From an uncultured Chloroflexia bacterium (lineage in GTDB: Bacteria > Chloroflexota > Limnocylindria > Limnocylindrales > CSP1-4), in the NCBI GenBank assembly GCA_963746845.1, contig CAVVCZ010000004.1, positions 800,001 to 864,000 of the forward strand: a stretch of 64,000 bases of DNA, in the 5' to 3' direction. Of this stretch, positions 1-64,000 are shown in pieces. The notes under the pieces were generated by a model that was not told the DNA's origin, searched no databases, and saw only the letters and a program-made list of their open reading frames with translations. Each line of letters begins with the position of its first letter. Position 1 is the stretch's first letter. Both the position numbers and the translations under genes were made by a program.

Positions 1-927
1 CATGACCACCTGGTCCTCGACCTGGCGGACGACGAAGTAGATGACGATGACGACGATCGCGAGCTGCGCGCCGCCATGTGCGAAGGCATCGATCCCGGCG
101 ATGGCCGTCGCGATCAATGGGCCGATCAACGGGATGATCTCGAGGAACCCGGTCAGGATCGCGATCCCCAGGGCGTACGGCAGGTGGAGGATCGGGCCGA
201 GCGCGATGTAGATCACGAACGCGACGAAGGCGATCAGGACGAGCTGGCCGCGCAGCCACTTGCCCAGGACCTCGTGGATCCGGCCGAGCAGCTCGAAGGT
301 GTGCTCGCGATGCCGGAACGGCAGCGTCGAGATCGTCCGCTGCCAGAGCATCGGTCCGTCGACGAGGAAGTAGAACGTGACGATCAGCGCCAGGATCGTC
401 TCGAGCAGCACGGAGCCGATCTGGCCCGCGATGTGGGCGGCGTCGCCGGGTGATGCGAGGAGCCCGCCGGCCCTCGTCTGGATCTCGCGCGCGATGTCGG
501 CGACCGTGATCTGCTGGCCGCCGATGTCGATGGTGTCCTTCCCGATCAGCTCGCGGAGGAGCTTGCTGAGCGAGTCCGGGCCGGATGCCGCCAGGAGCGA
601 GACCTCGTTCGCGATCCGGCCGACGAGCAGGACCCCCGCGACGATCAGCAAGGCCACGACGAAGACGTACGCGATCCCGACGACCACGATCCTCGGCCAG
701 CCGGTCCTCCGGACGGCTCGCCCGACGAGAGGCGAGAAGGCGTAGGCGAGGACGGCGGCCAGGATGAACGGGGCCAGGACCTCGCGGGCGAGCCAGAGGA
801 CAATCCCGACACCGACGATGAGCCAGAGGAACGGCGCGCGGCTGCGCGTGTCGGTCCCGACGGCCGCGGTCCCTGACACGTCCTGGGAGGACGCTGACAA
901 CGCGGCGCTCGGGACCTCCTCGGTCAT
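1..927 (-). CDS. AI-2E family transporter (3' end runs off window)
   Basis: Own translation from ATG at 927: multi-TM protein with LAPFILAAVLAYAFSPLV, TFYFLVDG, WLRGQL, LEIIPLIGP, RQVEDQVVM motifs typical of AI-2E/PerM; absent from the ORF track because it is open at the edge. Confidence 0.85.
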   Translation of the reverse strand, partial: MTEEVPSAALSASSQDVSGTAAVGTDTRSRAPFLWLIVGVGIVLWLAREVLAPFILAAVLAYAFSPLVGRAVRRTGWPRIVVVGIAYVFVVALLIVAGVLLVGRIANEVSLLAASGPDSLSKLLRELIGKDTIDIGGQQITVADIAREIQTRAGGLLASPGDAAHIAGQIGSVLLETILALIVTFYFLVDGPMLWQRTISTLPFRHREHTFELLGRIHEVLGKWLRGQLVLIAFVAFVIYIALGPILHLPYALGIAILTGFLEIIPLIGPLIATAIAGIDAFAHGGAQLAIVVIVIYFVVRQVEDQVVM

Positions 928-932
928 GCCGG

Positions 933-1769
933 CTACTCGACCGTCGCTGCGAGCCGGACGCCGGCGAGGAAGCCGCGGTAGGCCGTGATCGGGTCCGGAC
1001 CCGGGTGCCGGACCGTTCGGTCGCCGACCCGCTCGGCGTTCGGGACGATCGCGGCATAGTCCGCTTCCAGCCCGCGGCGATAGTCGACCTCGATCACGAC
1101 CGGCGGCCCGACCTCGAGGAGGCGGAGCTCGCCGGCGGCCGCGCGCGTGACCGCCCGGGCGGCCCCGTCGCGGATCGCCGCCCGGGCGCGTTCGGGGTGG
1201 AGCGAGGCCGCCGCGTTCGTTCCGAAGCCCTCCTTGACCACGACCCGCTCCGCCCACGGCAGCCAGCCCGCCACCTCGACCGCGAGCGCGTCGTCCCCGG
1301 CCACGAGCCCGACGGGGATGCCCCATGCGCCGAGGGCCAGGGCGTTGAAGCCGTACTCGCCCGTCGGACGGCCGTCGAGACGGGTTTCGACGGGTCCGCC
1401 GGTGTAGGTGTGGGCGATCGTGCCGGTCGGGTGCCCGGCGCGCGCGTGGTAGCCGACGAACAGCGCGACATCGAATGCCGGACGGCCGTCGCGCGGGGCG
1501 GCGCCGGCCACCATCGACCAGGGCTTCTGTCCCTGCAGAAGACGCGCGGCGGGATCCAGGTCGATCGGGCGGAGGTTGTACATCCCACCGTGGCTGTCGT
1601 TGACGAGGATGTCCGTCGCGCCTGCCGAGAGGGCACCGGCGATCGCGGCGTTCGTCTCGCCGACCATCAGCTCGACCGCTGCCGGGTACTCGCTGTCGGC
1701 GCGGCTCGTGGGCTTCGGATGGCTGACGCCCGCGATCCCTTCCATGTCGACGCTGATGTAGACCCGCAT
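933..1769 (-). CDS. M55 family D-aminopeptidase (DppA-like)
   Basis: ISVDMEGIAG, VNDSHG and GYHA motifs; 278 aa. Confidence 0.9.
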   Translation of the reverse strand: MRVYISVDMEGIAGVSHPKPTSRADSEYPAAVELMVGETNAAIAGALSAGATDILVNDSHGGMYNLRPIDLDPAARLLQGQKPWSMVAGAAPRDGRPAFDVALFVGYHARAGHPTGTIAHTYTGGPVETRLDGRPTGEYGFNALALGAWGIPVGLVAGDDALAVEVAGWLPWAERVVVKEGFGTNAAASLHPERARAAIRDGAARAVTRAAAGELRLLEVGPPVVIEVDYRRGLEADYAAIVPNAERVGDRTVRHPGPDPITAYRGFLAGVRLAATVE

Positions 1770-1827
1770 TCCGCCTCCGTCCGCCCGCGCGTCCCGAGTC
1801 AGAGGGGACCGCGTTCGCAGCGTAGCG

Positions 1828-2388
1828 CTACCAGACGTCGCCGGGGCGCCAGTCGCAGACGATCGGGCCGGTCTCCTCGAACGGCGGTGTGGTCGGCGTC
1901 CGCAGGACCATCACGAACCCGTCGTCGTCCGGCGTCCGCCGATCCCCGTCCGGCGCCCGCACGGCCGTCGGGCCGGCCCACGTGCGCCAGCCGAGCCGCT
2001 CGTAGAAGTGGCTCGCCCCGGTCCCGAGCGCTCCGAGCTCGAAGCCGGCGCGGATCAACTCGTCGATCGCCTCCATGACGACCGTGCCGAGACCGTCACC
2101 CTGCCGGCCCGGCTCGACCGCGACCGCCTCGACGTACCCGGTGTGCAATGCCCGGTCGCCGACACGCACCACGCGTTCGACCACGCTGGCGTGGGCGACG
2201 ATCGCGCCGTCCTGATCGACGATGACGTGGGTTCCGCCGAGGGCGTGCTCCCAGTCGTCGTCATCGAACCGCTCCTCGGGGTCGTCGTCATGGAAGGCGT
2301 CGTCCAGGAGGGCCCGGAGGGCCGTCCGCTCGCGCGCGGTGAGCTCGCTCGTCTGCAGGCGTCGAAGACGCTGTCCGGTGGTGTCCAT
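1828..2388 (-). CDS. GNAT acetyltransferase, aminoglycoside 2'-N-acetyltransferase AAC(2')-like
   Basis: DDWEHALGGTH, GYVEAVAV, LGALG, FYERLGW and C-terminal CDWRPGDVW resemble mycobacterial AAC(2')-I. Confidence 0.8.
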   Translation of the reverse strand: MDTTGQRLRRLQTSELTARERTALRALLDDAFHDDDPEERFDDDDWEHALGGTHVIVDQDGAIVAHASVVERVVRVGDRALHTGYVEAVAVEPGRQGDGLGTVVMEAIDELIRAGFELGALGTGASHFYERLGWRTWAGPTAVRAPDGDRRTPDDDGFVMVLRTPTTPPFEETGPIVCDWRPGDVW

Positions 2389-2442
2389 GCACGGGCCAGC
2401 CTAGCCAGTGGAACCGCTTGCGTGCCGTGCGATGATCCGCGC

Positions 2443-2655
2443 ATGGTCGAGTACGGCAACGGGGTCAGCCAGGGCGCGGGTCAGGTCGCCGGTGGCCACG
2501 GCGGCGGTGGCGGCGGCAACGTTGATCTCGGGGCGGCCGTCGGGAACTGGTTCAGCCAGGCGGGGCACACGCTCGCCACGATGCCCGCCTGGGAGCTGGC
2601 GATCGTGGTCGTCGCGATCATCGCGGGCCTGTTCCTGATCCGCCGCCTGATCTGA
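2443..2655 (+). CDS. small Gly-rich protein with C-terminal TM helix (70 aa)
   Basis: ATG 6 nt after TGcGATGAT; MVEYGNG...GGGG...WELAIVVVAIIAGLFLIRRLI; host-like codons. Confidence 0.6.
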   Translation: MVEYGNGVSQGAGQVAGGHGGGGGGNVDLGAAVGNWFSQAGHTLATMPAWELAIVVVAIIAGLFLIRRLI

Positions 2656-2680
2656 TCCCCTCGAGGTTCGGCGATGCCGA

Positions 2681-4075
2681 TCAGCGGGCCGCCGGCGCCA
2701 CGTTCTGGTTGCGGTGGAATACGTTGTCCGGGTCGTACCGGCGCTTGATCGCCGCCAGGCGGTCCCACGTCGCGCCCGGGTAGGCGTCCCGGACCCGCGC
2801 CGGGCCTTCGTCCATCAGGAAGTTCACGTAGGCGGCGTGGTCATCCCCGCGCAGGTCGTCGGTCAGCTGCTCCACCCACTCGGTGCGGTTGAGCCGGTCC
2901 GATTCACCCTCGTAGAACGCGGCGACATTGACCATGATCCGCCGCCCCCGGTGGGCGTATGCGGTCGCATCCGGCCCGACCCGGGCCGCGGCCCCGCCGA
3001 GCACCCGGATCTGGGCCACCCGCATCGCGGCATCCGATTCGCGAAGCCGCTCGACGACGAGCGTGGCGTCGTCGTGGCCGAACCGGTCCATGAACAGGTT
3101 CCGGGCCACGGCGGTCGGGTGGTAGTCCGCGTCCTCGGGCGGGAACATCTCCGGGTACCCGCTCGGATGGACGAGGTCCGCCAGGGGCGTCGCGAGGGCC
3201 CGGAGCGGGGCGATCGCGGCATCGCCGTCGGGCACATCGCCGGACCAGACGATCAGGGCGAAGATCACGAGCTCTCCGTGATGCTCCTCGGCGACGAACG
3301 GCATCGGCGGGCACGGCATCACGTTCGCGATCGTCGACAGCTCGTCCGGGGCCGCGTCGGCGGCCGCGATGAACCCCGCCACCGTGTCCGCGGTCGCCGG
3401 CAGGATCAGCATCCCACCCACGATCCCGGGCAGCTCGTGGAGCCGGTATCGGAACCGCGTGGCGATCCCGACGTTCCCGCCGCCGCCGCGGATGGCCCAG
3501 AACAGGTCCGGCTCGTGATCGGCGTCCACCCGGTGGATCGTGCCGTCGGCGGTCACGATCTCGGCGGCGAGCAGGCTGTCGATCGTCAGGCCGTGCTTTC
3601 GGACGAGATAGCCGATGCCGCCACCGGTCGTGATCCCACCGATCCCGACGGAGCCCGTGTCGCCGAACCCGATGGCGAGACCGTCCTCGGCAAGAGCCGT
3701 GGTCACCTCCATCGCCGTGAGGCCCGCACCTGCCCAGGCAGAGCGATCCGCCGCGTCGACGTCCAGCTCGCGCAGCTCGCCGAGGTGGATGACGATCCCC
3801 CCGTCGGTCGATCCGTGAGCAGCGCCGCTGTGGCCGCCGCTCCGGACGGCAATCTCCGCGTCATGCTCGCGGGCCACCTCGAGGACGGTCGCGATGTCGG
3901 CGGCGTCGGCGACACGGACGATCGCGGCGGGGCGCAGGTCGAAGCCGCCATACATCACGGTGCGAGCGGTGTCGTAGTCGGTGTCGGCCGGGGTGATCAC
4001 CCGGCCCCGGGCTCGGGTGCGGAGCGCGTCGACGGCGTCGACGAGTGGGGTCTCGAGGGTCACGATGTTCTCCAC
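2681..4075 (-). CDS. FAD-binding oxidoreductase, berberine-bridge-enzyme family
   Basis: RSGGHS covalent-FAD motif, GGGIGYL, LFWAIRGGGGN, C-terminal YVNF...LAAIKRRYDPDNVF. Confidence 0.9.
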   Translation of the reverse strand: MENIVTLETPLVDAVDALRTRARGRVITPADTDYDTARTVMYGGFDLRPAAIVRVADAADIATVLEVAREHDAEIAVRSGGHSGAAHGSTDGGIVIHLGELRELDVDAADRSAWAGAGLTAMEVTTALAEDGLAIGFGDTGSVGIGGITTGGGIGYLVRKHGLTIDSLLAAEIVTADGTIHRVDADHEPDLFWAIRGGGGNVGIATRFRYRLHELPGIVGGMLILPATADTVAGFIAAADAAPDELSTIANVMPCPPMPFVAEEHHGELVIFALIVWSGDVPDGDAAIAPLRALATPLADLVHPSGYPEMFPPEDADYHPTAVARNLFMDRFGHDDATLVVERLRESDAAMRVAQIRVLGGAAARVGPDATAYAHRGRRIMVNVAAFYEGESDRLNRTEWVEQLTDDLRGDDHAAYVNFLMDEGPARVRDAYPGATWDRLAAIKRRYDPDNVFHRNQNVAPAAR

Positions 4076-4152
4076 GCTGGGCAGGGTGTGGTGGGCTGGT
4101 CACGATACCGACCGGTGGTTCGCCCGAAACTCATCGGCGCGGCGGTCGGAGG

Positions 4153-5121
4153 TCAGTCGAGGTGCGCCGGCAGCCCGAACAGCGGGAAGAACCGCTGGGT
4201 ATCGAGGAAGAAGGTGACCGCCCGGATGCGATCGCCGTCGAGCTCGAGGACCTGGAGCGACCACGGCGCATGCCCGCCGGCGGGGTCCGGCTTGTACTGG
4301 CCGTAGGCCGGCATCCCGTTCGCCTCCGTCGGGATCAGCCGCGAACCCTCGCACGCGTAACCCGGGCCGACGCACCACTTGACGATGTCGTCGTGGGTCT
4401 GGAGCCAGAGGTCGTAGGGCGGCATCGACCACTGCGCGTCCTCGCGCAGGAGCGACGTGAGTGCCGTCATGTCGTACCGCTCGAACGCGGCCACGTAGCG
4501 GTCCAGCAGCGCCTGCTGCTCCCCATCGAGGGGTGGCGCCGGAGCGCCCGCATCGAGGTTCCGGCTGCCGAGGGTCGCTCGCGCCCGCTGGAGCGCGCTG
4601 TTCACCGAGGCAACGGTCGTATCGAGCAGCTCCGCGACCTCATCTGCGTGCCAGTGGAGCACCTCGCGCAGGATCAGGACGGCCCGCTGGCGCGGCGGCA
4701 GATGCTGGAGCGCCGCGACGAACGCCAGCTTGACGCTCTCTCGCGCGATTGCGACATCCGCCGGATCGCCGGCGGTCGGCAGCACCCGGCCGTCCGGGAC
4801 GGGCTCGATGAACCGGTCCTCGGGGAGCGCGTCGGGCAGCGGCGTGTCGGCGCCTCGGGCGGGGCGCATGTCCACCGGACGGGCGCGGCGCTGGCTCGCG
4901 CCGAGCATGTCGAGACACACGTTCGTTGCAATCCGGTACAGCCATGAGCGCAGGCTGGATCGTCCTTCGAAGGTGGACAGCCCGCGCCACGCGCGGATGA
5001 ACGTCTCCTGGACGGCGTCCTCCGCCTCGAAGGCGGCGCCGAGCATCCGGTAGCAGTAGCCGGTCAGCTCGACCCGGTGACGCTCGAGATCGATGGCGGG
5101 CGCGGTCGCGAGTTCGGTCAT
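4153..5121 (-). CDS. ECF sigma-70 factor with C-terminal SnoaL-like domain (SigG-like)
   Basis: AEDAVQETF, WLYRIATN, LPPRQRAVLILR, SALQRAR plus C-terminal SMPP...ANG.PA extension. Confidence 0.9.
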   Translation of the reverse strand: MTELATAPAIDLERHRVELTGYCYRMLGAAFEAEDAVQETFIRAWRGLSTFEGRSSLRSWLYRIATNVCLDMLGASQRRARPVDMRPARGADTPLPDALPEDRFIEPVPDGRVLPTAGDPADVAIARESVKLAFVAALQHLPPRQRAVLILREVLHWHADEVAELLDTTVASVNSALQRARATLGSRNLDAGAPAPPLDGEQQALLDRYVAAFERYDMTALTSLLREDAQWSMPPYDLWLQTHDDIVKWCVGPGYACEGSRLIPTEANGMPAYGQYKPDPAGGHAPWSLQVLELDGDRIRAVTFFLDTQRFFPLFGLPAHLD

Positions 5122-5183
5122 CGACCCATTGTGCCCGGCCGGGTGGATGTCGTGCGGAAACCGGTTGGTATCGTTGGGCGCAG

Positions 5184-6164
5184 ATGCCCATCGTCGACGT
5201 GCACACCCACATGTTCACCCGCCACTGGCTGGAGCTCGTGCGGACCCGTGGCACGCCGTACGGCATCCAGGTGCGGCCCGATGGGCGCGAAGAGGTCTTC
5301 CGGGGCCCCACACCGGTCGTGTTCCCGCAGCCCGGTCACTTCGACTACGACCTCCGGCTCGCCGCGATGGACGGCGCCGGGATCGACGTCTCCATCGTCT
5401 CGTTGACCTGCCCGAACGTCTACTGGGGCGGCGAGGACGTCAGCACGGCCGCCGCCCGCGACTCGAACGCCTCGATGGCCGACTCCTGGCGCGCGTACCC
5501 GGATCGGATTCGCTGGTTCGCCTCGTTGCCCTGGGAATACCCTGAGCGGGCGATCGAGGAGCTGGCGCGCAGCTGCGACGACGGGGCGAGCGGCGTGATG
5601 GTCCTCGCGAACGTGGCCGGACGCAGCCTCACGGAAGAAGCGTTCGCGCCGATCTGGGCCGAGATCGATCGCCGCGCGCTGCCGGTCCTCGTCCACCCTG
5701 GCGAGCCGCCCGGGGCCGATCTGATGGACATGGGCCGCTACGACCTCAGCTGGTCGGTCGGCTTCATGTTCGACACCACCCTGGCGCTCACCCGGCTGAT
5801 CTTCGACGGCTTCCTCGACCGGCACCCGAACCTCAAGCTGATCGCCGCGCACGGCGGCGGGACCCTCCCCTACCTCGTGGGGCGGTTCGAGAAGGGCGAC
5901 GCGGTCGAGCTGGCCGAGCGCCGCCGGATGACCGCCCATCCGACGGACTACCTCCGTCGGATCTGGTACGACTGCATCACCTACGACCCGGGAGCCCTGC
6001 GCTACCTGATCTCCGTGGTCGGGCCCGAGCGCGTCCTGTTCGGGACCGACTGGCCGCACCAGGTCCACGACGTCGTGGGCTCGCTCGCGAACACCGCGGC
6101 GCTGCCGGCGGACCAGCGGGACGCGATCCGTGGCGCCAACGCGGTCGCCCTGTTCGGGTTGTAG
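5184..6164 (+). CDS. amidohydrolase 2 family protein (ACMSD-like)
   Basis: DVHTH metal motif, LVHP, AHGGGTLP, FGTDWPH. Confidence 0.85.
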   Translation: MPIVDVHTHMFTRHWLELVRTRGTPYGIQVRPDGREEVFRGPTPVVFPQPGHFDYDLRLAAMDGAGIDVSIVSLTCPNVYWGGEDVSTAAARDSNASMADSWRAYPDRIRWFASLPWEYPERAIEELARSCDDGASGVMVLANVAGRSLTEEAFAPIWAEIDRRALPVLVHPGEPPGADLMDMGRYDLSWSVGFMFDTTLALTRLIFDGFLDRHPNLKLIAAHGGGTLPYLVGRFEKGDAVELAERRRMTAHPTDYLRRIWYDCITYDPGALRYLISVVGPERVLFGTDWPHQVHDVVGSLANTAALPADQRDAIRGANAVALFGL

Positions 6165-6179
6165 CGCGATGCGGCGGTC

Positions 6180-7823
6180 ATGAGCTCCGGCGGGCGCCCC
6201 CTGGCCGCCGAGCCCGTGCCGCGGATCTGGTTCCTCCTCCTCATCCTGCCGATCCTCGGGCTCGTGCTGCTGCTCGCCGAGCCCGGCCTGGATCTCCAGT
6301 GGGAGCACCATCCGAGCCACTTCTGGCTCGTCCTCGCGACGGCCGCCGTCAGCGTCGCGCTGGCGTACGTCACGAGCGCCGTGGCCGGCCGCCAGCGGGA
6401 CGCCCGCCTCGTCCTGATCTCGCTTGCGTTCTTCGCGGCCGCGGGGTTCCTCGGGCTCCACGCGCTCGCGACGCCCGGAGTCCTGCTGGCCGGCTCGAAC
6501 AAGGGCTTCGTGATCGCGACCCCGGTCGGGCTGTTCATCGCGGCGGTCTTCTCGGCCTGCTCGGTGACGGGCCTCGGCGGCCCACGGGCGCAGGTCGTGC
6601 TCCGCCGACGGACGACGATGCTCGTCGGGCTGAGCCTCCTGATGATCGTCTGGGCGGTCTTCTCGATCGCCGGGATCCCGCCCCTGGACGGAGCGCTGCC
6701 GCCGGGCGAGGCCGCCGGCCCGCTCACGGTCCTCGCGGTCGTCAGCGTGGTCCTGTACGCGTTCGCGGCGTGGCGGTCGTTCGACTTCTATCGACGACGC
6801 CGCGGGACGATGATCCTCGCCATCACCGTGGCACTGGTCCTCCTCGGCGAGTCGATGATCGCGGTCGTCCTGAGCCGGAACTGGCGGCTGAGCTGGTGGG
6901 AGTGGCACATCCTGATGCTCCTCGCCTTCCTCGCGATCGCCGCCGGTGCCCGGAGCGAGTACCGCCGCAGCGGATCGCTGACCGCGGCGTTCGGCGGCCT
7001 GTACCTCGATGCCACCCTGGCCCGGCTCGACCAGTGGCACGCGCGGGCGATCGCCGCCGTGGCGGCGGCGGACGAACGAGGCGAGTCCACGGCGCCGATC
7101 CTCGAGGAGCTCCGACGCGACGGCGCAAGCGGTGACGAGGTCGCGCTCGTCGAGCAGGCGGCCGGCGAGGTTCGCCGGCTCGACCGCCTGTTCCGGCCGT
7201 TCCTGCCGTCGCAGGTCGCCGATCGGCTCGTCGCGGAGCCCGGCACCGGCGACCTGGGCGGGGTCGAGCGACGAGTCAGCGTCCTGTTCGCCGACCTGGC
7301 CGGGTTCACCTCCTTCAGCGAGACCCGCTCGCCGTCCGAGGTGATCGCGATGCTGAACAGCTACTGGGCGGTCGTCGTCCCGGTCATCGACGCGAACGGC
7401 GGCGTCGTCGAGCAGTTCGCGGGTGACGGGGTCATGGCCAGCTACAACACGGCGACCGATCAGCCGGACCACGCGCTCCGGGCCGCTCGGACGGGCCTGG
7501 CGATCGTCGCCGCCGGACGACCACTCGCGGCCACCCACGCCGGCTGGCCGATCTTCCGGATCGGCATCAACACCGGGCCGGCGGTCGTCGGCAACGTCGG
7601 CGCCGAAGGGCGGCGGAGCTTCGCGGTGATCGGCGACACGGTCAACACGGCCTCGCGGCTGATGGCGCTCGGCAAGCCCGGGCAGGTCGTGGTGTCCGCG
7701 CCGACGTGGTCGGCCCTGGGAGACGATCGGTCAGGCCTCGCTCTCGGGCCGGCGGAGGTCAAGGGCAAGCGCCTCCCAGTCGATGCCTGGGTCCTGACGG
7801 GCCTCGAGCGGGACCTCTCATGA
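6180..7823 (+). CDS. membrane-bound class III nucleotidyl cyclase
   Basis: Multi-TM N-terminus; FADLAGFT, FAGDG, RIGINTG, GDTVNTASRL, VKGK. Confidence 0.88.
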   Translation: MSSGGRPLAAEPVPRIWFLLLILPILGLVLLLAEPGLDLQWEHHPSHFWLVLATAAVSVALAYVTSAVAGRQRDARLVLISLAFFAAAGFLGLHALATPGVLLAGSNKGFVIATPVGLFIAAVFSACSVTGLGGPRAQVVLRRRTTMLVGLSLLMIVWAVFSIAGIPPLDGALPPGEAAGPLTVLAVVSVVLYAFAAWRSFDFYRRRRGTMILAITVALVLLGESMIAVVLSRNWRLSWWEWHILMLLAFLAIAAGARSEYRRSGSLTAAFGGLYLDATLARLDQWHARAIAAVAAADERGESTAPILEELRRDGASGDEVALVEQAAGEVRRLDRLFRPFLPSQVADRLVAEPGTGDLGGVERRVSVLFADLAGFTSFSETRSPSEVIAMLNSYWAVVVPVIDANGGVVEQFAGDGVMASYNTATDQPDHALRAARTGLAIVAAGRPLAATHAGWPIFRIGINTGPAVVGNVGAEGRRSFAVIGDTVNTASRLMALGKPGQVVVSAPTWSALGDDRSGLALGPAEVKGKRLPVDAWVLTGLERDLS

Positions 7824-7885
7824 ACCGCTCACGGCTCGCGCGATAGGGTCGGTCCGCAACCGAACCCGCCCGACGGAGACCCGCG

Positions 7886-8818
7886 ATGATCGCCCAACGA
7901 CCGGACCGACGCGCCGCCCCGACGCCGACCTATGAGGGCCGCCCGCTCCACGACCCGACCGAGCCCGTCGTCGATCAGGGCCTCGCCTTCGACCTCGAGA
8001 CGCTCCTGACCCGCCGCTCCATGCTCAAGGCGATCGGGCTGGGCGGCGTCAGCGCGGGTCTCGTCACCCTGGCCGCGTGCAGCCCGACGGCGAGCGGGTC
8101 ACCATCGACGTCGTCGACGGCTGGCTCCGGCGCGGGCGCGAGCGCGAGCGCCGGCAGCTCCGCGGCGGCCGCGGCGGACTGCGCCACGATCATCCCGGAA
8201 GAGACCGCCGGCCCCTTCCCGGGCGACGGATCGAACGGGCCGGACGTGCTGACCCAGAGCGGCGTGGTCCGGACGGACATCCGATCGAGCTTCGGGACGT
8301 CGACCACGACGGCGCAGGGCGTGCCCCTCACGATCCGCTTCGCCCTCCTCGACGCCGCGAAGGGCTGTGCGCCGCTCGCGAACGCCGCCGTCTACGCCTG
8401 GCACTGCGACCGCGACGGCAACTACTCGATGTACTCGCAGGGCGTCACGAACGAGAACTACCTGCGCGGGGTCCAGGCGACCGGGGCGGACGGCGTCGCC
8501 ACGTTCACGAGCATCTTCCCGGCCTGCTACCAGGGACGATGGCCGCACGTCCACTTCGAGGTCTATCCGGCCCTCGACAAGGCCACCGATCCAGCGAACC
8601 GGATCGCGACCTCGCAGATCGCGCTTCCGGCCGACATCTGCAAGGGGGTCTACGCGACCGACGGATACGGCAGCAGCCTCTCGACCTTCGCCGGAGTCTC
8701 CCTCGCGAGCGACATGGTGTTCGGCAACGACGGCGGGATCCACCAGATCGGCGCGATGTCCGGCACGATCGCGGACGGCCTCACGGTCGAGCTTCCGGTC
8801 CCGGTGCAGACCGCGTAG
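7886..8818 (+). CDS. intradiol ring-cleavage dioxygenase-like protein, probable Tat lipoprotein
   Basis: TRRSMLK Tat motif, LAAC lipobox, ETAGPF, WHCD..G.YS, LRG, CYQGRWPHVHF. Confidence 0.85.
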   Translation: MIAQRPDRRAAPTPTYEGRPLHDPTEPVVDQGLAFDLETLLTRRSMLKAIGLGGVSAGLVTLAACSPTASGSPSTSSTAGSGAGASASAGSSAAAAADCATIIPEETAGPFPGDGSNGPDVLTQSGVVRTDIRSSFGTSTTTAQGVPLTIRFALLDAAKGCAPLANAAVYAWHCDRDGNYSMYSQGVTNENYLRGVQATGADGVATFTSIFPACYQGRWPHVHFEVYPALDKATDPANRIATSQIALPADICKGVYATDGYGSSLSTFAGVSLASDMVFGNDGGIHQIGAMSGTIADGLTVELPVPVQTA

Positions 8819-8922
8819 GGTCCGCCGTCAGCGCCAGAAGGTGTCGTGCCGGAGCATGAACGCCGTGCGTTCCTCGTCCGCCCCGTCCGCCCGGCGACGA
8901 GCGCCGCACCTAGACTGCGGAC

Positions 8923-9735
8923 ATGGCCGACAGCCCGGGCTGGCAGGCGCTCCTTCGCGGCAACCCGGAGGCGATGAATCGGACCCGCAGCCGGTTCCGC
9001 CACGTGCCGAGCCCGCCGCGCTGCAAGATGTGCTACGCCCCGTTCGCGGGAATCGGCGGCGTCATCCTGCGGCCGTGGTTCGGCCCGTGGGAGGCCAACC
9101 CGCAGCTCTGCAAGACGTGCTTCCGGACCCTGACCAAGGCCGGCCCGGGCGGCGCCGAGGTCCACGTCGGGCTCCTGTTCGCCGACATCCGCGGCTCGAC
9201 CGGTCTCGCCGAGCGCGTCGGGCCCGCCGCCTTCTCGGCCGTCCTCCAGGCGTTCTACGGCCATGCCGTCGATGCCATCGAGCGGTCGAACGGGATCGTG
9301 GACAAGTTCGTCGGCGACGAGGCGATCGGCCTGTTCATCCCCGGGCTCACCGGCGACGACTTCGTCGCGCGTGCCGTCGAGGCCGGTCGCTCGCTGATCG
9401 ACGCGGTCGGCGCCACCGACGCCAGCCCGGGAGGCCCGATCCCCGTCGGTGCCGCGGTCCACTCCGGCGTGGCGTTCGTCGGCACGGTCGGGCCGGCGGG
9501 CGAGATCGGCGACTTCACGGCGCTCGGGGATCCGGTCAACACGACGGCCCGTCTGGCCTCAATCGCCGCGGCCGGCGAGCTGTACGTCTCCGTCGAGGCC
9601 GCGGAACGTGCGGGTCTCGACGCGACAGGTCTGAACCCTCGTTCTGTCGAGGTCCGCGGTCGGGAGGCGACCGTCGACGTGTTCGTGATCGGCTCGGCGC
9701 AGCGCGCAGCGGTCCGCGGAGACGCGGTACCCTGA
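8923..9735 (+). CDS. adenylate cyclase (class III) with N-terminal Cys4 module
   Basis: CKMC...CKTC; FADIRGST, DKFVGD, DFTALGDPVNTTARL. Confidence 0.85.
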   Translation: MADSPGWQALLRGNPEAMNRTRSRFRHVPSPPRCKMCYAPFAGIGGVILRPWFGPWEANPQLCKTCFRTLTKAGPGGAEVHVGLLFADIRGSTGLAERVGPAAFSAVLQAFYGHAVDAIERSNGIVDKFVGDEAIGLFIPGLTGDDFVARAVEAGRSLIDAVGATDASPGGPIPVGAAVHSGVAFVGTVGPAGEIGDFTALGDPVNTTARLASIAAAGELYVSVEAAERAGLDATGLNPRSVEVRGREATVDVFVIGSAQRAAVRGDAVP

Positions 9736-9935
9736 GCGGCCTGATGCGCGGATTGCTCGCCCGACGTCCCGAGGACGCCTGGCGCTCCCTGATCTCGAAC
9801 CAGAACGGCTGAGCCGCCCCTTCCAGCACCAGCGTCGGTGGAAGGGGCGAGGATCGGACGCGTGCCGCTCGTCGCAGCCGAATCGGCTGCGCGCCTCGCG
9901 TCGTCGCTCGCCCGTCGAGTCACGGAGCCAGACCC

Positions 9936-10865
9936 ATGCCCATGCCGCATCGAACCTTCGCCGCCGTGGCGAAGCGCCGCCTCGTCGGGAAGGAAGGCCG
10001 CGAACGGATCCGCGAGGTCCGCGCGCTCCTGGCGGAGCTGCCCGACTATCGGAACGGTCCCTACGCGGACCTCCGCAAATCCCTTCTCGCCGAGATCGAG
10101 GACACCCGAGTCCGCTCGAGCGCCGTCCATCGCGATTCCATCGCGGTCCGACGCGAGGGCGCCGCCCAGATCGCCCTTGTCGGCCCGCCGAACGTCGGCA
10201 AGTCGTCGCTCCTCCAGGCACTGTCCGAGATCCAGATCAAGACCGGCGACTACGCGTTCACGACGCTCCGGCCGGTGCCGGCCCTCACCCGGATCCGCGG
10301 CGTCCTCGTCCAGCTGGTCGAGATCCCCGGGTTGATCGAGGGAGCGAGCGAAGACCGCGGTGGCGGCCGGGCGCTGCTCGGCGTGCTTCGTGCGGCCGAC
10401 GCGATCCTGTACTGCGCCCGCGCCGGTGCGGATCCCGGGGAGCTCCGGGTCGTCCGCGACGAGGTGACGGCCGCCGGGATCGACGTGCCCGCGGCGGTCG
10501 CGATGACCCGCGCCGACGAGGCGGACGATGCGGCGCGGGATCGACTCGCGGCCGCCATCCCGGACCTTCCGGTGCTCGCCGTGTCCGTCCTCGACGAGGC
10601 GTCGCTGGATGCCGTGCGGACGACCGTCTGGCGCCTGACCGGGCTGATCGCGATCCGCCTCCGCGCGAACGGCATCGTCGAGGGGGAGCCGCTGGCGCTC
10701 CATCCGCCGGCGACGGTCGCGGACGTGGCCGATACGATCCACCACGACCTCGCGGCGTCGTTCACCGGGGCGCGGGTCTGGGGATCGTCGGCGAGGTTCG
10801 ACGGCCAGCGGGTCGGCCGTGACCACGAAGTGGCCGACGGCGACGTCGTCGAGATCCTCCGCTGA
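9936..10865 (+). CDS. OBG-superfamily GTPase with TGS domain, DRG-like
   Basis: GPPNVGKS, YAFTT, EIPGLIEGA, C-terminal ARVWGSSARFDGQRVGRDHEVADGDVVEI. Confidence 0.85.
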   Translation: MPMPHRTFAAVAKRRLVGKEGRERIREVRALLAELPDYRNGPYADLRKSLLAEIEDTRVRSSAVHRDSIAVRREGAAQIALVGPPNVGKSSLLQALSEIQIKTGDYAFTTLRPVPALTRIRGVLVQLVEIPGLIEGASEDRGGGRALLGVLRAADAILYCARAGADPGELRVVRDEVTAAGIDVPAAVAMTRADEADDAARDRLAAAIPDLPVLAVSVLDEASLDAVRTTVWRLTGLIAIRLRANGIVEGEPLALHPPATVADVADTIHHDLAASFTGARVWGSSARFDGQRVGRDHEVADGDVVEILR

Positions 10866-10946
10866 GACGCGTCGTCGCTCACACAGGCGATCGACGGGCG
10901 TCCCGGATGACCCACGTCGGCAAACGCTGATCGGTACGCTGTCGCC

Positions 10947-12116
10947 ATGGCGCGTACTGTGGGCATCGGCGTCATCGGCATGGGCTGGATGGGCGAGGTC
11001 CACAGCCGGTCCTACCGCCTCGTCCGCGACCGGTTCCACGATCGCGGGATCGACGCTCGGCTCGTCGCCTGCGCCGACGTGGACCCCGCCCGCTCCGACG
11101 CCGCGCGTGACCGCTTCGGGTTCGAGCGGTCGACGACCGACTGGCGGTCCGTCATCGACGACCCCGCGGTGGACGCCGTGAGCGTCACGGCCCCGAACGA
11201 CACCCACCTCGCAGTCATCCGTGCTGCGCTCGACGCGGGCAAGCATGTCCTGTGCGAGAAGCCGGTCGGACGGACGCCGAGCGAGACGATCGAAGCGGCG
11301 GACGCGGCGCGCGGCACGGGGCTGGTCACGCTCGCCGGCTACAACTACCGCTGGGCGCCGCTCGTGCAGCGGGCACACGCCCTGATCGGCGCGGGCGCGA
11401 TCGGTGAGCTGACCCACTATCGCGGTCGCTTCCTGAACGGCTACGCCAAGGATCCCAACGGCGTCCTGTCATGGCGGTTCCTCGCCGAGCAGGGCTACGG
11501 GACGCTGTCGGACCTCCTCTCGCACGCGATCGACATGGCGCTCTTCCTGAGCGGCTCGATCGCCGAGGTCGTCGGCAACCGGGCGACGTTCATCGCGGAG
11601 CGGCCGCTGCCACACGCGGGCGGCACCCACTACGACACGGCCTCCGCCGACGATCCGCGCGGTGCCGTCACGAACGAGGACTACGTCGGGGCGCTGGTCC
11701 GGTTCGCCAACGGCGCCCAGGGCACGCTCGAGGCGTGTCGCGTGATCACCGGGTCCGCCTGCGATCTCGGGTTCGAGGCCCATGGCACGCACGGGGCGCT
11801 GGCCTGGACGTTCGAGCGGATGAACGAGCTCCGCCGCTACCGGCGCGTCGACGGCGCGCCGGCGGACGAGGGCTGGACCACGGAGCTCACCGGCCCGGCC
11901 CATCCGTTCCACCAGGCGTTCAACCCGGGCTGGGGCACGGGCCTCGGCTACGACGACCTCGCGGTCATCGAGGTGGCGGAGTTCCTCCGGGCGATCGTCG
12001 AAGGGGTGCCGGCCGCACCGAGCTTCGAGGACGCGGCGGCGGTCGCCCGGGTCCAGCTCGCGATCGCCGCCTCATGGCAGACCGGGGCCTGGTGCGAGGT
12101 CGGGAGGGCTGGATGA
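10947..12116 (+). CDS. Gfo/Idh/MocA family oxidoreductase
   Basis: GMGWMG Rossmann motif, [19 protein letters not shown]. Confidence 0.9.
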
Positions 12117-13066
12117 TCACGATTCCGGAGCTCGAGCCATCCGCGATCCTCGTCGCGCGCTCGTCGATTGATCCGGTTTTCCTGCACGCGCCGCAGTACG
12201 TCCACGATGGGCTCTCGGCGCGTCTCGGCGTGCCGGTGATCGTGAAGCTCGAGACGCTCAACCCGATCCGGGCGTTCAAGGGCCGCGGGACCTCGTTCGT
12301 CGTCCGATCCCTCGCGGCCGAGGGCGAGCTCGGACCGGAGCGGCCGGTCGTGTGCGCCTCGGCCGGCAACTTCGGCCAGGGCATCGCCTATGCGGCGCGC
12401 GACCTGGGGATCCCGTCGGTCGTCTTCGCGTCCACGCATGCGAACACCGGGAAGGTCGCGCGGATGCGCGCGCTCGGCGCGGTCGTTCACCTCATCGGCG
12501 AGGACTTCGACGAGGCACGGGCTGGTGCCGATGCGTTCGCCAGGGAGACCGGTGCCCGGCTCCTGATCGACGGCGAGGACCCGCGCATCGCCGCGGGCGC
12601 CGCGACGCTCGCGGTGGAGCTCACCGAGGCCGTCGCGGAGGGCCGACTGCCCGCGCTCGCGGTCGTGTCCGTCCCCGTCGGGAACGGCGCCCTGATCAAC
12701 GGCGTCGGCTCGTGGCTGCGCAGCGCCGCTCCCGACTGCCGCGTTGTCGGCGTCCAGGCGACGGGTGCCGCCGCCATGACGCTGTCGTGGCGAGCGGGCC
12801 GCCCGATCGACACCGACACCGTCACGACGTACGCAGACGGCATCGCCGCGCGCGTCTCGATCCCCGCCGCCGTCGAGGCGATGGCCGGTCGCGTCGACGA
12901 GATGCGGCTCGTGGACGACGACGCCATGCGCGCGGCCCAGGCGGAGCTCACCACCGAGCTCGGGGTCACCGTCGAAGGGGCCGCGGCGGCCTCATGGGCC
13001 GCGCTGATCGCCGGCCCACGGCCGGACGGGCCGGCCGTCGTGATCATCACCGGCAGCAACGTCTGA
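12113..13066 (+). CDS. PLP-dependent threonine/serine dehydratase-like protein
   Basis: ATG 12113 overlaps previous stop (ATGA); [34 protein letters not shown]. Confidence 0.85.
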
Positions 13067-13094
13067 GGTCCGGCGGCAGGTCGCCGTCGCCGGA

Positions 13095-14489
13095 TCACGT
13101 CGTCGGCGGCAACCGGCCGTCGCGCCGCGCGTCGTGGAGGATCGTCCAGACCTCCTCCTGGACGCCCCGGAGACGGAACGCCGCATCGACGGCCGCCCGG
13201 CCGTGGCGGTCGACGACGACGCGCTCCACGTCGGGATCGCGCGTCCGTCGCAGAAGGGTGGCGTCGTCCCAGACGCGCGGGCCGGAGCAGCAATCCTCGA
13301 GATCGATCCAGACGATCCCGGCCGGGCCGATCAGCGAGTTGCGTGGGAAGGCGTCGCCGTGGAGCAGTCCGCGATCCGAGGTCTCGGCGAGCAGGTCCGT
13401 CAGGGCGATGTCGCGCGCCGCTGCCAGGCGGCCGGCGCGTGCGGTCGACAGCAGGCCGGTGTCCTGCGCGAACGCGAGGGCCAGGTCCAGGTCGTCGACC
13501 GCGGGAACGAGCAGTGGCAGTGCCGGCGGCGACGGGAGCGCGGCGATCGCCGCGTGGAGACGGTCGAGGGTCGCGAGCGCCGTCACGGGGTCCGGCGCGT
13601 CCGCGGGATCGTGATCCACGAACGCCCAGGCCGTCAGCCACCAGCCGTCGACGGCGTGCGGCCCGGGCGGCACCAGCGGGCTGGGTGCCATGACCGGCCC
13701 ACCCGCGTCGGCGAGCGCGGTCACGAGCGCGACCTCGCGCTCGAGCCAGGGCCGCGGATCGTGCCGGATCCGGGCCGTGAACGTCGCCACCCGGACGACG
13801 ACCGGCGACGGCGCGAGATGGACGACGACGTTGCTGCCGTCCTTCAGAACCCGTGGCGCGGCGGTCTCGAGGCCGTGGGCGGCCGCGAACGCCAGGGCGG
13901 CGTCGACCGGCGAGCCGTGGCCGGTGACCGTCGGCGGGACCCCGGCGCCGGGCGCCGGGGGTGGGTCGTCGAGGCTCAGGACGAGCTGGTTGACGGACGT
14001 GCCACGCGCAGCCGAAAGCTCCTCGTCCGTCCCGATCACCCGGAACCCGGCGTGCTCGAGGACCATGAGGGAGGCGACGTTGTCGGCGGCGACCCACGCG
14101 AGAAGCGGGCGATCGTGGATCTCCGCCACGAACAGGGCGAGCGCCCGCCGGCCGATGCCCCGCCCCCACGCCGAGCGATCGAGCCAGTACCCCACCTCGA
14201 CGTGCCCGTCCTGCTCGAACCGGACGATGCTCCCGGTCACCCGGTCGTCGGCGAGGATCGCCCGGGCGACGACCGTCGGATCCGCCCGGATCCGCGCCCA
14301 GTGGGCGTCGAACGCCACTCGATCGTCCCCGTCCGGGCTCGTGAACGCGACCATCCAGCGGGCGACCGGATCCTGCTGGGCACGGAAGAGGACGTCCAGA
14401 TCCGCGTCCTCGACCGGTCGAAGCCGGACGACGGCCGGGGCTGGCGCGGCGGCCGGGCGCTTGGCGATCGGACGTTGACCGTCGATCAT
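13095..14489 (-). CDS. RimJ/RimL-type GNAT fused to aminoglycoside-phosphotransferase-like kinase domain
   Basis: N-half EVGYW..WGRGIG, DNVAS..VLE.AGF; C-half LLHGDAFPRN...WIDLED. Confidence 0.8.
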   Translation of the reverse strand: MIDGQRPIAKRPAAAPAPAVVRLRPVEDADLDVLFRAQQDPVARWMVAFTSPDGDDRVAFDAHWARIRADPTVVARAILADDRVTGSIVRFEQDGHVEVGYWLDRSAWGRGIGRRALALFVAEIHDRPLLAWVAADNVASLMVLEHAGFRVIGTDEELSAARGTSVNQLVLSLDDPPPAPGAGVPPTVTGHGSPVDAALAFAAAHGLETAAPRVLKDGSNVVVHLAPSPVVVRVATFTARIRHDPRPWLEREVALVTALADAGGPVMAPSPLVPPGPHAVDGWWLTAWAFVDHDPADAPDPVTALATLDRLHAAIAALPSPPALPLLVPAVDDLDLALAFAQDTGLLSTARAGRLAAARDIALTDLLAETSDRGLLHGDAFPRNSLIGPAGIVWIDLEDCCSGPRVWDDATLLRRTRDPDVERVVVDRHGRAAVDAAFRLRGVQEEVWTILHDARRDGRLPPTT

Positions 14490-14646
14490 CCGCGCCTCCG
14501 GCTCCGGCGAGATCTCCGCCCGGGAACCTGTCGGACGGCGGATCGCGTCGCGAGTCTAGCCGCCCGGAACGAACGCCCGATGCGTCGAGAGGCCGTCAAC
14601 AATCGGGCGGGTTGACGCCCATCGTGCCGCATCCCACGATCCCGCC

Positions 14647-14856
14647 GTGAGCGACGAGCCGGATCTCGATTCCGCGGAGGCCGCCCGGAACCGGCGTCGT
14701 GACCACGATGCCGAGGCGAAGGGCCGCGACCTGATGCGTCCCGGGATGGGCAAGGTCTTCAAGCAGATCCAGGATGCCCAGCGCCGGGCGGCAGACGACA
14801 TCGGCCCGCCGGGTGAGCGCCCGCCCGGCACCAGGAAGGCGACGCCGAAGCGCTGA
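14647..14856 (+). CDS. small hypothetical protein (69 aa)
   Basis: GTG 6 nt after CACGAT; host-like codon usage; fills gap between genes. Confidence 0.5.
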   Translation: MSDEPDLDSAEAARNRRRDHDAEAKGRDLMRPGMGKVFKQIQDAQRRAADDIGPPGERPPGTRKATPKR

Positions 14857-14884
14857 GGTCCGTCGAGGCCGGTTGAGGCCCCGC

Positions 14885-15763
14885 TCAGGCCCGGGCGGCC
14901 CGGATCCCGTCCAGTACGACCGCGAACGAGGCCGGTGTCGACGGCTGGACCGCGACCTGCAGGTGGTCGGCCCCGACGGCGCGCCACTCCTCCAGGGCGG
15001 CGGCGATCGCACCGACGTCGAGCGGCAGGGCGCTCGGTCCGCCGCCACGTTCGTCGACCTCGACCCCGACGGTCACCCGGAGGGTTGACGGGTCGCGTCC
15101 CTCGGCCGCGCAGGCCGCGAGCAGGTCTGCGTGGCGCCCCCGGTAGCGATCGTCCGGCCGCCCGAACCATGCGGTCTGCCACAGGTCCGCGTGACGAGCC
15201 GTGAGGCGCAGCATCCGCTCGCCCTTGGCCGCGACGAGGATGGGGAGGTCCGGCCGGATGGGCGTGGGGCGGATCTCCGCGTCCTGCACCTGGCTGTACC
15301 GGCCGTCGAGCGTGACGCGCTCGCCATGGACGAGCGGGACGATGATCCGGAGCGCCTCCTCGAACCGCCCGACGCGATGGTCGAACGGGTAGCCGAACGC
15401 CTCGTACTCCGGCTCGTGCCAGCCACACCCGAGACCGAGGATCACCCGTCCGCCGGACACGTCATCGACCGTGGCCGCCATCTTCGCGAGGAGCCCGGCC
15501 GGCCGGAACGACGTCGCGAGCACGAGCGTCCCGAGCTCGACCCGGCGGGTCGTGGCCGCGAGCGCGCTCAGCAGGGTCCACGCCTCGTGGTAGCCCGTCT
15601 CGGAGCCGATCGGCGCGTCCGCTTCGCGGTAGAAGAAGTGGTCGCTCAGCCAGAGGCTGTCGGCCCCGCCGTCCTCGGCCTGCCGGGCGAGGCCGAGGAT
15701 GTCCGTCCAGGTGCCGCCCGCGCCGTCCTCGGCCGCCTGCGGCAGCATCAGCCCGATCTGCAT
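14885..15763 (-). CDS. LLM class flavin/F420-dependent oxidoreductase
   Basis: DSLWLSDHF, LAKMAATVDDVSGGRVILGLGCGW. Confidence 0.9.
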   Translation of the reverse strand: MQIGLMLPQAAEDGAGGTWTDILGLARQAEDGGADSLWLSDHFFYREADAPIGSETGYHEAWTLLSALAATTRRVELGTLVLATSFRPAGLLAKMAATVDDVSGGRVILGLGCGWHEPEYEAFGYPFDHRVGRFEEALRIIVPLVHGERVTLDGRYSQVQDAEIRPTPIRPDLPILVAAKGERMLRLTARHADLWQTAWFGRPDDRYRGRHADLLAACAAEGRDPSTLRVTVGVEVDERGGGPSALPLDVGAIAAALEEWRAVGADHLQVAVQPSTPASFAVVLDGIRAARA

Positions 15764-15804
15764 CGGCGGAGTCTAGCTCTTGACGTCGTCGCGACGATGG
15801 ACAC

Positions 15805-16161
15805 GTGGCGACGACGCAACCGATCGAGCGCTGGACCGGCCCCGAGACGCGCCCGGCCGGCATCGCCCACGGCCTCGGCCACGTCGTCGTCTACGGCAAT
15901 CCGGCCTTCGAGGCCATGTTCGGTGCCCGCTCGATCGGACTGCCGGCCCGCGAGACCATGGTCGACCTGCCGCCCGAGGCGTTCGCGCTGTTCGACGCCG
16001 TGCTCCGGGAAGGTCGCCCGCTGGCCCGCTGGATCCGGCGCGACGGTCGCGACTGGCGGCTGACCGCCGTACCGCGCCGCGAGCTCGACACCGACGAGGT
16101 CTTCGGCCTCGCGTTCCATCTCCGCGAGCGGGACGACCTGCCGATCCTGCCGCCCGGCTGA
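15805..16161 (+). CDS. small stand-alone PAS-like protein
   Basis: HVVVYGNPAFEAMFG..SIGLPARE pattern resembles PAS_4 folds. Confidence 0.55.
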   Translation: MATTQPIERWTGPETRPAGIAHGLGHVVVYGNPAFEAMFGARSIGLPARETMVDLPPEAFALFDAVLREGRPLARWIRRDGRDWRLTAVPRRELDTDEVFGLAFHLRERDDLPILPPG

Positions 16162-16163
16162 TC

Positions 16164-16877
16164 TCAGGCCCGGCCGCGACCCGGCTTCGGAACCTCGATG
16201 AGGATGGGCCGGCCGTCGCCGTCGACGATCCGCCAGCGCACCCCGAGCGCCTCGTCACGGCCGTCCGCGAGCAGGGCGACGACCTCCGCGGCTGACGCGT
16301 CCGCGGGCAGCACCCCGAGACGCCCGGCGATCGCGTGTGCCGCGAGCGCCGGGACGCCGCCCGCCAGGTCGCGTCGGACGATCGACTCCGCGTCCTCCAC
16401 ACCGTCCGCCTCGAGCCGCTCGATCAGTCGCCGGGCACGGCCGCGGTCGGCTCCGTCGAGATCGCGCATCCAGGTCGGCTCGGCGGGCTCCTCGTCGCCG
16501 TTCGGCGGCTTGACGGGCTTCGACGGCGCGGGGCGTGACGGGCGGGCGGCGGGCGGCGATTCCGCTCGCTTCGTCGACCGCGTCGGCGTCGGGGTCGGCG
16601 GCGCCTCGCGTTGTCGCTCCAGCCGGGCGGCCAGCGGAGAGGACGCCGGCTCACTTGTCCGTGCCGCGGCGATCGCGGCCTTCGCGTCGGTCAGGCTCCG
16701 GAACGGGCCGCGCACGAGCGGCAGCCCGAGCTCATCGGTCGCCTCGGCGTCGACGACGGCCCACGTCCCGGACTGGGGCTCGATCGTGAACCGCTCGTCA
16801 CGCGTCTGCCACCGCCCGCCCCCGAGCCGCCTGAGGGACTCGTCCGCGTCCGGCGGGTCGCTTTTTGCCGGACTCAC
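16164..16877 (-). CDS. hypothetical protein
   Basis: Overlaps DUF952 stop (GTGA); globular N- and C-terminal parts with Pro-rich linker. Confidence 0.65.
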   Translation of the reverse strand: MSPAKSDPPDADESLRRLGGGRWQTRDERFTIEPQSGTWAVVDAEATDELGLPLVRGPFRSLTDAKAAIAAARTSEPASSPLAARLERQREAPPTPTPTRSTKRAESPPAARPSRPAPSKPVKPPNGDEEPAEPTWMRDLDGADRGRARRLIERLEADGVEDAESIVRRDLAGGVPALAAHAIAGRLGVLPADASAAEVVALLADGRDEALGVRWRIVDGDGRPILIEVPKPGRGRA

Positions 16878-17215
16878 CCGCTGGCCTCGAAGGGGAGGTA
16901 CTCACCGTCCGCATCCCGGGGCATCGGCCGGGCGTCGAGGATCGCCGTTCGATCGATCGGCCCGAAGACGTGCGGATAGATCCCGCCCGGGTCCTCGACC
17001 CGCCACGGGCTCGTCACCCGGTCCAGGTCGATCGTGAGGATGACGAACGCCCGCGGATCGTCGCGGTAGTGCCGGTTCGCCGTCGCGACCATCTCGGTCG
17101 CCCCCGTCGTGCAGTGGATGAAGCCCTCGTCGTCGAGCGACGGGGCGCCGAGCGCGCCGTCGGGATCTGCGGATGACCACCACTCGACCGGCGTGAGGTG
17201 GTACGTCCGGTTCAC
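16874..17215 (-). CDS. DUF952 family protein
   Basis: SLDDEGFIHCT, YPHVFGPI. Confidence 0.88.
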   Translation of the reverse strand: MNRTYHLTPVEWWSSADPDGALGAPSLDDEGFIHCTTGATEMVATANRHYRDDPRAFVILTIDLDRVTSPWRVEDPGGIYPHVFGPIDRTAILDARPMPRDADGEYLPFEASG

Positions 17216-17230
17216 GTTCGCGAGGCCTCG

Positions 17231-19126
17231 TCAGCCGGCGCTGTCGCCGGCTCCGGCAAACGGCTCGTCGGGGTGGATCCAGCCACGGTCCAGGACCACC
17301 TGGATGACCGTCGGCCGGTCGTTCGCCATCGCCTGGCGGAGCGCCACCTCGAGTGCCGCGTCGGTCTCGACCCGGATGCCGCGGGCGCCACAGGCCCGCG
17401 CCACAGCCGTGAAATCGATCGACCCGAGATCGGTCGCGATCGCCCCGTCCGGTCCCCCGCCCCGGCGGTCCTGGTGCATCCGGATCGTGCCGTAGCGCTC
17501 GTTGTCGAAGACGACCGCGATCACCCTGGCCTTCTCGCGGACCGCCGTCTCGAGCTCCGCCATCGTCATCGCGAAGCCTCCGTCGCCGGCGAATGCGACG
17601 ACCGTGCGGTCGCGGTGGACCAGCGCCGCGGCGATCGCCGCCGGCAGGGCGTAGCCCATCGCTCCCGACGTCGGCCCCAGGAACGTCCCCGGCCGCCGGA
17701 ACCGGAAGTGGCGCGCCACCCAGAGCCCGAAGTTCCCGGCGTCCGTCGTGACGATCGTGTCGTCGGGCAGGACGCGCCTCGCCGTCGCGATCGCGTGGGC
17801 CGGATGCACGCCGGGGCCGGTCCACGGACTCTCGTCGACCTCCGTGGCCGCCTCCCAGGCCGTCCGATCCGCGTCATTGCCGGCCTGTCGCTCGTCAGCG
17901 GACGCGGCATCCAGCACGCCCTGCTGGAGACGCACCACCGCGGCCCGCAGGAACGCACGGGCGTCGGCCCGGATGGACTGCCTGGGTGCCGGCAGGCCGG
18001 CCCGGCCGTCGAGCGGCTCGACGTCGACGTGCATCCACGCCTGTCCATCGGCCGGGATCGTGTAGCCGAACGACGTGACCTCCGACAGGCGGCAGCCGAG
18101 GACGAGGAGCGCGTCCGCCCCGGCGAGGCGGTCCCGCACGACGGATGGGCTCCCGTAGCCGGCCATCCCGAGGTAGAGCGGGTGGTCGTTCGAGATGACG
18201 TCGCCGCGACGCCAGCCGGCGATCACCGGCACGCGGAGCAGCTCGGCAAGGCGAAGGAGCTCCGACGAGGTCCGGGCACGAAGGACGCCGCCACCGGCGA
18301 GGATCACGGGCCGCCTGGCCGTGGCCAGGAACTGGATCGCGGCCCGGACCTCGTCCGGCTCGGGACGCGCCGGGGCCGGTCGCGACGCGTCGAGCGTCGT
18401 CCCGACCGGCAGGAGCTCGTCGATCAGGTCCTCGGGCACCGAGAGATAGGCGGGGCCGGGCCGGGCCGCGAGCGCTGCCCGAACCGCGTCGCCGACGGCT
18501 GCCGGAACGTCGTCGATCGTCGTCAGCTCGACCGCGTGGGCGGCGAGGCCGCCGATCGTCGCGGTCTGGTCGATCTCCTGGAAGGCCTCGCGCCCCAGGA
18601 ATTTTCGGTCGACCTGCCCGACGAGCACGAACATCGGCGACGAATCCTGGCGGGCCGTGTGGATCCCGATCGCGAGGTTCGCGGCGCCGACCGCGCGGGT
18701 CCCGAGGGCAGCGGCCGGGCGCCCGGTCAGCTGGCCGTGGGCCTCGGCCATGAACGCGGCCGCGCCTTCGTGGCGGGTCGCGACGACCCGGATCCCGGCC
18801 GCCTGCAGACCCTCGAGGAGGCCGAGGAAGCTCTCGCCGGGGACCGTGAAGGCATAGCGCACGCCGGCGGCCCGCAGGGCATCCGCGATGAACCGGCCGA
18901 CCGTGCGCGGGGCCTCGGACTCGGGCGGCGTGTCCGGCTCGACGGGCATGTCGGTCTCGGCCGATGCCTCGGGCTCGGCCGGCGCCGCCGGCTCGGCTGG
19001 CGCCTCCGGCTCGGCCGGTGCCTCCGGTTCGACCGACGTCTCCGGTTCGCTCGACAGCACCGGCTCCTCGCCACCCAGGCCGTCCGCCTCGTCCGTCGCG
19101 CCCCCGATCGTCCGCTCGTCGACCAT
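17231..19126 (-). CDS. thiamine pyrophosphate-binding protein (acetolactate synthase-like)
   Basis: VPGESFL, RHEGAAAFMAEA, GDGGF...NERYG ThDP motif; acidic PAEPEA-repeat N-extension. Confidence 0.9.
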   Translation of the reverse strand: MVDERTIGGATDEADGLGGEEPVLSSEPETSVEPEAPAEPEAPAEPAAPAEPEASAETDMPVEPDTPPESEAPRTVGRFIADALRAAGVRYAFTVPGESFLGLLEGLQAAGIRVVATRHEGAAAFMAEAHGQLTGRPAAALGTRAVGAANLAIGIHTARQDSSPMFVLVGQVDRKFLGREAFQEIDQTATIGGLAAHAVELTTIDDVPAAVGDAVRAALAARPGPAYLSVPEDLIDELLPVGTTLDASRPAPARPEPDEVRAAIQFLATARRPVILAGGGVLRARTSSELLRLAELLRVPVIAGWRRGDVISNDHPLYLGMAGYGSPSVVRDRLAGADALLVLGCRLSEVTSFGYTIPADGQAWMHVDVEPLDGRAGLPAPRQSIRADARAFLRAAVVRLQQGVLDAASADERQAGNDADRTAWEAATEVDESPWTGPGVHPAHAIATARRVLPDDTIVTTDAGNFGLWVARHFRFRRPGTFLGPTSGAMGYALPAAIAAALVHRDRTVVAFAGDGGFAMTMAELETAVREKARVIAVVFDNERYGTIRMHQDRRGGGPDGAIATDLGSIDFTAVARACGARGIRVETDAALEVALRQAMANDRPTVIQVVLDRGWIHPDEPFAGAGDSAG

Positions 19127-19230
19127 CAGTGCAGGACCGGCGCGGCGACCATCGAGGCCACCAGGCCGAGGACGATCACCACCGTGACGGCGATCATCAC
19201 GACCCGCGCATAGCGCGCTCCGGGCATCAT
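19126..19230 (-). CDS. 34-aa single-TM small protein
   Basis: MMPGARYARVVMIAVTVVIVLGLVASMVAAPVLH*; stop overlaps next ATG (TGATG); starts 9 nt after yajQ stop. Confidence 0.6.
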   Translation of the reverse strand: MMPGARYARVVMIAVTVVIVLGLVASMVAAPVLH

Positions 19231-19238
19231 CGACGCGG

Positions 19239-19733
19239 CTACCGGTAGTTCTCGAACTGGAGCGGGACGGGGACGTCCTCGAGGCCGCGCAGCCGGACGA
19301 TCACCTTCTGGAGCTCGTCCTTGCTCTTCCCGGACACGCGCACCGCATCGCCCTGGATCTGCGACTTCACCTTCGGGAACTCGTCCCGGATCAGCTTGGT
19401 GATCTTCTTCGCCAGCTCGTCGTTCAGGCCGCGCCGGAGCGTGATCACCTGGCGGACCTTGTTGCCGCCGGCCGGCTCGACCTTGCCCCAGTCGAAGATC
19501 TTCAGCGACAGGTTGCGGCGAACGGCCTTCGACTCGATCAGGTCCTTGATCGCCGCGGCGCGGTGCTCGTCGTCGGTCACGAGGACGAGCTCGTCCTTGC
19601 CCTGGGTCAGGTCGACCGTCACGCCCTTGAAGTCGTAGCGCTGGCCGGCCTCGCGCCGGACCTGGTCGAGGGCGTTGCGCAGCTCCTGCTCGTCGAAGTC
19701 GCTGACGACGTCGAAGGAAACGTCTCCGGCCAT
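19239..19733 (-). CDS. yajQ: YajQ family nucleotide/c-di-GMP-binding protein
   Basis: SFDVVS, RYDFKG, QIQGDAVRVSGKSKDELQ, LQFENYR. Confidence 0.95.
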   Translation of the reverse strand: MAGDVSFDVVSDFDEQELRNALDQVRREAGQRYDFKGVTVDLTQGKDELVLVTDDEHRAAAIKDLIESKAVRRNLSLKIFDWGKVEPAGGNKVRQVITLRRGLNDELAKKITKLIRDEFPKVKSQIQGDAVRVSGKSKDELQKVIVRLRGLEDVPVPLQFENYR

Positions 19734-19820
19734 GGGCCTCCCTGTCGAGTGCTGGGACGACGGCGCCGTGATGCGGACGGCGCGTCCGCGGGGTGGCCTC
19801 CAGTATGCCTTGGAACGCGG

Positions 19821-21380
19821 TCAGCGGTTCGCGAGCGCCTCCAGCAGGAGCTCGCCGATCCGGTAGCTCCGGCCGCCGCCCAGGACCAGCACGGCGTCGC
19901 CGGTCCGGACCTCACCCGCGAGCCAGCGCGCCGTGTCCTCCACGGATCCCGGCGCGCCGAGCGGGATCGACGCATTGCGGTGCCCGACCGCTTCCGCAAG
20001 CGACGCTGCCGACACCACGGTGGTGTCCGTGTCGCGTCCGAACCAGATGTCGGCGATCGCGACCGCGTCCGCGGTTGCCAGGACGTCCGCGAAGGCGTCG
20101 AGCATCGCGGCCGTCCGGTGGTACGTCAGCGGCTCGTAGACCGCCCACAGGCGGCGGCCCGGGGCCCGCTGGCGGACCGCGGCGAGCGTCTCGCGGATCG
20201 CGGTCGGGTGATGACCGTAGTCGTCGAAGACGACGACCCCCGCGGCCTCGCCGAGCCGTTCGAGGCGCCGCCCGATGCCGGGGAACGTCGACAGGGCCTT
20301 GCCGATCGTGTCGTGCCGCACGCCGGCCGCACTCGCCGCGGCGATAACGCCGAGTGCGTTCGCGGCGTTGTGACGGCCGGCCGTGGGGAGCCGGACCTCC
20401 CCGGGCTCGCCGACGCCGCCCATCCCCGACACGAGGATCGTGGTCCCGGCGGGGTCCTCTGCCACGATTCTGCCGACCGTCGTCCCCGCGGACCCGGCAG
20501 CTGTCGCGAACTCCTCCGAGATCGTCGTCAAGGCCCGCTCCCAGGACGCCGCGTCGTCGACGAGCGAGGTCGCCCGGATGAGACCGCCCCAGTCGCGCAG
20601 GCCTCCGGCCAGGGCTGCAGCGCCCGGATCCGCGACGTTGATCACGGCGATCGGCGGCTCACCGGACCGGGCGGCTGCTCGGAGCCAGCGATCGAGCGCC
20701 GCGACGACCGCCTCGCGATCGGCGAACACGTCGGGGTGATCCCAGTCGGCCGAGGTCACGATCGCGATCGCCGGGCGATACGCGTCGAAGTTGCCGGCGT
20801 ACTCGTCGGCCTCGACGACGAACGCCGCCCCGGAGCCGCGCCGCGCCGTGGCCGGGAGGCCACCGGTGAGCGAGGAAGGAAGCAGGGCCCCGACGAACGC
20901 CGATGGATCGGCCCCGGCCTCGACGAGCACATGCGTGAGCCAGCCGGCGCACGTGCTCTTCCCGTGCGTGCCCGCGACGCCGATCAGGGTCCGGTCGACG
21001 GCCGAATCCGCGATCACCTGCTGCCACGGCTCGATCGGGATGCCGGCGGCGCGTGCCGCGAGCAGCTCCGGGTGGTCCGGTGCGACGGCCGTGAGCGCCT
21101 TCGTCACCGCGAGCCGGTTCGGTTGTGGCGTCCGCGTGACGTGAGCGGGATCGTGCTCCCAGGCAAGGGGGATCCCGAGGTCCGTGATCGCGGTCGTGTA
21201 CGGCGAGGGGCCGCCCGGGTCGCAGCCGTCGACCGCCGCGCCGGCCCACGCCGCGTGGAGGACCGCCGCGCTCGCCCCGGCTCCCGCCGCTCCGACCACG
21301 TGGATCCGCTCCCCGTGGGCGATGCGGCGCGGCTCGCGAACGGGGTCCAGACCGGCCTCGGGATGCGCGGTCGTCGTCAC
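19821..21380 (-). CDS. murC: UDP-N-acetylmuramate--L-alanine ligase-like Mur ligase
   Basis: GTHGKST, VEADEY, DHPD, GRHNAANA, RRLE, DDYGHHPTAI. Confidence 0.8.
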   Translation of the reverse strand: MTTTAHPEAGLDPVREPRRIAHGERIHVVGAAGAGASAAVLHAAWAGAAVDGCDPGGPSPYTTAITDLGIPLAWEHDPAHVTRTPQPNRLAVTKALTAVAPDHPELLAARAAGIPIEPWQQVIADSAVDRTLIGVAGTHGKSTCAGWLTHVLVEAGADPSAFVGALLPSSLTGGLPATARRGSGAAFVVEADEYAGNFDAYRPAIAIVTSADWDHPDVFADREAVVAALDRWLRAAARSGEPPIAVINVADPGAAALAGGLRDWGGLIRATSLVDDAASWERALTTISEEFATAAGSAGTTVGRIVAEDPAGTTILVSGMGGVGEPGEVRLPTAGRHNAANALGVIAAASAAGVRHDTIGKALSTFPGIGRRLERLGEAAGVVVFDDYGHHPTAIRETLAAVRQRAPGRRLWAVYEPLTYHRTAAMLDAFADVLATADAVAIADIWFGRDTDTTVVSAASLAEAVGHRNASIPLGAPGSVEDTARWLAGEVRTGDAVLVLGGGRSYRIGELLLEALANR

Positions 21381-21426
21381 GACCGGATGATCGCCGACCG
21401 GGGAGCCCGGCCGCGCGGCGACGCCG

Positions 21427-21918
21427 TCACGCGTCCGGCAATCGCGCGAGGATCGCCTCGAGGACCGCGATGGCGCTGTCCCGGCGGTTGGCGGCCCGAT
21501 CGCCTGGCCAGACGACCCGCCGGACGTCCACGCCCCGGTCGTCGGCGACGCCGATGTAGGTCAGCCCCACGGGCTTCTCCGCCGAGCCGCCGTCCGGACC
21601 GGCGATCCCGGTCACGGACGCCGCGACGGAAGCCCCGAACCGCGCTCGCGCGCCATCGGCCATCGCCCGCGCGACCTGCGCGCTCACGGCGCCGTGTGCC
21701 ACCAGGACGGCGGCATCGACACCGAGGAGGTCGCGCTTTGCCTCGTCGGCGTACGACACCACTCCGCCGAGGAAGTACCCGCTCGAGCCCGGGACGGCGG
21801 TCAGCGCCGCAGCCACCATCCCTCCCGTGCACGACTCCGCCAGCGCGACGGTGGCGCCGGACCGGAGGCAGGCGGCCTGCAGCCGCTCGGCCAGCTGGAC
21901 GAGCGGGTCGTCCGTCAC
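21427..21918 (-). CDS. CinA C-terminal / PncC-like NMN deamidase
   Basis: AESCTGG, PGSS, GAVS, TGIAGPDGG...KPVG. Confidence 0.9.
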   Translation of the reverse strand: MTDDPLVQLAERLQAACLRSGATVALAESCTGGMVAAALTAVPGSSGYFLGGVVSYADEAKRDLLGVDAAVLVAHGAVSAQVARAMADGARARFGASVAASVTGIAGPDGGSAEKPVGLTYIGVADDRGVDVRRVVWPGDRAANRRDSAIAVLEAILARLPDA

Positions 21919-21919
21919 C

Positions 21920-23347
21920 CTACTGGTGCTGCGTGAGCACGGGCGCGGCGGGCGGCTTGAACAGCCACGTCTCGGGGATCCCGCGCTTGCCGAGGGCGCC
22001 GAGTGACTGCCCGTTCAGCGTGAACTGCGTCGCGCCGGACGACCCCGTCCGGACCTCGACGGAGTCCTTGCCGCTGAACGTCAGGACGGTGCCGGCCGCG
22101 TAGGTCCGGCCGGCCCGACCGACCGTCGGGTCGAGCTGCCCGTCGACCCAGACCTTGATCCAGGCCGGGCCGCCCTTGATCGCGACGACGAGGTTCACGC
22201 CCTTGTACGCGACCTGGACGTGGCGCGTCTGCGACGCGGATTTGCCGGCCTCGTTCGACGCCGTGACGGTGATCGACCAGCGGCCCGTCGTGAGCTGGAG
22301 CGGGCTGTCGGCGGTGTCCCAGGTGCCGTCGTCGGCAACCTTGATCGTGATCGGGGCCGGGGCGGGTGGGCCGGCGGGCGGGGCGCTCGACTTCGTGCCG
22401 GCCGCCGGCGCGCCGGCGACCGGACCGTCGTACGCGGCGGTGATCGTGACCTGGTTCGCGTTCTGGGCGGTTCCCTGGACCGGGATCGCGCCGTTCTCGA
22501 ACGTCGTGCCCTCGGCGGGCTGGTCGACGGTCAGCGACGGGGCCTGGATCTCCTGGAACGGGACCGTGATGACGATCTGGACCGGCGATTCCGCATGCTT
22601 GCCCGTGTCCGGGTCGATCGCATCGATCTTGAACTCGTTCTTCCCGCGCCGGACGTCCACGGGCATCGTCCACGCTCCGGTCGAATCGGCGGACGTCTGT
22701 CGGGTTCCGCCCGCGAGCTCGACGCTGACCGTGGCGCCGGGGATCGACGTGCCCTCGAGCGTGAACGTCGTCGCGTCCTGGGTCAGCACGACCGTGGCCT
22801 CGCGCGGGCTCGTGACGTCGAGGGTCGGCGGCTTCGCGAACCGCATCACCTGGACCCCGAGCCAGACGCCGATCGCGACGATCAGGATCGTCAGGAGCGC
22901 CGCGACGACGACGCCCGGCGAGAACTGGAGACCGGGCCGTGGCTGGGCGATCGGCTTGGGGACGGCGAGGACGTTCTTCGGGGCCGGAGCGGCCCCGCGC
23001 TCGCGGCGCCACTGGGCGATGACCTCCTCGGGGTCGAGCCCGAGATAGACCGCGTAGTTGCGCAGGAAGCCCTTCGTGTAGACGTCGCCCTGGAGCTCGC
23101 CGTACTCGCCCTGCTCGAGGGCCGCGAGGTAGCGCGCCCGGATCTTCGTGTCGCGCTCGGCGCGGTAGAGATCGACGCCCTTCCGCTCGCGCGCGGCATA
23201 CAGGCGTTCGGGAAGGCTGAGGGCGGCGGAGCCGGCGGCGGATCGCTCGGCGTCGCGGCGATCGGCGTCATCCCGTCCGGATCCGAGCCGAAGCCCGTCC
23301 GGACGGGTCGTGGCCGCCCCCCGTCGCACGTCGTCGCGTGTCGTCAT
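21920..23347 (-). CDS. rodZ: RodZ-like protein (HTH, TM, two Ig-like domains, DUF4115)
   Basis: KIRARYLAALE...YTKGFLRNYA..LGLD HTH; TM; C-terminal WIKVWVDG...RTG...LNG; position after ftsK. Confidence 0.8.
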   Translation of the reverse strand: MTTRDDVRRGAATTRPDGLRLGSGRDDADRRDAERSAAGSAALSLPERLYAARERKGVDLYRAERDTKIRARYLAALEQGEYGELQGDVYTKGFLRNYAVYLGLDPEEVIAQWRRERGAAPAPKNVLAVPKPIAQPRPGLQFSPGVVVAALLTILIVAIGVWLGVQVMRFAKPPTLDVTSPREATVVLTQDATTFTLEGTSIPGATVSVELAGGTRQTSADSTGAWTMPVDVRRGKNEFKIDAIDPDTGKHAESPVQIVITVPFQEIQAPSLTVDQPAEGTTFENGAIPVQGTAQNANQVTITAAYDGPVAGAPAAGTKSSAPPAGPPAPAPITIKVADDGTWDTADSPLQLTTGRWSITVTASNEAGKSASQTRHVQVAYKGVNLVVAIKGGPAWIKVWVDGQLDPTVGRAGRTYAAGTVLTFSGKDSVEVRTGSSGATQFTLNGQSLGALGKRGIPETWLFKPPAAPVLTQHQ

Positions 23348-23467
23348 TGAATCCCGTCCTCGGCGGCCGAACCCGCTCGCGCGCCGGCGGCTGACCTACC
23401 GGGGAAGGATACCCCGACCTCGCCGGATATCGACAGGACGGGGATGGGCCGATCGTCCTCCCCCGGT

Positions 23468-25885
23468 TCAGTCGTCCGCGTCGTCCCCGTCGTCGACCGA
23501 GCGAAGCCAGTTGTCCGGGCCATAGATCTGGCGCGGCGTGGCCGGGTTGCGCGGGTCCTGGGGGCCGACGATCCCGTACCGCTCGAGCTCGTCGATCACC
23601 CGGCTCGCCCGGGCGAAGCCGAGCTTCAGCTTCGTCTGGAGCATCGACGTGCTCGCCCGCTGCGAGGCCATCACGAGCTCTGCGGCCGGGATCGTCATCT
23701 CGTCGACGCCGTACTTGCGGAGCCAGCCGAACTGGCCACCGTCGGCGGCGCCGCCGTCCTCCGGATCGCCGAACGCGAGGATGTCCTCGTCGTAGAAGGT
23801 CCGGCCGCCCGTCTGGTCGAGCCAGTGCTTCGTGACCTCGCTCACCTCGCGGTCGCTGACGAAGACGCCCTGCATCCGGACCGGGCGGGGCAGGTCGACC
23901 GGCTGGTAGAGCATGTCGCCGCGCCCGATCAGGTCCTCGGCGCCGGGCGCGTCGAGGACCGTCCGCGAGTCGACCATGGAGGCCATCGCGAACGCGATCC
24001 GCGACGGGACGTTGGCCTTGATCAGGCCGGTCACCACGTTGACCGACGGGCGCTGCGTCGCGAGGACGAGATGAATCCCGACGGCACGCGCCTTCTGGGC
24101 GATCTTCACGATCGGGTCCTCGACCTTCCGGCCCTCGCGCATGATCAGGTCGGCCAGCTCGTCGATGATCAGGACGATGTACGGCATCCGGTCGGCGGCG
24201 GTCTCGTCCCCGGCGATCTCCGGCCGGCTGTTGTAGGCCGCGATGTTCCGGACGCTCTGGCCGGCGAGGAGCTTGTAGCGCTCCTCCATCTCGCGGACCG
24301 CCCAGTTGAGGACCGCCTTCGCCTCGTTCGGCTCGACGACGACGTGCTGGAGCAGGTGGGGCAGACCGTTGTACGGCGCGAGCTCGACCCGCTTGAGATC
24401 CACGAGGACCATCCGGACGTCGTCGGGCCGAGCATGCATCAGGATCGAGGTGATCAGGGCGTTGACGCAGACGCTCTTGCCCGAGCCGGTCGCGCCGGCG
24501 ACCAGGAGATGGGGCATCTTCGCGAGGTCGACCGCGATCGAGCTGCCCGAGACGTCGCGGCCGAGGGCGAAGGTCAGCGGGCTCGCCGCGCCGAGCATCT
24601 TCGTCTCCTCGACCAGCGGCCGGAAGCCGACGACCTCGCTCACGCTGTTGGGAATCTCGATCCCGACGACGTCCTTGCCCGGGATCGGCGCCTCGATCCG
24701 GATCGAGCGGGCCGAGAGGGCCATCGCCAGGTCGTCGGCGAGGGCCTCGATTCGGCTGACCTTGACGTGATGCTCGGGCTTCACCTCGTACTGGGTGACG
24801 ACCGGGCCGGAGTTGACCTTCACGACCTTGGCCGGGATCGCGAAGCTCAGCAGCTTCTCCTCGATCCGGCGCTTGTTCGATTCGTGGTCGATGACCGCCT
24901 CGACCCGACCGACCGGTCGGGGCTCCAGGAGCTCGACGGACGGCAGGATCCAGTCGATCGCCTGGAGCGACTCGAGAGCGGTCGGCGGCTCGTCCACCTC
25001 CGTGGACGGCCGGCTCGCCAGCGCCACCGCGCCGACCGTGCGAACGGGTCGAACGCCGGTTCCATCGCCATCGCCGAACACGACGGTCTGGCTGATCGGC
25101 TGGGGCGACGGCGTCTTGTGCTCATCGAGGATGCTCGCGGCCGTCGCCGTCGCGGCCGCGCCCGACACGAGACCGGACGGGGCGATCACGTTCGCCGGGT
25201 CCATCACGGGCACGCCCGCGTCCGGCCTGGCCGCACCCCGGCCGCCCGCCGCCTTCGCGGGTGTCACGTCGCCCGGCTCGCGCCGAAGCGAGGCGGCGGC
25301 CGTCGCTCCGAACCAGCGGGCCGTTCCGGTGACGGGGTGGAGCAGCTCGCGGAGCTGGAGGTTGAAGGCGAGCATCAGCCCGACGGCGAAGATCGCGACG
25401 CAGACGATGAAGGCGCCGGGCCCCGTGAGCAGCGGCTCCAGCGTCGTCGCGAGGAATCGCCCGATCCGCCCACCGCCACGCTCGGCCCCGAACAGGGTCA
25501 GGTCGAGGATCTCGAACGCGCCGAGGAACCCGACGAAGGCGAGCGCGATCCCGGCGAGCGTGGCACCCCAGCCGGATCCCGGCTTCGTGCCCGGGCCCCA
25601 TTCGAGGTACCAGCCCGCGCCGAGCAGGAGGAACGGCAGGAGCCACCGTCCGGTCTCGAACCACGGCGCGATCGAGTCGCGCCACCAGTCCGTGAGGGCG
25701 CCCTGTCCGGGCAGCGCCAGGGCGATCAAGGTCACCGCGCCGAGGACCAGCAGGCAGATCCCGACGATCGAGCGGGCCACGTCCGGCGCGACGGACGGGA
25801 ACGGGATCGCGGGCAGCGGCGTGCTGCCGCTCGACGCGCGCCGGCGGGTGGCCGGGCGCCGGGTCGTGCGCCGCTTCGTCGCCAC
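23468..25885 (-). CDS. ftsK: DNA translocase FtsK
   Basis: 4TM N-terminus, PHLLVAGATGSGKS, IIDELADL, ATQRPS, gamma domain. Confidence 0.95.
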   Translation of the reverse strand: MATKRRTTRRPATRRRASSGSTPLPAIPFPSVAPDVARSIVGICLLVLGAVTLIALALPGQGALTDWWRDSIAPWFETGRWLLPFLLLGAGWYLEWGPGTKPGSGWGATLAGIALAFVGFLGAFEILDLTLFGAERGGGRIGRFLATTLEPLLTGPGAFIVCVAIFAVGLMLAFNLQLRELLHPVTGTARWFGATAAASLRREPGDVTPAKAAGGRGAARPDAGVPVMDPANVIAPSGLVSGAAATATAASILDEHKTPSPQPISQTVVFGDGDGTGVRPVRTVGAVALASRPSTEVDEPPTALESLQAIDWILPSVELLEPRPVGRVEAVIDHESNKRRIEEKLLSFAIPAKVVKVNSGPVVTQYEVKPEHHVKVSRIEALADDLAMALSARSIRIEAPIPGKDVVGIEIPNSVSEVVGFRPLVEETKMLGAASPLTFALGRDVSGSSIAVDLAKMPHLLVAGATGSGKSVCVNALITSILMHARPDDVRMVLVDLKRVELAPYNGLPHLLQHVVVEPNEAKAVLNWAVREMEERYKLLAGQSVRNIAAYNSRPEIAGDETAADRMPYIVLIIDELADLIMREGRKVEDPIVKIAQKARAVGIHLVLATQRPSVNVVTGLIKANVPSRIAFAMASMVDSRTVLDAPGAEDLIGRGDMLYQPVDLPRPVRMQGVFVSDREVSEVTKHWLDQTGGRTFYDEDILAFGDPEDGGAADGGQFGWLRKYGVDEMTIPAAELVMASQRASTSMLQTKLKLGFARASRVIDELERYGIVGPQDPRNPATPRQIYGPDNWLRSVDDGDDADD

Positions 25886-25888
25886 CGC

Positions 25889-27556
25889 TCAGACCTCGAC
25901 CACGACCGGGAAGACCATCGGTCGCCGCTTCGTCTGCTCGTACAGGTAGCGCGACACGCCGTCCTTGATCTGGCTCTTCAGCAGCGCGATCTCGCTGATG
26001 TGGTCGCCCGGGTTCTGGATCGAGGTCAGGATCCGCTCGATCGCCTCGCCCATCATCGGGTCCTGCTCGTTCTGATGGACGAAGCCGCGTGTGATGATCT
26101 CGGGCCGGCCGACCACGTTCCCGGTCTGCTTGTCGACCGTGACGACGACCATGAACATCCCGTCGTTGGCGAGCGCCCGGCGGTCGCGCAGGACGATCTC
26201 GCCGACCTCGCCGACCGACAGCCCGTCGACGAACACGTAGCCCGCCGGGACCGGCTGGCCGCGACGGGCCACGCCGTCCTGATCGATCTCGATCGGCTGG
26301 CCGTTCTCGATGATGAAGACGTTCTCGGGTGCGACCCCCGTCTCGATCGCGAGGCGGCCGTGCTGGACCTGCATCCGGAACTCGCCATGGATCGGGATGA
26401 AGTAGCGGGGCTTCGTCAGGCCGAGCATCAGCTTCAGCTCTTCCTGGCTCGCGTGGCCCGAGACGTGGGCCCGCTTGATCGTGTGGTAGTAGACATTGGC
26501 GCCGGCCTTGAACAGGTTGTCGATCGTCCGCGCGACGTACTCCTCGTTGCCCGGGATCGGGCTCGCGCTGACGATCACCGTGTCGCCCGGCTGGATCTCG
26601 ACGAACCGATGGTCGCGGTTGGCCATCCGGGCCAGACCGGACATCGGCTCGCCCTGGGCGCCGGTCGTCGCGATGACGAGCTTGTCGTCCGGAACCTCGT
26701 TGATCTTGTCCTTGGCGACCATCCGGGACGGCTCGTAGGTCAGGTAGCCGAGGTCCGTGGCGATGCGGGTGTTCTGCTCCATCGATCGGCCGATGACCGC
26801 GACCTTGCGGTCGAACTGGGCCGCCGCGTCGATCACCTGCTGGATCCGGGCGATGTTGCTCGCGAAGGTCGCGACGATCACCCGGCCGTCGAGCGGCTCC
26901 ATGATCTCGCGGAAGGCCTCGCCGACGGTCCGCTCCGACGGGGTGTAGCCCGGGTTCTCCGCACGGGTCGAGTCGGACAGCAGGCAGATGACGCCCTCCG
27001 CGCCCATCTTCGCGAGGATCGCGAAGTCGGACAGCTTGCCGTCGACCGGGGTGTGATCGAACTTGAAGTCGCCCGTGTGGACGACGACGCCGACCGGTGT
27101 CCGGAGGGCGATCCCCATCGCGTCCGGGATCGAGTGGCCGATCCGGAAGGCCACGACCCCGAACGGCCCGATCTGGATCTCGTCGCCGGGCTCGAGCGCC
27201 AGGAGCGGGTTGTTGTGGAGCTTGTGCTCCTTGATCTTGTTGCCGAGCAGGCCGCGGGCGAGGGTCGAGGCGTAGATCGGGACGCCCGGGAACTCCGGGA
27301 GCACGTACGGCAACCCGCCGACATGGTCCTCGTGGGCGTGGGTGATGAGGAACGCCCGGACGTTCGCCTTCCGTTCCTTCAGGTAGGTGATATCGGGCAC
27401 GACGAGGTCGATCCCGAACATCTCCTCGTCGGGGAACATCAGCCCGCAGTCGATCACGACGATGTCGTCGCCGTACTCGAACACGTACATGTTCTTGCCG
27501 ATCTCACCGACGCCGCCGAGCGGGATGATCCGGAGGATCGGGTTGGGTGTGGGCAT
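25889..27556 (-). CDS. rnj: ribonuclease J
   Basis: GGVGEIGKN, THAHEDH, HTGDFK, HVSGH, RRPMVFP. Confidence 0.97.
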   Translation of the reverse strand: MPTPNPILRIIPLGGVGEIGKNMYVFEYGDDIVVIDCGLMFPDEEMFGIDLVVPDITYLKERKANVRAFLITHAHEDHVGGLPYVLPEFPGVPIYASTLARGLLGNKIKEHKLHNNPLLALEPGDEIQIGPFGVVAFRIGHSIPDAMGIALRTPVGVVVHTGDFKFDHTPVDGKLSDFAILAKMGAEGVICLLSDSTRAENPGYTPSERTVGEAFREIMEPLDGRVIVATFASNIARIQQVIDAAAQFDRKVAVIGRSMEQNTRIATDLGYLTYEPSRMVAKDKINEVPDDKLVIATTGAQGEPMSGLARMANRDHRFVEIQPGDTVIVSASPIPGNEEYVARTIDNLFKAGANVYYHTIKRAHVSGHASQEELKLMLGLTKPRYFIPIHGEFRMQVQHGRLAIETGVAPENVFIIENGQPIEIDQDGVARRGQPVPAGYVFVDGLSVGEVGEIVLRDRRALANDGMFMVVVTVDKQTGNVVGRPEIITRGFVHQNEQDPMMGEAIERILTSIQNPGDHISEIALLKSQIKDGVSRYLYEQTKRRPMVFPVVVEV

Positions 27557-27584
27557 CAGGGCTGGTCGTCTCGCTGCAGGTGGG

Positions 27585-28304
27585 TCAGAAGATCGTCAGG
27601 TCCGCGGCCGGGGCCGACGTGTCGGTCGTGCCATCGGCCATCGCCGCGACGAGCGCCGGTGCCTCGTCGTCCGGTGGCGCGGAGGCCCCCGCCGTCGTCG
27701 AGCCGGTCGCGCGGCGAGCCCGGGCATCAAGGAGGGCACGCGGCGCGCCGCCGATGTCCGCGTAGCTCTCGCGCTCGATCGCCGGGGTCCGGAGGGCCGC
27801 GGCCGGGTGGTACATCGCGAGGACCGTGGCGTCGCGGGCGCCGGTCGCCGGATCCACGGGCGCGGTGGTCCCGTGGACCCCCGAGATCCGGGCGCCCGGC
27901 AGGAACCGGCCCATCGAGTGGCGACCGAGGGTCACGACCAGCGCCGGGTCCAGGACCTCGAGCTGACGCTGGAGATACCCGGCGCAGGCCGCGATCTCGT
28001 CCGGCTCCGGATCGCGGTTGTCCGGGGGCCGGCACTTCACGACGTTGGTGATGAAGACGTCCCCGCGCCGCCACTCGATCGAGCCGAGCAGCTTGACGAG
28101 CAGGTCGCCCGCGCGCCCGACGAACGGGCGGCCCTGGCGGTCCTCGTTGTAGCCGGGGCCCTCCCCGACGAACACGACCTCCGTGTCGGCGCTCCCCTCC
28201 CCCGGCACCGCGAGCGTCCGCGTCGCCGCCAGGCGGCAGCTCGTGCAGGCGCGCACCTCGGCGGCGATCGCGTCGAGGGCCGTCTGGCGGTCCTCCGAGG
28301 TCAC
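27585..28304 (-). CDS. uracil-DNA glycosylase family 4
   Basis: GTG overlaps asd stop; CTSC, GEGPG, PFVG, VKCRPP, YHPAA. Confidence 0.92.
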   Translation of the reverse strand: MTSEDRQTALDAIAAEVRACTSCRLAATRTLAVPGEGSADTEVVFVGEGPGYNEDRQGRPFVGRAGDLLVKLLGSIEWRRGDVFITNVVKCRPPDNRDPEPDEIAACAGYLQRQLEVLDPALVVTLGRHSMGRFLPGARISGVHGTTAPVDPATGARDATVLAMYHPAAALRTPAIERESYADIGGAPRALLDARARRATGSTTAGASAPPDDEAPALVAAMADGTTDTSAPAADLTIF

Positions 28305-29401
28305 GCTCCGGCCCCGATTGCCGCTCCTTCCGCCGCGTAGGGGGCGGCGCCGCGCGATGCGGCCGGTCGAACCCATCCCCGCGCGACGAGCGCCTCGGCG
28401 ATCTGGACGGCGTTGGTCGCGGCGCCCTTGCGGAGGTTGTCGGACACGACCCAGAAGGCCAGGCCGCGATCGTCGGGGATCGAGGGATCCTGGCGGACGC
28501 GCCCGACGTAGATCTCGTCCGTCCCCGCGGCCGTCGTGGCCAGCGGGTAGGTCGAGGTGGACGGATCGTCCTGGACGATGACCCCCGGAACCGCCCCGAA
28601 CAGGTTCCGGGCGCGATCGGGGGTGATCGGCCGGCGGGTCTCGACGTGGACCGCCTCGGAGTGGGCGACGAAGACCGGGATGCGGACGGCCGTGCACGAC
28701 ACGCGGAGGTCCGGCAGGTGGAGGATCTTCCGGCTCTCGGTGACGACCTTCCACTCCTCCTTCGTGTAGCCATTCGGCAGGAAGACGTCGATCTGCGGCA
28801 GCGCGTTGAACGCGATCTGGTGCGGATAGACCGAGACGTCCTTTGGCTCTCCCGCGACGTGCGCCCGGACCTGGCCCTCGAGCTCCCGGATCGCGCCGCC
28901 GCCCGTGCCCGAGACCGCCTGGTAGGTGTCGACGATCACTCGCTCCAGCCCGGCCGCGTCGCGCAGCGCCATCAGGACCGGGACGAGCTGCATCGTGGAG
29001 CAATTCGGGTTCGCGATGATGCCGGGATGACCCTCGAGGTCGTCGGGGTTGACCTGGCTGACGACGAGCGGGATCGAGGGGTCCATCCGCCACGCGGAGC
29101 TGTTGTCGATGACGGTCGCTCCGCGCGCGGCGGCCAGCGGGGCGAGCACCCGCGACGCGTCGGCACCCGCCGAGAAGAGCGCGATGTCCACGCCTTCGAA
29201 CGCCTCGTCGCTGGCGAGCTGGACCTCGTGCGTCGCGCCCTCGATCGAGACGGTTCGGCCGGCGGATCGCTCCGAGGCGAGCAGGCGCAGCTCGCCGACG
29301 GGAAACTCCCGTTCGAGGAGGACCTGGATCATCGTCCGCCCGACGACGCCGGTGGCGCCGACGACCGCGACGGTGAGGCTCTGGCGTGTCATGTCGTGCA
29401 T
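28301..29401 (-). CDS. asd: aspartate-semialdehyde dehydrogenase
   Basis: GATGVVG, NPNCST, SDNLRKGAATN; start may be 29392. Confidence 0.96.
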   Translation of the reverse strand: MHDMTRQSLTVAVVGATGVVGRTMIQVLLEREFPVGELRLLASERSAGRTVSIEGATHEVQLASDEAFEGVDIALFSAGADASRVLAPLAAARGATVIDNSSAWRMDPSIPLVVSQVNPDDLEGHPGIIANPNCSTMQLVPVLMALRDAAGLERVIVDTYQAVSGTGGGAIRELEGQVRAHVAGEPKDVSVYPHQIAFNALPQIDVFLPNGYTKEEWKVVTESRKILHLPDLRVSCTAVRIPVFVAHSEAVHVETRRPITPDRARNLFGAVPGVIVQDDPSTSTYPLATTAAGTDEIYVGRVRQDPSIPDDRGLAFWVVSDNLRKGAATNAVQIAEALVARGWVRPAASRGAAPYAAEGAAIGAGA

Positions 29402-29439
29402 GGCTCCGCTGTCACGGTCGCTGGCAGGGCACGGGCCGG

Positions 29440-29448
29440 AGTATAGCA
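29440..29448 (-). promoter_or_regulatory. extended -10 promoter (TGcTATACT) of asd operon
   Basis: Same element precedes rplS; near-identical ones precede rpsB and rpsO. Confidence 0.6.
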
Positions 29449-29561
29449 GCGGGGTCCGTCGCTCCCGGCCACACGCAGATGCCCGGCCTGCAAGAATCCA
29501 GGCGTCGTCCGCGTCCTGATCAACGAAGCGTCCACGTGGACGGCGTTCGAAAGGAGCGACG

Positions 29562-30107
29562 GTGGCGTTCCGGGTCCAGATCGAGGACTTCGCCGGGCTG
29601 TACGAGCGGACCTACCAGTCCGTCTATCGCGTGGTGCTCGGGATCTGCGGCGACGCGGCGCTGGCCGCCGACGCCACCCAGGACGCCTACCTGTCGGCCT
29701 ATCGGAACCGTGCCACGTTCCGCGGCGATGTCCCGGTCGAGGCGTGGCTGCACCGGATCGCGGTCAACGCCGCGCTCGCCGGTCTCCGCCGGCGCAAGGT
29801 CCGCTGGGCCGAGCCGCTCGATGTCGAGGTCCACGATCGCGCGACGGCGCCGCTCGACGAGGGCCCCGATGGCGACCTCCAGCGGGCGCTGCTGCGGCTC
29901 GGGCCGCAGGCACGGGCGGCAGTCGTCCTGCGCTACTACGTCGACCTCGACTACGCGGCGATCGCGGCGGTCCTCGGCACGACGACCGGCACGGTCGGGT
30001 CGCTCCTGAGTCGATCCCTGGACAAGCTCCGCCAGGAGCTGTCGGTCGAGCTGCCACCGCCCGCACTGGTCGCGGCGTCGACCGAGGAGGCCGGCCATGG
30101 CCGTTGA
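29562..30107 (+). CDS. ECF sigma-70 factor
   Basis: DATQDAY, WLHRIAVN, RAAVVLRYY, GTVGSLLSR; AAGGAG SD. Confidence 0.88.
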   Translation: MAFRVQIEDFAGLYERTYQSVYRVVLGICGDAALAADATQDAYLSAYRNRATFRGDVPVEAWLHRIAVNAALAGLRRRKVRWAEPLDVEVHDRATAPLDEGPDGDLQRALLRLGPQARAAVVLRYYVDLDYAAIAAVLGTTTGTVGSLLSRSLDKLRQELSVELPPPALVAASTEEAGHGR

Positions 30108-30984
30108 TCACGGCTTCGAGGGGCGCCTCCGTCGCGAGCTCCACGCCTCCCTGGACTCCGCGGTCGGCCCGCACCCCTGGTGGACCGATTCGCCGGCCGC
30201 GTGGCGGATCCGCGACGAGGGCGACGCGGGTGCCGCCGCGGCCGCGCGACGCCTGCCGCGCTCGACCCTCCTGATCGCCGCGGCCGTGACCGCGGTCGCG
30301 CTCACGGGCGTGCTGGTGGTGGGGGGATCTCTCCGCCCCCTGAGCGCCACGCCGCCCCCGAGCGTCATGCCGGCGGTCGTCGCGTCCGTTGCGTCACCCT
30401 CGGCGTCCCCGTCGGCGGAGGTCGCGGTCGCGGAACCATCGACGCCCTCGGCACGCCCTGCATCCGAGGAGCCGTGCCTCACCACCTGGACGCATCACGG
30501 GACCTACCCGGCAGGCGGACTCCAGGACGGCAGCTTCCTGTGGCGCCTCGAGGGGGATGGGGGCCAGCTGCACATGGAGTTCCTGAACTCGATCGACACG
30601 GTGAAGGAGATCAGCATCGTCCCCGTGGACCCGCCGCTCCGGGACAGTGCTGGACGGGCGGTCCACGCCGACGGCACTGCGTTCTTCAAGCTGGTGATCG
30701 ATGGACTCACGCGGGCGACCGAGATCACGAGGGACGACATGAAGCCGAACGACGTGCTGAACGGCCCGGGTTCCACCATCGTCGGGCACCCGATCGCCGA
30801 GGTGCGCCGGCTCTACAAGCCGAAGCAGGTCGTGGGGACCCCGACCCAGCACGAGATCTGGCTCATCGGGGTGGACTTCCCGGCCTGCCTCTCGGTCCGG
30901 ACATCCCCAACCGGGTTGTACGAGGTGCCGCAGCCGGGTGACAACGTCGTCACCGTGTCGTTCTCGCCGATCGCCCGACCCTGA
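30097..30984 (+). CDS. probable anti-sigma factor (single TM, extracellular C-domain)
   Basis: Overlaps ECF end, GGAGG SD, TM helix, Pro/Ser linker, beta-rich C-terminus. Confidence 0.65.
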   Translation: MAVDHGFEGRLRRELHASLDSAVGPHPWWTDSPAAWRIRDEGDAGAAAAARRLPRSTLLIAAAVTAVALTGVLVVGGSLRPLSATPPPSVMPAVVASVASPSASPSAEVAVAEPSTPSARPASEEPCLTTWTHHGTYPAGGLQDGSFLWRLEGDGGQLHMEFLNSIDTVKEISIVPVDPPLRDSAGRAVHADGTAFFKLVIDGLTRATEITRDDMKPNDVLNGPGSTIVGHPIAEVRRLYKPKQVVGTPTQHEIWLIGVDFPACLSVRTSPTGLYEVPQPGDNVVTVSFSPIARP

Positions 30985-30987
30985 CCC

Positions 30988-31398
30988 TCAGGTCGATCGC
31001 TCCATCCAACGGTCCGGAGCGGCCAGAGACCGGAACCCGTGGCGCTCGTACAGCCCGTGGGCGTCACGGGTCGACAGGATCATCCGCTTGAGGCCGTGCA
31101 GACGCGGGTCCGCCACGATCGCCGCCATCAGGGCGTCGCCGATGCCCTGGCCCCGTTCAGCCTCGTCGACGAACACGTCGCAGATCCAGGCGAACGTCGC
31201 CTGGTCGGTCACCACCCGGGCGAACCCGACCTGACGATCGCCGCGATAGGCCCCGAAGCCGAGCGAGTTCTCGATCGAGCGGTCGATGAGGTCCGGCGAG
31301 CGACCGACGGCCCAGTAGGCGCGCTCGGACAGGGCCGCGTGGAGCCAGTCCATGTCGAGGTCGGCCGGGTCCGTGCCGATCCGGACGTCGCCCGTCAT
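30988..31398 (-). CDS. GNAT family N-acetyltransferase
   Basis: QVGFARVVTD, DVFV...RGQGIG, TRDAHGLYERHGF. Confidence 0.9.
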   Translation of the reverse strand: MTGDVRIGTDPADLDMDWLHAALSERAYWAVGRSPDLIDRSIENSLGFGAYRGDRQVGFARVVTDQATFAWICDVFVDEAERGQGIGDALMAAIVADPRLHGLKRMILSTRDAHGLYERHGFRSLAAPDRWMERST

Positions 31399-31614
31399 CG
31401 CGTGCGCCTCCGATTTCGATCAATTGACAGCGCAGACGACCTTATCCAATGCACTCGACCCATGTCCGGTCCGATCCGTGGCCCCGTGACTCGTCACGCG
31501 GCAGGTGGACACGGATTCGCCCGACCTGGGCGTCCGGCGAGTCGCTCACCTGGATCAGGCTCGCGTGGCCGTCGTTTGGCGAGGAGTCCGGATGGGCGAG
31601 CGCCCGGAATCGAA

Positions 31615-31639
31615 GAGCCGCCGGCGGTGCCGGCGGCTC
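31615..31639 (-). terminator. GC-rich hairpin downstream of pnp
   Basis: GAGCCGCCGGC-ggt-GCCGGCGGCTC perfect 11-bp inverted repeat, followed by UUCGAUU on the mRNA. Confidence 0.6.
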
Positions 31640-31661
31640 GGGTGCGGGAAACGAACGGGGA

Positions 31662-34253
31662 TCAGCTGCCGACCGGCTCCTTCGCCAGGTGCCGCTGCAT
31701 CGCCGCCTTGCGGGACAGGTTGACCCGGCCCTGGCGGTCGATCTCCATGACGACGACCATCACCTCGTCGCCGACGGACACGACGTCCTCGACGGTCGGC
31801 ACGTGGTAGTCGGCCAGCTCGCCGATCCGGACGAGGCCTTCCTTGCCCGGCAGGATCTCGACGAAGGCGCCGAAGCCCATGATCCGGGTGACCTTGCCCA
31901 GGTAGAGCGCCCCGACCTCGACCTCGCGGGTCAGGCTCTCGATCCACTGGATCGCCTTCCGAGCGTTCTCGCCGGACACGGCCGCGATCTCCACGGAGCC
32001 GTCGTCCTCGACGTTGATCTCGGTCTGGGTCTCCTCCTGGATCTTGCGGATCATCGAACCACCCTTGCCGATGATCTCGCGGATCTTCTCGGGGTTGATC
32101 TTGATCGTGGTGATGCGCGGCGCGAAGTCGCTCATCTGGCCACGGGACTCGGGCATGACCTCGACCATCTTGTCGAGGATCTGGAGGCGTGCGTCGAGGG
32201 CCTGCTTCAGGCCGTCGCGGATGATCGCCTCGTTGATGCCCTGGACCTTGATGTCCATCTGGAGGGCGGTGATCCCGTCGCGGGTCCCGGTGACCTTGAA
32301 GTCCATGTCACCGACCGAGTCCTCCTTGCCGAGGATGTCGGTCAGGACGACGAACCGGCCGTCGGGCTCGCTGATCAGGCCCATTGCCGCGCCGGCGACC
32401 GGAGCCGTGATCGGGACGCCCGCGTCCATGAGGGCGAGCGTCGAGCCGCACGTCGAGGCCATCGAGGTCGAGCCGTTCGAGGACATGCACTCCGACACGA
32501 GCCGGATGACGTACGGGAACTCGTCATGGGGCGGGAGCACCGGAATCAGCGCCCGCTCGGCGAGGTTGCCGTGGCCGATGTCCCGGCGGCTCGGGCCGCG
32601 CATGGGCTTGTTCTCGCCCGTGGAATAGGGCGGGAAGTTGTAGTGGTGGATGTACTGCTTCTCGGTCTTCGGGCTGATCGTGTCGATCCGCTGGACGTCC
32701 GAGGACGAGCCCAGCGTCGCGATCGTCATGACCTGCGTCTCGCCGCGGGTGAAGAGGCCGGAGCCGTGGGCGCGCGGCAGCAGGCCGACCTCGACCGAGA
32801 TCGGGCGGAGCTCCGTCGTCCCGCGTCCGTCCATCCGGATCCCCTCGTCGAGGGCCAGGGCGCGACACGTCTTCTTGAAGACGAGGTTGTAGAGGCTCTT
32901 GCTGACGCGGGCCTTGCGGCGCGCGGCATCGAGCTTCGTCTTCGCCTCGTCCTTGGAGGTCCGGTTGGCCCGGACGGAGTCGGCGATGTCGTTCTTCAGC
33001 GTCGCGATCCGGCCCGGCAGGTCGTTCGCGAACCAGATCAGCAGGTTGGCGGTCGCCTCGGCGTCCGGCAGCGCGCGGTGGTTCTGGGTCAGGTCGACCC
33101 CGAAGAACGCCGCGAGCGTGTCGAGCTTGTAGTTCTGGAGGTCCGGATAGCCCTCGCGGGCGATCGTCAGCGTGTCCAGGAACCGGCCCGCATCGTAGTG
33201 CGCGGCGCTCCCGCCCGCCTCCTCGAGGAAGCCGAGGTCGAACGTGACGCTGTGGCCGACGACGAGCGCGTCACCGATGAAGTCGACGGCCTGCCTGGCC
33301 GCCTCCGCCGGCGACGGCGCCTTCGCGACGTCCTTGTCGGTGATGCCGTGCATCTGGTTGCCGAGGATCGGCTGCGACGGCTTGACGAACGTCGACCAGC
33401 GGTCGGTGATCTTGCCGCCCTTGACCTTGACGACGCCGATCTCGAGGAGATCCGACATCTTCGGGTCCGTGCCGGTCGTCTCGACGTCGACGATCGCGAA
33501 CTCGCGCTTGGCGTCGACGGCGGCGACGAAGTCGAGGACCGAGCCCGTGCCCGGCTCGAGCGACGGCGTGAGCTTGGGCTTGCCGACGGCCTCGCGGAGC
33601 TGCTCCTGGATGTCGATGAGCGGCTGGAGCGCGCGGTGGCCGAACAGGATCGCCTCGGCCATGACGTCCTCGGGCAGGAGCTTGGCGCCCGCCTCGACCA
33701 TCATGATCGCGTCGCGCGTGCCGGAGACGATCAGGTCGAGCTCGGACTCCTCGACCTCGCTGTAGGTCGGGTTGACGACGAACTCGCCGTTGATCCGGCC
33801 GATCCGCACGGCGCCCACGGGCCCGGCGAAGGGGATCTCGCTGATCGACAGCGCGGCCGACGCGGCGACGGTCCCGATCACGTCGGGCTCGTTCTCCTGG
33901 TCGGTCGAGAGGACCGTGATGACCAGCTGGATGTCGTCCTTGTACCCCTCGGGGAACAGCGGCCGGATCGGGCGGTCGGTCAGCCGGGCGGCGAGCGTCG
34001 CGGCCTCGGAGGCGCGCGCCTCGCGCTTGATGAAGCCGCCCGGGATCTTGCCCGCGGCGTACATCCGCTCCTCGAACTCGACCGTGAGCGGGAAGAAGTC
34101 GAGGCCCGGGCGCGGGTCGGACCGGTTGGCCGTCCCGAGGACCAGGGTGTCGCCGTAGCGGACGGTGACCGCGCCGCCGGCGAGTCGGGCGAGCTTGCCC
34201 GTCTCGATGGTCAGGGTGCGACCACCGATCTGTGTCTCGAATGTCTGAGACAA
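31662..34253 (-). CDS. pnp: polyribonucleotide nucleotidyltransferase with inserted DEDDh exonuclease domain
   Basis: RNase PH1, DEDDh insert (aa ~251-412), PH2 (TRGETQ, RRDIGHG, SNGST, EDSVGDMDFK), KH (IIGKGG), S1; follows rpsO; TTG start with AGGAGG. Confidence 0.95.
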   Translation of the reverse strand: MSQTFETQIGGRTLTIETGKLARLAGGAVTVRYGDTLVLGTANRSDPRPGLDFFPLTVEFEERMYAAGKIPGGFIKREARASEAATLAARLTDRPIRPLFPEGYKDDIQLVITVLSTDQENEPDVIGTVAASAALSISEIPFAGPVGAVRIGRINGEFVVNPTYSEVEESELDLIVSGTRDAIMMVEAGAKLLPEDVMAEAILFGHRALQPLIDIQEQLREAVGKPKLTPSLEPGTGSVLDFVAAVDAKREFAIVDVETTGTDPKMSDLLEIGVVKVKGGKITDRWSTFVKPSQPILGNQMHGITDKDVAKAPSPAEAARQAVDFIGDALVVGHSVTFDLGFLEEAGGSAAHYDAGRFLDTLTIAREGYPDLQNYKLDTLAAFFGVDLTQNHRALPDAEATANLLIWFANDLPGRIATLKNDIADSVRANRTSKDEAKTKLDAARRKARVSKSLYNLVFKKTCRALALDEGIRMDGRGTTELRPISVEVGLLPRAHGSGLFTRGETQVMTIATLGSSSDVQRIDTISPKTEKQYIHHYNFPPYSTGENKPMRGPSRRDIGHGNLAERALIPVLPPHDEFPYVIRLVSECMSSNGSTSMASTCGSTLALMDAGVPITAPVAGAAMGLISEPDGRFVVLTDILGKEDSVGDMDFKVTGTRDGITALQMDIKVQGINEAIIRDGLKQALDARLQILDKMVEVMPESRGQMSDFAPRITTIKINPEKIREIIGKGGSMIRKIQEETQTEINVEDDGSVEIAAVSGENARKAIQWIESLTREVEVGALYLGKVTRIMGFGAFVEILPGKEGLVRIGELADYHVPTVEDVVSVGDEVMVVVMEIDRQGRVNLSRKAAMQRHLAKEPVGS

Positions 34254-34261
34254 GGGAATGT

Positions 34262-34286
34262 TCCTCCTTCGGTCGTCGAAGGAGGA
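34262..34286 (-). promoter_or_regulatory. hairpin sequestering pnp Shine-Dalgarno
   Basis: mRNA UCCUCCUUCG-acgac-CGAAGGAGGA, perfect 10 bp. Confidence 0.65.
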
Positions 34287-34333
34287 CCTGTGGCGCGCCG
34301 GCTAGCGCGACCAATTCGGCGTCTGACGCGACG

Positions 34334-34356
34334 GGGCCCCGGAATGACCGGGGCCC
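34334..34356 (-). terminator. hairpin after rpsO (terminator or processing site)
   Basis: GGGCCCCGG-aatga-CCGGGGCCC 9-bp stem; no strong U-tract. Confidence 0.45.
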
Positions 34357-34369
34357 ACGGCGGCGGAAC

Positions 34370-34639
34370 CTAGCGGCGGAGTCCGAGCCGTCCGATGACG
34401 GCGCGGTAGCGCGTGTTGTCCTTCTTGATCAGATACGCAAGAAGACGACGGCGCTGGCCGACGAGCTTGAGGAGGCCGCGTCGCGAATGGTTGTCCTTGG
34501 GAAAGCTCCGGAGATGCTCGGTCAGCCCCTTGATCCGCTCCGTCAGGAGCGCGATCTGGACCTCCGGCGAACCGGTGTCACCGTCCTTGGTGGCGTACCC
34601 GGTGATGATCTCCTGCTTTGCTTCCCGCGCGAGCGGCAC
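34370..34639 (-). CDS. rpsO: 30S ribosomal protein S15
   Basis: [23 protein letters not shown]. Confidence 0.98.
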
Positions 34640-34751
34640 TCGGTCCTCCGAACACGACTGTTTGACTGATCTGTCCTTCTATGACCGGCGGATGGTAGCA
34701 GCACGGTCCGGTGACCGGCAAATGGGCGCGTGCCGTCCTGGGCGGCGTGGA

Positions 34752-35498
34752 CTACTCCGGCGCGCCACCGAATGTGAGGCGGACCGGGCCCTCGGTCGAT
34801 CCCGCCGGCAGCCGGACGCCGTCCGCGCCGACCTCGAGACGAGACGGGGACGTCTCATACGAGCCGGCGGGCGGGAGCGCGACCGGCATCGGGAAGGACA
34901 GGCGGCCGCCTCCGTCGACGACGCCCGTGACGGCATACGGCCGGCCGAGCAGGCGCTCTGCGGCCGCCATGTCCCCGGCTGCGATCGCGGCGCGGATGTC
35001 GGACGAGCGGACCTCGCGCCCGTCGAGCGAGAACGGCGGCACCACGACGACCTCGAACCCGTCGGTCCGGCCGAGCGAGGCGAGCGTCTCCGGCGTGCCG
35101 CCGCGGTCATGTCCGAACGCCGCGTCCGGCGTCATCACGAAGCCCGCGAGCCGGCAGCGATCCTCGATCCCGCGCACGAACGCGTCATACGGCGTGAGCC
35201 TGAGGTCCTCGTCGAAGTGCTCGATCACGACGACCTCCACGCCGAGCGCGGCCAGCCGCTCGAGCCGCTCGGTCGGATCCATCAGGAGCGGCGGCGCATG
35301 GCCGAGCAGCACCGCGTCCGGGTGGGCATCGAAGGTGATCACCGCGGGACGGGCGCCGCGCCCTCGGGCCTCCCGGACCAGGTGGTCGACGAGCCAGGCG
35401 TGGCCCCGATGGAGCCCGTCGAAGACGCCGACCGCGACAAGGAGCGAGCCGTCGTCCGCCGAGAGCTCGCGCCGGCCGTGGACCGTGCGGACGGTCAC
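34752..35498 (-). CDS. ribF: FAD synthetase (RibF N-terminal FMN adenylyltransferase; kinase domain degenerate)
   Basis: GVFDGLHRGH, TFDAHP, SSDIR, LLGRPY; only ~60 aa follow, lacking PTAN. Confidence 0.8.
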   Translation of the reverse strand: MTVRTVHGRRELSADDGSLLVAVGVFDGLHRGHAWLVDHLVREARGRGARPAVITFDAHPDAVLLGHAPPLLMDPTERLERLAALGVEVVVIEHFDEDLRLTPYDAFVRGIEDRCRLAGFVMTPDAAFGHDRGGTPETLASLGRTDGFEVVVVPPFSLDGREVRSSDIRAAIAAGDMAAAERLLGRPYAVTGVVDGGGRLSFPMPVALPPAGSYETSPSRLEVGADGVRLPAGSTEGPVRLTFGGAPE

Positions 35499-35499
35499 G

Positions 35500-36418
35500 T
35501 CAGGACGCCTCGCCGGCGTCGATCAGCACCTTGTCGGGGGCCAGCTTCGTCCCGTCCAGCCGCGCGATCGCGAGCAGCCGGCCGGACCCGTCAACGAGAC
35601 GGATCGGGTCGTCCGGCGCCAGGGTCCCCACGCCCGCCGGGACCCCGATCGGCTGGCCGCGCCCGATCGCCACCACCGCCGCGTCCGGGACCGTGACGGT
35701 GGGAAGGTCCAGTCCGGCATCGATCGGCCGAAGCAGGGCCTCGACCGCCTCCGGGCCATCGGCTGCCGCCACGCGTACGGCGTCGAGATCCGTCGCCTCG
35801 GCGAGCTCGAACGGCCCGCTCGCCGTTCGCACGAGCGCCCCGAGGTACGCGGCGCTGCCGACCGCCTCCCCGAGATCGCGTGCGAGCGAGCGGACATACG
35901 TGCCGGCGGAGCACGTGACGTCGACGATCGCGACCGGCTCGCCGGGCGTCGTCTCGTCCCAGCTCACGAGGTCCAGGGCGTCGATCGTCACCGCGCGTGG
36001 AGCCAGCTCGACCGCCTGACCGGCCCGGGCCAGCGCGTACGCGCGCCGACCGGCCACCTTGATCGCGCTGTACGCCGGCGGACGCTGCTCGATCGGCCCG
36101 CGGAACCGCGCGAACGCCGTCTCGACGGTCTCGCGCGCGGGCGACGGGCCGGTGACGGGCGTCAGCGCCCCCTCGAGATCGTCGGTGGTCGACGAGGCCC
36201 CGAAGCAGACCGTCGCGCGGTAGCGCTTGCGGTCGCCGAGGTGGTACTCGACGAGGCGGGTCGCCTTGCCGAGGAACACCGGTAGGACTCCGCTCGCGAA
36301 CGGATCCAGCGTTCCGCCATGACCGACCCGCTTCGTCGCGCTCAGGCGCCGGACGAGGCCCGACGACGTCGTGGGACGTCGGGCCGACGGGCTTGGCGAC
36401 GACGAGGATGCCGTCCAT
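35500..36418 (-). CDS. truB: tRNA pseudouridine(55) synthase with apparent +1 frameshift at ~36359-36361
   Basis: MDGILVVAKPVGPTSHDVV in one frame continues as GLVRRLSATKRVGHGGTLDPFASGVL in another; PPAYSAIK, CSAGTYVRS. Confidence 0.9.
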
Positions 36419-36435
36419 GGACGCGGGGCGGACGC

Positions 36436-37452
36436 TCAGCGGCGGACCGCGGCGACGAGCCGCTCCGCCTCTGCGAGCACGACGCGGCGGGCCTCCTCGA
36501 TCGGGAGCACGAGCGTCGCACCCGAGGCGCGGGCGTGGCCGCCGCCGCCGAACAGCCCGGTCAGGACGGTGGCGTCCACCCCACCCGGCTTCGTCCTCAC
36601 GCTCAGCCGGGTCCCGTCACCCGCCTCCTTGAACAGGATCGCGACCTCGGCGTCGTCAGACTGGGCGAGGAGGTCGATGATCCCCTCCGAGTGGGGCGCG
36701 ATCGCCCCGGTCGCGGCGAGGTCGGCGTCGAGCAGGGTCGAGTGGATGATCCGCCCGCCGGCCGCCGTCTCGAGGCGGTCCAGGACCCGCCCGAACAGCC
36801 GGAGCTGCGCGTCCGGCTTGGACCGGTAGAGCAGGCGCGAGATCTCCGCCAGCGGCGCGCCTGCCTCGACGAGCGCCGCGGACACGGCGAGCGTCCGTGG
36901 CGTCGCGTTCGGGTGGGCGAAGGTCGCGGTGTCCATGACGATGCCGGCCATCAGCTCCTCTGCCAGGGCACCGCCGTCCAGGTCGAGCGGCGTGTCGAGC
37001 CGGGCGGCGAGGAGCGTGACCATCTCGCACGTCGCGGCGCTTCCGGGCTCGATCCAGTCGGCGTCGCCGGTCGAGCCGTTCGAGGCGTGGTGGTCGATGA
37101 CGACCCGCGGGAGCCGGGCGAACAGCTCCGGGTGACGCGTCGCCACCGACCCGACACGGTCGAGCGACCCGCAGTCGCTGACGACGAGCAGGTCGTAGTC
37201 GATCGACGGTTCCGGGTCCGTCCGGGCACGGCTCGCACCCGGCAGGAAGTCATACAGCGGCGGCACCGGATCCGCGAACACGGCCGTCGCCATGCCGCCG
37301 CCGCGCTCGACCAGCCGGCAGATCGCGAGCGTCGCGCCGAGCGTGTCCGCGTCCGGGTTCTCGTGGCCCACGGCGAGCACCCGTCGGGCGGCCGTCAGCC
37401 GCTCGACGACGACGGCCGGGACCGTCCCGAGCCAGGGCGAGAGGTCGATCAA
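36436..37452 (-). CDS. DHH/DHHA1 phosphoesterase (NrnA-like nanoRNase/pAp phosphatase)
   Basis: HENPDAD, DCG, IDHH, GGGGHARASG; rbfA-truB context. Confidence 0.9.
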   Translation of the reverse strand: MIDLSPWLGTVPAVVVERLTAARRVLAVGHENPDADTLGATLAICRLVERGGGMATAVFADPVPPLYDFLPGASRARTDPEPSIDYDLLVVSDCGSLDRVGSVATRHPELFARLPRVVIDHHASNGSTGDADWIEPGSAATCEMVTLLAARLDTPLDLDGGALAEELMAGIVMDTATFAHPNATPRTLAVSAALVEAGAPLAEISRLLYRSKPDAQLRLFGRVLDRLETAAGGRIIHSTLLDADLAATGAIAPHSEGIIDLLAQSDDAEVAILFKEAGDGTRLSVRTKPGGVDATVLTGLFGGGGHARASGATLVLPIEEARRVVLAEAERLVAAVRR

Positions 37453-37985
37453 CGGCGTCGGCGGGTCGTGTCGGCGCCGCGCGCCTTCCGGGGCGCCGCG
37501 CGACGGGCCTGTTCGACCCGCGCCTGGCGAGCCGCTTCGTCCGCGGCCGCGCCGCCGTAGCCCGCGGCCCGTGCAAGCTCGTCGGCCGTGAGCGCCCGCG
37601 GGGTCGGCAAGGTCTCGCCGTCGGGCACGTCGCCGTCGGGCGCATGGCCGGCCTCGAGCTCGTCGAGCAGATGCAGGATCCGGGTTCCGCGCTCGACGGA
37701 CTCGTCGAGCTCGAGATGGAACTGGGGAATCCGCTTCAACCGCAGCCGCTTGCCCAGCTCGTGCCGAACGAAGGGCATCTTCCGGCCCATGGCCACGATC
37801 GTCGCGTGCCGATCGGCGGACGGGCCGATCACGCTGACCAGCACCTTCGCGTGGCGCAGGTCCGGCGTCGTCTCGACGTCGGTGATCGTGGCGAACCCGA
37901 TCTGGGGGTCGTCGACCTCACGAGCCAGGATCTCGCCGATCTCCTGTCGGAACAGCTCGTCGATCCGGTCCGTCCGCTGGGTCAC
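37449..37985 (-). CDS. rbfA: ribosome-binding factor A
   Basis: DPQIGFATITDVETTPDLRHAKV, RLKRIPQFH; GTG at 37985. Confidence 0.93.
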   Translation of the reverse strand: MTQRTDRIDELFRQEIGEILAREVDDPQIGFATITDVETTPDLRHAKVLVSVIGPSADRHATIVAMGRKMPFVRHELGKRLRLKRIPQFHLELDESVERGTRILHLLDELEAGHAPDGDVPDGETLPTPRALTADELARAAGYGGAAADEAARQARVEQARRAAPRKARGADTTRRRR

Positions 37986-38013
37986 GGGGTCTCCGTACGA
38001 CGCGTGCACCGCC

Positions 38014-39918
38014 TCAGGAAGCGAGCACCCGCGACACGGTCTGGGAGACGAAGCATTCGATGATGTCTCCTTCCTCCAGATCGTTGAAGTTCGCGAGGCC
38101 GATGCCACACTCGTAGTTCGTCGCGACCTCGCGAACGTCGTCCCGGAAGCGCCGCAGCGACTCGATCCGGTCGGTCGCCACGACCTTGCCGGCGCGCCAG
38201 ACGCGCGCGCCGCCCCGGACGATCCGGCCATCGGTGACGAAGCAGCCGGCGATGACCGTGCTCTTGCCGACCCGGAAGATCTGGCGAACCTCCGCACGAC
38301 CCTCGACGACCTCGATGATCTCCGGCTCGAGAAGCCCCTGGAGGGCGGCCGAGATGTCATCGGTCAGCTTGTAGATGATGTCGTAGAGGCGGACGTCGAC
38401 ACCCTCGGCCTCGGCGGCGCGGCGGGCGGTCTCGGTGATCTTCGTGTTGAAGCCCACGATGATCGCGTCCGACGCCGACGCCAGCATGATGTCGTTGTCC
38501 GTGATGTCGCCGGCACCCTCGTGGAGGACGTTGATCCGGATCTCGTCCTGGTTCAGCTGATCGAGGGCGTGGGTGATCGCTCCGAGCGAGCCGGACACGT
38601 CCGCCTTGAGGATGATCCGGAGCTCCTTGGCCTGGCCGGCCTGGATCTGCCGGTAGAGGTCCTCGAGCGTCGCGCGGCCGCTGCCCTCGCCGCTCTTCGC
38701 GGCGGCTTCGGCCTGACGCGTCTCGACCACCGCCCGGGCCGCCTTCTCGTCGGCGACGACACGGAGGATGTCACCGGCCTCGGGGACGGCCGACAGGCCG
38801 AGCACGACGACGGCGGACGACGGTCCGGCCTCCTGGAGGCGCTTGCCCTCCTCGTTCTCGAGCGCTCGGACCTTGCCGAACGTCTCGCCGACCACGATGA
38901 CGTCGCCGACGCGGAGGGTGCCGGTCTGGACGATCGCGGTCGCGACCGCGCCGCGGTTCTTGTCGAGCTGGGCCTCGACGATCGTGCCGACGGCGGCCCG
39001 CTTGGGGTTGGCCTTCAGCTCCTGGAGGTCGGCGACGAGCAGGATCATCTCGATCAGCTCGTCGAGCCCGACCCGCGTCCGGGCCGAGACGGGCACGAGC
39101 GGCGTGTCGCCGCCGTAGTCCTCGACGATCACGCCGGCCTCGGACAGCTCGGTCTTCACCCGATCCTGGTTGGCGTCCGCCTTGTCGATCTTGTTGAGGG
39201 CGATGATGATCGGCACCTTCGCCGCCTTGGCGTGGCTGATCGCCTCGAGCGTCTGGGGCATCACGCCGTCATCCGCGGCGACGACGACCACGGCGATGTC
39301 CGTGACCTTCGCCCCGCGGGCGCGCATCGCGGTGAACGCCTCGTGGCCCGGCGTGTCGAGGAACACGACGCGCTTGCCGTCGTGGTCGACCTCGCTCGCG
39401 CCGATGTGCTGGGTGATGCCGCCGCGCTCGCCCGCCGCGACCTCGGTTGTGCGGATCGCGTCGAGCAGGCTCGTCTTGCCGTGGTCGACATGGCCCATGA
39501 CGGTCACGATCGGGGCGCGCGGCACGAGGTCCGCCTCGTCGTCCGCGTCGAACAGGACCTCCTTGGCCGCGGGAGCCGGGGACTGCGTCTCCTCGCCCTC
39601 GACGGCGACGCCGGCTGCGGGGGCGATCGTCTCCGCCACCTCGTAGCCCAGCTCGCCGGCGACGAGTGACGCCGTGTCGCGGTCGATCAGCTGGTTGATG
39701 GTCGCGAAGATGCCGCTCTTGATCAGCTCGCGGATCACGTCCGCGGGATTGACCGCGAGGAGCTCGGCAAGCTCCTTGACGGTGATCGTCGCCGGCAGCT
39801 CGATCGCGCCGCGCTCGCGCGGGTCCAGGACCTGGACCTGCGACTGGGCGCCGCCTTCCCGGCGCGGCGGCTTGCGCGGTCCGCGTCGGCCGCGGGTGCC
39901 GCTCCTACTCCTGGCCAT
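38014..39918 (-). CDS. infB: translation initiation factor IF-2 (short N-terminus)
   Basis: [29 protein letters not shown]. Confidence 0.98.
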
Positions 39919-40225
39919 GGGCTCCTCCTTCGATGTTCAGTGTCGACGGCCCTGCCGCAAGCGTCTCGCGCAGGTCGGACGGGACCGGTGCCGCGAGCGC
40001 GCGCCCGAGGGCGCCCCGCTCGACGGCGCGGGTCCAGCAGACGGCGTCCCGGCAGAGGTAGGCTCCCCTGCCGGCCAGCCGGCCGGTGGTATCGATTCTC
40101 ATGTCACCGTCCGGTGTTCGCACGATCCGGACGAGCTCACGCTTGGGTCGCGCCGTGCGACACGCGACGCACGACCGGGTCGGAACGCGACGTCGAGCCG
40201 GCACCCCCGGCCCGGGAGCAGTCAC
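39905..40225 (-). CDS. ylxR: YlxR (DUF448) family protein
   Basis: PTRSCVACR...KRELVRIVR...GRGAYLC; between nusA and infB; start approximate. Confidence 0.9.
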   Translation of the reverse strand: MTAPGPGVPARRRVPTRSCVACRTARPKRELVRIVRTPDGDMRIDTTGRLAGRGAYLCRDAVCWTRAVERGALGRALAAPVPSDLRETLAAGPSTLNIEGGAHGQE

Positions 40226-40275
40226 CTGCTCTCCGAGGTCGGCGGCGGAGCTCCGCGACGCCATCCGCCCGAGGT

Positions 40276-41715
40276 TTACGACGCCACCTCCTTGGCGGGC
40301 GTCTTCCTGGCTCGGGGCTTCTTCGCGGGGGCGGCATCGTCCGTAGCCGGCTCGGCCGCCGCCGACGGCCCTGCCGATGCGGCGTCGGCCGCCCCGGTGC
40401 CGTTCGTGGATGCCTTGACCGCCGGGGCGGCCTTCGTCGCCGTCGTTGTCGTCGCGCTCTTCGTGGCGGTCTTCGTCGCGGTCTTCGTCGCCGCCTTGCG
40501 CGGCTTGGTGGCCTTGACCGCCGGCTCCGCGGTCTCCGCGGCGTCCGCGGCTGGCGCCTCCGGCGCGACGGCGACGGCGACGGCGACCGGCACGGGCCGC
40601 GCCTCGCTCTCCGCTTCCGGGGCCGCGGCGACACGCGTGCCGCCCTCGGTGCCGTTCGTCTCGTCCTCGGCCGCCTTGGCGGCGACGGAGACGTCGCTCC
40701 GGATGTCGATCCGCCAGCCCGTGAGACGCGCGGCGAGCCGGGCGTTCTGGCCCTCGCGGCCGATCGCGAGCGAGAGCATCCGCTCGGGGACCGTGACGTT
40801 CGCGATCCGCTTCTCCTCGTCGATGTCGACGCCGATCACCTGGGCCGGGGACAGCGCATTCGCGACGAAGATGCTCGCGTCGTCGTTCCACGGGATGATG
40901 TCGATCTTCTCGCCACCGAGCTCCGCGACGACGGCCTGCACCCGGGCTCCGCGCTGGCCGACGGTCGCGCCGACCGGATCGAGCCCTTCCTGGCGCGAGG
41001 CGACGGCGACCTTCGAGCGCGAGCCGGGCTCACGCGCGATCGCCTTGATCTCGACCGTCCCGCTGTGGACCTCGGGAACCTCGAGCTCGAACAGCCGCTT
41101 CAGGAAGCCCTTGTGGGTCCGGCTCACGAGGATCTGCGGGCCACGGCTCGACCGACGGACCTCGAGGACGTAGGCCTTGACGTTCTGGCCGATCCGGTAG
41201 TGCTCGACCTGGGACTGCTCGGATGTCGCGAGGACCGCCTCGACGTTGTTGCCGACGTCGAGGATGATCGCCCGCGGCTCCACCCGGTTGACCGTCCCGG
41301 TGATCATCTCCCCTTCGCGGTTCGCGAACTTGTCGAAGACCTGGTCGCGCTCGACCTCGCGGATGCGCTGGAGGACGATCTGCTTCGCCGTCTGGGCGCC
41401 GATCCGGCCGAACACGTCGTCCGGGAGCTCCTCGGTCTCGACGAGGTCGCCCGCCTTCGCGTCCGGCTTGAGCGCCTTCGCCTCGTCGAGCGTGAACTCG
41501 ACGAGCGGGTCCTCGACCTCCTCGACGGCCACGCGAGCGCGGAAAACCCGGATCTTGCCCGTGTCGGCATCGATCCGGACGTGGATGTCCTCGTCACCGG
41601 CGACGCGGCGATAGGCGGACTGGATGCCGTCCTCCACCGCGGCGATCAGCTGCTCGCGGGAGACCTGCTTCTCGGCGTTGAGCTGGAGGAGGGCACCGAC
41701 GAAATCGCGACTCAC
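40276..41715 (-). CDS. nusA: transcription termination/antitermination factor NusA
   Basis: FGRIGAQTAKQ, AREPGSRSK, AIGREGQN; GGAGG SD before GTG 41715; Ala/Lys/Thr tail. Confidence 0.97.
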   Translation of the reverse strand: MSRDFVGALLQLNAEKQVSREQLIAAVEDGIQSAYRRVAGDEDIHVRIDADTGKIRVFRARVAVEEVEDPLVEFTLDEAKALKPDAKAGDLVETEELPDDVFGRIGAQTAKQIVLQRIREVERDQVFDKFANREGEMITGTVNRVEPRAIILDVGNNVEAVLATSEQSQVEHYRIGQNVKAYVLEVRRSSRGPQILVSRTHKGFLKRLFELEVPEVHSGTVEIKAIAREPGSRSKVAVASRQEGLDPVGATVGQRGARVQAVVAELGGEKIDIIPWNDDASIFVANALSPAQVIGVDIDEEKRIANVTVPERMLSLAIGREGQNARLAARLTGWRIDIRSDVSVAAKAAEDETNGTEGGTRVAAAPEAESEARPVPVAVAVAVAPEAPAADAAETAEPAVKATKPRKAATKTATKTATKSATTTTATKAAPAVKASTNGTGAADAASAGPSAAAEPATDDAAPAKKPRARKTPAKEVAS

Positions 41716-41754
41716 GGCGCCTCCTCGCTGCTGCCAAGTTCCCGGTGGGCCGAC

Positions 41755-41781
41755 AAAAAGAAACGTGGGGGTCACCCACGT
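41755..41781 (-). terminator. leader terminator upstream of nusA (rimP-leader-like attenuator)
   Basis: mRNA ACGUGGG-ugacc-CCCACGU-UUCUUUUU, ~30 nt after TATACT (41810-41815). Confidence 0.7.
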
Positions 41782-41986
41782 CACGGAGCGGCCGTTCAGT
41801 TCGGGCCGAAGTATACACCCGGGAGCGTGGATCGTCCTCGACGCGCAGGGTCCGGCCCCGTGCCCGGAACGGCTCAAATGACAGCCAAGCGAGCCTTCGG
41901 CCGGGTCGGCGCCCGCGAGTGGTCCAACGGCCGTCCCGACCACGCGTCCGAGCCGAATTCGGGCCCCCGACGGTCCGTGGGTTGCC

Positions 41987-43282
41987 TTACCCCGTCGTGG
42001 CTGGCGTTTGAGCGGTTTCCGCGATCGGCCCGGAATCCGAGCCGTTCGCCGTGCCCGGATAGCGCCGGTCGACGTACGCCTCGAGGATGTCGATGAACTC
42101 GGCGACCAGCCCGTCGCCGCGGAGCGTCCGATCGAGTCTGCCGTCGATGAACACCGGCGCGACCGGATCCTCGAAGGTGCCCGGGAGCGAGATCCCGATA
42201 TCGGCGTGCTTGCTCTCCCCGGGGCCGTTCACCACGCAGCCCATGACCGCGACCCGCATCTCCTCGACCCCCGGGTGCGTCTCCGCCCAGGCCGGCATCC
42301 GCTCCTTCAGGTGGCCCTGGATCTGCTGGGCCATCTCCTGGAAGAACGTCGAGGTCGTCCGGCCGCAGCCCGGGCACGCGCTGACCTGGGGCAGGAACGA
42401 GCGCAGCCCCATCGACTGGAGGACCTGCTGGGCGATCTCGACCTCGCGCTCGCGTCCGGCCCCGGGCTCCGGGGTCAGCGAGACGCGGATCGTGTCGCCG
42501 ATCCCCTCGTTGAGCAGGATCGCCAGCCCCGCCGTCGAGGCGACGATCCCCTTGTCACCCATCCCCGCCTCGGTCAGCCCGAGGTGGAGCGGGTAGTCGC
42601 TCCGGGTGGCGAGGGAGCGGTAGACGTCGATCAGGTCGCGGACCTGCGAGACCTTCGCGCTGATGATGATCCGGTCGTGCCCGAGCCCGGTCTCTTCGGC
42701 GAGCTCGGCCGAGCGCATCGCCGATTCGATCATCGCCTCGATCATCACGTCGCGGGCGTCCCGCGCCTGCGCGGCGGCGGCGTTCGCGTTCATGAGCTCG
42801 GTCAGGAGTTGCTGATCGAGCGAGCCCCAGTTCACGCCGATCCGAACCGGCTTGTCGTTCTCGATCGCCACCCGGACGATCGTCGCGAAATGCTCGTCGT
42901 GACGCTTCGCTCCGACGTTGCCCGGGTTGATCCGGTACTTCGCGAGCGCCTTCGCCATCGCCGGGTACTCGACCAGGAGCTTGTGGCCGTTGTAGTGGAA
43001 GTCGCCGATCACCGGCACGTCCACGCCCAGGTTGTCCCGGAGCTTGTCCATCATCGCGGGGACGGCCGCCGCGGCCTGCTCCGTGTTCACGGTGACCCGG
43101 ACGAGCTGCGACCCGGCGTGTGCCAGGCGTGCGACCTGGATCGCGGTCGCGTCCGGATCCGCGGTGTCGGTGTTGGTCATCGACTGGACGACGATCGGAT
43201 GGGCACTGCCGACGAGGACGCCGCCGACGTCGACACTCACGGTCGAGCGTCGACGCGGCCGGAGGGAGTCGCGGCTGGTCAT
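41987..43282 (-). CDS. ispG: HMBPP synthase
   Basis: [39 protein letters not shown]. Confidence 0.97.
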
Positions 43283-43313
43283 CGGATGGGGCCGGGCGAG
43301 CGGCGGCGGCCGC

Positions 43314-44420
43314 CTACGACCCGCCGGACAGGATCCGGACGATGTCGAAGCCGCTCACCCAGATCAGGAACCCGAACAGGAACACGAACCCGACGAGGTA
43401 CGTCAGGCGCTCCGCCCGGACGCTGATCCGAGTCCCGAAGATCGCCTTCAACGCGATCATCAGCATCCGTCCGCCATCGAGCGGGGGGAACGGCAGGCTG
43501 TTCACGAGGGCGAGGTTCGCCGAGAGGATCCCCGCGACGTACAGCGTCATCACCGGGCCCGCCCCGAAGAACACGTCGCCGATCTGGGTCGCGATTCCGA
43601 CCGGTCCGGCAACCGGCGGCGGCGCTGTCGGGTTCGCGGCGACCTGGCGGACAAGATCGCCCAGCCCGCCGAGGATCACCCCGAACCAGTGGACGGTCTC
43701 GGCCGCCCCGACCCGGATCGCGCTGGGCAGGTCGCGCTGGTACGTGCCGAAGAAGCGCGCCTGGAACGGGGTCTCGTTACCGCTGATGCCCAGCGGCCCG
43801 TGCTCGGCGTCGATCTGGTCGGCCGAGCGGAGCGTGACGGTGACCGCCTCCTGGGTGCCGTCCGCACGCTCGATCGTGAGGGTGACCGCCTGGCCGAGCT
43901 TCTCGCGGAGCGTGGTGAGGACGCTCGTGTCGCCGAAGAACTCGCTCTTCTGGCCATCGATCGCGAGGATCGCGTCGCCGGGCTGGAGGCCGGCGGCCGC
44001 GGCCGGGGACCCGGCCTGGACGTCGAAGAAGCGCAGGCCGACGAACGGCGTCGCCAGCCAGGCGATGAGGGTGAAGATCAGGAAGGCGACCAGCAGGTTC
44101 ATCAGCACGCCGGCCGCGAGGATGATCATCTTCTTCGGGAAGCTGGCCCGGACGAACGAGCGCGGATCGTCGGTGTCGTCGCCGTCCTCGCCCTCGAGCT
44201 TGACGAAGCCGCCGATCGGCAGCCAGTTCAGCGTGTAGAGGGTCTCGCCGCGCGAGCGGAGGACCTTCGCTCGCGGCGGGAAGCCGATCCCGAACTCGAG
44301 GACCCGGACACCCGCCAGCCGGGCGGTGATGAAGTGGCCGAGCTCGTGGACGATGACCAGACCGCCGAGGATGATGATGAAGAGCGCGACGGTGATCAGG
44401 ACGCCGAGCGGGCCGCTCAC
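43314..44420 (-). CDS. rseP: RIP metalloprotease (M50, PDZ)
   Basis: [21 protein letters not shown]. Confidence 0.93.
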
Positions 44421-45649
44421 GCGATCGCCCCGATCGGGCCGTGGGCGAACGCCCCCCGGACCTCGGCGTCGAGGGCCACGAGCGTCTCGACGTCCGGCGC
44501 CTGGTCGGCGCCCTCACCGAACCGGGCGACGGCCGCTGCCAGCAGCACGGGGATCTCGTCGAACCGGAGGGTGCCCGCCAGGAAACGGTCGACGGCCACG
44601 TCGTCCGCCGCGATCAGCGCCGTCGTCGCACGCTGGCCGATCCGGCCGGCCTCACGAGCGACGCCGAGTGCCGGGAACCGGGCGAGGTCCGGGGCGCGGA
44701 AGTCGAGCCGGCCGGCTGCGACGAGGTCGACGGCGGCCGACGGCGACGGGCGGCGATCAGGGTAGGTCAGGGCGTACTGGATCGGGGTGCGCATGTCCGG
44801 GGTGCCCAACTGGGCCTTCAGCGAGCCGTCCACGAACTGGACCGCTGAGTGGACGACGCTCTGCGGATGGACGACCACGTCGATCGCGGCGTCGTCGACA
44901 TCGTACAGCCAGCGTGCTTCGACGACCTCCAGGCCCTTGTTCGCGAGCGTGGCCGAGTCGATGGTGATCTTCGCGCCCATCGACCACGTGGGATGGCGGA
45001 GCGCCTGCTCCGGGGTCACCGTCGAGAGGTCCGCGGGTCCGTCGAGGAAGGGCCCGCCCGACGCCGTGAGCACCAGCGACGCGACCCGGCTCAGCGACTC
45101 CCCGACGAGGCACTGCCAGATCGCGGAGTGCTCGCTGTCGATCGGGCGGAGCCAGGCGAGCGGGCTGGCGAACGGGTCGCCGGGCGTCGTGGCCGCGACG
45201 GCCGACGCGCGAGCGCGCGCGAGCGGCATGACGAGGTGCCCGCCGGCGACGAGCGTCTCCTTGTTCGCGGTGGCGACGACCTTGCCGGCCCCGAGGGCCG
45301 CGAGGACCGGACGGAGGCTGACGATGCCACCGGTGGCGACGACGACGAGGTCGACGTCGTCGCGCATCGCGAGTGCGACGAGCCGGTCCGTCCCCTCCCC
45401 CGAGATCCGCTCTGTGCCGGCCGGCAGATCGATCGGTTCGTCGCTCGCGAGGACGATCGCCGCCGGCCGGAACCGTGCGGCCTGGTCCGCGAGGTCGCGC
45501 GCCCGACCACCGGCCGCCAGGGCCACGACCTCGAACGCGTCCGGGTGGCGCCCGAGGACGTCGAGCGCCTGCGTGCCGATCGAGCCGGTCGAACCGAGGA
45601 CGGCGACGCGGCGACGCCGTCCGGGCTCAGCGGTACGCGGCGAGGACAT
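44417..45649 (-). CDS. dxr: 1-deoxy-D-xylulose-5-phosphate reductoisomerase
   Basis: GSTGSIG, ANKETLV, DSEHSA, HPTWSMGAKITIDSAT. Confidence 0.97.
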   Translation of the reverse strand: MSSPRTAEPGRRRRVAVLGSTGSIGTQALDVLGRHPDAFEVVALAAGGRARDLADQAARFRPAAIVLASDEPIDLPAGTERISGEGTDRLVALAMRDDVDLVVVATGGIVSLRPVLAALGAGKVVATANKETLVAGGHLVMPLARARASAVAATTPGDPFASPLAWLRPIDSEHSAIWQCLVGESLSRVASLVLTASGGPFLDGPADLSTVTPEQALRHPTWSMGAKITIDSATLANKGLEVVEARWLYDVDDAAIDVVVHPQSVVHSAVQFVDGSLKAQLGTPDMRTPIQYALTYPDRRPSPSAAVDLVAAGRLDFRAPDLARFPALGVAREAGRIGQRATTALIAADDVAVDRFLAGTLRFDEIPVLLAAAVARFGEGADQAPDVETLVALDAEVRGAFAHGPIGAIA

Positions 45650-46457
45650 ACAGGAGGACGACGGGCGCCGCGAACAGGAACGAGTCGACGCGGTCGAGGA
45701 TCCCGCCGTGGCCCGGGATCAGGTGGCTGGAGTCCTTGGCTCCGGCGGCCCGCTTGAGCATGGATTCCGCGAGGTCACCCGCCTGCGCGGCGAGCGCGAG
45801 GAGCGGACCGAGGAGGAGCGCCCCGACGGGTGATCGGCCGAGCCCCGCGAGCATCAGCCCGACGACGATCGTCGAGGCGATGATCCCGCCGATCAACCCG
45901 GCGTACGACTTCGAGGGCGAGATGTGGGTGAGGAACTTCCGGCGCCCGAACCGGCTGCCGATGAAATATGCGCCCGTGTCGTACGCCCAGACCGACAGGA
46001 TCAGGAGGAGGATCCAGCCCTGCTCCGCGCTGAACCAGGAGAGCGGCGACCCGCTCGGCGTCTCCGGGGCGCGCTGGCCGAGCCGGAGGACGAACGCGAG
46101 CAGCGAGGCGTACATCGCCCCGAACACGGTGGCGAACCACGTCGGCAGGCCCTCACGCGGATCGAGACGGGTGAGGGCGCCGGCCGCCGCGAGGATCGTG
46201 CCGATCGCCAGCAGGAGGGTGCCGTTCGGGTCGATGGCCGGGGCCGCCGCCGCATCGAGGACGAGCGCGACGGTGAGCGCGATCCCGAACCAGGCAAGGC
46301 TCGGATAGCCCGCTCCGGTCAGCAACGCGAAGACCTCTCGGGCCGCGAGGCCCGCGGCCACGGTGATGAGGAGGACGATCCACGGCCCGCCGAGGAGCAG
46401 CGCGACGAGCAGGGGCGGGACGAGGACGGCGGCGCCGATCGCGCGCTGACGAAGCAT
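45627..46457 (-). CDS. cdsA: phosphatidate cytidylyltransferase
   Basis: DTGAYF, SPSKS, GDLAESMLKR, KDS..IPGHGGILDRVDS. Confidence 0.95.
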   Translation of the reverse strand: MLRQRAIGAAVLVPPLLVALLLGGPWIVLLITVAAGLAAREVFALLTGAGYPSLAWFGIALTVALVLDAAAAPAIDPNGTLLLAIGTILAAAGALTRLDPREGLPTWFATVFGAMYASLLAFVLRLGQRAPETPSGSPLSWFSAEQGWILLLILSVWAYDTGAYFIGSRFGRRKFLTHISPSKSYAGLIGGIIASTIVVGLMLAGLGRSPVGALLLGPLLALAAQAGDLAESMLKRAAGAKDSSHLIPGHGGILDRVDSFLFAAPVVLLYVLAAYR

Positions 46458-46482
46458 CCCGTTCTGCCCGATCAGCCGGCGC

Positions 46483-47289
46483 TCAGCGCCCGAACCGTCG
46501 TGTCCGGCTGGCGAACTCGAGGAGCGCGGCGTCGAAGGCGTCGGCGCCGAAGTCCGGCCACAGGACCTCGGTCGTGTAGAGCTCGGCGTAGGCGGCCTGC
46601 CAGATCAGGAAGTTCGAGAGACGCTGCTCGCCGCCGGTCCGGATCACCAGGTCCGGGTCCGGCAGCCCGGCGGTGTAGAGCGCGTCGGCGATCGTCGTCT
46701 CGTCGATCGCGGCGGGGTCCACCCCGCTGGCGGCGATCCGCCGGAAGGCGTCGACGATCTCCGTCCGGCCGGCGTAGTTGAACGCGACATTGAGGAGGAG
46801 CTTCGTGCCGTCCGCGGTCTCGGCGAGCGCCTCGCCGATCGATCGCCGGGTGTCCTCGGGCAGCTCATCCGCCCGCCCCAGGAGCCGGATCCGGACGCCC
46901 TGCGACTTCAGCTCGGCCGTCTCGCTCCGGATCGCGCCCTCGAGCAGGGCGAACAGCGCACGGACCTCGTCGTCCGAGCGGGCCCAGTTCTCGCGGCTGA
47001 ACGCGTAGACGGTCACGACGGGAACGCCGCGCCGGACCGCGTGCCGGAGGAGGGTCCGGATCGCCTCGACGCCGGCGGCATGGCCCTCGACCTCGGGCAG
47101 GCCGCGCTGGCGGGCCCAGCGCCGGTTGCCATCCATGATGATCGCGACGTGCCGCGGGAGGTCGGCCTCCGCCAGGAGGCGCTCCGGAGCCGGCTCGGGG
47201 GTCGGTGCGGGCGCGCTGACGTCGTCCGGGCTCGGTCGGTGCGCCGTCGGCGGCGCGTCGGTCGGGCGGGCGAGCGGCGGACCGGCCAC
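46483..47289 (-). CDS. uppS: polyprenyl diphosphate synthase
   Basis: IMDGNRRWA, FSRENW, RTGGEQRLSNF; GTG overlaps frr stop. Confidence 0.95.
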   Translation of the reverse strand: MAGPPLARPTDAPPTAHRPSPDDVSAPAPTPEPAPERLLAEADLPRHVAIIMDGNRRWARQRGLPEVEGHAAGVEAIRTLLRHAVRRGVPVVTVYAFSRENWARSDDEVRALFALLEGAIRSETAELKSQGVRIRLLGRADELPEDTRRSIGEALAETADGTKLLLNVAFNYAGRTEIVDAFRRIAASGVDPAAIDETTIADALYTAGLPDPDLVIRTGGEQRLSNFLIWQAAYAELYTTEVLWPDFGADAFDAALLEFASRTRRFGR

Positions 47290-47846
47290 TAGACCTCCAT
47301 GACCTCCTGTTCCTTGACGGCGCCGAGACGGTCGACCTCGCCGATCCATCGATCCGTCGTGCGCTGGAGCTGGTCGAGCTGCCGGTGCGACTCGTCCGAC
47401 CCGACAGAGCCGTCCCGCTCTTCCTTCTTCAGGTCGTCGGCGGCCTCGCGGCGCAGGTTGCGGATCTCGACGCGTGCATCCTCCATCCGCTTGTGGACGC
47501 TCTTCACGAGGTCCCTGCGACGCTCCTCGGTGAGCGGCGGGATGTTCAGGCGGACGACGGTCCCGTCAACGTTCGGGACGAGCCCGAGCTCGCTCTTCTG
47601 GATCGCCTTCTCGATCGCCCCGAGGACGGCGCGATCCCACGGCTGGATGACGATCTGGTGCGACTCCGGGACGCTGATGCCCGCGAGCTGGTTGAGCGGC
47701 GTCTGGGTCCCGTAGTAGTCGACCGTGAGCCGCTCGACGAGCGCGGTGGATGCCCGGCCCGTCCGGAACGCCTGGAAGTCGCGCTCCATCGCCTCGACGG
47801 CACGACCCATCTTGTGGTCGGCGGACGAGATCGTCTCGCTGCTCAT
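47289..47846 (-). CDS. frr: ribosome recycling factor
   Basis: [17 protein letters not shown]. Confidence 0.97.
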
Positions 47847-48589
47847 CGGCTGCCTCCGATGGCGCTCGCGGCGCCGGAGATCCGCGTGCCGACGGGCTGG
47901 CCGGCGGCGACCCGCGTGATGTTGTCGGGCTGGTTGAGGTCGAAGACGACGATCGGGAGATCGTTCTCCATGCAGAGCGACACCGCCGCGGCGTCGAGGA
48001 CCTTGAGCTGGTCGCGGAGGAGGTCGGCGTACTCCAGCTCAGCGTAGCGCCGGGCTCCCGGGTTGGTCACGGGATCGGCGTCGTAGACCCCATCCACCTT
48101 GGTGGCCTTGAGGAGCACCTCGGCGCCGATCTCCACGGCGCGGAGCGCGGCCGCGGTGTCGGTCGTGAAGTACGGGTTGCCGGTCCCGGCCACGAAGATC
48201 GCGACCCGGCCCTTCTCGAGGTGACGCACCGCACGACGCCGGATGTACGGCTCGGCGACCTCGTTCATCGCGATCGCGCTCATCACGCGGGTCTGGACGC
48301 CCGCGCGCTCCAGCGCGTCCTGGAGCGCCAGCCCGTTCATGACGGTCGCCAGCATCCCGATGTAGTCGCCGGTCGCGCGATCCATGCCGCTCGCGGCCGC
48401 CGCCAGGCCACGGAAGATGTTCCCGCCGCCCACGACGATCCCGACCTGGACGCCGAGACGGTGGACCTCAGCGACCTGCCGCGCGATGAACGCGCAGAAC
48501 GACGGGTCGACGCCGTACTGGCGGTCGCCCAGAAGCGCTTCGCCGGACAGCTTCAGGAGGATCCGCTTGTAGCGGAGTGCCTCGCTCAC
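47843..48589 (-). CDS. pyrH: UMP kinase
   Basis: [25 protein letters not shown]. Confidence 0.97.
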
Positions 48590-49185
48590 AGCTCCTCCCC
48601 GAGGGCGTAGCGGGTGAACCGTCGGACGCGGATGTTCTCGCCGATCGTGGAGATCTTCTCCGTGATCAGGTCGCGCACGGACCGCTCCTCGTCGCGGAAC
48701 GGCTGGTCGAGCAGACAGACCTGCGAGTACCACTTCTTCAGCTGGCCCTCGACGATCTGCGGGCGGATGTTCTCGGGCTTCTTCTGGGTGGCCTCGTCGC
48801 GGAGGAGCTCGGCCTTTCTGGCCTCGAGGTCCGCCGCCGGGATGGCGTCGGCGTCGACGTAGAGCGGGTTCAGGCCGGCGACCTGGACGGCCAGGTCGCG
48901 GACCAGTCGCTGGAACTCGTCCGTCCGGGCGACGAAGTCCGTCTCGCAGTTGACCTCGATCAGGACGCCGACCCGGCCACCGGTGTGGATGTAGCTCGCG
49001 ACGAGGCCGTCATGGGCGTCGCGGCTCGCCTTCTTCGCGGCGGCCGCGAGCCCACGCTCGCGCAGGATCGCGATCGCCCCTTCGAGATCGCCGTCGGCCT
49101 CGACGAGCGCGTTCTTGCAGTCCATGAAGCCGGCGCCGGTCCGCTCGCGCAGCTCCTTGACCTTCGCGGCAGAGATGTCCGCCAT
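48586..49185 (-). CDS. tsf: elongation factor Ts (short ~199-aa type)
   Basis: [24 protein letters not shown]. Confidence 0.97.
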
Positions 49186-49270
49186 GTCGTTCGGGTTCTC
49201 CTGTGTCGGTCCGCGACCCGCGTTCGGGGCCGCGGCAGTGGGCAATGTGGTCGGGCGTGCTCGCCCGGGA

Positions 49271-50233
49271 TCAGCCGGCGGTCGCCGGCTCCTCCTTCTC
49301 GGCCGCCTCGCGGGCGAGCTCGGCGGCGATCTCCTCGGGCGACGCCTCGGCCGGGATCGGTCCGAGATCCGCGCCGGCCGCCGCCGGGCGGACGCCCGGC
49401 AGGAGGTCGTCCTCGTCCTCGGCGTCGGGCTCGAACGTCAGGGCGGCACCGCCGGCGAGGGCGGCGACGAGCTCGTCCGAGGCGGACTCGTCGTACTCGG
49501 GCTCGGCGGTGATCGCGATCTCGGGCTCGGGCTCGATCGCCCGGGCGGCGCGCTCCTGCTGGCCCTCGAGGCACGCGTCGGCGACCAGCTGGCAGAGCAG
49601 CCGGATCGACCGGATCGCGTCGTCGTTGGCCGGGATGATGTGGTCGATCTCGTCCGGGTCGACGTTCGTGTCGCCGGTGGCGACCACCGGGACCTCGAGC
49701 TTGTTCGCCTCGGTCACGGCGATCCGCTCGCGATGCGGGTCGATGATGAAGACCGCGCCGGGCGTCCGCTTCATCTTGCGCATGCCGCCGACGGTCAGGG
49801 TGAGCTTCGTCATCTCGTCGGTGAGCTTCGCGGCTTCCTTCTTCGTCATCCGCTCGAAGTCGCCGGCCTGCTGGCGTGCCTCGAGCTGCTCGAGGAGGGC
49901 GATCCGCTTCTTGATCGTCGAGAAGTTCGTGAGCATGCCGCCGAGCCAGCGCTTGTTCACGTACGGCTGGCCGGCCCGGGTCGCCTCCTGGGCGATCGGC
50001 TCCTGGGCCTGCTTCTTCGTGCCGACGAACAGCACGTACTCGCCACGAGCGACCGTGTCACGCACGAACTCGAGGGACGAGTCGAGGTGCTTGACGGTCT
50101 GGGCGAGGTCGATGATGTGGATCCCGTTGCGCTCGGCGAAGATGAACGGGCGCATCTTGGGATTCCAGCGGCGCGTCTGGTGGCCGAAGTGGACACCGGC
50201 TTCGAGCAGCTGCCGCATCGAGACGGACGGCAC
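49271..50233 (-). CDS. rpsB: 30S ribosomal protein S2
   Basis: [28 protein letters not shown]; AGGAGG SD. Confidence 0.98.
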
Positions 50234-50244
50234 GGGGCGAGACC

Positions 50245-50360
50245 TCCTGTTCGGTTTCGTTCCTCCGCGGACCTCGTCGCCGGGTTTCCGGTCCACCACG
50301 CTCGCGTCGCCGCGGGTGGTGGGCCGGCACCGTCCCGGTCGGAACGGTCCGCGTGTGATC
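50245..50360 (-). promoter_or_regulatory. rpsB 5' leader RNA (t44/S2-leader-like)
   Basis: CACACGCGGACC pairs with GGUCCGCGGAGG around an internal GGUGCC, as in the S2-autoregulated leader; TGcTACACT at 50414-50422. Confidence 0.65.
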
Positions 50361-50458
50361 TCCGGCGCCACAGGGCGACGGGTGGTGCCACGAGCGGGCC
50401 CGCGGCGCGCCGGAGTGTAGCACGGGGTCCCGCTGTGGCCCCCGTGTGCCGGTCCGCG

Positions 50459-50845
50459 TCAGAACGCCGCGCGATGGTGGCGGAGCCGCGGTGTCGCGTC
50501 GTCCGAGCCCGGCTCGACCACCACCAGGTCGAACCGGATCGGCAGTCGTGGCACGGTCGGCGCCCCGTCGAGCCAGCGCCAGGCGCCCGCGTGGAGCCGG
50601 GCGCGCTTCCGGCGGTCGACCGTCTCCTCGGCCAGCCCGAACGACCTGCCGGCTCGCCAGCGGACCTCGATGAAGACGAGCGCCGGCGGCGGGCCCGGGT
50701 CCGTCGCGATCACGTCCAGCTCGGCGCGCCCCGCGTGGACGTTCCGGGCAAGGATCGTCCAGCCGGCCGCGACCAGGTGGCCCGCCACGATGGTCTCGGC
50801 GGCGTCCCCGAGCCGTTGGGCCGGCGTTCGCGTGGGCTCGACCAT
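50459..50845 (-). CDS. yraN: YraN family protein
   Basis: ILARN, ELDVIA, VFIEVR, RFDLV; typical rnhB neighbour. Confidence 0.88.
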   Translation of the reverse strand: MVEPTRTPAQRLGDAAETIVAGHLVAAGWTILARNVHAGRAELDVIATDPGPPPALVFIEVRWRAGRSFGLAEETVDRRKRARLHAGAWRWLDGAPTVPRLPIRFDLVVVEPGSDDATPRLRHHRAAF

Positions 50846-50962
50846 CCCCGCAGGATGGGCCGGGCCTCGTATGCGCCGGTCATCCCACACTTCGCCGCGG
50901 ATTGCCTCCGGTTCACCAGCGGCTCACCACCCGCTGACCCGTCGGTCCGCGGGCGGACCGCC

Positions 50963-51529
50963 TCACCCCGGGGTCGCGGGCGTCGCGGCCGCCTGTGCCT
51001 GCGCCTCCTGGTACTCCCCGATCGCGTCCGCTAGCGAGTGCCCGGGCACGACATCGACCTGGACGCGTCGGATGACCGACTCGAACTCGACATTGCCCGC
51101 CATGAACGCCGCGAACCGATCGGCGTCGTCGAGTGGGACCGCGACGATGAGCCCGCTCCGGCCTTCGGCCATCAGGCCGGAGATGCCCTGCAGGTCCCCG
51201 TCCTTCATGCCAGCGTCCCGCAGCTTCGCCGTCACCGCGCCGATCGCCGCGCCCGCCACGATCGCCCCGACGCCGATCGGTCCCAGGACCCCGGCGAGCA
51301 CCACGCCCGCGATCCCACCGGTCGCGGCGCCCTTGCCCGCGCCGGGATCGACCCCTTCGTCGACCGTGATCTCGGCCTCCTTGCCGGGTTCCCGCCGGAT
51401 CATCGCCCAGTCGGTGATCGTGATCTTCTTGTCCTTGACGCCCTCCTTGATCAGCTCGAGGACGTAGGGAGGGATCCCGGCGTCGGTGAATCCCATGAGG
51501 AACAGTCGAGTGGGCTTCGGGTCGCCCAT
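50963..51529 (-). CDS. DUF1269-like membrane protein
   Basis: Gly-zipper GAATGGIAGVVLAGVLGPIG...GAAIGA, D.G..D. Confidence 0.7.
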   Translation of the reverse strand: MGDPKPTRLFLMGFTDAGIPPYVLELIKEGVKDKKITITDWAMIRREPGKEAEITVDEGVDPGAGKGAATGGIAGVVLAGVLGPIGVGAIVAGAAIGAVTAKLRDAGMKDGDLQGISGLMAEGRSGLIVAVPLDDADRFAAFMAGNVEFESVIRRVQVDVVPGHSLADAIGEYQEAQAQAAATPATPG

Positions 51530-51619
51530 CGTGAACACCTCTTGACGGCGGGCGGCAGATGCCGCTGGAGGATCCATTGGGCCGCGCTCGACGCCATCCG
51601 TCGAGGGCGCCAGCCCGTG

Positions 51620-52396
51620 TCAACCGGCGGCGCCGACCTCCAGCAGGACGAGATCGTCGGCATCGAGCATCGCGTCGTCGGCCATGACCGGGATCGCCTC
51701 CCGCTCGAGGATCCCGACCGTGGTCTCCGAGGCGTTCGGGTCGGCGAGCAGGTCGAACGCGAGCTGATCGCCGGCCAGGGTCCGCTGCAGGGCGAGGAAC
51801 GATCGACGATGGAAGGGGGTCAGGCCCATCTGGCGGATGGCGTCGCGGTGGTCACGGGTCGCGTAGCCCTGGTTGTGCTCCCAGCCGTAGCCCGGGTACC
51901 GGACGGCGAGCTTCGCCATCATCCGATCCCGGACGACCTTGGCGACGACGCTGGCGCAGGCGATCGAGTAGACCTTCGCGTCGCCGTCGACGATGTTGGT
52001 GTACGGCCCGACCCTGGCCTCGAACCCGACGATCCGGTTCCCGTCGACGAGGACGTGGTCGTGACCGCCGAGCCGGGCGATCGCCCGGCGCATCGCGAGA
52101 TGCGTGGCGTGATAGATGTTCAGCTGGTCGATCTCCCGGACCGACGCGGCACCGACGCCGACCGCCACCGCCCGCGCCCGGATCAGGGGAGCGAGCTTCT
52201 CGCGCTGGGCCATCGAGAGGGTCTTCGAGTCGCGGACACCCGGGATCCGGTGGCAGCCGGGCTTCATGATCACGGCCGCCGCCACGACCGCTCCGCACGT
52301 CGGCGCCACGCCGACCTCGTCGACGCCCGCGACGCGGGTGTGGCCGTCGTTCCAGAGCTTCCGTTCGTGACGCAGGGTCGGGACGATCACGGCCAT
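51620..52396 (-). CDS. rnhB: ribonuclease HII
   Basis: AGVDEVG, DSK, VDG, IACASVVAKV.RD, GY, HRRSF. Confidence 0.95.
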   Translation of the reverse strand: MAVIVPTLRHERKLWNDGHTRVAGVDEVGVAPTCGAVVAAAVIMKPGCHRIPGVRDSKTLSMAQREKLAPLIRARAVAVGVGAASVREIDQLNIYHATHLAMRRAIARLGGHDHVLVDGNRIVGFEARVGPYTNIVDGDAKVYSIACASVVAKVVRDRMMAKLAVRYPGYGWEHNQGYATRDHRDAIRQMGLTPFHRRSFLALQRTLAGDQLAFDLLADPNASETTVGILEREAIPVMADDAMLDADDLVLLEVGAAG

Positions 52397-52727
52397 CGAC
52401 CGTCAGGGTAGCCGGTCGGGACGACGGCCGCCCATCCCGCTCGGACGAGCCTGCCAGATCGACGCGCCTTGTCGACTACGTGCCGGATCGGGCCGAATGA
52501 GTGACAGATCGTCGCGGGGTGACGACCAGGCACGATCGACCGCCCGAATCCGGCCCGGCGTCGGCCCGCTCGAGCGTGGGACCGTGCCTGAAGATCTCTA
52601 ACACCCGTGCCGACGGTGCCTCGTCGACACCCGGTGACGATCTGTCACCGGATCGCGGCGGGCGGCGCGTCTGCCGACACCCGACGACGAGACGGCAGGC
52701 AAACGCGGCGGCCGGCCGGGAATCGAA

Positions 52728-52750
52728 CGACCCCGGGCGGGCCGGGGTCG
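52728..52750 (-). terminator. hairpin downstream of rplS
   Basis: CGACCCCGG-gcggg-CCGGGGTCG 9-bp stem followed by UUCGAUU. Confidence 0.55.
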
Positions 52751-52769
52751 ACGGGCTGTGGCGGGAGGC

Positions 52770-53120
52770 TCAGCGAGCGGTCCGGCGCTCCCGGAGCGTC
52801 GCGGCCTTGCCGACGCGGTCGCGGAGGAAATACAGCTGGGCCCGGCGGACCTGGCCGTGGCGGACGACCTCGATCTTGTCGATCCGGGGGCTGTGGATCT
52901 TGAACGTCCGCTCGACGCCGACGCCGCTGGCGATCCGACGGACCGTGATCGAGCGGGTGATCCCGCCGCCGCGGAGGCGCATCACGATGCCCTCGAACAC
53001 CTGGATCCGCTCGCGGTTGCCCTCGATGACCTTCGCCGACACCTTGACCGTGTCACCCGAGGCGATCTCGGGGAGGTCCGTGCGGAGCTGGTCGGAGACG
53101 ATCTCGTCGAGGACGTTCAC
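52770..53120 (-). CDS. rplS: 50S ribosomal protein L19
   Basis: [32 protein letters not shown]; TGcTATACT at 53202-53210. Confidence 0.98.
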
Positions 53121-53299
53121 TGGGCGTTCCTTGTGCGTCGTCGGCAGCCCGAAGCTGCAAGCGGAGTCGGGAGTCAGGCCGAACCGATCGACCGGCGGCG
53201 GAGTATAGCATGACGACCGCGTGCGCCCGCTCGCTGGAGGAGGAGCCATCCCGGTGGCTTGGGGAGCGGGATCGAGGCGCCGCGGTCGCTCCGCCCGGG

Positions 53300-53971
53300 T
53301 CAGTCCGGGAGCAGGTCCGGTCGTCGCTCGCGGGTCCGGATGCGGGCCTGCTCCGCGCGCCAGCGCGCGACGGCGCCGTGGTCTCCGGAGGTCAGGATCG
53401 CCGGGACGTCCAGGCCACGGAACGTCGGCGGGCGCGTGTACTGCGGGTACTCGAGGAGCCCGTCGGCGAACGATTCCTCGGTCGTCGAGGCGTCGTCGAT
53501 CGCGCCGGGCAGGAGCCGGATCACGGCGTCGATGACCACGAGCGCGGGCAGCTCCCCGCCCGTCAGGACGTAGTCGCCGATCGAGAGCTCGAGGTCCACG
53601 AGGGAACGAACCCGATCGTCGACCCCCTCGTAGCGCCCGCAGACGAGGACGAGGTGCGTTCGGGCGGCAAGGTCGTGGGCGCGGGGCTGGCCGAAGACCT
53701 CGCCGGCGGGATCCAGCAGGATCACGAGCGAGTCGTCACGGCGGAGGGCGTCGATCCCCTCGGCGATCGGCTCGGGCCGCATCACCATCCCGGCGCCACC
53801 GCCGTACGGCGCGTCGTCCACGCTCCGGTGCCGCCCGAGGCCCCACTCCCGGAGGTCGTGCGTCCGGACCGTCGCGATCCCGCGATCCTGGATCCGGCCC
53901 GGGATGCTCTCGGCGAGCGGCCCGTCGATCATCGCGGGAAACAGGGTCAGGACATCGATCTCGAGCGTCAC
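53300..53971 (-). CDS. trmD: tRNA (guanine37-N1)-methyltransferase
   Basis: [39 protein letters not shown]. Confidence 0.97.
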
Positions 53972-54641
53972 GGGGCCTCCGAGCCGTCCGGCCGGCGTCC
54001 GCGGGCGACGCGGGCGGATCGACCGAACCCGCCGCTCGGCGACGCGAGCCCGGCCGACGCCGGGGCGCGCGTGGACGGTCCGGCCCGTTCGGCCGCGATC
54101 CGGATGGCGGCGCGAGGTCGAGGGCGTCGGTGTCCACGACGATCTCGCCGCGGCGCGGGGCGAAGATCCGGACGAAGTCGCGGACGCCGGGGACGTCGAA
54201 CTCGCCGTAGGGGCCGCCGTCGACGAGGTACACTTCGGCACCGCCGGAGCGATACACGTCCCGGACGGTCCCGAGCACCTCGCCGGTCGTCGACATGACC
54301 GTCGTGCCGACGACCTCGTGCCAGAAGTACGAGCCGCGTGGGAGGGCGGCGTCCGGACCCGCGTCGATCTCGAGGTACGCGCCGACAAGGGCCTCGGCCG
54401 CCTCGCGGTCGGTGACCTCCGCGAACTGCAGGCGCCAGCCCGGTCCGTCGGCGACCGCCGACGACCAGGTCACGGTCAATCGGTCGTCGGCGCCCTCCCG
54501 ATGCAGCAGGGCGCCCGGGGCGTAACGCTGCTCCGGCCGGTCGGTCAGGATCTCGACCCGGACGACACCGCGAAGCCCGTGCGCGCCGCGGACGAGAGCG
54601 ACGACCAGACGCCGATCTGCGGTGTCGGCCGGTTCGGCCAC
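53968..54641 (-). CDS. rimM: ribosome maturation factor RimM (probable 1-nt deletion near 53990 hides natural stop)
   Basis: [18 protein letters not shown] barrel; khpA-trmD context; adding one base gives ...PDGSEAP* overlapping trmD GTG. Confidence 0.88.
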
Positions 54642-54653
54642 GGAGGGCGTGCC

Positions 54654-54887
54654 CTAGAGGATCTCGAGCGAGACGGGCTCGCCATCGCGAGCCGCGGTCA
54701 CCTTGAGCAGGGTCCGGAGCGCCTTCGCGACGCTGCCGTTCCGCCCGATGACCTTGCCCATGTCGTCCTCCGCGACATGGAGCTCGATGACGGTCCCGCC
54801 CTGGTCCTGGACGACCTCGACCTTCACGGCCTCGGGGTCGTCGACGAGGGACTTGGCGACGTATTCGACGAGATCGGCTGCAGCCAT
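54654..54887 (-). CDS. khpA: KH-domain RNA-binding protein KhpA
   Basis: LVDDP, DMGKVIGRNG; after rpsP. Confidence 0.93.
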   Translation of the reverse strand: MAAADLVEYVAKSLVDDPEAVKVEVVQDQGGTVIELHVAEDDMGKVIGRNGSVAKALRTLLKVTAARDGEPVSLEIL

Positions 54888-54894
54888 CGGATCC

Positions 54895-55152
54895 CTACTT
54901 CTTCTCGGCCGGCAGGATGCCGGTGGACCGGAACAGACGGGCGACCGTGTCGGACGGCTGGGCGCCCTTCGCGAGCCAGGCCGTCGCCTTCTCGGCGTCG
55001 ATCTTCAGCTCGATGGGCTCCGTCCGGGGGTTGTAATGGCCGATCGTCTCGATCGCTCGGCTGTCCCGGGCGGATCGGGCGTCGGCGACGACGACGCGAT
55101 AGGTCGGCTGCTTGGTCGCGCCCACGCGCGTCAGCCGGATTCGGACTGCCAT
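54895..55152 (-). CDS. rpsP: 30S ribosomal protein S16
   Basis: [26 protein letters not shown]. Confidence 0.98.
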
Positions 55153-55225
55153 GTGCGATTCGTTCCTCCTGGTCACCGCCGGCGTCTGGGGCGCCGGCCG
55201 GTTGGGCATGATGGGGCGACGGGGC

Positions 55226-57106
55226 CTAGTGCACCGTCAGCTGGCCCGACCCGCGATCGATCCCGCCGTCCTTGCGGACCGCGTTGATCAGCGCGTCGAA
55301 GTGCTCGAAGTAGGGCTTGTACTCCTGGTAGTTCGCCCACTTGTCGGCCGTGACGCTCTTCTGGATCAGCGGCTCGACGAGCGCGCGGATCCCGGAGATG
55401 TCGACGAACGACGAGGAGATGTTGTCGGTGCCGACGCGACCGAGCAGGCTCTTGAACCGCGCGTCGTCGGCGAGCGAGTTGCCGGGACCGGCGTCGAGGA
55501 CCGCCGCCACGAAGTCACGGCCGTAACCGACGACCGCGACGCTGTCATTGGCGGCCCAGGCGATCTCCGGCTTGTAGCCGGCGGGCAACCCCTTGAGGTC
55601 GACGCCGGACACCCCGCTGAAGTCCGCGATCGTGATGGTGGTGCCGTTGTGGTCCTCCGTCCGGACGGCGAGGCCCGTGGATCCGCCGGCCAGCTGGAGG
55701 TCCGCGGTCAGGACGCCGAGCAGCCGCTTGGCCGCGGCCGGGTCGTTGGCCTGGACGACGAGGCCGGCGCCGATCGTGCCGTCGGCGCCCGGGGAGACCG
55801 CCAGCGCGGCGTCGCCCCACCAGCCGAAGACGCCGTCGAAGCCGCCGAGAAGCGCCATCGCCTGGTCGATGGAGTCGAATGCCCCCTTCGCCTCCGGCAG
55901 GGCCCGGAACTTGCCGAGCAGGGCGGACAGTGCCGGACCCACGTCATGGACCTCTGCGTAGGCCACGGTCTTCGCCGGGAGGTGGCCGAGGACCCCGCTC
56001 TTGTGGTTGGTCGCGTCATAGCCGATCGACCACGGCGGGCTCGTGTGCGAGAAGGCCAGGGCGTCGTTCTCGAAGCGGATCGTCGAGGACTGCCAGGCCG
56101 GGATCATCGACAGCAGGGTCTCGTCGATCTGGGTCTTGTCGAGCGCGCCGGCGGCGGCCGATCCGACCATCGCGATGACCCCGTCGATGGCGGCCTTCGT
56201 CCGGACGAGGCTGAAGCCGACGTTGTCCTGATCGATCGAGGCCAGCGCCGCCTTGACGTCATCGTTCGCCCCGAACGAGCTATTCCCGTTCGTGTCCACG
56301 GCCGCCTTCACGGCGGCCTGCGTGCCGCCGAGCATCACCTTGTCGGTGATCGCGACCGCGATGCCCCCGCCCGGCGCGTCCGCGTTCACGTAGAGGTCCG
56401 CGCCGTTGTAGGTGGAGTGGTTCGTCGAGGCGGCGTCCACGACGGAGGTCAGCCAGGCGCCGGCCTTCGCGCGGTCCTTGATCGACACGGCGAACAGCAC
56501 ATTGTCCATCCCGGCCATCGCCGGCGCGCTCACGGCGTTGCCGGTGCCGCCCCCGCCGACGGTGCTCTGCGCGCTCGTCGAGGCACCGAGCGCCTTCACG
56601 TCGGGGAGCCCGACCCCGAGCGCGATCTGGCCACCGAACCACGGCTTGATGTCCGTCGTCCACGTCTGCTTGTCCTTCGACGCGGACTTCACGAGCCGGT
56701 CGAAGACGTCGTCGAGCTTGGCATCGAGCTGGGCCTGGTCGTCGAAGCCGGGCAGCGCGTTCTTCAGGAACTCGCCGAGCTTCTGGCGCTGGTCGCCGGG
56801 CAGGTCGAGACGCGCCTCGGCATAGACGAGGGTGGAGGCGGGCATGTAGCCCATCGCGATCGACGGGGTCGGACGACCGGCCGCCAGCGACACGACGACG
56901 GCGCTCGCACCGACCACGACGACGACACCGACGAGGGCGACCAGCCAGCGGAGGCTGTTCCGGCCGCGCCGTCCCGGTGCGGCGGTGGCGGGCGCCTCGG
57001 GCGCCGGCGTCGAGAGCTGATTCGGAACCGGTGCGGTCTGGTCCCAGGCCGAGGGCGGGATGTCCTCGATCGTGGTCCCGGCGTCCGGCCTGACGGGCTC
57101 GGTCAT
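55226..57106 (-). CDS. membrane-anchored DUF3352-like protein
   Basis: Single TM, then [11 protein letters not shown] and repeated alpha/beta segments typical of DUF3352. Confidence 0.65.
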
Positions 57107-57125
57107 CGGATGACGTTCCTTCCCT

Positions 57126-58460
57126 CTAGCGCCGGCCCATCAGGCCGGACATCGCGGCTCGCTTGCCGCCTGCGCCACTGAACTGCTTCATGAGCTTCGA
57201 GAGCTCAGCGTGCTGCTTGATCAGTCGATTGACCTCGGTGAGGTCCGTGCCGGCGCCGGCGGCGACCCGTCGTCGCCGTGAGCCGTTGAGGACCGCGGGA
57301 TCGCGCCGCTCACGCGGCGTCATGGACTGGATGATCGCCTCGACGCGACGCAGGTCCCCGCGGTCGACGGCTTCCTGGGCCTGCTTCGCCATCCCGCCCA
57401 TGCCCGGGATCATGCCCATCAGCTGGCCCATCGGGCCCATCTTCTGGACCTGCTGGATCTGCTCGAGGAAGTCCTCCAGCGTGAACTGGGACTTCCGGAG
57501 CTTCTCCTCCATCTTCGCGGCCTGGTCCGCGTCGACGTGCTCCTGGGCCCGCTCGACGAGCGTCATCACATCGCCCATCCCGAGGATCCGGCCGGCGAGC
57601 CGGTCCGGATGGAAGACCTCGAGGGCGTCGGTCTTCTCGCCGGTGCCCATGAACTTCACCGCGAGCCCGGTCACCGCGCCGATCGACAGCGCGGCACCGC
57701 CACGGGCGTCGCCGTCGATCTTCGTGAGGACGAGCCCGGTGACCGGCACCGCGTCGCGGAAGGCCTGGGCGACGGTCACGGCCTCCTGGCCGGTCATCGC
57801 GTCGACGACGAGGAGCGTCTCGACCGGGTGGACGGCCGCATCGACGGCGGCGATCTCGTCCATCAGCGCCTGGTCGACGGTCAGCCGCCCGGCCGTGTCG
57901 AGGATGACGACGTCCCGGGTGAGCCGGCGCGCGGCGTCCACGCCGCCCCGGGCGATGTCGACGACCGGCGTCCCGACGGGCGCGCGATGGACGGGGATGT
58001 CGAGGGCCTTGCCGAGCGTCTCGAGCTGGTCCGCGGCGGCGGGACGGTACGGATCCGCGGCGACGAGGAGCGGGCGGCGGCCCTGCCGGACGAGGTGGCG
58101 GGCGAGCTTGGCGGACGACGTCGTCTTGCCGGAGCCCTGGAGGCCGACCATCGCGACGACCGCCGGGTTGCCGCTCAGATGGAACGTCCGGTCCCCGGCG
58201 CCGAGCAGCGCGACCAGCTCGTCGTGGACGATCTTCACGATCTGCTGGCCGGCGGTCAGGCTCGCCAGGATGTCGGCCCCGACGGCCTGCTCCCGGACGC
58301 GGGCGACGAAGTCCTTGACGACCTTGAAGTTGACGTCCGCCTCGAGCAGCGACAGCCGGATCTCGCGCATCGCCGCGTCGACATCCGCCTCGCTGACGCG
58401 GCCGCGGCCGGTCAGGTCGGCGAGGGTCTTGCGCAGGCGCTCACTCAGGCTGTCGAACAC
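57126..58460 (-). CDS. ffh: signal recognition particle protein
   Basis: GLQGSGKTT, DTAGR, TKIDGDARGG, M-domain. Confidence 0.97.
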   Translation of the reverse strand: MFDSLSERLRKTLADLTGRGRVSEADVDAAMREIRLSLLEADVNFKVVKDFVARVREQAVGADILASLTAGQQIVKIVHDELVALLGAGDRTFHLSGNPAVVAMVGLQGSGKTTSSAKLARHLVRQGRRPLLVAADPYRPAAADQLETLGKALDIPVHRAPVGTPVVDIARGGVDAARRLTRDVVILDTAGRLTVDQALMDEIAAVDAAVHPVETLLVVDAMTGQEAVTVAQAFRDAVPVTGLVLTKIDGDARGGAALSIGAVTGLAVKFMGTGEKTDALEVFHPDRLAGRILGMGDVMTLVERAQEHVDADQAAKMEEKLRKSQFTLEDFLEQIQQVQKMGPMGQLMGMIPGMGGMAKQAQEAVDRGDLRRVEAIIQSMTPRERRDPAVLNGSRRRRVAAGAGTDLTEVNRLIKQHAELSKLMKQFSGAGGKRAAMSGLMGRR

Positions 58461-58611
58461 GGTTCGGCTCGGGCTCCGTCGAGGTGGAGGACCGGATGTC
58501 GAGGCGCGGAGGCCACGACGTCCGGGTGGTGCGCGGGTTCTGACGCACCGAGGCGGCCGAAGTGTAGCGCAAGCCTCGTTCGGGGCCACCGGTACGTTCG
58601 GACCCCCGGGG

Positions 58612-59751
58612 TCAGGCGAAGAGTGCCGCCACGAACGCGTCCGGGTCGAACGGCAGGAGGTCGCCGGCCTGCTCCCCCACCCCGACGAACCGGACCGGCA
58701 CGCCGAGGTCGTGCTCGATCGCGAAGACGATCCCGCCCTTGGCGGTCGAATCGAGCTTCGTGAGGACGATCCCCGTCAGGCCGACCGCCTCGTGGAAGGC
58801 CTTCGCCTGCTGGAGCCCGTTCTGGCCGGTCGTCGCGTCGAGGACGAACAGGGTCTCCGGCTCGGCGCCCGGCAGGCGCTTGTCGACGACGCGCCGGATC
58901 TTCGTCAGCTCGTCCATCAGGTTGGACTTCGTGTGGAGGCGGCCGGCCGTGTCGGCGATGACGATGTCGACGCCTCGGGCGACAGCCGCGTCCAGGGCGT
59001 CATAGACGACGGCGCCCGGGTCCGCGCCGGGGGCGTGTGACACGACGGGCACGCCGGCGCGATCGGCCCAGATCAGGAGCTGGTCGATCGCGGCCGCACG
59101 GAAGGTGTCGGCGGCCGCCAACAGCACGGTTCGTCCTTCATGGGCATAGCGCGTGGCCAGCTTGCCGATCGTCGTGGTCTTGCCGGTGCCATTGACGCCG
59201 ACGACCAGGACGACGGCCGGCTGGCCCGCCCCGGCCGATCGCGGCGCCCAGTGGAGCCCGTCGCGGGGCACGAGCATGCCCGCCAGCTCCGCCCGGATCG
59301 CCGCCTCCGCCCCGGCGGGATCGCGCCGTCGCCTGGCACGCTCGACGACGTCCATCGCGAGCGCGGCGCCGACGTCGCCCGCGATCAGGGTCTCCTCGAC
59401 GTCATCCCACGACGGACCGTCGGGCCCACCGGAGAGCGCGCCGCGGAGAAGGGTCATGAACCCACCGCGCGTCCGCTCGAGCCCCTGCTCGAGGGCCTCC
59501 TCGATCTCGTCGTCCGTATCGGCGAAGAGCGGCTTGAAGGCGGCCGCCCGGGCGAGTGGGCTCGGGGTCTCCGACGGCGGGGCGGATTCGGCGGTCGCCG
59601 CGGATGCGACGACGGCATCCGGTGGCGCGGATCCACCCGCCTCCGCGTCGGGACCGAAGGCCGCCGGGTCGGGCTCGGGGGCGTCGAGGTCGATCTCGGG
59701 CGAGGCGTCCGGTTCGGTTTCCGGCTCGTCGCGCTTGCGGCGCCAGAACAT
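58612..59751 (-). CDS. ftsY: SRP receptor FtsY
   Basis: [34 protein letters not shown]. Confidence 0.97.
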
Positions 59752-62700
59752 CAGCCGACCCCGGCGAGCTCGTCGGCGGCCGCGGGCTCCTCGACCGTCT
59801 CGGCGCCCTGTCGATCGGCGATCGCGCGGGCCTCGTCCAGGCGCAGGCTGATCACCCGGCTGACGGAGTCGTCGCCGACCGTCACCCCGTAGAGCGCGTC
59901 GGCGGCCTCGATTGTGCCTCGGTTGTGGGTGATCACGACGAACTGCGTCCGATCGGCGAGCCCGCGCAGCGCCTCCGAGAACCGGCCGACGTTCGCCTCG
60001 TCGAGCGCCGCGTCGACCTCGTCGAGGACGCAGAACGGGACCGGCCGGACCTCGAGCATCGCGAACAGCAGCGCGACCGCCGTCAGGGCGCGCTCCCCGC
60101 CGGAGAGCATCGCCAGCGCCTGCGCCTTCTTGCCGGGCGGGCGGGCGACGATCTCGACGCCCGTCGCCGACAGGTCGTCCGGATCGGTCAGCGACAGCCG
60201 GGCGAAGCCGCCGCCGAACAGCTGCTGGAACCGGGCGTCGAACGCGGTCTCGAGCGCGGCGAAGGTCGTCCGGAACTGGTCCGCGATCATCGTGTTCAGC
60301 TCGGCGATCAGCCCGCGGGTCTTGTCGATCGCGGAGCGCAGGTCGACCCCTTGCGTCTCGAGGGTCTCGAGCCGCTCCTTGAGCTCGCGGTACTCGTCCA
60401 CCGCGAACGGGTTCGCGGCACCGAGCTCGTGGTAGCGGCGGCGAAGGGTGGCCAGGCGTCCCGGACCCGGCACGTCGGCGGGCGGGACGTCGGCGGCCCA
60501 GCGGCCGGCGACCGCGTCCAGCGCGGCTTCGAGGGCAGCGGCCTCGTCCGGCTCGACGGTCCCGTCCGGCTCGGTGGCCGGACCCGAGTCGGCCGATTCG
60601 TCGGTCGGCGACTCGGGTGCGACGAGCCCGGGCCCGACCGCGATCGGCACGACCCCGGCTTCCTCCTCGAGCCGGCGCCGGCCCAGCTCGCCGAGACCCG
60701 CGAGCTCGACCAGCAGCTGCTCGCGGAGCGCGTCGCGGCCCAACCGGGCCTCGAGGTCCGATCGGTCGGCGGCCCGCAGTCGCTCGTCCGCGGCTCGCAG
60801 CCGATCCCGGGCCGCCGCCGCCTCACGCTCGGCCCGGCCGAGGCGATCACGATCGGCCGCGTCCGCGGCGCGCGTCTCCGCGAGCGCGGCCGCGGCGCGT
60901 TCCTCGCGCTCGGTCAGCGTGGTCAGCTCCGTCGCAAGCGCCGATCGCAGCGCCGCAATCTCCTCCCCGCGCTCGGCGAGGCGCGACCCATCGCGCTCCG
61001 CGCGGACGATCCGCTCCTCGTCCATCGAGACGGTCGCCTCGGCCCGCGCCCGACGCGCCTCGGCCTCGCGCCGCGTCGCATCCACGGCCGCCTGGTCCGC
61101 GGCCAGGCGATCCCGTCGCGCGCGCAGGTCCGCGGCGCGGGCCTCCCAGGTTGCGATCGCGGCGGCCTCGTCCATGACCGGCCGGGCCGCGCCGGGGTCG
61201 CCGCCGGCGTCCGGCTCGGCCGACCACAGACCCTCGCCCTCGAGGGCCGTCGACGCCTCGCGCGCCCGGTCCACATCGGTCTCGAGCCGGGTGATCTGCG
61301 CCGCATGCCAGCCGGCCTCGCGCGCGACGGCCTCCAGCTCGCGCGCCGCCGTCCGCTCGATCTCCTCGATCCGCCGTCGGTCCGCCGCGGTCCGCGATTC
61401 GCCGGCCGCGGCCGCCTCGGCGGCCGCTCGAGCCGTCGCGACCTGGGCCCGTGCCGCGGCCGCCTCGTCCGTGGCCGCGGACGCCTCGGACGCGAGCCGT
61501 CCGACATCCGCCCGCAGCCGGTCGGCATCCGCGCGACGCTCGAGCGGCGCATCGCCTCGGCCCAGACGCACCGCGAGCTCGGTCACGATCGCGGACCCGT
61601 CGCGGCTCGCGATCGTCCAGCCGGCGGGCAGATCGGGCTGCAGACCGAGCGCCGTCGGGAGATCGTCGACGACCGCCGACCGGGCGAGGACCCGTGCAAC
61701 CGAATGACTCGGGTCCCGCCGGATCGCATCGGCGAGGTGCGAGCCGCCGGCCGCGGTGAGGCGGTCGATGAACCGACGCTCGGCCGCGGTCTGCGAGGCA
61801 GGCCAGTCGTCCGTCGTCGCCCGCTCACGCACGACGAGCACGCCGCGCTCGCCCGCGAGGGCGACCGTCGTGGCCGCGTCAACGACGTACGCCCGGGCAA
61901 GCTCGTCGAGGGTCGACTCGACCGCGGCCCGGAGACGCGGCTCGACCTGCAGCTCGTCGTCGAGACGCCGTCCGCCTCGACGCCGCGCGGCGCGCGCGAT
62001 CCCGCGCTCCTCGTCTTCGCGCAGCCGCGCGTCGAGCGCCTCGAGGCGCGCCCGCTGCGCCGCGAGGGCGGCAGCCAGACCTGCCTCCCGCTCCTCGGCC
62101 GATCGTCGTCGCGCGTCCGCTTCATCGGCCGCGGCGCGCGTCGCCTCCAGATCCCGGGCGGCGGCTCCGGCGGCGGCATCCGCGGCCTCCCGGGCGGCGC
62201 GCGCCTTGGCAACACGCCCATCGAGCTCCCCGCGCCGGGCATCGACGGCCGCGGCCGCGGCCCGCTCCGCGTCGAGGCGGCGGACCGCCTCGGCCAGACG
62301 CCGACGAGCGGTCTCGGCCTCCGCCTGGCGGGCTGTCTCGGCGCGGCGGATCGCGGCGGCCTCCTCGCCCCGGGCCCGACTCGCCGCCCGGAGCGACGCC
62401 AGCTCCCCGTTGGCCTCGGCCAGCAGCCGGTCGGCCTCCGCGACGGCGGCGTCGAGGTCCAGATCCCGCGGCGGCATCGGCACGGCCAGCCCACGGCGTT
62501 GCACGGCCAGCGACGCCTCCGCCGTCTCCCGTTCCTCGACCAGCCGGCGACGGTCGCGCTCGATCGCCTCGAGGTCCCCGGCAAGCCGGCTCTCGCGCAG
62601 CCGGAGCTCGGTCACGGCCGATCGCGCGGCCTCGTGGACGGCCAGGCGCTCCTGCTGTGTGGCCGCGCGCTCGCCGAGCTCGGCGGCGATCGCCCCTGCG

Positions 62701-63512
62701 GCCTCTTCGGCGGCCTGGAGCTCGGCCATCGCCCGATCGGCGTCGACCCGCTCCCGATCCACGCGAGCGGCCGCGACGGCCGCCCCGGCGGCCGCCTCGT
62801 GCCAGCGATTGTGGGCGACGACGAGCAGCGCCGTCGCGAGCTCGTCGCCGGCGGTCAGCCGGGTCGTCTGCTGCTCGGCCTGGGCGGCGAGCCTGCGAGC
62901 CTGCGGGCGGAGCTCGGCGAGGATGTCCTCGACCCGGGCGAGGTTTGCCTCGGACTCGGTCAGCTGCTCCTCGGCCTTGCGCCGGCGGCGCTCGTGGCGA
63001 CGAACCCCGGCGACCTCCTCGAACAGCGGGCGCCGCTCCTCCGGCCGGAGGGCGAGGGCCTGGTCGACCATCCCCTGGCCGATGAACAGGAACGCGTTGT
63101 CCGCGAGATGGGCGCCGTCGAGGAGATCGACGAGATCGCGGAGACGGATCCGCTGCTTGTTCAGGAGGTAGTCGTTCTCGCCGCTGCGATACAGCCTGCG
63201 CCCGAGCTCCAGCACGCCGAAGTCCACCGGCAGCAGACCGTCCGCGTTGTCGAGGACGAGGGTGACGTCGGCCATGCCGAGGGCGGAGCGCTTCTCGGAG
63301 CCCGCGAAGATCACGTCCTCGGACTTCCGGCTCCGAAGGGCCCGGCCCTGCTCGCCGAGGGACCAGCGGAGTGCGTCGGCGAGGTTGCTCTTCCCGGATC
63401 CGTTGGGACCGACGACGGCGCTGATCCCCGGGCCGAACTCGACGACCGTGCGCTCCGCGAAGGACTTGAAGCCCTGGAGGCGGAGCGCGAGGAGCCGCGC
63501 GGGGGCGGTCAT
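59751..63512 (-). CDS. smc: chromosome segregation protein SMC
   Basis: FKSF, GPNGSGKSN, long coiled coils, hinge, LSGGE, LDEVDAALD. Confidence 0.96.
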   Translation of the reverse strand: MTAPARLLALRLQGFKSFAERTVVEFGPGISAVVGPNGSGKSNLADALRWSLGEQGRALRSRKSEDVIFAGSEKRSALGMADVTLVLDNADGLLPVDFGVLELGRRLYRSGENDYLLNKQRIRLRDLVDLLDGAHLADNAFLFIGQGMVDQALALRPEERRPLFEEVAGVRRHERRRRKAEEQLTESEANLARVEDILAELRPQARRLAAQAEQQTTRLTAGDELATALLVVAHNRWHEAAAGAAVAAARVDRERVDADRAMAELQAAEEAAGAIAAELGERAATQQERLAVHEAARSAVTELRLRESRLAGDLEAIERDRRRLVEERETAEASLAVQRRGLAVPMPPRDLDLDAAVAEADRLLAEANGELASLRAASRARGEEAAAIRRAETARQAEAETARRRLAEAVRRLDAERAAAAAVDARRGELDGRVAKARAAREAADAAAGAAARDLEATRAAADEADARRRSAEEREAGLAAALAAQRARLEALDARLREDEERGIARAARRRGGRRLDDELQVEPRLRAAVESTLDELARAYVVDAATTVALAGERGVLVVRERATTDDWPASQTAAERRFIDRLTAAGGSHLADAIRRDPSHSVARVLARSAVVDDLPTALGLQPDLPAGWTIASRDGSAIVTELAVRLGRGDAPLERRADADRLRADVGRLASEASAATDEAAAARAQVATARAAAEAAAAGESRTAADRRRIEEIERTAARELEAVAREAGWHAAQITRLETDVDRAREASTALEGEGLWSAEPDAGGDPGAARPVMDEAAAIATWEARAADLRARRDRLAADQAAVDATRREAEARRARAEATVSMDEERIVRAERDGSRLAERGEEIAALRSALATELTTLTEREERAAAALAETRAADAADRDRLGRAEREAAAARDRLRAADERLRAADRSDLEARLGRDALREQLLVELAGLGELGRRRLEEEAGVVPIAVGPGLVAPESPTDESADSGPATEPDGTVEPDEAAALEAALDAVAGRWAADVPPADVPGPGRLATLRRRYHELGAANPFAVDEYRELKERLETLETQGVDLRSAIDKTRGLIAELNTMIADQFRTTFAALETAFDARFQQLFGGGFARLSLTDPDDLSATGVEIVARPPGKKAQALAMLSGGERALTAVALLFAMLEVRPVPFCVLDEVDAALDEANVGRFSEALRGLADRTQFVVITHNRGTIEAADALYGVTVGDDSVSRVISLRLDEARAIADRQGAETVEEPAAADELAGVG

Positions 63513-64000
63513 CGGGTTCCTCGCGACGGCGGCTCGTCATCCGCGGCGACCGAACCGGCCGGCTCGGCGACGTCGTCACGGGCGGCGCCGCCGCTCGTCC
63601 GGGCGACCGCCTCCCGTCGGAGGACCTCCATCGCGCGCTGGGCGGCGGCGGTCTCGGCGACACGGCGGGACGGTCCGCTGCCCACGCCGAGCGCGCGTCC
63701 CTCGACCAGCACCTCGACCTGGAACTGCTTCTCGTGATCGGGTCCGGTCGCGTCGACGACGTGGTACTCGGGCCGCGATCCCGTCTGGCGCTGGGTGTAC
63801 TCCTGGAGCCGGCTCTTCGGGCTCTTCAGGGTCGAGACCGGGGCGTCCATCGCGATCTCCGGCGCGGCCAGCGTCGTCAGCCAGGTACGGGTCTCGTCGA
63901 ACCCGATCTCCAGGTAGAGCGCACCGGCGAGGGCCTCGAAGGCCGAGGCGAGGATCGACGGCCGGCGACGGCCGCCGCGGGTCGCCTCACCCTCGCCGAG
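63509..64000 (-). CDS. rnc: ribonuclease III (5' end outside window)
   Basis: LGEGE..GG...ILASAFEALAGALYL, then dsRBD KSRLQE...GPDHEKQF...AETAAA. Confidence 0.93.
   Translation of the reverse strand, partial: LGEGEATRGGRRRPSILASAFEALAGALYLEIGFDETRTWLTTLAAPEIAMDAPVSTLKSPKSRLQEYTQRQTGSRPEYHVVDATGPDHEKQFQVEVLVEGRALGVGSGPSRRVAETAAAQRAMEVLRREAVARTSGGAARDDVAEPAGSVAADDEPPSRGTR

Follow-up and report, generated by a model that had tools for sequence, protein, structure and literature searches.

PNPase is among the most studied RNA-decay enzymes and, to our knowledge, its domain plan is taken as fixed from bacteria to human mitochondria. In the genome of an uncultured Chloroflexia bacterium from the class Limnocylindria (GCA_963746845.1), the pnp gene of contig CAVVCZ010000004.1 departs from this plan, carrying a DEDDh 3'-5' exonuclease domain between its two RNase PH domains. 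This locus raises the questions of whether the gene is sound, where the additional domain belongs and how widely it occurs, and what a second nuclease could do inside PNPase. We analyzed a window of 64,000 nucleotides, the whole stretch of DNA containing the gene, and its relevant features are given in Table 1.

Table 1. Features of the rpsO-pnp region, with positions in the window and the evidence for each
Feature	Positions	Strand	Evidence
pnp CDS, 863 aa plus stop, PNPase with nested DEDDh	31662..34253	(-)	ORF list, TIGR03591, Pfam
S1 domain, aa 778-849	31707..31922	(-)	PF00575 E 7.2e-17
KH domain, aa 713-772	31938..32117	(-)	PF00013 E 9.2e-11
RNase PH domain 2, aa 473-700, phosphorolytic site	32154..32837	(-)	alignment to 7ogk
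Post-insert helical segment, aa 411-472, remainder of helical domain	32838..33023	(-)	AF2, TIGR03591
Nested DEDDh 3'-5' exonuclease domain, aa 251-410	33024..33503	(-)	PF00929, motifs
Pre-insert linker, aa 228-250, N-terminal piece of split helical domain	33504..33572	(-)	AF2, sister-clade PNPase alignment
RNase PH domain 1 and RNase_PH_C, aa 1-227	33573..34253	(-)	Pfam; aligns to 5yjj residues 18-237
rpsO-pnp spacer	34254..34369	(-)	RNA fold and sequence
rpsO (ribosomal protein S15), directly upstream of pnp	34370..34639	(-)	TIGR00952 124 bits vs cut-off 63.65

The pnp gene and its locus

The gene is one uninterrupted ORF with a TTG start, and a Shine-Dalgarno sequence (GGAGGA) is found 8 nt upstream of the start, at 34262-34267. 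With a single ORF of 863 aa and rpsO as its direct upstream neighbor, the description given in an earlier note on this DNA, of an unbroken pnp at the rpsO-pnp locus, holds. The predicted RNA fold of the spacer has a GC-rich hairpin 3' of rpsO and a separate 10-bp hairpin that pairs the pnp Shine-Dalgarno sequence, and its energy of -63.7 kcal/mol (z -4.13) was equaled by 0 of 200 shuffles. In 300-nt windows, the GC content of the insert is 0.67-0.70, against 0.63-0.73 for the entire pnp. Another neighbor of pnp, truB, is divided over two frames.

The genome assembly has 12 contigs and is 92% complete. The earlier note had proposed to look for reads across both junctions of the insert, and each is spanned by contigs of other runs, with at least 31 nt on either side. 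Among the 32 contig pieces shown, those that cover a given junction belong to a single DNA run and a single RNA-library run: two pieces of DNA run X2 and two of RNA-library run X3 at aa 250/251, and one piece of DNA run X1 (1 mismatch) and two of RNA-library run X7 at aa 410/411. Contigs at least 99% alike to the pnp stretch are present in the tested soil and ice metagenome runs. Among the joints listed for the 32 pieces, none omits the insert. The 12 listed skips measure 71-157 nt, each occurring in one metagenome contig with a short side of 21-49 nt and 88% likeness; we treated them as belonging to other organisms, and none of them removes the insert. Both PF00929 and PF01138 were found in all of the best 120 protein clusters listed from other assemblies, and 40 of 41 relatives have the fusion architecture. 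An artefact of assembly or annotation (a chimeric contig, or two genes read through) is extremely improbable, being refuted, as far as sequence data reach, by the same architecture in other assemblies, the stop-free frame and the bridged junctions.

The PNPase part

TIGR03591 matches the protein with 940.9 bits (cut-off 525.05) in two stretches divided by the insert, the profile positions from 263 on aligning from aa 425. Pfam recognizes two RNase_PH and two RNase_PH_C domains, RNase_T (PF00929), KH_1 and S1, so the scan with the RNase_PH, PF00929, KH and S1 models that had been suggested at the outset gave matches for all of them. The RMDGR motif of PH2 begins at aa 473. Aligned to 7ogk, the protein has D645, D651 and K653 at the places of E. 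coli D486, D492 and K494, for which a metal-binding catalytic role is described in PMC2723993. These three metal ligands are invariant across 70 PNPases, and the best Foldseek matches are all PNPases. The first reading of PH2, KH and S1 as intact is borne out by the retained metal ligands and by the Pfam matches to KH and S1. Judged by these alignments, the 863-aa protein is a real PNPase whose phosphorolytic center is conserved.

The nested DEDDh domain

PF00929 matches from aa 254 to 405, over positions 2-164 of its 164-position profile, and the score of 93.6 bits (E 2.5e-26) is above the cut-off of 24; the earlier note had placed the domain at 33018-33503, which corresponds to aa 251-412. 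The motifs DVETTG, HGIT, GHSVTFD and HRALPDA start at aa 256, 302, 333 and 392, respectively, in agreement with the residue numbers of the earlier note. The catalytic residues are D256/E258 (ExoI), D339 (ExoII) and H392/D397 (ExoIII), an assignment that we take to follow the general pattern of DEDDh motifs, together with the alignment to PolC 2p1j. The complete motif set claimed from the letters alone is thus confirmed by PF00929 and the alignment, and it is conserved: none of the 98 full-length fusions compared, family f4 included (we code the families of the class, after GTDB, as f1 to f5), deviates at D256, E258, D339, H392 or D397, or at the flanking motif residues T260, H302, G303, H334 and R393.

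Outside these residues, the domain is more divergent. Between f1 and f4, identity is 41-42% in the DEDDh domain and 63-76% in the PH cores. In two within-genus pairs, with pairs near saturation (dS 0.5-1.8) left aside, dN/dS was 0.13 and 0.16 for the DEDDh part and 0.05-0.07 for the PH domains. By these ratios, the domain is shown to be under purifying selection. It is very probably catalytic, an activity that we infer from sequence conservation.

The insertion site

According to the earlier note, the exonuclease supplants the greater part of the PNPase helical domain. This did not survive the comparison: ordinary sister-clade PNPases (open frames of 737-749 aa) match aa 5-244 and 453-852 of the query, the alignment with 5yjj, a solved PNPase, covers aa 3-222 and 454-852, and the AF2 model (pLDDT 90.9, pTM 0.83) has helices at 237-247, 394-429, 434-448 and 452-470. 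A replacement is ruled out by these alignments and by the modeled helices on both sides. The DEDDh domain instead interrupts the helical domain, as a net gain of about 160 aa with helices left on either side. PF03726, the Pfam model of the helical domain, has no match at E 0.01 in the 863-aa protein. In the model, the ExoIII helix continues into the helical domain as a single 36-residue helix (aa 394-429), which suggests a rigid mount and not a loose tether.

In canonical PNPase, according to PMC2723993, KH/S1 and the helical domain are on opposite faces of the ring; the helical domain lines a side pore to the active site and is proposed to govern the access of NDP and phosphate to that site. 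The same source presents it as the most variable part of PNPase, partly disordered in E. coli. Another long PNPase (P0155) has about 150 residues without domain assignment at the same place, which suggests that this site tolerates insertions.

Affiliation and origin of the insert

The best solved relatives of the insert are PolC 2p1j (E 1.3e-24), PolC 9qpc (3.5e-21) and DinG 8zef (1.5e-18). At E 0.001 there are 11 solved matches, which comprise PolC, DinG, Cas2-DEDDh, DnaQ/epsilon, ExoX and one titled exodeoxyribonuclease III; no structure of RNase T or Orn is among them. Of the 68 NCBIfam families matched, the top 25 comprise models of PNPase, DEDD/PolC/DinG/epsilon, Rrp41 and S1; the highest-ranking exonuclease model in these 25 is PRK07883 (DEDD-GIY-YIG-UVR, Cho-like). 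Cho-like domains, 44-45% identical to the insert, are the closest non-PNPase sequences found, and the N-terminal domains of sister-clade DinG proteins show 35-41% identity. On these matches, the insert is a member of the PolC/DinG/epsilon (DNA-proofreading) branch of DEDDh domains, not of the RNase T/Orn branch.

In the DEDDh tree, from which two of three standalone DEDDh loci of f2 were left out, the inserts form one clade (support 97/95), which falls together with domains of the DinG and Cho types (81/72). In the unconstrained tree, the DinG domains of their own class are not their sister group, although a clade joining both was not rejected by the AU test (p-AU 0.21). In the tree of the PNPase core, built from 35 of 70 rows, the fusion proteins are likewise united (100/99), with the ordinary PNPases of f3 and f5 as their sister group. 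The two topologies fit a single gain of the insertion in the ancestor of the clade formed by f1, f2 and f4.

Distribution in Limnocylindria and beyond

From one draw of 151 genomes of the class, the junction-spanning fusion was found in f1 (43 of 44 genomes, plus 1 partial), f2 (6 of 6) and f4 (48 of 50, plus 1 partial). It is retained in 16 of 16 f2 genomes of about 1.0-1.4 Mb, and the insertion occupies one exact site in every genome of the fusion clade with a complete gene. By its presence in the genes compared, the fusion marks one clade of three families (f1, f2 and f4); the question of whether it is clade-wide, raised at the outset, is answered affirmatively at this level. A class-wide fusion is ruled out, since PNPase is ordinary in 5 of 5 genomes examined from f3 and f5, and the DEDDh matches of these families lie N-terminally in DinG-type frames of 890-1041 aa at 9 of 9 loci. 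One of these frames contains RNase_T, DEAD and Helicase_C_2 by Pfam. Relatives with ordinary pnp, which the earlier note would have taken as a sign of misassembly, do exist in f3 and f5, but they are no evidence of it because they belong to the sister clade.

PF13307, the DinG-type helicase domain, is present in 47 of 49 genomes of f3 and in the single genome of f5. It was found in 1 of 44 genomes of f1, in a different frame of 2041 aa, in 0 of 6 of f2 and in 1 of 50 of f4, there in a 107-aa fragment at a contig end. According to these profile counts, the fusion clade lost DEDDh-DinG and the sister clade keeps DEDDh on a DinG helicase. The junction query, of which the DEDDh domain is a part, was left unmatched at E 1e-12 in 48 of 301 sampled Chloroflexota genomes, so a loss of DEDDh-DinG need not be a rare event.

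Outside the class, 6 of 6 loci examined are DinG-type or Cho-like. No independent fusion turned up in the sequences compared: the best 150 of 55,067 representative matches held one full-length fusion cluster (P0122) and fragments. PF00929 was found in none of the nine scanned proteins from the 10 listed with at least 899 aa (P0270 and those of 820-851 aa lay outside the scan). We found no published description of a PNPase with a nested DEDDh domain in the literature, supplementary files being outside the scope, and to this extent the view of the architecture as undescribed stands; its sequences, however, are already in public databases under automatic names. What is new, on the genomes compared, is that the fusion is confined to one clade of three families, with a sister clade having an ordinary PNPase and DEDDh-DinG.

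Other nucleases of the genome

As to the nucleases that the earlier note proposed to look for, no orn, rnt or dnaQ was found in this 92% complete genome, and the sole match to PF00929 is that of pnp. PF01612 (RNase D-type), RNB and RNase E/G had no matches in the genome, where RNase J and RNase Y are present. There is no PF13307 either, and six DinG-type proteins used in tblastn match only the exonuclease part of pnp. None of the 151 genomes of the class gave a match to RNB (RNase R/II), which therefore does not help to tell fusion from non-fusion clades. Since the sister clade also lacks RNB and has an ordinary PNPase, the absence of RNase R alone does not explain the insert. Three genes upstream of pnp, in the same cluster, there is an NrnA-like DHH gene, whose product may already cover the finishing of oligonucleotides.

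Comparison with known systems

Canonical PNPases (TIGR03591; 5yjj, 7ogk/3gcm from E. coli, 4aim from C. crescentus, 8zaw) have the same order of PH1, linker, PH2, KH and S1, and the PH2-KH-S1 part is highly identical to that of the solved enzymes, with E down to 1e-147. They have roughly 700-750 aa and no nested DEDDh, whereas the fusion has 863 aa. PolC has a DEDDh domain nested within a larger enzyme, and its structures (T. maritima 2p1j; 9qpc) are the best solved sequence matches to the insert, but its host is a DNA polymerase, with the primer 3' end as substrate, unrelated to RNA decay. Cas2-DEDDh (8fy9) and the Cho-like PRK07883 proteins share the DEDDh lineage of the module and are terminal fusions with other partners. 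DEDDh-DinG, known from S. aureus (8zef) and B. subtilis (PMC12525004), has a homologous exonuclease domain with the same motifs and is apparently the one DEDDh protein of most sister-clade genomes. There the DEDDh domain is N-terminal and joined to a helicase; here it is internal, with no helicase domain and an RNA phosphorylase as host.

The pairing of a PH ring with a DEDD nuclease is itself not new. The eukaryotic exosome combines a PH ring with Rrp6, which like RNase D is DEDDy, and REXO2/Orn is a dimeric nanoRNase. PNPase occurs with RNase D in the Caulobacter degradosome, as reported in PMC4245959, and human mitochondrial PNPase-SUV3 with REXO2, as reported in PMC7261184. All of these likewise join a PH or PH-like ring to a hydrolytic DEDD 3' exonuclease, but as separate polypeptides, while here the link is covalent, 1:1, and the nuclease comes from the DNA-proofreading branch. 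In the exosome, Rrp6 and Rrp44 are separate and docked; the fusion has a nested domain of the same chain, and the likeness is functional only. With a phosphorolytic ring and a hydrolytic DEDDh site in one polypeptide, the fusion is a natural experiment on the pairing of PH rings with DEDD nucleases.

Possible function of the fusion

DEDDh sites use two metals and water and release NMPs, and the RNase PH2 site depends on phosphate and releases NDPs. We tentatively prefer, just short of calling it probable, the reading in which the DEDDh domain acts alongside PNPase on RNA as a hydrolytic 3' exonuclease, and place it ahead of a DinG-like role. One chain, that of a working PNPase of the trimeric type, would hold two 3'-to-5' exonuclease chemistries, phosphorolytic in PH2 and hydrolytic in DEDDh, the latter acting independently of phosphate in RNA 3'-end decay. 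Trimming or finishing of single-stranded 3' ends and short products would require no phosphate at this site, and the trimer would show three hydrolytic sites on the face opposite KH/S1. We infer both this position of the domain in the trimer and RNA as its substrate, and the "one-chain exosome" imagined in the earlier note could be such a mechanism. The lineage offers a background in which RNase R/II, RNase D, RNase T and Orn are not detectable. Against this, the nearest relatives of the insert are DNA-directed nucleases (PolC, DinG, Cho-like, epsilon, ExoX), an affiliation that weakens the idea of nanoRNA finishing. The NrnA-like gene, a candidate nanoRNase in the same cluster, weakens it as well, and the loss of DEDDh-DinG in the fusion clade points to a role on DNA or R-loops.

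The domain could accordingly be read as a re-housed DinG nuclease for DNA and R-loops, with the KH/S1 ring of PNPase as a binding platform replacing the lost helicase. We regard this as somewhat unlikely. The fusion and the DinG helicase are complementary across the families of the 151 genomes, the tblastn matches are restricted to the exonuclease part of pnp, and the insert groups with DinG and Cho types in a tree where the AU test leaves room for a DinG origin. According to PMC12525004, the exonuclease of B. subtilis DinG clears R-loops and digests ssDNA as well as the RNA strand in hybrids, activities that would suit this role. However, the complementarity amounts to one evolutionary event on one branch and may be a coincidence, in particular with the junction query unmatched in part of the Chloroflexota. 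The free tree does not join the inserts to the DinG domains of the class, and both the host protein and the locus belong to RNA decay.

PNPase also has a debated role in DNA repair. A bolder version, which we consider rather unlikely, is that the single DEDDh nuclease of the cell shifted from DinG to PNPase and the helicase was discarded, giving a helicase-free surveyor of 3' ends and R-loops. If so, an RNA 3' tail caught by the KH/S1 ring would be degraded phosphorolytically, and the hydrolytic domain, on the other side of the ring, would clear RNA that is paired to DNA or trim DNA 3' ends. PNPase would then take a direct part in resolving replication-transcription conflicts. That one clade has its DEDDh domain in PNPase and the other on DinG is also relevant to two debated matters, what PNPase does in DNA repair and what DinG nucleases do in the removal of R-loops.

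Returning to a working exonuclease in general, it is improbable that the domain is a passenger, that is, an active general 3' exonuclease expressed or stabilized within an abundant housekeeping protein and uncoupled from phosphorolysis. Both identity and dN/dS show the domain to be evolving more rapidly than the PH cores, it occupies the part of PNPase that varies most and is partly disordered in E. coli (PMC2723993), and P0155 is longer at that site too. Yet one exact site is kept in all complete genes of the fusion clade, including those of 1-Mb genomes, and the model predicts the continuous helix running from the exonuclease into the helical domain.

More improbable still is a non-catalytic module serving as a lid or sensor of the pore, or as a surface binding a partner or a nucleotide. 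The gating of NDP and phosphate proposed for the helical domain (PMC2723993) would agree with it, but five catalytic residues and their flanking residues invariant in 98 of 98 fusions would not be expected for a purely structural domain. A single recombinant protein and two point mutants of it would suffice for a direct test of the function of the fusion.

The pnp gene and its reading frame

The pnp gene lies in its usual cluster (NrnA-like DHH protein, truB, ribF, rpsO, pnp), with a GGAGGA Shine-Dalgarno sequence 8 nt upstream of its start. In the HMM scan proposed by the earlier note, Pfam reports two copies each of RNase_PH and RNase_PH_C, along with KH and S1. The two PH halves are separated by RNase_T (PF00929) at aa 254-405 (profile positions 2-164 of 164; 93.6 bits, E 2.5e-26). 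The PNPase equivalog TIGR03591 (NCBIfam; cut-off 525) reaches 940.9 bits and matches in two stretches, the second being aa 425-850 (profile positions 263-688). GC content is even through the insert.

Features in and around pnp (window positions)
Feature	Position	Strand	Remarks
RNase J	~25901-27532	minus	TIGR00649, 611.7 bits; ~4 kb from pnp
Open frame antisense to pnp	31449-34373	plus	974 aa; rejected as a gene
pnp ORF	31662-34253	minus	863 aa, uninterrupted, TTG start
DEDDh insert of pnp	33018-33503		aa 251-412
rpsO-pnp spacer	34254-34369	minus	strong fold, -63.7 kcal/mol, z -4.13
ribF ORF	34752-35498	minus	248 aa
truB, split over two frames	36200-36430	minus	shift near 36350-36360

Contigs of four public sequencing runs were matched to the locus at a likeness of at least 88% (32 of 1980 pieces listed), and bridging was taken as at least 31 nt on each side of a junction. 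Among the listed pieces, the aa 250/251 junction is bridged by two contigs of DNA run X2 and two of RNA library X3, and the aa 410/411 junction by one contig of DNA run X1 (489 nt, 1 mismatch) and two of RNA library X7. None of the listed joints removes the insert. The earlier note had called for read mapping across both junctions, and contigs of these runs span both; those from RNA libraries are no proof of transcription. We have little doubt that the architecture is real.

Insertion into the helical domain

The earlier note had the DEDDh domain standing in place of most of the PNPase helical domain, but the evidence points to an insertion instead. The solved PNPase 5yjj matches aa 3-222 and 454-852, with a gap of 231 residues here versus 74 in 5yjj, and ordinary PNPases of sister families (open frames of 737-749 aa) match aa 5-244 and 453-852. 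In the alignment, the linker has about 84 residues in ordinary enzymes versus 23 + 160 + 62 in the fusion. An AlphaFold2 model built on A1, a 70-sequence PNPase alignment, is confident (mean pLDDT 90.9, pTM 0.83), and its top Foldseek matches are PNPases only. It predicts a helix ahead of the DEDDh domain (237-247) and a 36-residue helix (394-429) that begins as the ExoIII helix and continues to further helices (434-448, 452-470). Since the alignments flank the insert and modelled helices lie on both sides of it, the helical domain is predicted to be split by the insert, whose C-terminal join looks rigid in the model.

Catalytic centres and type of the DEDDh domain

We aligned 98 full-length fusions: 92 matches of 845-880 aa, the window's protein and 5 ORFs from loci of the fusion-carrying families f1, f2 and f4 of the class Limnocylindria. 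The DEDDh motifs occur at the residues reported earlier, and D256, E258, D339, H392 and D397 are invariant in all sequences; the f4 domains have only 41-42% identity to the window's. By Nei-Gojobori, dN/dS is 0.13 and 0.16 in the DEDDh part and 0.05-0.07 in PH1 and PH2, figures that rest on two congeners (dS 0.22-0.31), the rows of loci L024 and L026 being near saturation and that of L025 invalid. D645, D651 and K653, invariant across A1, align with D486, D492 and K494 of E. coli PNPase, Mn ligands of the phosphorolytic site according to the available text of PMC2723993. Judging from the residues, both catalytic centres look intact, and the DEDDh domain is very likely an active 3'-5' exonuclease.

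The top NCBIfam exonuclease models for the insert are the DEDD-domain protein PRK07883, PolC, DinG and epsilon. Among solved structures, 11 sequences matched aa 228-472 at E 0.001: PolC exonuclease 2p1j (1.3e-24), PolC 9qpc, S. aureus DinG 8zef (1.5e-18), Cas2-DEDDh, DnaQ/epsilon, ExoX and one entry titled exodeoxyribonuclease III were found, with RNase T and oligoribonuclease absent from the 11. Since the matches are of PolC, DinG and epsilon type without these two, the insert is assigned by similarity to the proofreading/DinG branch. In a tree of 40 DEDDh domains, the 7 PNPase inserts form one clade (97/95) within the DinG-/Cho-type group (81/72), not adjoining the class's own DinG domains; forcing the two to be sisters cost 11.2 log-likelihood units and was not rejected (p-AU 0.21).

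Distribution and history of the fusion

Of 7999 candidates scored with a 266-aa junction query (aa 215-480), 1387 proteins matched at E 0.001. All 120 clusters listed contain PF00929 and PF01138. Fusion proteins thus already have public database entries, with names assigned automatically; the named ones among the listed clusters come from Limnocylindrales or Chloroflexota assemblies and are called, for example, 'polyribonucleotide nucleotidyltransferase' or 'DNA polymerase III epsilon family exonuclease'. The earlier note knew of no description of this architecture, and searches in the main text of openly accessible papers turned up no account of a PNPase that carries a DEDD domain.

Among relatives, 40 of 41 genomes matched the query, the one miss being 58% complete. 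We then drew 151 genomes of the class, counting as full the matches that span both junctions (frames of ~860-1050 aa), and searched them for the DinG-type helicase domain PF13307.

Fusion and DinG-type helicase domain in families of Limnocylindria
Family	Full junction-spanning match	Exonuclease core match only	PF13307
f1	43/44 (1 partial)		1/44 (unrelated 2041-aa frame)
f2	6/6		0/6
f4	48/50 (1 partial, 1 none)		1/50 (107-aa contig-end piece)
f3		46/49	47/49 (same frames as DEDDh)
f5		1/1	1/1

All 5 fetched fusion loci gave end-to-end identity in BLAST. In the sister families f3 and f5, the exonuclease domain stands at the N-terminus of 890-1041-aa frames at 9 of 9 loci (BLAST), one of them resolved by Pfam as RNase_T, DEAD and Helicase_C_2, a DinG-type protein. 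The PNPase is ordinary in the 5 f3/f5 genomes examined, and the clade-wide occurrence that the earlier note asked about holds nearly throughout f1, f2 and f4 but not in f3 and f5. The 301 Chloroflexota genomes drawn from outside the class yielded exonuclease-core matches only; the loci examined there were DinG-type or Cho-like (6/6), and a 677-aa protein of another class combines RNase_T, GIY-YIG and UVR (Pfam). In an exhaustive search of 1.84 billion representatives, the best 150 hits include a single full-length fusion, cluster P0122, besides fragments, and none of 9 scanned PNPases of at least 899 aa (9 of 10 listed) has a DEDDh domain. The genome tallies include some flagged as unpublished (G010; G102, G122, G126, G131, G140, G146, G157; G314, G339, G387, G426), without which the patterns are unchanged (e.g. 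f4 full matches 45/47, f3 PF13307 43/45).

In a PNPase-core tree (35 of the 70 A1 rows, insert columns taken out), the class's PNPases group together (95/95) and divide in two, with the fusion clade on one side (100/99) and the ordinary PNPases of f3 and f5, together with protein P0127, on the other (100/99); all outgroups are ordinary. The simplest reading of this topology is that the fusion arose a single time, in the ancestor of its clade.

In the 899-aa PNPase P0155 of the representative library, PH1 ends at 208 and the PNPase helical domain covers 368-445; the stretch separating them includes ~150 residues that Pfam leaves unassigned. They lie at or near the fusion's DEDDh site and may represent a second, different insertion at a permissive site. 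The f2 genomes (G025-G040, e.g. locus L035), of 1.0-1.4 Mb, retain the fusion; most of them also contain, in open frames of 184-328 aa, a further DEDDh match that is weak (28-34% identity) and has no counterpart in the window's genome.

Possible function

With six DinG-/Cho-type proteins as tblastn queries, the window's genome yielded only the exonuclease part in pnp and one GIY-YIG/UVR-like locus. From this and the PF13307 counts, the DEDDh carrier within the class is either DinG or PNPase, a swap that is a single evolutionary event and not a statistic. In the same genome (92% complete), a check for other DEDDh genes (orn, rnt, dnaQ) found PF00929 solely in pnp, and PF01612 (RNase D/PolA exonuclease), RNB (also 0/151 in the class) and RNase E/G gave no match. 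RNase Y, two DHH proteins (the NrnA-like one beside truB) and two large PHP-domain polymerases are present.

In E. coli PNPase, S1/KH and the helical domain occupy opposite faces of the ring, and the helical domain helps to form a pore that offers another way into the active site, believed to be used by NDP and phosphate (PMC2723993, available text). Three hydrolytic DEDDh sites would then sit on the helical-domain face of the trimer. We tentatively suggest a role in RNA decay with PNPase, as phosphate-independent trimming of 3' ends or short products, a reading with somewhat less than even chances. We count toward it that the lineage is without detectable RNase R/II, D, T and Orn; non-covalent precedents are, in the portions available, the Caulobacter degradosome with RNase D (PMC4245959) and human PNPase with REXO2 (PMC7261184). 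Less likely, the domain would be a DinG nuclease moved to a new host protein, acting on R-loop RNA and the 3' ends of ssDNA. In favor of this stand its kinship to DinG-type domains, the swap within the class and the activity of B. subtilis DinG, whose nuclease breaks down ssDNA as well as the RNA strand of hybrids (PMC12525004, available text). RNA decay and this second role are not mutually exclusive.

Neighboring elements

The antisense frame, low-complexity and rich in Arg, Asp and Leu as is typical of high-GC antisense frames, is not counted as a gene. In truB, one frame encodes the first 20 N-terminal residues (MDGILVVAKPVGPTSHDVVG) and another the remainder (LVRRLSATKRVGHGGTLDP...), the TIGR00431 match to the downstream ORF beginning only at profile position 47; either an assembly error or a genuine frameshift may lie behind this. 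Of the 290-326 positions of the RibF models, the ribF ORF covers only the first ~200. We take this portion to be the FAD-synthetase half, so that a riboflavin-kinase half appears to be absent or encoded elsewhere. In the rpsO-pnp spacer, a 10-bp hairpin pairs an upstream anti-SD with the pnp Shine-Dalgarno, and a similar one was found upstream of pnp in 2 of 10 folded relatives, loci L026 (f1) and L028 (f5, ordinary pnp). The hairpin may thus serve to control pnp translation.
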